Assembly: GCA_002256025.1 (NCBI GenBank)
Contig: NKIB01013629.1
Location: 1 to 54,506, forward strand
DNA from: Asterionella formosa
Lineage: Eukaryota
Length of the DNA stretch: 54,506 nt
Reading direction: 5' to 3'
Shown here: one piece after another, positions 1 to 54,506 of the stretch
Layout of the letters: each line of letters opens with the position of its first letter
Numbering within the stretch: the stretch's first letter is position 1
The notes under the pieces: generated by a model
What the model saw: the letters and a program-made list of their open reading frames with translations, nothing else
Told to the model about the DNA's origin: nothing
Database searches by the model: none
Translations under genes and position numbers: made by a program

Positions 1-690
1 GTGAAAGTAAGGCCCCATTGCTTGAATCACCTCCTGAGGTTCTTCTCAAGGTCCATCTGCAACCTTGTCCCTAGAATTCGACTAAGTCAACAAGCAAGGC
101 TGCAATGGATACAGCAGCCAAACATCTTAGTATTACAATACAACTCTACCATGTTAAATCGCACCAAGATATGGAAGTCACTTACATGCACTCATCAAAA
201 CTCAACTGGGTTGATATAGACAGACTGACAGAACAGGCCATAACCTGGTGCCCTTAATAAGACATACTCCCCACCTGGCCATGAAACCACCCTGATATTG
301 GGTGATCATTGGATTACCAGCCATGTCCCCAAGGCAATTGAAGAGACAAGTCACCAGGATCAGGTCCATGAGTACCTTATCTCTAGGAATGGATGGGATA
401 CCGAATAGGTCTATGAGATGGTTGATTGACCAGCTCCCTCCCACACCAGGGTCAACATTCCAACCTTTTGAGAATCACAATTTTCAAATTGAAATTCGAC
501 TTATTTGCTACTATGAAATGCTGTAAACATTTTGAAAGAGCGATTGATGGGTGGTACCCATGCTGCGGAAGATTCAATGAAGATTTACCACATGCAGTAC
601 ATTGTCCTCACATGAAAAATACCTTCCTTGCACAAAAGTGTTTCAAAATGCACAATGAGCAGGTTAGTCCGGGGAACTTCTGATCACCAA
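1..690 (+). mobile_element. Decayed non-LTR retrotransposon (LINE) ORF2 C-terminal fragment
   Basis: Frame +1 reads ...ILGDHWITSH...HEYLISRNGWDTE*VYEMVD*, resembling the W..IDW segment downstream of RNase H. After a frameshift comes PCCGRFNEDLPHAVHCPH, a CxxC..ED..H..C zinc knuckle typical of LINE ORF2. Several stops; runs off the window edge. Confidence 0.55.
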
Positions 691-811
691 TGGGGAGCCG
701 CAAATGCGAAATATTGTTGTTTGAGAAGAGTTCACGAAGATTTCATCCTTCTCGACTCTCAGTGGTCGACTGAATTGATTTTATAATTATGAAAAAAAAA
801 GATTTAAGGCT

Positions 812-1059
812 AGGGAATGGCATAGTGGTTAAGCACGTTGCCTTTGATCTAAGGTTGTGAGGTTCGATTCCCGCAATTTTTTTGAGAAGTAATTGTTGGG
901 TTCAACTCCCACAATCCTTACCATCCCGCACGGTCTGGACTGGTGTGCAAGAAATAGTGGGTTGCCCCCTAACAAGCAGCTTGTGCCGTTTTCCTAGGAG
1001 GTCGGAGTTTCCCCTTTCGCGAAAGGTGATTGGCAGGTTGCACAATGAAATACTTGCCT
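812..1059 (+). repeat. tRNA-Gln-derived Pol III cassette plus structured 3' domain, copy 1 (SINE-like or ncRNA; internally shorter)
   Basis: A box TGGCATAGTGG 818-828, CTTTGA anticodon-loop remnant, B box GGTTCGATTCC 861-871, T7 at 877-883. Colinear with 43683-43999. Confidence 0.75.
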
Positions 1060-1387
1060 TGACCGCTGTGTTTTAGAAAAACAATAGGACATTAGTGAAA
1101 ATATCAATCAACAGTAACAACGATGATGGTAGTGCTGATAATGACATCATGATTGGAGAACTTGCTTACCAACTCCTCAATTGTGTATTTGCTTCGGTCA
1201 GCACCCAGAGAGGAGGCTTTTACCAAAGCACTGGTGAATGTCAAGTAACAACAGGTCAGCAGTAGTAGCATTTAGCAAGAATGCCACTTCATGGACTCTG
1301 CATAATTGGTGTTTTTGTGATACCGGGATTACAGCATGTACTCAAAACTGGTACTCCGAGTACCCCGTACCCTGGTAGACTTGGTAC

Positions 1388-2872
1388 CAACCTAAAAACT
1401 GAGAGTCATCCTTATTTTACCTTATGTTACGACTCAGGTTATTTTTGTCCGATTGCATGGTAATGTTGAAGCAAGTACGAAGGTTATTGTAGCTCGTCTC
1501 TCTTGTACTACTAACTAGATCTGTTTTAAACTAGCTTGAACTCAATATAAAAGTTTCTAATGTCATCGTTTTGCATCATAAGGATGACTCTCAGTATATT
1601 GGTTTTAATACATACATGAGGAAATTTTAATCTTCCATTTTTTCGATTACCCTATTGTTGCCACAAAACCTTTTTGATGCTACAAAATTATTTGTCCATT
1701 ACAGATTTACAACCTTTATTTATTGTCCCTTTCGATGTTTTCTTTCCATAATACTAATAGTCGGTTTCGACGACACTCCATTATTAATATTTGGTTTTGG
1801 GTCAAATGCAACTTCAGTTATTTATTTTAGTGACGGTTTCAGTAATATTTAAATACGTCTATCGTGTGACAGCCTACCACTGTTGTTTGACAATCCTCAT
1901 ACATAAAATGTGTAGGCAATAGAACAACTGCTGGCGATGAAGCTGTGTACCAGGGTACCTGGTAGTACTGGTACCAGGGTACCGGGTAAATGTCATGACG
2001 ATGTTGCTGATCAACAAAGCCATGACAATGATGAAAGACAATTTTGTTTTAATATTCAATTATGATTCCAATAATGGGTTTTGAATGTATTATCTCGAGT
2101 AGATTATGTTGTATCATAGAATGACACATCTTTTTGAAAGCATTGCGTCTTGATGCGACAAAGAGGGATCGAGAAATCATCGATAGTGTCAAGCGCCATT
2201 GTGAGTTTTCCGATTTTACATATTCGACTATATCTTAACGAATATATAAGCTACAATAAAATTCGTTTCATAATATACTAGTGAATAATATATTCTACTC
2301 AGAGGACTAATAATAACATAGCTTTATGCTAGAAAATCAACAATTTTCATTTGTTTCAATGGTTGTAATGATATTGCCGGCAAAATATACTTGTACACCG
2401 GTGAGACACTGCCTTCAGTGCGTACATACTGGTAAACTGATCCCTGCCTTGAGCCAAGAATGCGTGGTGAACAGGACAGAGCAACAGCACTCCATGTGAC
2501 ATTGATGATCAATCGAAAGTCAATAAATATAGAAACAAAAGACACTAAAGAATTAACAAAGAATCACAAAATAATTAAATTAGCTGAAATGAAATCTAAG
2601 TGTCAAAAATGCATTGCCGGCTCAATAGGGTAATCTGATTCGACCCAAATTTTTGCGACTGCTACCTTTCGACCCATTTATCTCAAGAATGGCCCCGAAA
2701 ACTCAGCTTACAAGTATTAACATAGCTCGTCCATACATGCCAAGGAACAACTTTGTCTGAAACAGAATCAACGTACCATCTCCAATACTCGTCCCAAAAC
2801 GTGTGATCACCCTGTTTAAGGATGACTCTCAGTAAAAGAAAGTAATAAGGATGACTCTCAGTTTTTAGGTTG
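1388..2872. mobile_element. Non-autonomous TIR DNA transposon (~1.49 kb), probably Tc1/mariner superfamily
   Basis: Perfect 29-bp inverted repeats CAACCTAAAAACTGAGAGTCATCCTTATT at 1388-1416 and 2844-2872. Flanks are GGTAC on the left and TACC on the right (TA target). Extra AAGGATGACTCTCAGT cores at ~1580 and ~2818. No intact ORF. Confidence 0.85.
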
Positions 2873-3306
2873 TACCATGTACTATGATGTACATACGTTT
2901 GCAAAATGAGAAATGTAGCTTTCCTTTCCCCAAAGTCTTTCTACTGCCCCTGCGACATGTAGTGCGCCACTAACAGTATTTAGCTTATACATATTCGAAA
3001 CGTGTTCACGCCTTTCTGATTGGACTCGATTCTAATGACTCAGTGGATTAAAAGAATTGGTGTCAACTGATTATATCCATCCATGATTATTATCAGAAAT
3101 GACGTGAAAACGCATCAACTTACGCCAAATGAATCTGTTTGGACTCAGCCAACCAGAACAACGAAACGAGCACAACGTACTGATTGCAATCTTATTTAAG
3201 ATGACCTCGTCATACGCCATAAATTGCAGGTGACAGTTGTCGGGCCGAAAGTACAGAACTTATGTAAAAAGTGTTCCACCGGAGTACCAGCTACTGTATC
3301 CGTTGC

Positions 3307-5563
3307 ATGCCCAGCTGCCATAGTCTGTTGCATGATAGTCCTCTCATGAAGGCGAGGAAACAACAAGAAGTTGGGGAAGCTCAAGTCACCTGTGATGTGA
3401 TGTCAAGCCACATTAATGAGTGTCAGAATCAAAATGCAACACTCCTTTCGCGAAGTGAAGTGGATGAGCTTTATGATCTCCTCGACATCATAGTTTCCGC
3501 GCTCGATGATTTGCAAATAAAATACGTTATCATCAAAGGGTCCCTGCTTGGTGCTGTGAGGTCAGAGTCAATACTCTTCAACGACGACGACATTGACATT
3601 GCTATTATTGATGATGGTCACGGTTCCTATGACCGGTGCCAGAAGAATCTTCCAGGCATACTTGAAGAAGCCTCGCGCGAACGAAGCGATATCACCGAAG
3701 TAGAGGTGAATTATCAATATCATCGCCGATCAAGGGAAGGATGTGATAGAGTGAAGTCAACCGAAGCACCAAGAGTGCGAGTCGATATCTTCGTTCTAAG
3801 AAAGTACGAATCAAGAGACGACCTTATTCGACAAATTGACACTGATGAAAACTTGCAAGACGCAGATTCGAGGTTTGGTCTTGTAGACAATTTGAGGGTC
3901 GACAACTTTCCTCTGTATCACTATGATAATCGAAAAGCAATTGAGCTTTTCACCAATCAGTACTTTTCTCCTTCAGAACTGTTTCCACTCCAGCGTCTGA
4001 AATTCGGGCCTCTGGAGGTGCACGCTCCGCGTGAAACTATTCAAAGTCTTCAACGTTGCTATGGAGACGACTGTTTCACTCACTATGCAGTTGCGTATCC
4101 CCTTGGGAGACCGAAACCCAGTGACCAAATAAACTGGGAAACTGCAGAAAAATTCCCCCTTCTGGACGAGCATTTTCAACCGATTGAGCATTCGGGTTTA
4201 CGTAGGTGGAAGGAAAACCCTCGATTTTTCTGGGGATCAAAAATAAATGGCTATGATTGCGAGCCAGAATTGGAACCTTGTTCCGATTGCGATCAGTCAC
4301 CTCCTCTATCGTCGTCATTGCCTATTGCAGGAAACATCGGACTGGCTAGGTCCAAGTCACTGTTTGTTCTCGGAGCCAATGCCACGAGACATCCTCTCCC
4401 TCCTCCGTCTCTTTTTTCTTCGCTTACTACACTTCATGATTTAGAATACGACCATCGAGAATCTGGGCCAACTAAATTATTTGGAGCTGATCTCCGAAGT
4501 TGTACCACGAGTTCGCATGACTCTCCAGATTTTGAGAAAGACTTGCGAAAAGTAATGGAGCCCCACTTGCAAGCAGCAAGGCGAAACCGAGAAGCGAGCC
4601 GTAGCCTAGGTAGTCGCAAGGCCGATGCTTCCATTTGTAGCTTTGTTGGGGTTCCGTACACTTCTCTTCGCGACGAACGCCGCTTTCTCTTCGATGACTC
4701 AACCTACCCAATCCATGAGGTACTTGCACAAACACTGGGAATCAAGGACCTGTCCAAGCTACACGACAGCCCTATTCAAGATATGGAGCGGATTCTGGCA
4801 CCACTTCTATCGCGGGAAGGTCGCAGACGGTTCCACGCCTGTTACGACAACTTGGTCACGGGATTTTGTATTCCACTGCTTCATTCCATGGCTTTGGAGA
4901 AGGGTTTATTTCATATGAAGTCGCCCCATGCATCTTCCCGGATATCTTACCGCTACCAAGCCTTTCCGTGTATACGTATTGTTCGTCCTGGCGATTTCTC
5001 CATTGGACCCCATTGTGACACAAGTAAGACAAACTTTTCCCCTTCCCTTTACGTTTGAAAAATTGGCTTCGTTTGCTCACCCTTTCTTTATGGTTCTTCC
5101 CACAGTCTATGGTCACTCTGTGGGAAATCTCAACTTTCATATTCCACTCACTCCTTCATATGGGACGAATGCGTTACACACAGAATCGCATCCTGGAAAA
5201 GAAGATTGGCATCCACTGTCCACAAAATCTGTCGGCCTTGGCTACATTTTTGATGGGGCACGTTGCCTTCATTTTACCCTCGAGAACACAACTGAAGCTA
5301 CTAGAGTGTCTCTCGACTTCCGCATTGCTATCTACAACGAAGAACACTCAAATAGTCGTGTTGATGGAGGATTATGTAGCAAAAGCATGCTCGAAGATCG
5401 TTTCTCATTGGCTGGACCCGGATACTATGATGAGGCATCCGTCAACATTGGCTTCGGAGGTCCATTCTTTCCTGGCTCAATGGTTGCCCAGAAAAACAAC
5501 AGGTATCTATGTGATCCTGATATCAGAGTTGGCTTCCCATTCATGAACAAAGCCACAAGCTAA
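3307..5563 (+). CDS. LicD-family nucleotidyltransferase fused to a StrG-like (2OG-Fe(II) oxygenase fold) domain; exons 3307-5023 and 5106-5563
   Basis: GSLLGAVR...NDDDIDI and VDIF LicD motifs. The C-terminal half has YQAFPCIR, PHCDTIYGH (spliced), NFHIPLT, FDGARCLH and TRVSLDFRI. The GT-AG intron 5024-5105 restores frame. Start could be 3307 or 3346. Confidence 0.85.
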
Positions 5564-5730
5564 GCAGGCAATGACATGACAATAATTGGCAGCATATGTA
5601 TATTGAAACCCACATATACCAGTATATATATGCATATATATATATTGAATCATATTCTTACAGCCACTTGATCATCAACCATTACAAGCGAATTGAAAGT
5701 CCTAGAATCCTGATCCTATCAGAGTCCTTG

Positions 5731-6880
5731 TTATAACAATTTAAGTGTTTTTCTATCCCATCCATATGATTGTTTATGCCTCTCAAATATCTTTGTTAGC
5801 TCGTTGCAGAATTCCAAGTGCATTGAATCCACTTGTTCCTGCAAAGCCACACGTTCAGCAGATTGTACCGGAGGGTATATGGGATCACCCATCACATAAA
5901 AAAGTTTTTGCCGAAAAGGTATTGGTAATCCCCAAGCACCATAAAAGACACAAATGCTTACTCGTAGCATATTTGATAGATGCTCAAAAAAGAATGGGAG
6001 TTGCAGCCTCTTGAGCATTTTGGTGGCTCCGAAACAAAATACCGGAATGACAGGGATTCCGTGTTTTATGGCTAATCGAATGAATCCCTTTCTCGAATTA
6101 ATAATTGCATACTCTTCATCCGGATGTGTTCCAGGCTTTGGATATCCTTCAAACATTTCTGCAATACCACCGGGAGCAAGCCCTATTCTATTACCTTCCA
6201 TTAATGCTTGGTCAACGGCATTCCTCGATGCATCACTTTTCAAAGCAAAGAACGCAATTAGGTACACCAATAGTAGGCCTATTTGCATCATAAACTGGCC
6301 CAACTTACATCTTTCCTAACCAGCATAAAATCGAATTCACAAAAGGGAAAAGAGAGGTTGCAGTAGCCACAACAGGTCTAAAATAGCCGAACGCCTGCGC
6401 GGCTTGTTCAGGCAACGCTGCCAAGGCAAGAGCAAAAGGAAATAGTCCGTGTGGACTCACAGCAAGAATAGCCTTGTCGTTTCTGAAGTCAAAGCGCGAG
6501 TCGGATGAATCAGCAACTACTTCCAATGCCACGAATTTGAGCCAGGATTTCCATAGGGTCCATTTCCGAGCGTTTATCCATTCGCCAAAACGAGTCGTTC
6601 GATGAGGTCCAACAGCAGCTAATGCTGCCAACGATAGCAGAAGAGTAGAACACAGTAATCGGCGCTGTTTCTGGTCTTTTGGGATCTCCTTCCATCGCTT
6701 CCAAGCCCATGCATACGCCAGTGGAACCCAAACCACTGAACCAACAATTACAAGGGAGCTGAGCATGACCATGGTCCTGTCGCACACCGTGAGCTCATCT
6801 CCAGGTATTCTCAGTAGGATTCGACTGCCTGCAGGATGTGTTGGATACAGGGAACCTTCGGATTTCACTATTTTTTGCAT
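5731..6880 (-). CDS. DGAT2: Type-2 diacylglycerol/monoacylglycerol acyltransferase, 358 aa; exons 6880-6309 and 6235-5731
   Basis: N-terminal hydrophobic helices, SPHG, PGGIAE and RKGFIRLA..G..PVFCFG motifs. The 73-nt GT-AG intron 6236-6308 joins LGKI-DASR in frame. Confidence 0.92.
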
Positions 6881-7674
6881 TATGGAGCAAGGATAGTCGA
6901 CGTTGCACTGTAGACCATGTGTATGGTATGAAGATCGAGATCAAGGATGAAGGACTAAACAATATAATGAGGTGCCATTCATCGACCCGTGAGATGTGGT
7001 CGTGAGGCAGATCTGGTAGTGCGTGTTCATCAAGACTCGCAAAAGAGGAAGATGACGATAATTACCGGTATACAGTATTCGGGTCCCGAGCCTGTACGGG
7101 GTTCCAGGTACCGGTACTCTAGTTTTACATATTTCTATTCATATATGTATATTAGTTCTCGTTCATTCATCGTACGTACATACCTCGTCCAGTTCATACG
7201 GGATTGAATATTGTTTGTCGTCTTACATATGCCGGTTTTCTAACGTTAGCTACATAGACTACATGGATTGTATGTATGTATGTATGTGTAGAAATGTATA
7301 TTCTTATTATGTACGTAAATGTGGTGGTGCTCAGCTCCGGGTCTCATTGAAGCTGGAGCCAAAATCGCCCGCCATCACACATGTCACCATCACTTGCTTC
7401 ACGACGCTTGCATCATCGCGGATACAAAAAAAAATTCTTGCTATTCGGCCTCGGACTGTTCGCCACTTGATGACGACGAGTGAGCACTCATCACGCAGCT
7501 CTCTCCTCTTCCAAGAGATTGAAGACTTGAGAATCTGTCAAGGATTGAATCGTCTCAGCATAGTGTCACTCCTTCGAGCTCAGGAGTTGCAGGTCGATTT
7601 AAAGGAGAGTTGATACTGGTAGGTAAAGATCGAGCGAAAGGACATTCTTTTCACTGTGGTTTTGAGGGGAAAAC

Positions 7675-9487
7675 ATGCATTTCGGTGTCATGCAGCCTAT
7701 TAATAGTCAAAGCATTATTGCTCAGTCTCGACCTCCTATGCGACGAGCTGTATACATTCATATTTCGGATCTGACCAGTACATACACCATTGACCACAAA
7801 AAGCTGCAGAACGAGCTTGCTAGGGTGCATGCCGAGAAGCAAAGTATCCTCGAGCAACCGTCAGTTTCTTCTCCACCCGATCCAAGTGAGGATAGTGTCT
7901 CATCTGCTACCCAGAAACGTCTTCAGCCCCCACGCGGTGGCTTCAATTTATGTTTGTAAGTTATTCGAGTTTCCTTTCCTGGCTTGCTTGCTTCGTTTCC
8001 CACATTCTGACACTGTCCTCGTCTCCAACAAATTTCAGACTTGTTGGTAAAGTTACAGTTGTTGTAGATAAACTTAGAGTAGACCGATCACGAGTGAGAT
8101 TGGCAGAAGTAGACGTGGGAGACGAGACTGGAATAGTGTCATTGCGAGCAAGGGATGAACAAATCGATTTGCTGGAAACGGTATCAAAAATAAATGGAGC
8201 GGTAGTGCTGAGGAACTGCTCGCTAGAACTCTTTCAAGGAAAACACATTCGACTCGCTGTTACAAAATGGGGAAAACTAAGTACATATCCCGATGAGTTG
8301 GCAAGTACTCCGCCACCACCGTCCAAAATCAACTTCGACCGGAATTTTTCAATGATCGACTTGAGTATGGTGGCGACTGAGATGGTCGAAAATACTCCAC
8401 CTGAAGCAGGTTTTCCCGGGATGAACCGAGAGATGATGCACGACAGAACTCGGTCGGTGGGCACACGGCATCAGCAATTTCAGACTCCAAGGCAATCTCA
8501 TCATTTGCAAAGGACTGGGCAAGGCGGACAGATAAGACGACAGCAGCCAAGACATCGTGGAATTGGTGTTAATCCATTGTCAATTCCTTTCCCTGAAGGA
8601 CCCAGCATGGGGTACCACGTAGATCCATCGAGGTACCCCGTTATACAACAGGGATTCACGTATGCAGAGATGCCTCATTTTTCGTCGGGTCAACAAAGCC
8701 AGCATCAGCCACAACAGGCTCATTTACTTTTGCAACAATATGAAATGCAGCACCGACAGCTACGACATCAGCACATGCACGCACAAGCTTATCACGAGCA
8801 GCAAGGAAGGCAACACGCCATGCTCCAACGAAGCCACCAAATTCAACCCCCCGCTCATTTGATTCCAAGCCTTCTCACTTCAACCAACTTTGATACTCAA
8901 GGCGATTATAACCGAAGAGCACGACAGATTGCTCCAACATCAGCTGGAATTTTAACTATGCAAGCTATACCTTGCCAATCATCGATCTCAGGGCCGATAT
9001 TTCCTCATCTTGGTCAGTCCCCGGAGGGACATGGTGACATGCCCCACTATTTCAGTGAACGAAACAGTGGTGTGCAAGAGGGCCCAAGCCAAGGTCACGG
9101 GACATGGGGATATCGTGTTGGTCATCCTTTTGATGACCAAAAGATGTCACCCGGGAGGATGAACGCGGGGGCCGCTTCATTCTCGCCTTCATACGGTGAA
9201 GCGCACCAACTAGGTACGTAACTGGTACAAATCCACTGTCATCTGTCGATGCCAACTCCTGACTCAGTGCTGATTCGTCAGGTCACCAAGGGCCACAGCA
9301 TGGACACACTTATCAATACATACCTGGACAACATCATGCCCTTCTACACCAACATGCAGAATGCCTTGTTATGCATACACCCATGGCAGCTGCACCTGCT
9401 ATCGCAGCAGACGATTCATCAAACCAAAATGCTGAGATGAAGGAGGATCAACATTCTCCCCTACAGACTCAAGATGGTGAATCTTAA
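7675..9487 (+). CDS. OB-fold single-stranded nucleic-acid-binding protein with Gln/His/Pro-rich tail; exons 7675-7955, 8039-9213, 9282-9487
   Basis: GFNL..VGKV...RLAEVDVGDETGIVSLRARDEQID...LAVTKWGK fits an SSB/SOSS-B-like OB fold. Introns 7956-8038 and 9214-9281 are GT-AG and keep frame. Start could be 7675 or 7690. Confidence 0.82.
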
Positions 9488-9699
9488 AAGTGAGGGCGAG
9501 TAATACGCCACGCAATATCGTAGGATGCACACCTACAGGCGAGAAACAAGCTCGAAACGAAAAAAGGTTAAGGAATTCACTAAATGATGAAATTAGCCCA
9601 GTTTCTGTTTTTCGATTAAGATTTCTTGTTTTCTGATTGTTAAATTTCTACAATGAAACACATCACCAATTCAGGTTGAATGAAAACGCCAAATAGAAA

Positions 9700-10790
9700 T
9701 AATTGCCATGCCAAATGCTCAGATACAATGGAACTTCTAGGAGCAGCAATAGTTGCACCTTTCATGGTAGTTGCTGAATTCGAGAACAAGTTTCTCCAGT
9801 ATGATTGCAATATATGTTTGTTTCCCTAGAGTGATGCAATAGTTTGAAGATGCTAGGTGCTACCTTCTACCCGTTCTACTTCAAATATTTCTACCAACAA
9901 TGATTGAAGTGTTTCTTCCAATTTGAGGAGGGTCAGGCATGAATGGTATTCTGTGCATATTTCCTCAATGACAAAACAAAATTTATTCCAAAAAATGTCA
10001 TATCATTGGAAAGACTGAAATCAAGTTCCTGGGACAAAATGTTTGATAAGGGTAGCATGTGTAGTGCTGAACGGGTCAACAAATTCTACATTCAACCAAA
10101 TTCCATTGACAAGCCTGGGCCTGTGTCAAGTTCATTTGGATTAGTGGGGGATCAGCACCTGCGGTTTGATTATTTTGTTGCATCTCATCATTGATGCTGT
10201 ATGGAGGAACAGTTGAAAGTCTGTATCAAACTGAATCATTGTATTGCCATGCTGAAGAAACACAGCAGTTCTTGAATCAATTATTCCTTCATCTGGACTC
10301 TTGCACAAATAGCAGGAATTGCCTTGTTACTTATGAACTCTTTGTAACCCTTTCTCTATTGATGGCCTACTTGGTGGTTGCTACCACCAGTTTCACAAAT
10401 GGCCAATTTCCAATGTTCCCAACTAATCTTATCTCAATCCCCATTGCCATTATTAACTGGTTTACAACAGCACATGAACACATGACATTTTGAATTGGGG
10501 ACATGTGATCATTACACCACCATGTGCCAAATGTTTTTGTGATGAAGCCTTTGATACAACAACCGCAACTCGCTCATCTATGATGCGAATATCATGATAG
10601 GCAGAATGAATCGAACAAATGGAACTTACTGGGATAGAAAGGCTAATGATTGAAGTGATCTGGATGGCTGAGTTGCAAATTATTGATGGCATAGTAAACA
10701 CAAGATTTCATGCATTGGTTCTTGCTAATTGCATGGCCATTCACTGAACTATCCTAGCAGCTATCATTGCACAAGCCAAATACTTCGCTC
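9700..10790 (-). pseudogene. Highly decayed DDE transposase remnant (pogo/DDE_1-like)
   Basis: Minus strand ~10020-10135 reads ELDTGPG..*..*..LHMLPLSNILSQELD, resembling the D(S/T)GPG...QExD segment. CpG-poor, many stops; boundaries approximate. Confidence 0.35.
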
Positions 10791-11952
10791 AGTATACCTG
10801 GTACCAGGTATAAGTAAACCAGTGGGAGTTCTAGTCAGGGGTACACTAGTGTACGTCAATGAGCTACCAGGTACTATGGCACCGTAGTTGGTTGAAAAGC
10901 TACTCAGCAAGGAGCATAAGTATGGAGTACAATTTTAATGATATGCATAATATTCAGTGGTTAATCATAGTTTCACTTGTTTTGTTTATTTTCTAAAAGA
11001 AATTTAATTTTGAAGAACAGTTTTGAATTGAAACACAGAAACTCTTGCATGTTTCTAAAAATGAATTGTTCTATATTCCTTGGAGGCGAGGCAGGCTCTT
11101 CATTGTTCCTACAGGTGTAGCGAGATAGACATTATCTCCTTCCTTGTAGCATATATCCATCCAGCCAAGATGGATTCTAGGAAATGGTGTTCCTTGACTG
11201 AGCACCTCTTTCAGGTAGCTCCAATAGGATGCTTCAAATGTTCCTCATTCCCATGGAAATACTGATAAGTCGTCTCTCCAATCCCTCCTCTCAGATGCAG
11301 GTGAACTTGTTTGATAAATGTAGGTGAAAACTTTCAATATCTGGGATAAAATATCAGTACATCTTTCCTGCAAAGAGTTCAACCTTCAACATTGTTCTTT
11401 ACCAAATGTCTGAAGCGAAATATATTTGGTCTCTTGTTCCATAAAACATGATGACACTAGAAGTAGTAATGTAAATTGGTATAGTACCTGGTATTTTAAC
11501 ACTCACAGAAGCGACCTAATTTGAGAATCAGGAATAAAGAATCTCTCTGCGTTTCAACTTAGTATTCCTGTTAAATTATGTAGACAAACAATGTGCCGGT
11601 GGTACATTGGGTGCCCTCTAATGATAAAAAATTATTATATCTTGTGTATTATAACAGAAATTGTTGTACCCATAACCCAAAAATTTGTGATTTGTGTTGA
11701 CCAAATTTGGCAAACTTGCTGGTAAACCCCAAGTTTTACAGTTATAATTAATAGTGCATTAAATAAGAAGATGTATAGGCACGAATGACTACATAGAATT
11801 TCCCGGAATATTTCAAGACTTGCTTGCTCATACTCGAAATGGCTTGCTCTTGCCAAAATAGCTAGGTGGTATGCATACTATACAGATGTGTATCATTACA
11901 TATCAATAAAACTCCTCAGTAGATTGATCGTCATCGCTTTTAGATTTCGACC

Positions 11953-13240
11953 ATGTCGTCATCTTCTTTCGGTCAAAGGAGACTAGCCATGGTGGGCTTC
12001 CCTTCCTCTCCAAGGCTGCTTGAACATCGTCGTCACTAACCAGAACAACAACAGATTAACTAGAAGAAGAGAAGGAGGATGAAAATGAAAATGAAGATGA
12101 CACTGGTGCTGATGAGTTTGCCATCGATGATGAGGACAGTAGGATGGGTGTCCCAGGTGTTTCTCAGATTGGTGTTTCAGGGTTTACTCAGTCCCCGTCA
12201 AGGAACAACAACGATTTTTCGCCCCCTCCTAGTTCAGTTACAAGAACGGCAACTGCCAGGTGACCACCGAAGTTTCCAAGGCTTCATCAAAGCATGCAGA
12301 TTCGGGTTCAACAGTTCAGGATTAATGAGGTCCTCTGGTTGCTGGACTCCATTTCTTGTCAACTGCCAATTGGGTTTCATGAATGGGAAGCTGTTGCTTC
12401 ACAGAACAACGAGAATTTCCGAGACAAAGAACGAACAAGGCCTTCACTTCGTCAAAAGTTTACACAGCTTCAAAAATTTAAGAAACCTGCTGGGGACTCT
12501 TCATGATGTCTAGCTGAGGTGAGATTCGCCAAGCAAATCTTTCGAAAAATTGATCAACAAGCTAACACATGTGCTGAGATTGACTCCACTGATCTCCTAA
12601 TAGAGAACGAAGACAAGGAGTCCGATGCTGATGAGCCAAATGTTGATGATGAACTTAAAGCAATTTCTGGGGAGAGTGAAGATAATGGTGGAGTAACATC
12701 TGCCACTTATGATAATTCTCTGGTTCAAGATTTCCTAGAACTATAGTTTCTTCTCGGTTTAGAGAAAAGGTAGTGTTGAGCAATATTTGGCCCATTGAGA
12801 AAGTGCTTTCTCTTCTGTCAACACAGTTTTTCACAAGGCTAGTAGAAGTGATACTGATAACCTGCGGCAGCAACAGATTATGATGAAAATGATGATGATG
12901 TCATTCATGGCATCCATTTTGAATCGAGGGGTAGTTCAAACAACGACCTCCACTGCCAGTGCTGAACCCATTCATGGCATCGATGTTGAATTGTGGGGTA
13001 CTTCAAACAACCACCCCCACTGCCAGTGCTGAACCCATTCAGGTAATGATGAATTCAATGATTGCTTCGAACATGAAATCAATGCAGCGAACAATGCAAA
13101 GCCAAAATCTAACCTCAACAGCAGGTTTCAATGCACAACAATCGTTGTCTGCCTCAACTGAATGTCGAACACCAAAAATAACAGAGGTAGCAGTAGTGAC
13201 AATGAATAACCTTAAATTACTTCATCATTATAAAAAATGA
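11953..13240 (+). pseudogene. Harbinger-associated Myb/SANT-like (DUF6818-like) ORF, disrupted
   Basis: EVLWLLDSI..QLPIGFHEWEAVA...RTRPSLRQKFTQL...KKPAGD..C..EVRFAKQI at 12294-12570, followed by acidic and Met-rich tracts. Contains stops and frameshifts. Confidence 0.7.
12903..13041 (+). repeat. Tandem duplication, 2 x 67 bp
   Basis: ATTCATGGCATC...CCACTGCCAGTGCTGAACCC starts at 12903 and again at 12970, with few substitutions. Confidence 0.9.
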
Positions 13241-13299
13241 AAGAAGTGATGGAAAATAATAATGAAAAAATAAATCCCATGAATTTCATGGCATATACA

Positions 13300-14340
13300 C
13301 TATTAGTATTCCTACACAAATATGGCATAAACATTGAAGCAATTTGGTTCTGACCAACTTTTCTAGCACAAAACAAGTTTTAGAGCAATTCAATCATTTG
13401 GAGTATTGATTTTCTTTCACTTTTTTCTTCATACTAACGAAATTTGTCTTTCTTGGAATGATCCCTTAAGGCATTGCATTCCAAATTCCGGCAGGTGTCA
13501 GATTGAGGTGGCTTGGCGATTTACACCAAAACTTTGTAGAGGATTACCATTTGTGACAACATTATTATGGTGTGACTTCAGCATTGCATTTGATTTCTTA
13601 GATGCAAATGCTGAATCCACAACTATTTTTACCTGTATTCCTGTAAACTGTTTCAATTTGATCATAGATCAATGACCAAAGTGCCATGGTGGAGTCACGG
13701 AGAAACCAGGTGCATTGAAATAAGAGCAGCAAAATTTGCCATCAGGCGAAAACTGAAAAAAATTGTCACATGGTGTTCATGAGTCCATCTATTGTAGAAG
13801 TTGTTCTGCTGTGTTTCATTTCCAGCTCGTGCAGGGTCAGTAGTTTCAGAACATTCATTGCTCCCCAACAAATTTTAAGTGGATATTTCTGAGTGATAAT
13901 GTTTGCAAATAGATTAGCTTTGCCTGCAGTAGAGTCTCACAATGGCATCTTCATGTGTCAGTAGCACTTTTACAATCATTTGCTGTGAAAACCTTAACCA
14001 AACACTCAAGGAACCATGAGTTAAGCCGAAAATGATTTGAAGAATCATATAGGAATCGCAACTCCTGGTCCATGCCAACCCAAGTGTAGCCAGACAACTG
14101 ATGGAACAGAGGTATCTTTGCCGACCTTTCTTGGTTGTTGAATTTCTAACAATGAAATCCGTATTTTTTTTACAGGGAGTAAAGGAATGAAAACAAGACT
14201 TGAATAGATCTAATAAACAGTCAAACTTTCCCTGAAAAATGTCATCAGCATCAGGAGATGAGAGGAAAGTCAACATGGCCAGTGACTGATGGTGGTGAAT
14301 AAATGGAACTCCTGCATATAATGAACAAGAGGATGCATCA
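13300..14340 (-). mobile_element. PIF/Harbinger transposase (DDE_Tnp_4-like) pseudogene
   Basis: GRQR..CL..LGLAWTR...LQIIFG..SVWLRF; QNNFYNRWTHEHHV..FSPDG..NAPG; KIVVDSAF; ATS..EFGMQCLKGSF. Frameshifted, and convergent with the Myb-like ORF. Confidence 0.85.
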
Positions 14341-14963
14341 ATATGAAAATTTAACTGTTGAAAATTGTTGTTTCATATATATTTGATGTCACATAAGTAC
14401 TCTAAAATATCTCAATTTTCAAAGCACAACAATGATATTGTCTATCAAATTGCCAAAATAATTTGTGATGTATAATACATGCATGATGTAACAATTTTTC
14501 ATTATCAGCGCGCAGGGGTATACTATTTAATCATACTACCGGTATACATCATTTTGTCGTTAAAAACTGGTTTCAGAATCAACATTATGCATGATTGCTA
14601 CAGTCCAGCAAGTTGCGGTCATTTTGCTTCAATCGACAATTTAATCTGGGATAGAGATAGCTAAATCTTCAGTTCAGCAAAATTACGGCAACTTGCTGTT
14701 TTAGTAACTTTATGTACAGGGGTATACTGTCATTATAATTATGCATCATTTGTACATACGTTTTCGAATCTCCAATCATAAAATTGTAGCGAGCTTTCAT
14801 ACAGCCAAAGTTGTATCATATTTGTTTAGAAAGCGAACATCCACACCCTTTACACGCCAATTCCATTTTACATCCAATAGGATCGAATCTAAAGAAGCAC
14901 AAACTGTTTCAAAGGAGCGATTTAGTGCTCGATAAAGCAAGAATATCAACGCAAATCGAAGTA

Positions 14964-16811
14964 ATGTCAAGCACCACAATGAAAACCAAGCCGCACATTC
15001 CAATGACTATCCCCAACCCTTCCAATTCTAGCAACACAACAAAAGTAAAGCCTTCAAAGCACTGGAGATCGGCGGGATGGACTCCCCTGGTCTATCCAGC
15101 CTCTGCACTCATTGCAAACGCGAAAGTCGGTGGAATTGCAAAAGTCAACGATAGCGCGAAAATCAATCTTTTCTTTCCCCTTCACGAAGCTGTGCTACAA
15201 GCTGCTGCTCGAGAGCTTTTGATTCTTGAGGGTAGCATCGAATGCAAGACCCTGAAGCTCTCTTCGAAGGTAGCTGTATTTCGAAAGTCTTTACCATACC
15301 TTCACAAGTCGGGCAGCACTCAGTCAGAAAACACAGCCATCGGCCCTTGTTATTTAAAGCACGTTCACTTTGAAAAAAACATCTATCAACATTTTGATGG
15401 AGAATTCCTAATGGAACAATCGAAGGGCACCAGGAAGCGAAATATAAGCATCTCATCGCAACTCCCAAGTCTTAAGACGCTTAAGGGAACGACAGATGTA
15501 AAACACACGGTGGTACGCTTCGATGAGGAAAAAAGTAGCTTCAATATTACAGAAGAGACAATTGAAGGCGATAAACTCGAGTGCGCTGAAGCTTTGGTTA
15601 ACATCATGGTTCGGCGAGCTCTTCATTTTGAGCTCGGCGGACGAGCTACCGATGAATCGAAAGTAAAATTTCAAGGAAAGGAAGAACGAAGAAATCGAAG
15701 CCAGAGACCACCAAGAAAAGTTTCTGATGCTGATAGTGAATGTGCTGCATTGGCTCAAGTGGCTGCGACCACTGAAAACGAAATCTCTCAGTTCTTTGAT
15801 ATCAACGCGAGAATCGTCGAGTTTCGTAGGAACGAGATTCCACTTATGGTAGATGTTTCCATTGCTACAGAACAACAATTGAGAAAGATTGCCTTTGAGA
15901 TGGTTTCAAAGATGACCAAGTCATTGGGCAAGGAAACTCTTAGGCTTTTTCTTGGTTACAGAGCAAGCTCTGTGAAACATGAGAAAGTCCTTTCCGTATT
16001 ATCTGATTTTCTTTACGACGTTTCGCATGCATTTTTTGCCTGGAACCAAACGGAGCAGGAGCTGCTTACTACGCTCAAGTCAAACTCGCACACTCCTTAC
16101 AGCCGCGAAATGGATTCGATTGTGAAGAACTCTCTTTTTGATCATCGCGCTTTGAAGAAAATAGGAGGCTTCGGCGATTGCAGTCTACTTCGTCATGCCC
16201 TGTCCATTGCCAGATGTAGCTGCAAAGGGGAAACATGGGAAACGTTTGCAAATTCTCAGGATGGACAGAAACTGCTTGCTCATCATGCTGAAGGAAAGGC
16301 GTTTTTGGCTGGTCAAAAGAGGCGTGCCCATCGAGCGAAACACAGGGATATTCCCAGTTCCGCAGAAAATTCCGAAGAAGGTGGACTGCGTTCTCGCTCG
16401 TCGTCTATCGCTTCATTTGACGACGTAGATAGCACAATTGAGCAAAAGCAGCGTAGTGAATTTGAGGAATTGCTCGATTTTTCAGAAACCAGACTCATCA
16501 ATCTCCCCAAAATTTTGCATTTGACCTTAAAAAAGGAAACTTACGGGGAAGCTTGGGGCGTACTTCTTGCTAGAGAAGGAGACATGTGCCTTGTTGACCG
16601 AGCCCCGAAAAAGGCGACCTGCAAAGCTGCTATGCTGATCATTCGTCAGGGTGATATGATTTTGTCAGTGGAGAACGAACGTGGTGAATCGGCTTCGCCG
16701 CCTTCTTCAATCAAACCAAGCGAGAGGAAGCCACACCCTGACTGGTTCCGCGAAATCGTGACTTTGTTCAAGACTAGTAGTGAGCTTCACTTGGTCATTC
16801 GCCGTGTTTGA
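14964..16811 (+). CDS. Uncharacterised ~615-aa protein with C-terminal PDZ-like domain
   Basis: Long intronless ORF with gene-like composition. The C-terminus LTLKK...WGVLL...IRQGDMILSV...LHLVIRR fits a PDZ fold. First ATG of the ORF is at 14964. Confidence 0.75.
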   Translation: MSSTTMKTKPHIPMTIPNPSNSSNTTKVKPSKHWRSAGWTPLVYPASALIANAKVGGIAKVNDSAKINLFFPLHEAVLQAAARELLILEGSIECKTLKLSSKVAVFRKSLPYLHKSGSTQSENTAIGPCYLKHVHFEKNIYQHFDGEFLMEQSKGTRKRNISISSQLPSLKTLKGTTDVKHTVVRFDEEKSSFNITEETIEGDKLECAEALVNIMVRRALHFELGGRATDESKVKFQGKEERRNRSQRPPRKVSDADSECAALAQVAATTENEISQFFDINARIVEFRRNEIPLMVDVSIATEQQLRKIAFEMVSKMTKSLGKETLRLFLGYRASSVKHEKVLSVLSDFLYDVSHAFFAWNQTEQELLTTLKSNSHTPYSREMDSIVKNSLFDHRALKKIGGFGDCSLLRHALSIARCSCKGETWETFANSQDGQKLLAHHAEGKAFLAGQKRRAHRAKHRDIPSSAENSEEGGLRSRSSSIASFDDVDSTIEQKQRSEFEELLDFSETRLINLPKILHLTLKKETYGEAWGVLLAREGDMCLVDRAPKKATCKAAMLIIRQGDMILSVENERGESASPPSSIKPSERKPHPDWFREIVTLFKTSSELHLVIRRV

Positions 16812-16980
16812 GGAGACAGCGAAATTCGTATACGTGCCTTCAAGCGAATATCAAAAGGCATTGAGAGTAGAAAAATTCAAAATGTTCGCTCACTCCTATT
16901 GTTGATTACAATGTAATCATAATCAAACAAAGCTCCGACAATAAATATTGTAGAAGCTGTTTCGCGAAGTCATGAGCTGC

Positions 16981-18225
16981 TTATTGAAGGGAAAATATCT
17001 TGGTATTGCATAGATAGGGAGAATTAAAGTCAGTCATATCACCCGTATTGCTTCCAGGAACAGGGAAAACCCTACAGCTCAAACTCTTGTTCCATCGTCC
17101 AGCCAGAGCAGCAACATCCAGAATCAACGATGACAACTCAGCTTCGCTGCAGTCTCCAGGAATCGGTACAGTGTCGACGCCAACGCCACAAACGCTGCTG
17201 ATGCTTAGTATGTTTGACATTTGAAGCCTTTGCCAATCGAAACTTGCAATTTGTGCTAGTCTGCGGTCTTCACAGATTGGCAACATTAGCCCACAATACC
17301 CAACGCTTTTAATACCTGCAAGCGATTGTAGTGTCGTTGTGATGGCTGCAGCTGCGGCAAGAGTTCCAGGACCACCAAAAACGCCTCTGACTTCCTCCAA
17401 GCATTCTATAGCTTCGGCCACAGAACCGCCCTCATCTAGAGAAGGGTTCAAGCTGGTGTCAATACCAAAGAACGAGATCATCTCAAAAAGTGCAACTCGT
17501 TCTGCAATGGCTTGTACAGGAGCAAGAACAGCAGTGATACCTTCACCAAAGGTGGTTCTAATATTTTCAATTGATCTACTTTTCGCCAGCAGATCCTGCG
17601 CTAGCGCTCCGTTCTCGAGACCAATTGCAAACCCAACAAGCCCCTCCCCGAGGCTTTTGCATGATTTGGCCACTGGGAAAAACGGAATGCAGGGCTTGCA
17701 TGAGGCAGCAGCACAAAATCGAAAGTTTCCAAGCCCTCCTCTCAAAAACTCAGGTTCATCCATTTTGGATATCTGAATGATACAAAGAGCAATTTCCTTT
17801 GCGTTTTCTATTCCAGTTGGGATTGCATTCGCCGAGCAACTGAACCTAAGAGAAGCAGCAATAATAGTTGGGCATAATCTAACCTCATCAACATTGCAGG
17901 CGGGTCCGAGAGCACAAAACTGGACACCAATTGTTTCAAGCACAGCATCAAGTTCTGCAAGTTGATCCATTAATGTATCGTGCATCAGCCACTCACCGAA
18001 TGGGTTTGTAGCAATTCTGACAGTCTGAACTTCATAACTATTGTTCTTGAGTTCATGTTCCACAGAGCGGATCAATCGGTTTGCAGAATCAAACGTTGCC
18101 CGAAGACAATCCTTGTCAGAAAAGTCGCTTGCCTTGAGGTTTACGAATGCGGTAACGGTGCGAATCCGAAATCTCTTGTTGTTGCTGTTGCTGTATTCAT
18201 TCTGCGATGTAAATGTCATGGTCAT
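16981..18225 (-). CDS. DUF711 / UPF0210 (PFL-like barrel) family protein
   Basis: RIRTVTAF, QTVRIATNPF, GIDTSLNPS, VGYCGLMLPICEDRRLA, SVCGVGVDTVPIPGD and LSCRVFPVPG motifs; intronless. Confidence 0.85.
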   Translation of the reverse strand: MTMTFTSQNEYSNSNNKRFRIRTVTAFVNLKASDFSDKDCLRATFDSANRLIRSVEHELKNNSYEVQTVRIATNPFGEWLMHDTLMDQLAELDAVLETIGVQFCALGPACNVDEVRLCPTIIAASLRFSCSANAIPTGIENAKEIALCIIQISKMDEPEFLRGGLGNFRFCAAASCKPCIPFFPVAKSCKSLGEGLVGFAIGLENGALAQDLLAKSRSIENIRTTFGEGITAVLAPVQAIAERVALFEMISFFGIDTSLNPSLDEGGSVAEAIECLEEVRGVFGGPGTLAAAAAITTTLQSLAGIKSVGYCGLMLPICEDRRLAQIASFDWQRLQMSNILSISSVCGVGVDTVPIPGDCSEAELSSLILDVAALAGRWNKSLSCRVFPVPGSNTGDMTDFNSPYLCNTKIFSLQ

Positions 18226-20034
18226 GCATGGATTAATCAAGCGCTTGTGAACAAGATTTTATAAGACCGACAAATAAGGAAACAGTTTTGCGGTGAAGGC
18301 GGTGTGCCAGAATGTGAAACAGTTGTTGTCGTTCACTGATGACACTCGTTTTACATTGCTTCCTATTATTGTAATATGTATCTACAATAAAATATTATCA
18401 TAGGCAGGAATTCAAATTTAAAATATAGAGAGGTAAAAGAAGTTGAATCTATTTTCAAAGATCGAGTGGCTGTCTGATGACGTTCTTGGGCTGATGAGCG
18501 ATGGACTGATAGAATGCTTGAATGTATTTGTACCGCCGTGGAAAGAAAGCGTGGAAAAATGGTGTTATGTAGTAGATTCTACTACATTTTCGGGGAGAAA
18601 TTCCTCCCCTTTCTTCCCGCTCCTCACGTTTGCCATGAGAGGCAAACAACAACAGGCACTTGGTAGAATCAGGCGGATAGCTGGCATTCAATGATCTACG
18701 GTGTGTTGAAGCTGATGCCAAACAATCATCAACGACATGTACATAATCGTTTTCAGCAACCAAAAAGGGAGGCCTGAGAGGTTTAGCTATTAAAAATCAT
18801 ATTGACATAAATATATATATATAAAGAGTCTTCTATGCAGTATAATTCACACATTCTCAAACAGAAGAAAAGCCAGTTGGTTCAAGCAACCAATAATCGA
18901 GAAAAATTCAACAACAAACAACAAGACAAATTTGGGCATGAATTGGCTTTTGCCCATTGAGCACAGCAGCAATACTAGATGTGCTGATGTGTGTACAATT
19001 TAATTTAATTCAATTTAGAATGTGGAATTTTATGATTGCCTAGATTCAATATAAACATGAAAAGAATGTATAATAATGATGTTGAAACCAATTAGCAAAT
19101 ACTTTTCCGCTGGAATTCGATTTGGCTGGAACTATCTTAGGGGGAAACTAATTCCCACAATCAAAAGTTTGTTGGGGTATTTTACCGGAGCAAGATTCCA
19201 TTAGTAGGTTCAGAGGCGCAGATAGAATATGATTACCAACAGCCAATTGGTGTGGTGCATATTATGCAACAACTAAAAATGTACGGGAATATAAGAATTT
19301 GTATTCATTTAGAATATATGTAGTCTCTAGGTTCCATAAATACATATCTACTATGTACACTGGTGAGCTGATATTATAATATGATTTGTTGTTCTCCATA
19401 TAGTATATATTCTTGGATTATGTTTACCAGTACCAGTAGTAACAGCGACACCATGCCTATTATACAAAGAGAAAACTCGAATTCGAGAGTTTGTCTTTGG
19501 TACAAGGTAGTTTTTGTCCACACTACTGAATTGTGGAATTTTGAATCTAAATGTAGGTGTCCATCACACTTTATTTTGTAAACTTGGTGCTAAAAAGGAA
19601 CAAAATGGACCAATATCTGCTCGGAATTAAGGTGTGGACAACTCCAATATGTCTTGCTGCAGTATGGACAAACACCATAGCACCATTGTTCACTACACAA
19701 GTGATTCATTTCAGATGACAACCACAATCAATTTTGATTGTAACCTTCGAGGATGAAAGTCAATTTGATGTCTTGCTCAACTAAAAATTGCTAAATTGTT
19801 GTACTCTACATATCTATCAGTGTAATAATCCCACCCTCTTGAAGACATAGTGCCAGATGTAGACTACTCCCTCCCTGGTAGCTAACACATAGTAAATTTC
19901 GCATCAACTAAAAGTAATTGCGAAGTTTGCATAGCTTTTCCTTTCTGAAAAATACAGCTGTCATCATAGGTCTATGGGATTTAAAAGATGATTGGAATTT
20001 GAACAATCACAATAACTTTTTTAGATTTTTTTCA

Positions 20035-21849
20035 TTAGACTAAACCTTGCAATACTGCTTCCATTGAATGGATAACACAACAATCAATACATCGATAGAC
20101 ACCCATGGAGCATTTACAGCAAGTCCGGGTTTTCTTTTTGCATCCAACACAAGTACTTTGGGGGTTGGAGCTGTCAGCATCGACAACAACAGAACCAAAA
20201 AATTTCTTTCCCGTGGGCAAACGATATACACCATGCTTGGCAATTCTTGCTGACCCTGCTGTCGATTGAGGCGACTCATTTTCTGTTCTTGATCGTTTGG
20301 TGCAAGGCTCATTGTTGTCAACACATGCATAATTCCTCAAATGTGATAACAAGTCTCCATACGGAGGGTCTGGAAATGAGAGATCAGTACAATCAATCAC
20401 ACTGTCTGTAGTATCATCGATACTAAACAAACATGCCTTTTCGAACAGATCATTCATGGCTTTTTTCACCATGACGCGTCGCTTTTCATTGTAGCCCCAA
20501 ATGAGTTCCAACGCTTTCCATGCTGGTTCTGAATGCAGAAGGAGGTATGTGTTTTCAGGATTTTGCTGGTAGGAGTAAGCACCAATGCTACATGAGCATG
20601 CCAGGCGGCATGCGACAAGTAGATGAAGATGCTTGAGCTCTATTTTCTCTAATGGATAAACAGAAACAAATCCTCGGAGAAAGGCAGCACCAGATGCGAA
20701 CGCTCTCCCAGCTTTACCGTGTACAGACAGCATGGTGTATGCCATTGCCACGGAACAGTCGAGAACTCTCCAGCTAATTTCACGAGTTAGTAAAGAATCA
20801 AATGTCAAGCAAAAAGGTTGAATTGACTGCACGAAAGGTTCACTCCTTCTGAGAGGAAAATAAGAGCCATGATAGTGACAGTTCGGGTGATTTAATTCCG
20901 ATGATTGCTCTCACAGATCGTTATGAGGTTCACAATTTCTAACGATTCAAGGGATTTTTCAATCGATCATGGAAGATTCTAGATTATACAGAGGATATGA
21001 AGACGAAGGAAAGTATAATTTTGGGACGTACCTTGAGACTGAATCCCCAAAGTCAATTGCACCGCATATCTGAAAGTCCTTGTCCATCAAGATGTTAGCA
21101 TCATTGAAATCTCCTTGAATAATTCCCGACCTAAACTTCCCCGCATCCCCGGAATCTATAACTTCTTGCTGAAACGTATCTATAACACTATTCACCATTT
21201 TCCTCCTTCGCTCATCTTTAATGTGTTGAACGAAAGGTCGAATATCAGCAGTATTCTTGCCATCCCAAGCATGAAAGCGTGTTGCAGCTGGGTCATTGAG
21301 TTCATCCAGAGCCAGGTCCATACGTCCCAAGAAACGTCCTGCATCTGCTATACACTCCAGTGGGAGTACACGACGAGAGCACATGGTGTTTCCTTCAATC
21401 CAGCTGAGCAAACGAACCACTAAATAGCAAGGAGAGTGCCTTTTGGAGACAACTGTGAAGGCTTGCACATCGGCTGGCATGTTGTACTTCTTGTTTAATT
21501 GTGGATCGTTGGTTGGAATGCCTTTTACGTTCAAGTGAGACATGATGTTATTCTGTAGGTGAATCACAGACGAACACTTGCTATATTCGAGTCCTTCTGC
21601 TTGCCATTGGTCAATGAAATCTTTGCTTTCGACACCATTGTGAACTTTGCAAAGAAAGAAAGTATCGTCAATTTTCACGAGATAGTTCACATCATCATAC
21701 GAGTCGAGTTGTTTGATTATATCGACCTTTTTGCCTGGTGCAAAATTAGCTTCAAGCGTTTCAAGCAATTGATTGACATCATCCGTGGAAAGGTCAGGCT
21801 TCAAAAGCTTTCGAAGCTCTTCATCGGAGTCTTCCATATTCTTCGTCAT
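20035..21849 (-). CDS. Aminoglycoside-phosphotransferase / hydroxylysine-kinase-like protein; exons 21849-21032 and 20773-20035
   Basis: LDSYDDVNY, VRLLSWIEG, IIQGDFNDANIL and AIDFGD motifs. GT-AG intron 20774-21031 with a CTAAC branch point. The last ~70 aa look transposon-derived. Confidence 0.85.
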
Positions 21850-22812
21850 GACGGTTTTCTGCGCTCAGTGAATCGTAATTCGGCCAATGCCATACAACGA
21901 GACTGTGTGTTCTCTTGGTCTACTGAGAAGAGTGTATAGGTAGCAGAGATGAGTCTGTCATTCAGTTTACAGCGTGAACACATCAAAAAATAAAACGATC
22001 ATGCTGGCATGTTTGTGTCTACATACCACCATCATTTTAGTACATGCTGGTAGCTGCTCGGCTTAACCCTGGTTCGGAGAAAATATCACTAGTAGGGTTG
22101 TAAAAACGACGTGGAACAGGGAGTTTCCTACTATGAATTCTCATGATTCGAGTGTCAATTTGAATATTTGAATTAAATCGGAATCGGGGCCAGATTGAAA
22201 GAGTTCCATTTTTAAAAATTATTATATTTAAACGTTTATACTTTTCTACGTTGCTGGATGTAGACATAATTTTGCTCAATGTCAAAACAGATGCCGGTAT
22301 ATAAATTCGGAGTATGCCAACATGTATGCTCATGGCTCTTGTTTATACCTTGATAATGAATCTAAGTTGCTGTATGTAGTTTCAATATCACTCCACGCAA
22401 AAAGGTATATACCGGTATGTAAATCAGTGCCGGAGTCCCAGAGTAACGGTATTTCGTTACTCGGAGCACCAGGTAGTACATAATCTTGGTTCATCGTGAT
22501 GGAGGACAGGATGTGCTACCGGTAGTACCGGTACTGATTTTACCAACCAGTATTCAGTTCATCTAATATGTGTGGCTCAAGTGTGGCTGGCGAGATTTTA
22601 CAAGACCGAGATACTTCAGCGAATCTGAGGCAGCTGAATAAATTCAATTCAACCAATCAGAATATGTGTAGTGACGTGGGAAATTACTCTGGAGTCTTTT
22701 CGAACTGAGAATTATTCAGCGAAACATACCTACGCAAGACTCCATGTGTACGAGAACGTTTTTGCACGTACAAATTCTCACTCTAATATTTTGGCGACTG
22801 TTAAAGCCGATC

Positions 22813-23066
22813 GGGTCGACTTTTTGGAGGAGGATTGCTCTACATCTACGGGGTTTCATGAAGAATGAAATAGATAGCCGTGTACCCTATAACGTCAGGA
22901 TTTAACTTCTGCAGAGAAGTGGCAGTTATCCCTCGTAGATTTTTTTAAAAGCGTCATGGCCCCCTTTTTTGACTATTTTTTGGATAGTTACGATTCCAAG
23001 AGGGATAACTGCCACTTCTCTCCAGAAATGAGGTCCTTGGTATAGATCATACCCCTAAGTCGACCC
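22813..23066. repeat. Nested inverted repeats (MITE-like or fold-back element)
   Basis: 28-bp inverted repeat with 1 mismatch at 22907-22934 and 23000-23027. Outer 10-bp pair GGGTCGACTT / AAGTCGACCC at 22813 and 23057. Confidence 0.75.
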
Positions 23067-24179
23067 ATGACTTTATCTACCGGTAAGCATATGCAAAGTG
23101 GTCGTATTGGTGAAAGCTAATTTTACCTTCAACTATTTTATTTAGTAGCTCGTACATTGTGGATTGAAGAACATAATAAAATTATTTTGGAAAAAAAAGA
23201 CCTCGTGATGTGTAACTGCGGGGCCGCGACCTTAGGGATATACTGGTAAAATAAGACTGGTACCAGGTACCAGTACCGGTAATAGTGGTAGTCTCTACAG
23301 TATATAAAATCTTCATGGATGATGACAACGTGTCTACCGGTACTATTTACTACTGCATCTACCGGTATGCTCCCTATTATTCTGTTCAACTGATGTACCT
23401 GATAATTATCATGTCAACAACACAATCAACAACACGGCCCGCTATGGGGAGCTGCGTGGACTGCTGAATGCTGCCAACAATGGTATCTCATGTGAGCAAC
23501 ATGAATGCGGTTATGGCTGATGATGTGATCAGGTTCAAGCTGGCTGTTGTGGAGGATATACCAGGCAAGCCATTGGAGATGATCAAGGCTGTCCACATCA
23601 AGGCCGGCACCGAACTTTGCACTGTTGGGATTCTGGGAAGAGGAGTTGCAGCACTGCCTTCGCACAGGATCGATTATATTGACAAGTTTGTACAGGTGCT
23701 AGAACTTTATGACAACCACGAAAATTTTATGATGAGACAGAAGAGCAAGGGGAATGCTGGAATGGCTTCATTCCACTTGATGGAGGCTATTTAAGGGCAG
23801 GAGTAGATTCTTTTGCAGTAGTCTTAAATAACAAAGCTATAGAAATTCTTTTCATACAATATAGTGTAACATTGCTTGTAGAACCGTAAATAGAGTCTAG
23901 AATCACTTGCTTTAGCTTGTTTAGTGATTCACGTCAACTATACTTCTACAAGCTTCAACACGAACACTCGAATCGAAAATTACGAATTGAGCCAGTTAAC
24001 ATTGACGCTATGGAATTGCTTCTACAAATCAATAATATAAGAATACAGCATGCTTAACCAGACTATAAAAATAAATTTCTAGTCATATGCTACACTTTTG
24101 AACTAATATAGAGTCATCAATCACTTGCAACATAACCAACTGAATTCAAGCTGTTCCAAATTGTTGATTGTAAAACCCT

Positions 24180-25225
24180 CTCCCAAGCTGTCCAAATCCA
24201 CTGAGTGACATCGTGTCACTTCACCCTCTTCATACCATGAGGATGGGCGACCATCCAGTCCTTTTAGGCATCCCTAACAATTCCTTTAAAGGGCTTATTG
24301 AACCCAACGTCCAACACCTGAAGTTTGGAGGTGTATCCTACACAAAGAAACTCCACAGCAGTGCCACAATACTTGTTTTCATTTAGGCTTGTTGAGATTG
24401 AATGCACCTGCTAGAAGTTGTCCATTCACAGGTAACTTGGTTGGCTACCATGACTGATTGTCCATGGCTCGTTAACCCATGCAATTTTCTGACAACAATA
24501 TGCCATCTGTGGGGGATAAGCAAACAGTTGATTGTTGAATTCCTCTCGCTAGATCCTGGCGTCAGGTACTCCTTTTTAAAAAAGGAGCAAGCTTCTCTCC
24601 AGACATTGAGACGCGAAAAAAACACTGTGCAGGTGCAGAAGCTGATGGGTTTGGCGTCTCAATCAGCTAGTGTGAAACTGCCCGCCATATCAATATAAAT
24701 GTTTCTCTTATCTATATTTACGATACTAGGACGATGATATGAGCCTTCATGAAACTGCGCGTTAATGTACTGAAGATACTCCTGCATGACACTCAGTACA
24801 TAGCGCGTGTTTTGCGCCTTGTGGGTGATATGATGATACATAATGTTTTGCAAGGCGCACCACCAAGCTACATGTTGTTGCATGATGGTCAACCTAACAT
24901 CATGTCATGACAAGCTTTTCAGCTCGGCAGCAAGCAACATGACTGAACATGCACAATCTTCAGTATGAAGCTGATCATATAAAAAGATGAATCGCAGCAA
25001 ATTCAGCTGAACTATTCATCCATGATTCCCTCAATGGAAAGTCTGCTTTTTCAATAACATTAAACCATCATCCAACAATAAAACTTCTACATCGGAATAT
25101 TGAATATCGAAAGCATGAAAGCTTGCCGATGCTATACGTATTTGAAAAAGCCTTGATGTTGCTGGAGAGTTCCATGCTTCATCCGTGATGCAGCGTTTTT
25201 CTTGCAAAGTCAAGAACATTCTCAT
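24180..25225 (-). mobile_element. pogo/Tigger-like (DDE_1) transposase pseudogene
   Basis: N-terminal TLQEKR.I HTH-like start, IVNIDKRNIYIDM..TLA (first catalytic Asp region) and GYTSKLQVLDVGFNKPFKG near 24283-24339. Many stops and frameshifts. Confidence 0.85.
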
Positions 25226-25441
25226 TTTTCACTTTTCGGAAACAATTATCATACTAATATTACTCAGAAAAATGCACACAATTTTTTAAGAAAATAAGCT
25301 AGTACTATCACAGCGATCCTACTAGCACTGATAAGCACCCTCTCTCACCATGGAGGAACAAGATGTATATTCACAGCTTTACCATCAACTGAGTCCGTTC
25401 CAGCGCCGCTGTCGCTACAACTTGTACAACATGCGACAAGC

Positions 25442-25720
25442 AGATGAAAGAACCACAGGAATTGACAAGAAACTCATGGAGATTGACCAAAATGACCGAG
25501 ATCCAATCAACAGCACCATTAAATTGAGTAAGGCTACTATTGAAGTTGTCCACACATCCAAATCAGATCCAGACAGACCGTTTCCGGCCCACCGTACCTA
25601 CTCAGTACATACTAAACAACAAACAGTAGATGAAAGAACCACAAGAATTGACAAGAAACTCATGGAGATAGACAAAATTAACAAAATCCATCCAACAGCA
25701 TTATTCAAATGAGGAATGCT
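25442..25720 (+). repeat. Direct repeat of ~92 bp, 186 bp apart, inside ORF 25350-25712
   Basis: AGATGAAAGAACCACA(G/A)GAATTGACAAGAAACTCATGGAGAT... at 25442 and 25628; encodes DERTT.IDKKLMEID twice. Confidence 0.85.
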
Positions 25721-26899
25721 GAGAAAATATTTAGGAAAGACACAATGAAAGAAACAAAAGAGAAGAAATAGACCAGTTTCTCAACCCAACTGCAAGACAA
25801 GTGTTATTCATGGACCTGGCTATGATGACTAATGGCAAAACAGTTTTACAAGACTCCTGCATAAGGGAGTGACCACCCCAAACCTCACCACTGCCCAACC
25901 ACTCTTTGCAGGGCCTTGGAGCGCAATGAACACAATCGTGTAGCTAGCTAGCCTAGCACTAGCTAGTGCGCTATAAAAATTATTGAAATATATAATAAAT
26001 CTTCTTAATAATCTAGAATTTGCTGAACCTGACCTCGATTTTCGGCATGTTATTCATAGAATCAAGCCCCAATTGGAATGCTTTCTCTGGACCCCACCCT
26101 TTTTTCTTTTATACCCCTTTGTTAGTCAATAGACATACTAAGAAGAAGGATTTAACACCATAACAGCGACAAGACACCGCGTAATAGTTCCATGGATTGA
26201 ATCTTGGTTTTGAAATGAGATGCCAATTCATTTATTGTAAAGTGTGAACAACCAAGAACCAAGACATTGGAGTAATCATGGGGGGGGGGGAAACAGATCG
26301 TGTTTGGGAATGAACAGCTGTTGCAATGGATAACAATCTGAGAAAGTTCATCTATTGAGTTTTAGTTTTAGCTCATAACAAGTTAAGTGTGAAATCTGTT
26401 TTCAACTTTAGTTTGGAGTCTTAAAACATATACATGGACACAGAGGGAATACTAATTTATCTACAAAATCCCTACAAAATAACAGGTGCTTAATAATGTG
26501 GCAAATGAGTGAGAAACCATAAAAACATTGAGGTCCTAGTGGGATTTTGATTTCAAATGGGATATATTGTGTTAGTGAAATTATTTTAGGAAAGAAGAAT
26601 CCCGGTATGAATTACCTACTACATATTGAATCGAATGAATTAAAAAAAGAATTTGGTACCAGAGAAATCTCAGAATTCGAAAACAATCTACTTTGCGAAT
26701 AAAACCCATATTTCTATTAAAATTCTTAGGAACAATTACAATTGATTACTGCAACATCATTGTTCATATCTACAGCCTATTTGATCCCTGACATGTCCTT
26801 ACAGGATACAAGAAAGCAATAGAGTGCTTTGGGATGCAATTTCAACATATTGGGGCATTGGACAATTTAAGCCACAAGTATTTATGGGAAAGTCTTTCC

Positions 26900-29733
26900 T
26901 TATTTCTTAACCCCAAAGCGTTCATTTGTGGCATCCAGCTTCTGAAGCTGGAAGAGTCCATAAGGAACACGTACACCGAAAATGAATGCGACAGCAAACA
27001 ACATCTTACTCAGAGGCGACGACGCAGACATTGATTTACCAAGCACAACAAGAACAGTGCCAGTTTGCATAAATAGCCCCGACATAACAGCATTCATAAT
27101 GTTCTTTTGAACAAGTCTACTACGTTGGAGTTGTCGCTCCACTTCGAGTGCTCGGACTCGAAGCTTGAAATCGCCTTTTTCCAGTCTTCTGATTGTGTCG
27201 TCAACACGCGCAGTTCTTCGAGGTTGGGTGACCGCCTGATTGATATCAATCGGTCGCAAGCCAAACCGCTTTCCAATGCGGAGCAGCGTTGTCTTGAATG
27301 CATTTCCGTCCTTCAAGTCGAGTAACTCTTTCAAATAAGGAAGCAGAATTCTTGTCATGTCATATCTTGGATTCAACGTCTTTCCGATACCATCAAGCGA
27401 AAAGAATGCGCGAAACACGAACGTCCAGGTGGGAGGGAAAATGAATGGCGTATCAGCATTAAGCGAAAGGAACTCCTCGCCCAACTCCTTCCTCCTTTGC
27501 CTGTTGATGCGCTTCCTTTCCTCTTCACTCAATGTGTTCTCCCACTTAGCATCTCGTTTCAACGTTGCCTGAAAACGGTCGATAAAGTCTTGCCCGACTC
27601 GTTCCACGGCTACTCGGTCCAGATCTGGCCCACTTCGAAGCATCCCCATACTTGCTAGAGCGTTGCAAGCAGCCTTAACATCGTTATCGTAGTAAACTGC
27701 AAAAGCGAAATCCACAAGTCCCTTTCGCTCGACAGGTCCAAACGAATCCATCATTCCAAAGTCATAGTATATCAAGCGGGCTTCGCCCTTGGGGCCAACC
27801 TCTACTGCCACATTTCCTGGATGTGGGTCACTGTGGAAGAAACCGTGTCGAAACAACTGTTCTAAGAAGGCCTCAGCGGACTTGATGGAAATATCAACTG
27901 GATCTAGTCCCGCAGCAATTATTTTTTCTTTGTCAGTTATTTTGATACCAGGGCAATACTCCATTGCCATCACTTTGTCGGTTGTATATTCTGGGTATGT
28001 CTGCGGGACCTTAATGTGTCGAAACTTGGGAACGTCAAAGTTCTTGCTGAACGAAAGTGTGAGGAACGGTATTTTAGGCTTTGGCATCCTGTACAAACTT
28101 GCTTTTGCTATCTTGCTTACCGGAACATATCACAATTTCTCATCTCATGCATGTAGTCGATCTCTTCATAGAGAAGTCGTTTATTCTCTTCGTAAACGGA
28201 AACCCAGTCCCGCTTGGTATTTTTATCTAGCAGGCCACCCTCCGTAGTTAAATCAACAGCATCTGCGAAGACAGCAAGCTGACGGAGTTGACCTAAGTCA
28301 ACAGCAAACAGTTCACGCAAGTACTGACGCTGGACTTTAATTGCAAACCGTTTATCCCCCTTTGTGGCCACGTGTACTTGTCCAAGCGATGCTGCAGCAA
28401 GCGAAGTGGTGTTGAAGGTGTCGAATAATTCACTGATTGGCTTGCCTAGCTCACGTTCGATAATCTCAACAGCGAGACTTCCTGAAAATGGAGGAACATT
28501 GTCTTGAAGAAGCTTTAGCTCCTGAATATATTCAATGGGGACGATATCGAGTCTGGTGGAAAAAAGTTGCCCAACCTTAATAAAGGTGGGTCCAAGCTTA
28601 AGCAGATTCTGAGTTATCTCGGCTCCAAGCTTGCTGCGCTCTTTAGAAAGCTGCTCACTGGAGATCTTTCCCATGTTAAACTTGTTCGCCATGCTTCGCT
28701 CCTTTATATAAAATGAGCTGAAGTACGCCCAAATTTCGGCAGATCGTCTTAGAATGGCCCACTTTTTCGCGAACGGTCCTTTCGCTGCGATTTCTCCTGT
28801 TCTTTTCCATCCTGCTTGCATGGTCTCGGCGTTTTTCAGAAAGTCGTCTGTCGATCCCTTCTTTTGCTTCTTCGGCGCAGACTTGATCACAGATGCCATA
28901 CTCCTCAAGCTTGCCAAGAGAATCATGGGAGGATATCCAACCTTTCGAATCCATCGGAGACAAAGGGCAATCGAATAGTAAAGAGGTGCGACGTCAAGGT
29001 TCTTAATAATTTCCCTCGTGCGAAGCCGACGTGATGCACCTAATGTTGAGTTGGCACCAGCGAGAATGAGCTGTTCGCGAACTTCTTTGTCCGAAGAGAC
29101 ATCGCCAACTGAATTTTCCACATCAAAGATTGGAGAGTCAGAGAATGCAAAGTCTTCAAACGGTCTGACAAAACGAGCCTCAATCTCCGCCAGTTGACGT
29201 TCTAGTTCGAGCTGCTGCGCACTCTGTATTTCATTTGTTAGATCGGCCAAATAGTTTGATAGTTCCTTCGCTGCCTCCTCTGGTAATCTCACAAGTTTCT
29301 CCTCCATCATACCCGTAAGATTCCCAAGCATATCCTTGTATCCATCGGTCACGCGTTGACTGATTTCGTCCATTAGCACCACAACATCGTCCGCTGACTG
29401 CGTCACACCTTCTACTTCAGCTCCGCTAGTCACATTCTTGGCGTTATTCACAAGTATCTCTCGGAGCTCCGAAGCGCCGTTTACACGAGGTTGATAAATT
29501 CCATTACGAGCATGCTGAATGTGGTCTATTGCCTTTTCGCCTTTACTGGCGTGCGATGTCTTTGGTTCTTTTGTTGCCCAACATTTCGTTTTGGCTCTCA
29601 AGGAAGATATTGATAGCCCGGCACTAGATATTCGCAACGATACAGACGGAGATAGCAAACCAGAGACCGCGGAATTTCGCGAAAGGAACAGGACAGTCAG
29701 CACCACAAAGGCCGACTTGGGCATTATATGCAT
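26900..29733 (-). CDS. ABC1K: ABC1/UbiB atypical kinase, plastid-targeted (ABC1K7/8-like); exons 29733-28121 and 28046-26900
   Basis: [43 protein letters not shown] and [11 protein letters not shown] motifs. Intron 28047-28120. Signal peptide ending VSG/L followed by a Ser-rich transit-like segment. Start could be 29733 or 29724. Confidence 0.93.
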
Positions 29734-32624
29734 GTTCTGACGAACTCTCACAAACTGAAGGGGAGTATCGAAGCCGTCTTTCTGATTTTGATCAAGTGTG
29801 CGCTTCTCCGACCTCTTGCTTCAATTCCCAATATTGGGTATTCGATTGATCAAATCGTCAAGATTTGCTCTCTCACTTTGAACCAACGCGGAAATTGATG
29901 TTCTAACTAAATGGACAGTGACAATTGGACTCCCGAAAAAGGTGTCCCTGATGCTGAAGCTCCCGGATTTGACAGATGGAAAAAACATCAGCACCTCTCC
30001 AAGGGAAGAACAGCCAGTACGTTTCACCAACACGCGGCACCAGCGCACCAGCACACCAGGCGGCAGCAGAACAAGCCTGTTTCTGAGTGGATGTACCGCT
30101 ACCAGGTACCGTATGCCGGTACAACAGTATCTTCCCAAATTTCCGGGTTGCCGTTGCAACATTGTGTCGTATTTACCAGCAAGTTGTGTTCATTTTGCTG
30201 AAATGGACAACATGACGCAGGACAGGCGCTCAAAGCGACTAAATACAAACCTCATCAACTCTCTCGTTGAGTCGACAGTATCATGACTTGTTTGTGACGT
30301 TGATAAATATTTCGTCTAAACACGGAAACGTCAAAATAAATCAAATGGCTGAAAAAAGAAAATGACAATGACTGGGGCAATAGAGGGGTGGCCCGAAGCA
30401 AAGGTAAGCGAGCCTTGCTTACCAACATTGCTTTATTCTCTCCAAACTCAAAATCGTTCTCCTTTTCCAGTCGAAGTGATGAAAACAACCAATAATGAAC
30501 GGTTCTATATCAATTAGGATTTGAAATATATGCATGCTAGCATCATCATAGGTAACAACTAGTGGCTACCAGGTTACCTGGTACCAGGTCGATATAATTA
30601 TTAGAGTACCAGGTACCTGGTACCACCATATTCATGCTGGTGGCTGGACTCATGCTGCAAAGGGGCACCTGGTACCAGGTACCCAAAGAAGCACTTGTAA
30701 GCGCTTGTATATACCGCTAATTATTTAACTTAGATTATTCGATTCTTTTCTTTATAAGATTTATTTACTAGAATAGCACTGTGGAGTAACTGTTTAGTCA
30801 TCATGAGCGGCTGGAGTATGCATGGTGCATCATATGGTTTCAGCCAGACCATGACAAAATCAACAAATATCTCCGTGAAAAATGAGAGCGACGCTTTCCT
30901 ATTTGGTATAATATTGTAAGCACAATATAGAAAATACAGTTGTAAAAGAACAGTTGTAATGACTCTAATATTGACAACGAAAATTGAAAAAGCCAATAGC
31001 GCATCTTTTTAATGAAATTTTTATAGATTCACCATTCACAACAATGATGCTATCAGCAGATTTGACACTTTCACAGTAGCTGTAAAACAACTCAGACGAC
31101 TAAACAATAAAATGATTAATTAAAGCAAAAGATGTCAAACAAGTTATGTATTAGCTTAGATATGATTGCATGTATCAATGCCGCAAAAAAGGATGCATTG
31201 TGATAAGGGAATGATGGAAGTGTGATAGCGATGAGATTTCAAAATTGTTTGTTTGCCAGTAAAAGTACCAGCAGGCCTATAGTGGTGCAATGTGGCTGGT
31301 GCAGCAATGACATGACATCATTTAGGGGTCATTTTAAATATTTTCGTTGCACATGAGCACCTGTTCAATATTCATCTCCAAGGTTGCATCATGCATATCA
31401 ACATGCAAAAATGAAAGAAAAGCTCACCAAGTGTGATGGGTGAAATCGGTTGCTGGTTGTTGCTATCCATATCATGTAATTGCTTTTTATTCTACTAACC
31501 AATGAACTCAACAATCAACCTTTGCTGCACCGCAGCCTTTGGAGAATTTTTATTGGAGAAACTAGGTATGGAGACTGTGGATTCCAAAAAGTGATTAATT
31601 CTGCATTGAAAAAACCTAAATGAAGTCTTTGATGCTGCTCCTAAATTCTCTATTCCCAGCCAATTTTCTTTGGATGGCTTCTACATTTTGTCAGACCTTC
31701 TGCTGTATTCCACATTGCCATAATCGCAGCTGTTTATACCTGTTTATACAGTTATGTGTGTCGACAAGGCAATAGAACTGATGCTGTGAATTAATGAGGC
31801 ACAAATCCACCAGAAGGTACTCTAAGAGGCAAAGAGCAGCATGCAAAACTGTGCAGCATAGCTCTCTATAAATCTTGGCCCAACTTTTCTGTGGGGTTGC
31901 AACCTTGGCTGGCTGCATTGCCAAGAGTGTCCATGAATCTTCACCTTAAAAGGAATGGTGAGCACATCGAAAATAACCATCTCTCTCATTGGTGGATTCA
32001 CTTTGAACCTTCCTTGAAAAACCTGAAATGAGCTCTTATGCAACCATTTGAGCTCATTTCAAGCTGCCCATGCGCCTGTGTGGTGTCAAGAGCATTCATG
32101 TCAAGGCAACCATGGCTGGGTTGGCATACATTCATCCCATGGCGAGAAATTGATGAGTGGCTGCTTGGATGGGTTTTAGGTATATAAATATATTCAGTTT
32201 GTATATACCTATATGTGCATTCAATTATGTGGGTCAGTCTACATTTTTCTGGAAAATACCAGCACATGCTGTGTAGCGTCTACGGAAAACCAGTCTTTGG
32301 CTGAACTAGCTGTAGGAGTTGGTACATGGTACTAGGGGTACCCGGTTCTTTGCGTTTAGCGATGACAAAAATAAGCAACAAATCCTCTGGTGCCTGAACC
32401 ATCAACGGAGGATGGTGATGACCTCATGCTCTCCTGTTGCGTAAGTTCAACGGAGTAGCAATACCGATATGCATGTATCGTTGTTAACTACGCAACATAA
32501 TGCCTGCACATGGATGGTATCTGGTACCAGGGTACCAGGTACTCTATGTTATATCTCCCGGTAAATGCTTTCAATCAAACAAAATTCGTGTTGGCAAAAC
32601 AGGAATGCTTTTGTTGGATGATTA

Positions 32625-35600
32625 ATGCCTACTATGTTTTCTTGGTTCTCGACTAAGGCACCCCCAGTAGATATAGAAAAGCGAGACGACGATGTAAACC
32701 AAAAAGAATCCGAGATCGGCTGTGGAAATGACGGACTTACCACTGAAGGAAATGCCATTCCGACGAGTTACAGCAACGCGGAATCTGCCACCGATGTTCA
32801 AGAAAGCAGCTCTGATAATATCATGCATGGATCAGTGGAGACAAATGACGAGCAAGAAATTCCACCACCGAAGAAGGTCGGTGAATATCTGCCTCAAGGG
32901 CGAATGCAAATCGACAACAGCATCGTTGCGACGCACAAGGGCCAAGATGCAACTCAGAGCGTCGATGGGACGATGACGAAGGACTCATCCAAGTCAACGG
33001 AAGCAGTAAATTCAAAAAACACGTTTTCTTCGGAAGGCAACTGTGACAACACACCACCATTGGGCATGAAATTAGAATCCCTTCATGCCGTTCAGAATCG
33101 CAATTCTCCTTCAAATATCGGATATGTGGACAAAGAAGACTTCCTCGTAAGTCTTGATCTAATGCTCTCCGACAGCTTGGTTTCATCGCAAAAGGAACCC
33201 GTGATATCTGATACTCATTTACAAATTGCTGCTAGTGAAGCAAAAACTCCATCAAATCTTGCGAAGGAAAGCCTTGCACATATTCTGGTATCTGGGCCTA
33301 TAGAAGAGCGCGACTGTTCTTATCCTCCTGGGGTTGTGAGAAGTTATCAGAATGAAAATCAAAAAATATCGACAAGTAATGACGATCACGGCTTCAGAAA
33401 TGAAACTCTTAGTACTGAAAATGCAACAACAACGGAAGAGATCTCGAATCGCTCAGATTTGCATTCCATTGACCGACAGAATCAAGAGAAGGCGCAAAGA
33501 ACGGAGCATCGAACATACGATTTTTCATCGATGAGAAGGTTATCGAAGCAAGACGAAACATCAGTCGAATCACCTAGTGAATCCGAGAAGCCGAGCCTGA
33601 GTATTGGCCCCGTTTCGCCGTTAACAAGCAAGAAGACCACCAAGCTTTCGAACGAACGGCTAAGTGAAGTTACCAGTTGGACTGTGGACAAAGAGTCTTC
33701 CTTATTTCTGGATAATGAACAGCATGATTTAGACTTTGAATCATTGGAATCGAAAAGGGAGTCAATGGCAGCTGTGCATCCGAACGATGAATCCATTCAA
33801 TCCCTTGATTGGGATAATCAAGCACATTTGAAAAGCCCTGATGGTGAACATGAAAAGTCAGGCAACACGAGAATACCCGAAATCTCGAGCAATAACGGCA
33901 CACTATGGTCTTTCATAGGTGTCAAAATGGTGAAGGGTGGCGAGGATAGTAAACCAAATACGATAAGTCATGCAGACAGTGAAACTGTCGTGACAAACAA
34001 TAGAAGCTCGGACAATTTTGACGTCAACGACGTAAGCGCCACCATGCCAGGTAAATCACCTACATGTATGGTCCACAGTGCCCTGGCTGTTGAACATCCT
34101 CACGTCACAAGTAGGAAGTTCGAACGAGTGGACGAATCAGGAATGCTTGGAATTGGCGAAGATGGAGAAGTCATCGGCCCTGACAAAGATGGCGACTCTT
34201 CATCGATTGCCTATGACTTTCTTGTTGACGATAGAATCCTTGCAAAAACCCTTTTCATCTACGAATCAATGACAGAAGAAGACGGAATACTGCTAGAATC
34301 CTTTAGGCGTGTTGAAAATGGCCCTGTTGAAAGTAACAAGACAACGTGTCAAGTTGTAATGGAAAATTCCTCTATTACACAACTGAAGAAAATTCGATCA
34401 TCGCCTGGCCGCGAAACGTCCCACGAAAGCCAGGCCTTATTTGACATCCTAGATCGGGATTTTGCCACCGTCAGTGCCAGAGTAACGGTGTCGATTGGAG
34501 GCCACGGTGATATGAGGAGAGCAATGACCGCTGAGGATGTGAAACTTTGTTTTGTTGCCTTCGTCAACTGTTTTACTCCTCCAAGCAAGAGCCATTTTGC
34601 TCAGGAGTACAACTATGATGTCGACAGTGGACATGATTCAACTGCTCAGGACGATTATGGATCATCATTTAGAAGCCACGAGTCTGAGAGCTCACGGAAC
34701 GAACATACAAGTCCAGACCAGTTTTCCCGTCCTTTTGTTCCTGCTCATGTTGTCAACGCCCTGTGGAAGGATGTCATCAAGTGTAGATTCCTTGACGACA
34801 ATAATATCAACAAAGGATTTGCGAAGAAGATTGAATCTGCGCCTGATGAGGCATTTTCGTCGGCTTTGTCCTTCCTCCGAGACACATTAGTCCTTCTTGG
34901 TGTACTAGATGTGAGGAAAGTTGCTGTTAGCGCAAGACATGCCAGCAATGAGGCATTGATACGCAGCACAAGTGATGTGTTTCATTTTTCAACGACAGGA
35001 GTTGAAAGGCGAGAAGATCTAGAGGAAGTCATCTCTGTTCATCAAGACATTCATCAAGAGTACGGTGAATACATGATAAGTATGGGACACCCCGACGCAC
35101 TTCACCAACTTGTCGCAAAATACGAAAAGCGATGGAATTCTGTGATTTCCGATGCCTGTATTCCAAATTCAGGCAACCGCAACGAAGCCAGCTATGCAGT
35201 ACAGATATTACCTTGGACTACAATACGAGCCAATCGTTTTCAGGAGGGTGCTGCACTGCTCGCGGACAAAAAATTCATTCATGGTCGTTTGCAGGCGCTT
35301 GGGATTCTCGAAGGCACCACCGCACAAGTTACTGACGCTGAAGAGTTAATAATGAAATTTTTCGAGAACAAGAAGGATCTCCTTGCCTTTGTCGTTTTCA
35401 ATCCTGATAATTGCATGGTTGATGCATACGAAAAGACTAAAAAAGCTATTCTGCGCCAAGTATCAGAAGCGGAGGAAATGGGACAAGGTAGCTACGACAT
35501 GCAAGGAGACACAGTTCATGCAAGGCAGCTCAGGAAACTTAGAAGGGAGGCCGGAATGGCTCTTCATCTAATGGGTGTATCAATTGGAAATCAGGGCTTT

Positions 35601-38600
35601 GTCGCCGACGAACTGACATATTGCTTGGAGGCTCTCAATTTGAAGCGGGCATCTGTTGTTTTAGGCGACAATTCATCGGTCACGGTCTCTGATACTCTGC
35701 ATTGCATTGGATATTCCCTTGACAATTCTGGAAAGTACCTTCAAGCTATGGAGTACTACGACGAGGCATTAGCCATTCGAAAGAGTATGCTCGGTGATGA
35801 TGATTTACGAGTTGCGGAAACACTTCACAATAAGGGCGCTATATTGTGCGAAAACGGTGCCTCTGGCGACGCGTTATCTTGCCTGGAAGAGGCGCTTAGA
35901 ATACGTACGCTCCATTATGGTGCAAATCATGAAAGTTGTGCAGACACTCAGCAATGGATAGGAAATGTGATGCGAGAATGTGGCGATTTCGATCAGGCCT
36001 TGCTCTTCTTCAAAAATGCTTTACAAGTGAAGAAGTTCACCCTCGGAGCCGACCATGAGGAGGTCGCTAATACTCTCCAAAACATGTCCGTTGTACTTAA
36101 TGACATGGAGAAATACATTGTTTCTCTTGACTGCTACGAGGAGGCACTCAGAATATATACATTGCAGTTTGGAAATGATGATGAAAGAGTAGCAGACACT
36201 CTTCATCGCATGGCCATCGATTATGCCATTACAGAACAGAATGAACTAGCGTTGGTTCACTTTGAGAAAGCCATTCAAATTCGGGAAAAGCTACTGATCA
36301 ACGACAAGTGGCCATCCGGAAAGGACAAAGTTGTCCAGTCACTGATCTTTAAACCGGAAATAGATGCAGACATAGTTGAAACTCGAATCGGTAGCCTCAT
36401 TGACTGTTACGAGGAATGCATTATTTTGGCGAAGGTCCTTCAAGAGAGTGATGTTAAATCAATCGGCAAGATTCAACATAGACTCGGTGATTTATATTGC
36501 GACATGTATGATTGGGACAATGCCGTGGAACAATTTCAAGGTGCATTGCGTGTCCAAAGGTCCTTGGCCGATTCTGGTGCCTTGGACGAAGTTGAAGTAT
36601 GTGAAATTTTGCATAAGAAAGGTGTTGTCCACCTATACATGAACGAGCATCAAAAAGCGAAATCTTGCTTTGAGAGTGTTATTTACCGGCTGAGAAGTTC
36701 GAAAGAGAACGACGTTGCTTCAGAAGCCACATCATTGTACTGCCTTGGAGTAGCTTTCAACCATCTCCATGCGCATAAGCTCTCTTTAGTTTCACTAACA
36801 GAAGCCCTTCGCATATGGACTGAAATATATGGTGAGTATCATGTTTTTTGTGGTTATGCCTTATATTGGATCGGGCGCCAAGAGACGCAGCTCCTTCAGT
36901 TCGAAAAAGCGCTTACTTGGTATAGAGCTGCGCTGAAGACTTTCAAATCGAATAAGGACGACGTCGACTACGCTGCTGTAGCCAAAACACTAGAACTTCT
37001 GGGTGGAATTCACGAGCAAATGGCTGACCTTGATGCTGCACTCAAGTGTTACGGTGAAGGTGTCCGCCTGGTACGCTGGAAGTTTGGTGATAAACACTCG
37101 TTCGCAATCGATATGCTGTGTCGCTCTGGGCTTATTAGTGAGAAACAAGGCTGCACAGTTGAAGCCATAGAGTACTTCGAAGACGCTATTTCAGTTATGA
37201 AGGCATGCAATCGCGAAGGCGATACCCAGCTTTGTATGGCAATGGAAAAGCTTGGTTTGCTTCAAGAGACCGAAGGAAGTATTGATAGTTCCAAGAATAC
37301 GCTTTCGGATGCATATAGACTTTGGGAAGCTGCTGTCGGCCACGACGACTTGAGAACCGCCGTAGCTGTATGGAAACTTGGCCGTGTACTGGACAAGCAA
37401 GGATCAAAGGAAGCGGCCATGCAGTGCTATCGAGAGTGCCTACGAGTACAGAAACTCAACTTGCCATCCGGTGATCATAATATCGCCGACACTTTGAGTA
37501 GCATGGGTACTAATCTATCTGAGAGTGAGGAATACGAGGAGGCAATCAAGTGTTTTCAACAAGCTTTAAGTATTCAGCGCAATGCATACGGCGACAACAG
37601 CTTGATAGTTGCATCGACGCTGCACAGTCTCGCGAAGGGATATCAGGAAGTAGGGTCATTTGATAAGTCGGTGGTCTGTTTCAAGGAAGCCCTACGTATC
37701 AGTAAGAGTGCTGGGGAAGAGAATATCAAGGAAATATCCGAAATTTCATTCGGCATTGCGTTATCACACGAAGCGAATAACAACTATCAAGCAGCTATTA
37801 CACATTTCACTGAAGCACTAAGAACTTGGAAGGCTACATCTGCTGATGATTCCCGGATTCCGATTGCGCTACAAAAGCTCGGAAACGTTTACAGTAAGGC
37901 TGGCGACAATTCTCAGGCAATTGTAAGCTACACGAATGCCTTAGACATACTTGGGGAGCAAGACGGAACTGACAAGAAGCTTATGGCTATGGTTCTCTCG
38001 GGTCTAGCAAGAAGTTATTTTTTGACGGGGTCACACGACTGTGCAATTGAAATGTATCAACGCCACATTGACTTACTGCAATCAGATTCTGAAAACCGAG
38101 AGAGTGTAGCGGAGTCATTGTGCGCGATGGGTTCCATTTACGCTCGCCTTGGTAATCATGACGATGCAACTCTGCATTTTAAAGACTGCTTGTTGGTCCG
38201 AACGAAGTGTTTTGGAAGGGACGACGAACGCGTTGGGAAAGTCCTTATGAACATGGGTAATGTATATGACAAAAGTGAGGACCTGAATGCAGCACGAGAT
38301 TGTTACCTGGAAGCTTTGCGAATCAATAAAATGAATGCGAACGATTGGGAGACAGTGGTTTGCCTCAAAGAATTGGGGAAGATTTTGACGAGAGAGAAAG
38401 ATCAGAACGGTGCCTTGGAACATAACTTGGAAGCTCTGCAGTTAACCAAAAAACTCCTGGGGCCGGGGGATCCTCAAGTTGCGGATCTACTTTATACTTG
38501 TGCGGCTACGATGTACGAACGACATGAATATTCAAGGGCACTTGAGTTCTTCGAAGATTCCCTGCGCATTCGTCGGGTAAAGTTGGGTCCTACTTGCGTC

Positions 38601-41600
38601 GAAATTGGCGAAACACTCCTTATGATTGGGCAAACGATGGCTCGTTCTGATCATTATGACGAAGCACTGGTTTTTTTAAAGGATTCTCGTTCTGTCCTTT
38701 CCGAGGCAAAGGGAAACGAGAGCCTCGATGTGGGTAACTGTAACTATTCCATTGGGGCCGCATATGTCGCCAAGAATGATTTTGAAACCGCAATTCCTTA
38801 CTTCTTAGATGCACTTCCTTTGAGACAGAAATATTTCGGGGATGATATGCAGGTGGCATCTACTTTGTTTGAACTCGCTAATGCATACAACAAAATTGGA
38901 AACTTGGTGAGTGCATTGGAATATGCAGTGATGGCTTTGCGAATTCGGAAGCTGCGATGCGGCAATCAATCGTTGGAATGTGCTGAGTCCCTGAGCCAAC
39001 TAGGGGACATACATTTGGAATTACTAAAGGATTGCGAAGCTCAGAATTGTTACAATGAAGCTCTGAAGGTTTACACATCTGTCCGAGGAAAAGGGCACGT
39101 ATCAGTTGCTGAATGCCTCGAAAAGATCGGAAACATATATCTCAAGCAAGACCAACTAAGCAGCGCGACAGACAATCTACGAAGTGCTTTGAAGGTGTTC
39201 ACAGAAAACTATGGAGAGGTCAGTTTTCCGGTTGCAAAAGTGCTTCTTACGATCGGCAGGGTCGAAGCGAAGAAAGGTGCTTCTGAAAATGCGATCGCCT
39301 GTTTCAAGCAGAGTCTGTCAATAAGCAATGAGCTATCCGAAAAATCTGCTGTCGCTGCTGCACTGTACGAAATCGGCGTTGTCCTAGAATCTTGCGGGAA
39401 GAAAGACGAAGCCATGGAATGTTACAAAGAAACGCTCAGGCTCGCTGCCCATCACGACGCGGCCCAGACAAGAGCTCAAACTTTCAACAGGATCGGAGGC
39501 ATCCTGGTGGGGCTTAACGACTTTGATGCTGCCCTCAAAGCTTTCGATACAGCGCTGTTGATATACAAGAAATTAAAAGGAGGAGAATGTGTTGAAGTTG
39601 GCCAAACAATCCATAACATTGCAGAAGTATACGATTTGCAGTCAGATTATGAGAAGGCACAGGAGTTTTTTAAAGAGGCACACTGCATTTTTGTCAACAA
39701 GCTCGGTCCTAATGATTTAATAGTTGCCCTCGCTCTCAATAGCTTAGGCATCAATCATGCTCGTCGAAAATTATTCGAGCAGGCAGTTGAACTTTGCTCT
39801 GAGGCGTTGAGAGTCAGAAAAGACAAACTTGGTACAAATCATCTCGACACTTGCGATGCTTTTTATAACATCGCTACAATACTCGACGAATGGGGAAAAG
39901 AAGAGGAAGCAATGATATATTTCACTGATGCTCTGGAGGCATATCGATTAACGTTGGGTGACAACCATTTAGAGGTAGCAAACTGTTTCAAATGCATCGG
40001 CATTTTGCATTTAAAGCACGGCGAAGTCGACCTCGCCACTCGTGCCTTTGTAGAAGCGCTTCGTATTTACCAACTCGACGAGGCGGTGAATATTGGCGTG
40101 GCAGATGTTCTTTTCAATCTCGGAAAAATTTACACTAAGCTTGAACAATACGAGAAGGCGTTGGAGACTCTCGCACAATGCCTGAAGATTCGCAAATCCG
40201 AGCACAAAGAAGAACAACTCGACATCGCGTTGACATGTTTGCATATCGGCATTGTATATGCTGCGAAGGATTTACCAAATGAAGCCAAGAAGTTCTTTGA
40301 AAGAGCTCGTTCGATCTACGATGACGAGGGAAGGAATGATACTATTGAAGGTGCTCAGGTGATGGTGAACTTGGCAAAAATCCTATCGGTTGAAGAATCT
40401 TACGACAAAGCACTACTGCTTTTTCACAAAGCCACGGAAATTTTCAGACGAGACATCGGAGAGGATACAGACGAGGTGGCAGAAGTACTGGTAAACATTG
40501 GGATTATTCACAACAAAAGAGTCGATTACGATGAAGCCCTCAAATTCTTAACATCTGGTCTTAAAATCAGGACGCAACAATTAGGTCGTGATGATATGAA
40601 AGTAGCAAATACCCTTTTCGAGATTGGTCAAGTAATGGAAGATTGGGGTGATAGTGATGAGGTAAGATTATGCAGGCAACTGAATTAATTTGCTTCACAA
40701 GAATGTATAACATTAATCTTGCTGCTTTCAGGCCATCGACACATACGCTGAGGTCATTCGAATATCCAAGCTCAACTGCGGCAACGGCAACAATTTGATG
40801 GTGGAATCGCTCAAGCGTATGGGCGCAATTTATCTTGAGAGACTACACAGCGACGCCGCCCTTCAGTCATTCTTAGAGGCAGCAGAAGTCGAGAAGCGGT
40901 TGCATGGTGAGAACGCTGTCGAGGTCGGTCGCATTCTTCTCAGTATTGCTGGAGTTCATGATGCTCGCGCCGACGAAGATAGTGCCCTCGCCGCTTATTC
41001 CGACGCATTTCGTGTGCTAAAATCAAACCTTGGTAACGATGATTTATCTGTTGCTCTTGCTTTGAACAATATTGGGATTAACCACGCCCGTCGGAAGAAC
41101 TATGCAAAATCAATCAGTCTAATCAGTGAAGCACTCAGAATTCGAAAGCTAATATTAGGAGAAGACCACCTTGATGTCGCCGACTCTTGCGTGAATATTG
41201 CACATGTGCTCGACGAATGGGGAAAGGACGAACAAGCACTGAAGTTCTATTGCGAAGCCTTGGTCCTGTACAAAGCGCATCTCGGCAATGATGATGACGA
41301 AGTTGCTAACTGTTGCCAAGAGATCGGAGGAATCTATATGAAACAGAATGATCTCAACAGAGCAATGAAGTGCTACGTCGAATCCATCCGGATCTTCCGG
41401 CAAAACAAGGGTATGGACAACCTTGACGTTGCATTGGGCCTCTTCAACCTAGGAAGAGTGTACTCGAAGGTTATGGACTATGACAAGGCTGTGGCGTGCT
41501 TTAAGGAATGTTTACGTATCCGGGAAGCTCAAATGGGGAAGTCACATCTTGATGTGTTAGCTGTCCACCGATACATCGATGCTATTGAGAGAAAAAGGCG

Positions 41601-41607
41601 TAAATGA
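32625..41607 (+). CDS. Giant TPR-repeat protein (~2970 aa; kinesin-light-chain/nephrocystin-3-type 42-aa TPRs); exons 32625-40661 and 40732-41607
   Basis: 8-kb open frame with dozens of VA.TL..IG..Y...G....A...Y.EAL.I repeats from ~35550. The 70-nt GT-AG intron 40662-40731 joins the two ORFs in frame. Disordered Ser/Glu-rich N-terminus. Confidence 0.93.
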
Positions 41608-41659
41608 GCTATCCAAGGAATAAATGAGTCATGTAAGCCAGCCTTGTTTGCTATACTTT

Positions 41660-42637
41660 TCAGTGGTTAGAATCGAAAGCATCTAGCACCCAATCGTAGC
41701 CAAGCTCCTTCAACAGTTCATTAAAGGATTTCGTGAACGGGCTCAAATAATTCTCCATCTTCGTTCTCAGTTCATGTCGAATTGACTGTCTCGTGTTGAT
41801 AGTGGAATTGACTCGTTTCTGTAAGAGGCCTTGGTCAAGGCAATTAACCAATTTATCTCCTTCGGTCGGATGGATGTGAGCAAGTACCTGTTTCATAAAA
41901 TGCCGAGGATTTTGAGATATATCCCGGTACTTGAGGATCAATACTTGATCTTTGGGAAAATATTTTAGCCATAGGCGCAGTGCTCTCGCGTAGTCGGACC
42001 TATCGCAGTGAGTTTTACTTCTCAGGATATCCATAAAGTAACTGTCAGTATAGGACTGAGGATCCGAGTCTCGTTCGAGTTTGCTTCTAGTCTGCGTGTC
42101 CATTTGATCGTACGGAATATCAAATTGACCAGGTTTCAGTCCACGAGCGTTACTTCTTAGCTCCATTGTCATAGCGGACCAAGCTCGATCGACCAAATCT
42201 CGGGCTACAAAGATGATCTTCAGACGCGGAAATAACTGGTGAATTTCAGCAACGTGCTTCTCTGACAACGCCATGTAGCATGGGGTGATTTCACCAACGA
42301 TATGCTTCAATGGAAACTGACGACTGTACCAGCCTAAGCCTTTTCGTCGGTTCCAATCCCAAAAGTGCACTTCCTTCTGTTTAGCCAAACCCAACCCTTC
42401 TATCGATTCCAGCATCTCATACAACCAAGTTGTTCCAGCTTTCTGTGCTCCGATACACATGAATGAAACAGTTACAGTTAGCTGGTCTCGATCCGCGGGC
42501 TTACCGATGAATTCAGGGGACTCTTCGTGTCTTCGACGCTTTTTCGACGATGATGCATTTTCTGGTTGACTCTCCCCTGCCCTCTGTGCAGTCTTTGCAA
42601 CGTCGCTGAGCAATTTTGCAAAATCCCTGCTCATCAT
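41660..42637 (-). CDS. PAPS-dependent sulfotransferase (heparan-sulfate 3-O-sulfotransferase-like)
   Basis: 5'-PSB motif IGAQKAGTT, KEVHFWD, GEITPCY and 3'-PB motif RDLVDRAWS. Basic KKRRR near the N-terminus; no signal peptide. Confidence 0.9.
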   Translation of the reverse strand: MMSRDFAKLLSDVAKTAQRAGESQPENASSSKKRRRHEESPEFIGKPADRDQLTVTVSFMCIGAQKAGTTWLYEMLESIEGLGLAKQKEVHFWDWNRRKGLGWYSRQFPLKHIVGEITPCYMALSEKHVAEIHQLFPRLKIIFVARDLVDRAWSAMTMELRSNARGLKPGQFDIPYDQMDTQTRSKLERDSDPQSYTDSYFMDILRSKTHCDRSDYARALRLWLKYFPKDQVLILKYRDISQNPRHFMKQVLAHIHPTEGDKLVNCLDQGLLQKRVNSTINTRQSIRHELRTKMENYLSPFTKSFNELLKELGYDWVLDAFDSNH

Positions 42638-43682
42638 CCGCAAAGTAGATCGAGTGATTGTTGGCAGAAGGAAGTAAAAGGGTTTCGAAATTTTGTGACG
42701 CGGAACTACTTACCGGTCGGTACAGGTACGCAAGTTGCGGGCATTTTGTTTAAACTAACATTTTAATCTGGAATAAAAATAGCTAAATCTTTAGTTTCAG
42801 CAAAATTATAGCAAACTTGCACAGGTACCTGGTACCTGGTACTCGAATCCGCGTAAAAGGAACATAATTTATGATCAGCCATGTAAAGCCATGTAATGCA
42901 ACATGTCTGTATGAACCTTTTTTTCCTTATGCATATCTTATACCGGTATGAATAGTACATACTAGAGTGCCATAGAAAAATCTAACGTGATATCATTCAG
43001 GTCCTGGACCCGCTAATGTACAATGCCGTAAATCACCTCATGCCTCTTAGTCAATTCAATGCAATTCTCAAGGCAATAAATAGGCTACATAATTCATCCA
43101 GCACCTGAGTCTCCTGATCACTTTCATGAAGTAAGAGATATGATGACTGAAGCCTGGAATGCCTTTGTTATCACATCATATCCTTTCAGTCACAGAAGTA
43201 AATACCATGCTGGCATGCATATCATGACCACTTCTGCAAGGAGGAGGTTGACAGCATGCTCTGTTCTCGCAATCTTTTTGCAGAGGCATAATATATAATC
43301 CATATTATATGAAAAAGCATAATCGCCTATTTGGTCAACAAGATTGAAAAATGATGAGCACAGGGTTTTTTGGCTGCCCAAAGGCACGCAAAATTTAGAA
43401 AAGAAGTTGTGGATGCTGACAGTTCCCACCCCCAAAACACATTTGTAGACTGGATGTGGTGTATGCTCCATGGGTGTGCCCTGATTTGTTGATCATTGGT
43501 TATATCATTTCATGGAATCAGTATTGATTCCTTCCAGTCCAGACTAATATGTACTGTGGAGTTTTTCATGTTGTGACTGATACATGACTAAATATAACGA
43601 GTTAAATTTTTAATCCTTATGTATAGCCCTTTTATTCGGGAGAAAATTTACTATCTCATGATGTATATAAAGTTGAAGTAAA

Positions 43683-43999
43683 AGGGAATGGCTTAGTGGT
43701 TTAGCACATTGTCTTTGAACTGAGGTTGTGAGGTTCGATTCCCGCAATTTTTTAGAATCAATTGTTTGGTTCAACTCCCACACTCTTAACCATGCCGTAC
43801 AGTTTTGCCTGGTGTGCAAGAAATAGTGGGTTGCCTCCCTACAAGCAGCTTGTGTCGCCCTCCGAGGCAGACGGAGTTTCCCCTAACGCTGCTGCTAAGA
43901 TGATCACCTTTTGCGAAAGGTGGTTGGGGACTCACCTATGCTAACAAAACTAGGAAAGCACAGGTCTTGTTGGCAGGTAGTACAATGACAGACTTGCCT
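43683..43999 (+). ncRNA. tRNA-Gln-derived Pol III cassette plus structured 3' domain, copy 2 (longer copy; SINE-like or unidentified ncRNA)
   Basis: A box TGGCTTAGTGG 43689-43699, CTTTGAA loop, B box 43732-43742, T6 and upstream TATATAAA. Several hairpins downstream. Homologous to 812-1059. Transcription is not demonstrated. Confidence 0.6.
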
Positions 44000-44405
44000 A
44001 GAAAGAGGGGAGTACGAATGGGCTTTAAAACATACTAACTTTTTAAAGTTGAAGGAAAAAGAAACTATGGTTTTCATAATGGGCCTCAAACAGAGACTGA
44101 AATCAGCCGAATGAGCTGGAAAGAACCTGATAATACAATATGAAACATGATGTGTATGCATTGTTAGGCTTTCAACACAGAAAGTTGCCTCACATGGTCC
44201 CTGCACCTGCCTGGAAAATAGTAATCTGCTATAACAACAGTGCATACCAACCATCGGAGTTGAAATATGAAGGTATCAATACTAATTGTCACAATGTATG
44301 ATGGAATCCTAAGCTTGGCAAAGTTTGCAACAAACAACATACATATAGCCAAAAATATAAATTACGGTCTAATCAAAAAACTTTGAGCTGTCAAGTATGA
44401 AACTT

Positions 44406-45948
44406 TTATGATTGTTTCGGTCTTTTCGTGGATTCATCAGTGGCTGCAGTAGTCGTTGTTCGCTTTTTCCTCTCTTCGCTTTCAGACACCTGCCCAAGGG
44501 AGTTCATGTCTGCCACGAGGGATCGAAGTGAAGAGGTGGTCTTGCTTTCAACTGACATGGTGAGGGCTACATTTGCACCAGCGGGAGGTCGTCGAACCTC
44601 TTTCCGCTCTGGAATGCCTTCATCGTTCGCCGAGTCCATTACTTGCTCATTAAGGCGGTGAATCATATTGATAAAGAGGCGCTCATCTTCGTAAAGCCCT
44701 TCTTTTCCTTCTTTCAGCAAAAGGTCAGAGACTTGTTCATACAGTTCCTCACATCGGTTAATCATTTCAAGAATGACGGGGTAACTGGTAAAGTTAGCGT
44801 TGTTGACCACGTTCGCCATGAATGCATTTCGTGTATTGAATCCAGTGACCTTGTCGTGCTTCTTGAGAATTTTAGAAAAGGAGCAGTAGGTCATGATTGC
44901 AAAGGTCTCCAAAAGTAAGAGGTCCTTATACAGTCGATAGAGGGATTTGGCTAAGAGAGACCATTTTTCGTTGACCATGATTGAATTGGGCTTCTTCATA
45001 ATCTCCATTCCCTCTCTCACTCGCTCCTCCCTAATTATAAACTCCTCTTGTGCCTTATTAAAAAAGTGTGTTGCCTTCTTGAACTCGGCGTGAATCAATT
45101 TGAAGAACGCAACTTCCCCTGGAGATTGCCCAATGGCTTTCACGCTATTGCTCGAATCAACGATATTAATTGTCTCAACTGCAGCTTTGAAGTCTTCGTG
45201 TTGCACAAAACTGTCGTCCCCTAAGTCTGCTTGCTTTCGTTTCTTCTCCGTTGTTTTGTCACCATGTTGTTGCTTCGCCGAAACAACGGAGGCGGCAGAC
45301 GATTCAACGGAGGAAGGGGAGCCTGGTCGGGATTTTTCATTGGATTCTGACCTTGCTCGTTGCGCCGGTCTCAAAGCATCGTCAGCGGGAACTAATGAAG
45401 GGAGTTCCTTAATCAATTTCTATAAGACAGGATTAGGAAACAGCTGTTAGTGAGAAATAAATGCATAAGTCATTTATCATCGTGAGTTACAATCACATGT
45501 TGGAATGATCAAGCAACAAGGGCACAAAATTCAATCTGTCTTGTGAATGATGAATCAAAGCGAATCTTTAAAATGTTAATAATTCACAAACCATCATATC
45601 GGAACATACAATATATCCGAATGATGTAGATAGAGAAGGCGAAATAAACAGAAACCAACTTGATGTACTCCGAACAATGTCGCCGACAATTCCTCAGAAC
45701 CCGGTGAAATGAATCTGAGGTGAAAATATGATTGTATACGTAAAAAAATTATGTGCGTAATATTCACGGCAAATGTCAATCGATGAATCTACAGCGGTGA
45801 ATGACAATGAGAAGGTCAACAATGAAGGAATCATTACTGATTCTCAACCGCTGTATCTCACCTTCAACATTTTGTAATTGGTCCAGTAAGGCGCCCATTC
45901 AGGATCGGAGATCTCAACGACTCGTTGTAGGTTTTTGCAGAACTTCAT
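44406..45948 (-). CDS. SPX: Stand-alone SPX-domain protein (phosphate / inositol-pyrophosphate sensor), 366 aa; exons 45948-45862 and 45419-44406
   Basis: Exon 1, missing from the ORF track, reads MKFCKNLQRVVEISDPEWAPYWTNYKMLK. It splices to KLIKE, giving the MKF and YK.LKK signature. The lysine cluster FSKILKKHDK is present. 442-nt GT-AG intron. Confidence 0.93.
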
Positions 45949-47777
45949 TGTGTTGAATGACGCATTGAAATGCTACTCAAAAGAATGTTTCATCAAGCAA
46001 CAACCTTTTGTGCGTGTGATGATGTCTCGAGAAATACCGGTTTATAAGCTCAAAGGGTGTTCTCGTGTTGCGGTACCAGGATACCAGGCATAACCGGACA
46101 GGTAGTGTACTTATCAGTCATATGTACGGCAAAGACGAGAGTGGCCACACAATTACAATCGCGCTTGATGAAGCATCATCTTGTACGTACTTTTTGTTTA
46201 GACGGAACAGTACCAGGTAGTAGACCCACCCTACCGGTACTGGTGTGCTGATGTCGACATGTGGACATGGTATGTAGGCATCCTGTATTGCACTCCTACA
46301 TATCAGGGTACCACCGAAACCTTGTAAAATTTATGTACATTGTGTACTGAAATTTTTTTTTGATGTACGTGGAATGTTGACTATAAACCAATTCAAGGCC
46401 CGGTAATCGAGCTATTTAACTTAATCTTTTAAAGTTGAAAACGTGTTGTACGGGACTTCACACTCCGAATTTTAGGTCAAATGGACACCTAAAAATGGTC
46501 GGTACGAAATGTGCACACGAGAACGACTTCTACCTCGGGCGGACCACACCCATCCATACCTAATACAGAAAGTACTGATAATACGTTGCAGGGTAGAGCA
46601 GATGACAAAAAATATTGTAGCTATAGTATACACACAATATGTAAATTATGACTCACTATCACTTCATTTCAACCTCAACCAAATGATAGAATGTAGACGA
46701 AATGAATAGCTAGCTATAAGAAGTGTCAGTACTACTTGTTCTGTTGAAAATTGCTGACAACATTCAACAATCGTGGCCTGATTCTTCGGTTGACTGCTTG
46801 AACCAAATTAATTCCTTTGTTCATTTCAATAACTACTAGTAACAATTCAATAGCATCAAAATTTCAAAATCAGAGTTTCGATGTTAACATTGTGATCTTT
46901 AATAGTAGATTTATCCATACTGCTAGCTAGTTTGAATAATCTTGCACATTGTGAGTTTAGCTTCATGCACTCCTTGCATCACTGATGAAGCCTCAATGAT
47001 AGGCTTATGGAGTGAGTTCAATCATCTCTTAATTCCATCAAAGAATCAAGTTATTTGTGTGAATTTTTAACTACCCGACCTGCTTTATCAGCTTGCAACA
47101 AATGGTGGACCCTCAATGACAAATTTGATTGACATGGTGCGTGATAGAGAATCCAGAAAGATTAATTCAATTCAACAATCAAAAATGCGCCAGAGTTTAA
47201 AACTTGAAATCGGTGAATAATAGACGAACACAGTCGAAGAGTTTTTCTAGCAATAAGAACAGGGTGGTTAATCGATGATAGCGGGCAATCAATTGTGCTT
47301 GAATTGGCGACAAAAACAAAGAAGTATGACTCTATACTAGGCATGGACGGTAAACAGAATAAATCAGACGACTACATAATCAAATGAACATTTTCATGGC
47401 TGTCATGATATCTAGTCATCAACATTCTATTTTAAAATCACATCCACACATGCAACGAGCTGCTGTTAGAATTGTGGTCGCATTACCAACATGCAACTAC
47501 TATCACAAGATACTACAACCCAATTTTGCTGCATACTAGCTAGTATTTCAGAGATTGACGAGCCAGCATGGACTTGAGTTAATTGCTGCGATAGTCGATC
47601 GTCGCCTCATACAAATGAGCACATCCGTAGCTAGCAATGACAAAGGTGAGCCGTGGCAAACTGTAGACCAATCATATGGTTCCGCAATATTTAATGACAA
47701 GGACAAAGAAAAGTTCATGCTGACAAGATTCTACACCACACCGGTGCATACTGACATGTATGTATACGCATCCAAAA

Positions 47778-47857
47778 GGTACCAGGTACCAGGTACCTGG
47801 TACCTTGTACCATTATTACTAGTGCAGGTACCAGGTACCTGGTACCTTGTACCGGTA
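47778..47857. repeat. Densest example of the dispersed GGTACC(A/T) heptamer arrays
   Basis: GGTACCAGGTACCAGGTACCTGGTACCTTGTACC followed by a near-duplicate. Similar arrays occur at more than 12 intergenic loci. Confidence 0.9.
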
Positions 47858-48762
47858 TTAGGACACCATAGTATCATAGTAAGTCATCATACCTACCGTC
47901 CAGTATAATTCTCTATTTATCTACTGGTACATGAATGCTCCATGTCAGGTGCATATCAGCTACCTGGTACCGGTACATTGGTTTTCTCAAAATCATGTGT
48001 TGATTGAGCTTGAACACTGTTGCTAACATCAAGTCCTTTCAAAATTTCAGCAAAACATTGTGAAAAGTCACAGCCACTGAAATTGGCCGTGTCACAGACA
48101 TTCTTGCCAACCAGTGACAATGTCAAATCCATGGAGACAGAGTCATTGGGATCACTGCTGCTATTAAGGGTCAAGTCATACATGGATTCCACAACAGCAC
48201 GGAATCTACTGCTACTACTGGCTGCCACATCCATGTGCTCTTGGACAATAGTTGTGCACCTGCGGATACTGTTGCTGGTGTCTGGCATAATGGGATCAAA
48301 ATCAATCCCAAAAACGGTTTCATATCCAGAAATATCAGTTTTGGCCCAACCACATTGACGATTCAGATTTGAATTAGCTTCTTCAGGGTATTTGGTTCAG
48401 TTTGGACGGCGTTTTCCCTTTTGAACTTAACTTGCAAGTACACTGTTCATTACACGTTTCACAAGTCTGTTGATGATTTCGACTGAACCCTGATCACTGG
48501 GCTTTCGGGGCCTACCAGTGACTGTCAGTATTGTTTGATTCCACCTTTTCAACATACCCACTGCTTGTTCAGCTATGAACTCAGAACCATTATCAGTGTG
48601 AAAGATGTGCGGATATCCAATCAATCCAAAGAGACGAGACTTTAATTCAAAGCAGACATACTTTGCATTTTTCTTTGGAATAGCTCTTAAATAGCATAAG
48701 CCAGTGAAGTGATCCTTCACAAACATAATCCATCGCATTACCTGACCATAAACATTGCGACG

Positions 48763-49225
48763 NNNNNNNNNNNNNNNNNNNNNNNNNNNNNNNNNNNNNN
48801 NNNNNNNNNNNNNNNNNNNNNNNNNNNNNNNNNNNNNNNNNNNNNNNNNNNNNNNNNNNNNNNNNNNNNNNNNNNNNNNNNNNNNNNNNNNNNNNNNNNN
48901 NNNNNNNNNNNNNNNNNNNNNNNNNNNNNNNNNNNNNNNNNNNNNNNNNNNNNNNNNNNNNNNNNNNNNNNNNNNNNNNNNNNNNNNNNNNNNNNNNNNN
49001 NNNNNNNNNNNNNNNNNNNNNNNNNNNNNNNNNNNNNNNNNNNNNNNNNNNNNNNNNNNNNNNNNNNNNNNNNNNNNNNNNNNNNNNNNNNNNNNNNNNN
49101 NNNNNNNNNNNNNNNNNNNNNNNNNNNNNNNNNNNNNNNNNNNNNNNNNNNNNNNNNNNNNNNNNNNNNNNNNNNNNNNNNNNNNNNNNNNNNNNNNNNN
49201 NNNNNNNNNNNNNNNNNNNNNNNNN
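48763..49225. other. Assembly gap (463 N)
   Basis: Run of N. Confidence 1.
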
Positions 49226-49561
49226 CATTGCCTTCCACATCTTTCTTTGATATCAATGCATACCTTTTTACAAGTGAATAACCAATTCGATGTTGTCCCC
49301 GTATCTCTGAATTATCCCAGTTTTTAATAATTTACACAACTTCATTGTATTTATCATCAATCATGTCACATGATCTAGTGTTTTCCTGTTCCTGTTGTGT
49401 TAATTATACGCAATTTTATTGTATTTCTCTTCAGCCAGTCATGTCACATGACCCTGCTTTTCCTGTTCCTGATGTGTTCTTTTCCTTTGTTCACTCCTGT
49501 TGTAATTCTTGCAGTCTTTTTCTTTGATCTTGATTTAGCATATTCGATTATCTTTGCAGCC

Positions 49562-49815
49562 CTTCTTGTTGCAGTCGTTGTTCCAGCTTCCGCTTTTGGA
49601 GTTTTTCCTGCTACTGTTGCCTTTTCATTCCTTGTTGCAGCCGTCGTTGCTCCAGTTTCCGCATCGACTCAAGTTGTACCTGTGCCCGCCTTTTCATTCC
49701 TTGTTGTTGTCGTTGTTCCGGTTTCTGCATCGACTGGAGTTGTCTACCTGTGCCCGCCTTTTCATTCTTTGTTGCTGTCATTGCTCCGGTTTCCGCATCG
49801 ACTGGAGTTGTGCCT
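49562..49815. repeat. Minisatellite, ~4 units of ~60-69 bp, within the integrase element
   Basis: GCCTTTTCATTCCTTGTTG...GTTTCCGCATCGACTGGAGTTGT repeated; the minus strand encodes TTPVDAETGA.TAT.NEKAG-like units. Confidence 0.9.
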
Positions 49816-51718
49816 GATGCTGCGTCGTCATTGAAAAAAACCAAGAGCTACAGCGTTGAAATGCGTGCGAAAGGATTCTCTGATTCTCTGTGCACCCCCA
49901 ATACTGACAGTGGCATTGCCATGATCATTGGATGAAGATGTAGACACATATGAGAATTCACTCACCACATACTCTTCATCATCACTACTGTCTTCATTGC
50001 AATTCTTCTTCTTCGAAGAATTCATCTCAAATCAGAGGAACTTTTCCGGTATACAAGTGCAAGATGAAGGTCCATTACACTTTTTGCATAATTTTAGCTA
50101 AGCAGGAACGACATTCTGATAAGGCTGCTGAAATAGAAGATTCTTGATAACCTCATATGGACGAGTTTTGAACCAAATTACGACCTTTGTAGTGATTGAG
50201 TTCATTGAACAATTGATAATATCCTTTGGCAAGTGCAAAATGTTTTTCCCTCAGTTTGTCATGTACTCCTTGTTGGTCCGTGCAATCAGAAAATTTATGA
50301 TATGGTACCATGTCGTCCATCTGCATCCGGGAGTTCTTATTAATGGTATTATCGACAGGAGCCATTTTTATTGTATCAACAACTGAAAAAGAAATGTCAT
50401 CATCGGCCGCTTTCAGTATCAATTACGGGAGCCTTCGTACTAGTAGCTGATGGTGTCCCCATCGACAATGGAGTAGTACCCCCACTAACTCCCTGTCGCC
50501 GATTGGGCTCCCTTGGATAGTCGCCTATTCGCTTTTTCTTTGTTAACTCATTTTGGTACTTGCTTCTTTGTTCCATACCGGGAGTATTTGCCACATGTCG
50601 CTTGTTTCCATGAACCTCTTTATGGTTTTTTATTATCATTATACTTCAAGCAAGGTTGGTAAAATATTAATAAATCATCATAGCTATAGGATACCTTGAT
50701 CATAGTTTTGATCCAAAAATTATCATTTACACGAAAATCCTGTGCCACTTAGCGTACAATACCCTTGATCCTATATGCAAGATACTTTTTATTTGCCGAC
50801 AAAGATTGGGTCACAGTAGCCCACAAAAAGCAATGTAGCTAACAACTACTTCACTGACAAGGCCACCAGACTGCCAAACCCTGTGCACCTCAATTGATTT
50901 CCATTGTTGCTACTATAGCTTTATCTATTTTAAATATTTTTTCAAAAGATTTGCAATAAAGAATTAGTATTGCAAGCATGGCAACAAAGATCTGCAACAA
51001 TGGATGCAAGTTTGCTGCATTGTGTGTTGAAATTGGGTTTGCTTTGGCAATATCTATTCATTTGACAGCATCAATTTTATGTTGTATCAGTCATTTTTTC
51101 ATTGGAATCTGAAAATTCCAACTATGGAGTCATTGGATCTTTTCAAAATGACTTCTTTGTCAGTTGATGATTTGGTGATCAATGCCAAATTGTCATTTAT
51201 TTGCTGAAACTTTCTGGTTTTGCTGAACTGCTTAGTAGCAATGCATCAGCAATCAGCAAGCCCTGTTTCTGGCTGAGTTGGTGAAACTTGTCTGGATTTG
51301 CTGAATTGTTGAAATAGACATGCTGCATAGTACATTTGAAATGAAGCCAGCGATCGCTGCAAGCCAGCCTTTTGCCCTGTACCAAGCACGGAACTGCTTG
51401 AAATCGACTGAAATCAGGAGCGCACTCCAGGAAAAACTGGACCTTGCCTGCTGGTACATATTCTTACATAGGTTTCTGTAGAGGAGCCTACATACATGCA
51501 TACCTCGTACTGGTACCTAGTACCAGGTACTATTTACAGGTACACGACAATAATCGATACATACCGGTACCGGTGGTCGACTTCGGACTCTTAAAAATAC
51601 TGGTCTCTTTTATAATAGTTCGTTGTTGTTGCTCTTGCTGTTGACGCTGTAAAGCCAGATCCCGGACTTGTATCGGTTCTATTCCCTTCACCAAAAATTG
51701 CATACTATCTGAATAAAG

Positions 51719-52742
51719 ATGACGATGTTTGAAGGAGGACGACAAGAACTGATTGGAGAAAACGACAGCTCTGACCACGAGAGCGACAATGACGAGAAAC
51801 CCTACGACGACGCCAGGAAAACGGTAGAAGACAGCGAATCATTAGGTGTCATTGACAGTGAGCAACCAGCAAGTACAGAAAGAGCGCCCCAGAGACCCAA
51901 AAAACAGTAAGTTCAGATTTTTCGAATGATGACATGAATTCGTCATTTTATCTGATGTCACCAACCCACATTTACTGTACTTGTTCTCGTGTGCAGGTAT
52001 GCAGTTTCAACTCGGTGGGAGCGAGAACTTGCAGAAGGCAGAGACGAGGAAGAATTTCTGAATAAAGTGTTTTGTTGCTGTGCTCGAAGAGTTGGGAATA
52101 TGTATTTTTTGATTGAAAAGCAGGACGGTTCTCCTGTCGTTGTAGCTGGGCCGTGCTGGCCTTTCTGCATGGGTGTCACTGTTCCTCTGATAGTTGGCAT
52201 TTCAGCTGCTGTCATTTTCCTGGTTATTTTTAATCAGCGTGTAGGATTTGTGAGTACATGAGGAACAAGTGCGGTTAGATCCTTGCCAACTGACTCACCC
52301 ATAATTTTTCAGCCAACATGGGTCGCTGGCATCTATCTTCCCATAGTTTTCTTTACCTTGGGTGCTCTCTTTTGCGTCAGCTGTAGAGACCCTGGATTAA
52401 TGGAACGAGTGACAGATGAGGAAGCGGGAGAAGGTGGCTGGTATTGGAACGAACAAGTCGGTAGTTATCGACCACCAGGTGCACTATACTGTCGTGAATG
52501 CGGTGTAAGTTTAACTTTCTTTGTCCTTGCTTATTTAGCGTCATTAGACCCAACCTCATTAGTTTTCTTCCACTTTGAAGGTTTTGGTACAAGATTATGA
52601 TCATTTATGTCCCTGGACGGGGACTGGTATTGGCCACAAAAACATGATTTCATTCAAAATATTTGTGGTGTCGGTAAATGTTTTGTGCTATTCATCAGTC
52701 ATTTTGGTAGCTGTTGGTTTGCTGCACGGTCTTCTACAGTAA
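51719..52742 (+). CDS. DHHC-family protein S-acyltransferase with a DHLC active site, 264 aa; exons 51719-51906, 51997-52249, 52313-52504, 52581-52742
   Basis: GPCWP, two TM helices, RDPG, RPPGALYCRECGVLVQDYDHLCPWTGTGIG.KN, then a TM helix. Three frame-preserving GT-AG introns. Confidence 0.9.
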
Positions 52743-53158
52743 TAAGGAAATTTCATGTTTTTTCTGTGTCTCCCTTGATAACTTAGCAAGTACGACTAGC
52801 TTTGGGACAAGCGACACAGCAACGTGCACGTGAATGACATCGTTGACTACTTATCCAGTCAGATTTCCCTACGTTGTGTAGCAATATAAAAAAATGTGGC
52901 ACGTATATGCAAAATGAGTTCAGGTCAGTTCCATTTTGAAGTACCAGTGCTCCCGAATTGACGATGTTTCCTTAACAACAAGGAAAAAAAGGATATAACC
53001 CCTTCAAAGAAATGTTGGCATTGCCTAATTTACAATATCAAATCTTGCATTACCCAAAGCAAACAATCTGATTGCACACCCTAATCCATAGGCCACAAGG
53101 CAAATAACTCAGGAGTGCTGCAGCATGTTCATCGTGCACGCCATCGTGCTTCAAATGT

Positions 53159-53633
53159 CTAAAGGATGAAAGGCTTCGGCATCTTGATCTCCTTCAATGC
53201 GGGTTCTTGCTTTTCAGGAGTACTTCCGCTCCTTGGGCGTCGCTCTCCAAGCTCTGGGAAAGAAGGTGCGGGCTGCTTCTGGTTCGAAACGGTGATAGTG
53301 TGTGAGAAGTTGACAACCTTGACGATCCATACCAATAGCTACAATAAGCTAATGGTGTGATAAAGCAATTTAAGGAATGAGAGGAGTTTCAGTGAGCAAT
53401 CAATGGCACCTGCCTCAGCATTTTGATTCACTGTGACAGCATGCCGCCATTGATCGCCAACCTGAACAAGTCACTCCGCATAACGGGAATCAAAAACATT
53501 CTTGGGTAAATCTTACCTTGCTCTTGCCGGGCGAAGTGTATGGGGTGCTCATCATCATCTCATCCATAGCGGAAAGTCTTCCGATGCTGTCGAAATCGCT
53601 GTTGCAATTGCTCATGGCGGTATTATTGGTCAT
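53159..53633 (-). CDS. Putative small spliced protein (~78 aa) of unknown function; exons 53633-53517 and 53278-53159
   Basis: ATG at 53633, strong AAG|GTAAGA donor and gene-like GC/CpG content. The CCAG acceptor gives ...SPGKSK|KQPAPSFPELGERRPRSGSTPEK...KPFIL*. Other acceptors are possible. Confidence 0.4.
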
Positions 53634-54506
53634 GAATCTCGAAGAATTTCTGTTTGCCACGACCTGTCAAGTTTATTGTGTTCTTGTGTGCTGTTTGCGT
53701 GGTATTGATGAAATTTACCTGTACAGGAAATATGTAGACTCTACTGTGTCGAGATAAAACGAATCTTACCGTTTTCTGCTGGCTTGCCTGGAGTACCTGG
53801 TATTTGATTTCGATGATGCGAATGAAACCGGTATGAACCTGGTAATATGAATGTGCTGACGTATAGATTACTGGTACCAGGTACCCTGGTGACGACATTT
53901 TCATCATACATAGGACCTACGGATAGTACTGGTACTATATTTTTTGTTAGGAGGACATCACCATAAGGAGGTGTCCCTGGTACCAGGTACCAGGTACCTC
54001 ATACTTGGTGCACGAAGGTCCGGTAAAACCCTCACCGGTAGGGGGATACCGGTACCAGGTACCTTGTACCAGTGCCAACAAGTTGCTTGCAGGTATGACT
54101 TAGTTTATCCGCCCGATTGTTCACCCTTGCTTTCAAAGTGCTGAAGGCAAGTAGCCGCCGAGAAGGGTATTGATGAGGCAATTCCCGCTCTAGCTATCGC
54201 CGCGTCATTCGCTTACCTACTGCCCACAAAATTAGCGTAAATGTCAATTTTAGCCTACTATTGCCCATCATATAAAATATCTTTTGTGTATTTCCTATCT
54301 TCACCTCGACAATTGCCAAAGGTCCGATATTGCCCATTATTTCATATGTTCGCATTTTGGCAAGACAACAGACACCAATTGCCCCTCGGTTTTCCAGCCC
54401 TGGGATTGCCGAAATCGGCAAGGGGTCTACTTAAGGAAACCATTTTATATACTATACAGATTCTAATAATTTATATCTAGAATTCACCTCGTTTTTGTTC
54501 GTCTCC

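What the first reader, a model, noticed from the sequence alone, without database searches (positions are those of the whole stretch)
43660..43999. tRNA-Gln-derived Pol III cassette followed by a conserved structured domain, present twice 43 kb apart
Seen: both copies (812-1059, 43683-43999) keep intact A and B boxes, a CTTTGA (TTG, Gln) loop and an extended T-arm hairpin, but the acceptor and anticodon stems do not pair. A T6-7 run follows, then a second T-loop/B-box-like motif GGTTCAACTCCC and an invariant block CTGGTGTGCAAGAAATAGTGGGTTGCC. Next come the palindrome ACAAGC-A-GCTTGT, a hairpin that differs in sequence but folds in both copies, ATCACCTTT..AAAGGTGGT enclosed by GAGTTTCCCC/GGGGACTC, and a terminal GGCAGGT/ACTTGCC stem with a variable loop. 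Copy 2 has TATATAAA ~20 nt upstream. Known: tRNA-derived heads define SINEs, and tRNA-like A/B boxes drive neighbouring small-RNA genes in trypanosomes. A Pol III terminator directly after the head is atypical for a SINE. Inference: an uncharacterised SINE family, or a structured RNA (possibly a ribozyme) with a tRNA-like promoter module. I could not match it to any RNA family I know.
Basis: partly seen in the sequence, partly recalled or inferred. Interest (0 to 1): 0.8.

Follow-up and report, generated by a model that had tools for sequence, protein, structure and literature searches.

The report
High-copy tRNA-derived SINE of a diatom
The two look-alike stretches are decaying copies of a short mobile element with a tRNA-like front end that is scattered in very many copies through a freshwater diatom's genome, not a pair of working RNA genes; such elements are ordinary in general but barely described in diatoms.

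Summary
Two copies (812-~1077 and 43683-44043) share a degenerate tRNA-like head with A and B boxes, a T6-7 run, a second T-loop motif, an invariant 27-nt block and hairpins. Copy 2 runs 44 nt past the stated end; copy 1 has internal deletions and a decayed 3' end.

It is a dispersed repeat family. In a DNA run holding the locus, 9099 contigs laid on the 1.5-kb stretch. Summed depth rose from about 874 on single-copy flank to 195,000-2,100,000 over the element. Flanks become unrelated exactly at 43683 and 44043. Copy 2 sits between 16-nt direct repeats (15 of 16, 0 of 500 shuffles), and some contigs join its flanks without it.

Two more copies with unrelated flanks came from metagenome contigs. 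No Rfam family reached threshold. None of 62 predicted pairs covaries, and copy 2 folds no better than shuffles.

Best reading: a tRNA-derived SINE-type retroposon. It is unusual in having a duplicated T-arm, a T7 run after the first T-arm and a T-run 3' end instead of poly(A). Transcription, the partner LINE and read-through of the T7 run are untested. The host is a diatom. SINEs in diatoms appear in print only as pipeline calls.

The parts
43683..44043 (+). Copy 2 of the element, full length (about 360 nt)
   Evidence: The 5' limit is set by blastn and by contig loose ends at 43683, 30 contigs in X1, with unrelated AT-rich flanks (agreement 0.42). The 3' limit is set by 26 contigs that diverge behind 44043 (agreement 0.41) and by L002, which shares the end ...CTAACTTTT.
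43668..43683 (.). 5' copy of the target-site duplication, TAAAGTTGAAGTAAAA
   Evidence: Matches 44044-44059 at 15 of 16 positions; 0 of 500 flank shuffles reach the score. Reported as family D1 with spacing 376.
44044..44059 (.). 3' copy of the target-site duplication, TAAAGTTGAAGGAAAA
   Evidence: X1 contigs join 43671 to 44071 or 44084 with only 21 or 37 other letters between. These look like paralogues of the flanking repeat without the element (tables 5 and 5c).
43683..43753 (+). Degenerate tRNA-like head: A box 43689-43699, CTTTGA 43713-43718, T-arm 1 with B box 43732-43742, T6 run 43748-43753
   Evidence: Rfam tRNA model scores 16.1 bits against a cut-off of 29, E 1.6. ARAGORN finds no tRNA in the window. 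The extended T-arm hairpin is present in all folds.
43764..43792 (+). Second T-arm module (B-box-like GGTTCAACTCC, 43768-43778; GGTTCGACTCC in L001 and L002), followed by CACTC(T/C)T(A/T)ACCA
   Evidence: In L001 the two T-arm regions are identical at 17 of their first 21 positions. The tRNA-Sec model aligns the 5' end of the element with the strand after this T-arm at sub-threshold scores of 17.6-19.2 bits.
43809..43853 (+). Most conserved body segment: 27-nt block 43809-43835 and palindrome ACAAGCAGCTTGT 43841-43853
   Evidence: Both the block and the palindrome are invariant in 4 of 4 copies; the five columns between them (43836-43840) are not. Of the variant places that, table 3, prints (40; 106 more are not shown), none lies between 43805 and 43835.
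43855..43998 (+). Body hairpins: 43855-43871; GAGTTTCCCC 43874-43883 with GGGGACTC 43926-43933 enclosing 43903-43924; GGCAGGT 43973-43979 with ACTTGCC 43992-43998
   Evidence: Read from the sequence. Changes among copies are one-sided or break the pair, with no compensatory change.
43999..44043 (+). 3' tail ending in CTAACTTTT, a T-run with no poly(A)
   Evidence: Shared by copy 2 and L002. The family consensus continues through it (table 7, loose end at 43988).
812..1077 (+). Copy 1, with internal deletions and a decayed 3' end: A box 818-828, B box 861-871, T7 877-883, second T-loop motif 899-909, block 940-966
   Evidence: The nhmmer alignment covers 812-1077. No target-site duplication was found: 271 of 300 shuffles do as well.

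Best explanation
Both stretches are copies of one family of short, non-coding, non-autonomous retroposons, a tRNA-derived SINE, in the nuclear genome of a freshwater diatom.

The element is about 360 nt and has these parts in order:
- a degenerate tRNA-like head carrying Pol III A and B boxes
- a T6-7 run
- a second, duplicated T-arm with its own B box
- a roughly 250-nt family-specific body with several hairpins
- a 3' end of CTAACTTTT

Proposed mechanism:
1. Source copies are transcribed. This step is inferred; the A and B boxes suggest Pol III.
2. The RNA is reverse-transcribed into AT-rich DNA by an enzyme supplied in trans, probably a LINE that recognises the 3' tail rather than a poly(A) tract. 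This step is inferred.
3. Insertion leaves a target-site duplication of about 16 nt. This is shown for copy 2.
4. Inserted copies decay neutrally, in part by CpG-to-TpG changes. This is shown for copy 2.

The similarity of the two window copies reflects common descent from the family consensus, not selection on these loci. The T7 run after the first T-arm should stop most Pol III transcripts at about 70 nt. Full-length RNA therefore needs read-through or another polymerase. This is the open point.
For: Copy number and dispersal:
- In DNA run X1, 9099 contigs laid on window:43200-44700 at 80% likeness or more.
- Summed depth is 874 in the single-copy bins 44169-44321 and 195,306-2,107,642 in the bins 43659-44015.
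- Likeness classes are 793 / 2350 / 4189 / 1767 for >=99 / 95-99 / 90-95 / <90%.

Common ends with unrelated flanks:
- Loose ends before 43683 and behind 44043 have consensus agreement of only 0.42 and 0.41 (table 7).
- The four loci in hand have unrelated flanks.

Insertion signature:
- The 16-nt direct repeat abuts both ends of copy 2: 15 of 16 identical, 0 of 500 shuffles (D1).
- X1 contigs join 43671 to 44071 or 44084 with 21 or 37 other letters between (tables 5 and 5c).

Head:
- tRNA model 16.1 bits, below the cut-off of 29.
- A and B boxes read directly in the sequence.

Not part of a larger element:
- Homology stops at the ends.
- The longest open frame wholly inside the element is 62 aa; two longer minus-strand frames (90 and 123 aa) run out into the flanks.

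Neutral decay:
- Pairwise identity among copies is 84.6-92.1%.
- 7 of 31 differences between L002 and copy 2 are CpG to TpG or CpA in copy 2, against 1 the other way.
- L002 has 15 CpG and copy 2 has 9.

No sign of selected structure:
- 0 of 62 pairs have compensatory change, and the covariation term is +1.94.
- Fold z-score is -0.06 for copy 2 and -2.23 for L002.

Precedent: internal T4-5 stretches occur in mollusc Vhc and Snail SINEs and in crocodilian SINEU, with context-dependent read-through (PMC4758252, passage read).
Against: - A T7 run 65 nt into the element, followed by G in the other copies and A in copy 2, would be a strong Pol III terminator in the eukaryotes where this has been studied. 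The published read-through cases have T4-5 followed by C.
- There is no poly(A) or simple-repeat tail.
- No partner LINE is known, and nothing else in the window shares the tail.
- A target-site duplication was found in only 1 of 3 copies that could be tested. Copy 1 fails at 271 of 300 shuffles and L002 at 55 of 300.
- Transcription from the head is not shown. In RNA runs X15 and X19 a share of 0.89 and 0.96 of what was laid runs on into unlike sequence. Their loose ends upstream of 43683 have median lengths of 244-255 nt, so those RNAs, or contaminating DNA, are longer host sequences that contain a copy.
- Only four copies were available as sequence, so the covariation test is weak.
- Repbase and Dfam could not be searched.
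- The depth figures sum all contigs of a mixed sample and are not a copy number (tool caveat).
Confidence: 0.8

Rival explanations
1. A family of working small-RNA genes: a tRNA-like Pol III promoter module followed by a structured RNA or ribozyme. On this reading the conserved block and hairpins are kept by selection on RNA function.
For: - The 27-nt block and the palindrome are invariant in 4 of 4 copies.
- Several hairpins can be drawn.
- The consensus-like copy L002 folds somewhat better than shuffles, z -2.23, with 2 of 100 shuffles as good.
- Both T-runs sit where Pol III terminators would be.
Against: - 0 of 62 pairs covary.
- Copy 2 folds like its shuffles, z -0.06, with 41 of 100 as good.
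- Copy 1 has lost two internal segments, including one strand of the enclosing helix.
- No Rfam family, ribozymes included, appears at E <= 10 apart from sub-threshold tRNA-type hits and small nucleolar RNA noise.
- There are thousands of diverged contig variants with unrelated flanks.
- One copy has a target-site duplication.
- Copy 2 shows CpG decay.
- Among the contig pieces that one search prints (32; 9868 more are not shown), the only RNA contig without a difference that overlaps copy 2 has depth 2.2. The neighbouring gene has 176.6 in the same run (table 8, records 23 and 24).
Confidence: 0.04
2. A mobile element of another class that happens to carry a tRNA-like piece. Candidates are a solo LTR or TRIM of the Helenus/TRIMp3 type, a MITE, or a non-autonomous Helitron-like element.
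For: - tRNA-like sequences inside the LTRs of non-autonomous LTR elements are documented (PMC10886601, abstract read).
- The lack of poly(A) and the internal T7 run fit poorly with a Pol III-made retroposon RNA.
- 2 of 3 testable copies show no target-site duplication.
Against: - The ends are AGGGAATGG... and ...CTAACTTTT, not TG...CA, and no terminal inverted repeat was reported.
- The duplication at copy 2 is 16 nt, not the 4-5 nt stated for Helenus.
- Sequence behind 44043 is unrelated among copies, so no common internal region follows as it would after a 5' LTR (table 7).
- The tRNA-like part sits exactly at the 5' end, as in SINEs.
Confidence: 0.1
3. A tRNA pseudogene that merely lies next to an unrelated repeat, the pair having been copied together by segmental duplication.
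For: A T-run directly after the tRNA-like part is what a real tRNA gene has. The two window copies lie in the same orientation on one contig.
Against: - The junction between head and body is the same in all four loci, and their flanks are unrelated.
- Homology begins at the first bases of the tRNA-like part in the window copies, in L001 and in 30 X1 contigs.
- Depth is raised over head and body alike (table 2).
Confidence: 0.03

Closest known systems
tRNA-derived SINEs (SINE2 type) in general
   Same: It is short, non-coding and dispersed at high copy. The 5' head is tRNA-derived with A and B boxes, followed by a family-specific body. One copy has a variable-sequence target-site duplication of about 16 nt, and some copies are truncated or deleted.
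   Different: There is a T7 run after the first T-arm, the T-arm is duplicated, and the 3' end is a short T-run rather than poly(A) or a simple repeat. No partner LINE was identified.
Mollusc Vhc and Snail SINEs and crocodilian SINEU, which have internal oligo-T stretches (PMC4758252, passage read)
   Same: These are SINEs that carry potential Pol III terminators inside the element, explained by context-dependent read-through.
   Different: Their stretches are T4-5 followed by C or CT. Here the run is T6-7, followed by G in three copies and A in copy 2, and it sits at the place of a tRNA gene's own terminator.
'Putative SINE' calls in diatom genomes: Phaeodactylum tricornutum (13 elements, 1,454 bp; PMC5859163, passages read) and Cyclotella cryptica (PMC7466962, passage read)
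   Same: SINE-class repeats reported in diatoms.
   Different: Those are pipeline classifications. The passages read give no family anatomy, and the P. tricornutum calls are tiny in number. This family is anatomically defined and very abundant. Sequence comparison was not possible, and supplements were not opened.
Helenus / TRIMp3: non-autonomous LTR retrotransposons with a tRNA-like sequence in the LTR (PMC10886601, abstract read)
   Same: A dispersed short element carrying a tRNA-like, non-functional sequence.
   Different: Helenus has two LTRs, a primer-binding site and a polypurine tract, and makes 4-5-bp duplications. Here there is a single unit, a 16-nt duplication, and nothing common follows the 3' end.
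Dimeric or T-tailed SINEs recalled from memory, no call: the Twin SINE of Culex with two tRNA-related units, and the plant Au and p-SINE1 elements with T-rich 3' ends
   Same: Two tRNA-related modules in the head, and a T-rich rather than A-rich 3' end.
   Different: Here only the T-arm is repeated, not a whole tRNA-like unit. The resemblance is recalled and was not tested.

Membership tests
SINE (non-autonomous, Pol III-type retroposon) | Short (under about 700 nt) and non-coding | tested here: met
   About 360 nt. The longest stop-to-stop frame wholly inside copy 2 is 62 aa; the 90- and 123-aa minus-strand frames listed extend into the flanks.
SINE (non-autonomous, Pol III-type retroposon) | Interspersed in many copies with unrelated flanks and common ends | tested here: met
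   9099 contigs laid, depth of 195,306 to 2.1 million against 874 on the flank, and loose ends at 43683 and 44043 with agreement 0.42 and 0.41; 4 loci with unrelated flanks.
SINE (non-autonomous, Pol III-type retroposon) | 5' head derived from a Pol III-transcribed RNA, with an internal promoter | tested here: met
   The tRNA model aligns end to end at 16.1 bits, below the gene cut-off of 29. A box is at 43689-43699 and B box at 43732-43742. Promoter activity was not tested.
SINE (non-autonomous, Pol III-type retroposon) | Target-site duplications of variable sequence | tested here: inconclusive
   Found in 1 of 3 testable copies: copy 2 has 15 of 16 identical, with 0 of 500 shuffles as good. 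Copy 1 and L002 have none.
SINE (non-autonomous, Pol III-type retroposon) | 3' tail that is A-rich, a simple repeat, or shared with a partner LINE | tested here: inconclusive
   The tail is ...CTAACTTTT with no poly(A). The window holds no other sequence with this tail. The rest of the genome could not be searched.
SINE (non-autonomous, Pol III-type retroposon) | Full-length transcription by Pol III | not testable with these tools
   Only assembled contigs of RNA runs were available. They show copies inside longer RNAs or DNA carry-over. The T7 run argues against efficient full-length Pol III transcripts.
Functional tRNA gene | Cloverleaf that scores above detection thresholds | tested here: not met
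   ARAGORN finds 0 genes in the window. Rfam tRNA scores 16.1 bits against 29. MFE folds of the head give no cloverleaf.
Known self-cleaving ribozymes and other Rfam families | Match to a curated covariance model | tested here: not met
   0 matches at gathering score in the whole window. At E <= 10 there are only sub-threshold tRNA, tRNA-Sec, snoRNA and other small-RNA noise hits (SCARNA7, SpF56, a tymovirus tRNA-like element) on copy 2, copy 1, L001 and L002.
Helenus / TRIMp3 (LTR-type) | TG...CA ends, 4-5-bp duplication, paired LTRs with a primer-binding site and polypurine tract | tested here: not met
   The ends are AGGG... and ...CTTTT. The duplication is 16 nt. Sequence after the 3' end is unrelated among copies (table 7). 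Family features were taken from the abstract of PMC10886601.

The most novel reading that the evidence does not exclude
The element is a two-part Pol III unit rather than a plain SINE.

- The tRNA-like head, closed by its own T7 terminator, would release a roughly 70-nt tRNA-like RNA from hundreds of dispersed loci.
- The duplicated T-arm and B box just downstream, with the terminal T-run, would let the roughly 290-nt body be made separately or by regulated read-through.

On this reading a diatom SINE family doubles as a dispersed small-RNA gene family, for instance a source of tRNA-like small RNAs. It would spread with a tail-specific partner that needs no poly(A).
Probability: 0.12. Interest if true: 0.65.

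Novelty: new member of a known kind. Interest (0 to 1): 0.35.

Why it matters
SINEs were long thought to be missing from most unicellular eukaryotes. In the diatom papers I read they appear only as small pipeline calls (PMC5859163; PMC7466962).

A clearly bounded, very abundant tRNA-derived family in a freshwater diatom has several uses:
- It gives a repeat-library entry that would stop these copies being miscalled as tRNA-like or structured RNA genes.
- It offers a marker system for diatom population and phylogeny work.
- It provides a test case for Pol III termination and read-through, because a T7 run lies inside a successfully amplified element.
- It is a handle for finding the unknown reverse transcriptase partner that accepts a T-ended, poly(A)-less RNA.

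For the two loci themselves the finding is ordinary. They are decaying insertions in intergenic DNA.

Tried and rejected
- **Whole-genome search.** No genome is held for this window, so no census of copies, subfamilies or a partner LINE was possible.
- **Harvesting more copies by exact pattern.**
  - Metagenome contigs gave 2 loci, both real copies.
  - Viral contigs gave 0 with two patterns.
  - Genome contigs gave 1 locus in an actinomycete MAG. A search of that genome showed it to be a bare 20-nt chance match, query 132-151 only, and I dropped it.
- **Protein-level fishing.** I searched with a 90-aa open frame of L002 and got 20 short unnamed ENA/JGI proteins and none from a named organism. 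This says little about taxonomic spread, because such frames are rarely annotated.
- **Expression.** RNA-run contigs cover the element, but almost all are diverged copies inside longer unlike sequence. Depth over a repeat of hundreds of copies could equally come from slight DNA carry-over. I draw no conclusion on transcription from them. Parts of the stretch without RNA cover are likewise no evidence. One RNA contig in each of X15 and X19 (depth 546 and 514) skips 43726-43836, which includes the T-run. It may be a deletion subfamily inside an expressed host RNA, and I could not follow it.
- **Habitat and strain from small word shares.** rows below 0.2 were not used.
- **Parent tRNA.** The CTTTGA loop suggests Gln(UUG), but the register is off by one between the D-arm and the loop, and no diatom tRNA set was at hand. 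The isotype is left open.
- **Acceptor stem through the second T-arm with an encoded ACCA end.** The pairing is 7 of 8 in L001, but the T-run pairs equally well, and copy 2 has lost it. This remains a lead only.
- **Similarity downstream of the two B boxes.** Not significant: 799 of 5000 shuffles do as well.
- **Printed sequence motifs.** A search for four motifs of the element in the paper library returned one unrelated hit.
- **Earlier notes of this scan.** Nothing on this genome or sequence. A word search returned three unrelated notes.
- **A literature search spoiled by word matching.** In 'sine' matched 'sinensis', and the results were unusable.
Full report
**What is in the sequence**

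The two stretches are real copies of one element. blastn of 43300-44400 against the window aligns 43683-43884 with 812-1015 (84.8% over 204 nt, E 3e-61). It also aligns 43970-44002 with 1030-1062 (84.8% over 33 nt). Nothing aligns upstream of 43683/812.

A profile built from four copies finds only these two places in 54.5 kb, at E 1e-130 and 6e-89. The remaining 4 of 6 hits have E >= 0.068.

These include the A and B boxes, CTTTGA, T6 (copy 2) or T7 (copy 1), the second T-loop motif, the invariant 27-nt block, the palindrome and the hairpins.

The head is tRNA-like but is not a tRNA gene. ARAGORN finds none in the window. The Rfam tRNA model aligns end to end at 16.1 bits against a cut-off of 29. 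No Rfam family reaches its gathering score anywhere in the window. With permissive filters and E <= 10, the two copies and the two outside copies give only sub-threshold tRNA or tRNA-Sec hits and snoRNA and other small-RNA noise.

**It is a dispersed, very abundant repeat**

No genome is held for the window, so I used public runs. The stretch occurs in freshwater, lake and 'algae' metagenome runs. I laid four runs on window:43200-44700 at 80% likeness.

In DNA run X1 the results were:
- 9099 contigs laid.
- Likeness classes were 793 / 2350 / 4189 / 1767 for >=99 / 95-99 / 90-95 / <90%.
- Summed depth is 874 in the bins 44169-44321. A 349-nt contig with no difference shows that this stretch is single-copy.
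- Summed depth is 195,306 to 2,107,642 in the seven bins from 43659 to 44015.

The tool warns that summed depth in a mixed sample is not a copy number. I therefore say only that there are hundreds to thousands of copy-equivalents. Two copies in 54.5 kb points the same way.

Contigs leave the reference at two sharp places. One is before 43683 (30 contigs in X1, flank consensus agreement 0.42). The other is behind 44043 (26 contigs, agreement 0.41). The flanks there are AT-rich and unrelated. The element is therefore 43683-44043, which is 44 nt longer than the finding's end.

**Insertion signature**

Copy 2 is bracketed by TAAAGTTGAAGTAAAA (43668-43683) and TAAAGTTGAAGGAAAA (44044-44059). These are identical at 15 of 16 positions, and 0 of 500 flank shuffles score as well. 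The repeat finder reports the same pair independently (D1).

In X1, single contigs join 43671 to 44071 and to 44084 with only 21 or 37 other letters between. The 21 letters resemble one copy of the duplicated target (tables 5 and 5c). Three more joints run from 43643-43646 to 44070-44071.

The DNA on both sides (43404-43607 and 44067-44168) is itself repeated, with depth up to 94,000-123,000. I read these joints as paralogues of an older repeat that lack the insertion.

Against this, copy 1 and L002 show no duplication: 271 of 300 and 55 of 300 shuffles do as well. The signature therefore rests on 1 of 3 testable copies.

**More copies**

One exact-pattern scan of metagenome contigs returned two loci, and both are true copies with unrelated flanks.
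- L001 has the full head and is cut by the contig end.
- L002 has a damaged head but the complete 3' end, ...CATACTAACTTTT, after which similarity stops.

The other scans were unproductive. Two scans of viral contigs found nothing. The single hit in prokaryote genomes is a bare 20-nt chance match. A 90-aa open frame of L002 finds 20 short unnamed proteins from ENA/JGI assemblies and none from a named organism.

**Is the 'structured domain' under selection?**

Among the four copies, pairwise identity is 84.6-92.1%. RNAalifold predicts 62 pairs, and 0 of them have a compensatory double change. The covariation term is +1.94, a penalty.

The hairpin at 43855-43871 changes by one-sided transitions and mismatches. 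Copy 1 has lost one strand of the GAGTTTCCCC/GGGGACTC helix.

As RNA, copy 2 folds no better than its shuffles (z -0.06; 41 of 100 as good). The consensus-like L002 does somewhat better (z -2.23; 2 of 100).

Copy 2 has 9 CpG where L002 has 15. Seven of the 31 differences are CpG to TpG or CpA in copy 2, against one in the other direction. This is the pattern of a decaying, probably methylated, repeat.

Four sequences make a weak covariation test. Still, nothing here asks for more than common descent.

**Anatomy of the head**

In L001 the two regions, starting 4 nt before each T-stem, are identical at 17 of their first 21 positions and at 21 of 39 overall. The sequence after the two B boxes is not significantly alike: 799 of 5000 shuffles do as well.

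The first 8 nt of the element can pair at 7 of 8 positions, G-U allowed, in two ways. One is with the T-run. The other, in L001, is with CACTCCTT directly after the second T-arm, which is followed by ACCA or ACCG. Copy 2 has lost that second option.

The tRNA-Sec model uses the second pairing, at sub-threshold scores of 17.6-19.2 bits. Whether this reflects a retro-copied tRNA 3' end is a lead, not a result.

MFE folds of the head never give a cloverleaf. They always give the extended T-arm hairpin, which uses the T-run.

**Expression**

Three metatranscriptome runs from two studies hold contigs matching the element. In X15 and X19 a share of 0.89 and 0.96 of what was laid continues into unlike sequence. 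The loose ends upstream of 43683 have median lengths of 244-255 nt. These are therefore longer RNAs, or carried-over DNA, that contain a copy. They are not transcripts starting at the head.

Among the contig pieces that one search prints (32; 9868 more are not shown), the only RNA contig without a difference that touches copy 2 has depth 2.2 (X19, 43998-44193). The neighbouring SPX-domain gene reaches 176.6 in the same run. Contigs cannot show small RNAs, starts or ends, so transcription from the head is untested.

**Host and literature**

A DUF711 ORF of the window has named relatives only in diatoms (Attheya, Cylindrotheca, Nitzschia, Epithemia, Stephanodiscus, Thalassiosira, Skeletonema, Cyclotella), at 47-59% identity. 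The nearest hits, at 68-70%, are unnamed.

In the papers I looked at, SINEs in diatoms are pipeline classes:
- A statement that SINEs were identified in the C. cryptica v2 assembly (PMC7466962, passage).

Full-text searches on diatoms or stramenopiles and SINEs listed no paper describing a diatom SINE family (listings only). A search for four motifs of the element found nothing relevant.

On the rival and precedent sides:
- tRNA-like sequences in LTRs of TRIMs (Helenus) are known, with 4-5-bp duplications (PMC10886601, abstract).
- Internal T4-5 stretches followed by C occur in mollusc Vhc and Snail SINEs and in crocodilian SINEU (PMC4758252, passage).

Repbase, Dfam and SINEBase were not available, and I opened no supplements. 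'Not yet described' is therefore provisional.

**Verdict**

The finding is a SINE-type retroposon family, and I give this a confidence of 0.8.
- Shown: abundance, dispersal, common ends, one clean target-site duplication, copies of the flanking repeat that lack the insertion, decay.
- Inferred: Pol III transcription from the A and B boxes, reverse transcription by a tail-specific partner, read-through of the T7 run.

The rivals are a working structured-RNA or ribozyme gene family (0.04), another transposon class carrying a tRNA-like piece (0.10), and a tRNA pseudogene copied together with a neighbouring repeat (0.03).

The real oddities are the T7 run inside an element that has clearly amplified, the duplicated T-arm, and the T-ended tail without poly(A).

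Noticed in passing
window 43404-43607 and 44067-44168: The DNA on both sides of copy 2 is itself repeated in run X1, with summed depth up to 94,379 and 123,189 against 874 for single copy. Contigs join the two sides without the element. 43406-43526 also matches 20187-20050 on the other strand at 69%. This looks like an older repeat family into which the SINE inserted.
   Followed up: partly
window 43726-43836 (relative to copy 2): One RNA contig in each of X15 and X19, at depth 546 and 514, joins 43725 to 43837. This is a variant lacking T-arm 1, the T-run, T-arm 2 and the 27-nt block, at a depth comparable to the neighbouring gene (table 5). It could be a deletion subfamily sitting in an expressed host RNA.
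   Followed up: no
window 32622-41607: A 2688-aa open frame packed with TPR_12/TPR_10 repeats (23 stretches; nephrocystin-3-like TPR) is followed by a further 296-aa TPR frame. This is an unusually large TPR protein for a compact genome.
   Followed up: no
window 48427-49331: An AT-rich stretch (GC 0.32) has overlapping open frames on both strands and a weak integrase-core (rve) match at 29.1 bits, below the cut-off of 32.6. It is probably a decayed LTR retrotransposon remnant.
   Followed up: no
window 26900-29820: Two adjacent minus-strand frames each carry half of an ABC1 atypical kinase domain, profile positions 2-121 and 125-239. This is most simply one gene split by a short intron or a frame change.
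   Followed up: no
L001 1-27: The contig ends in what I recall as a sequencing-adaptor-like string, right where the SINE copy breaks off. The copy is therefore cut by assembly, not by biology.
   Followed up: no
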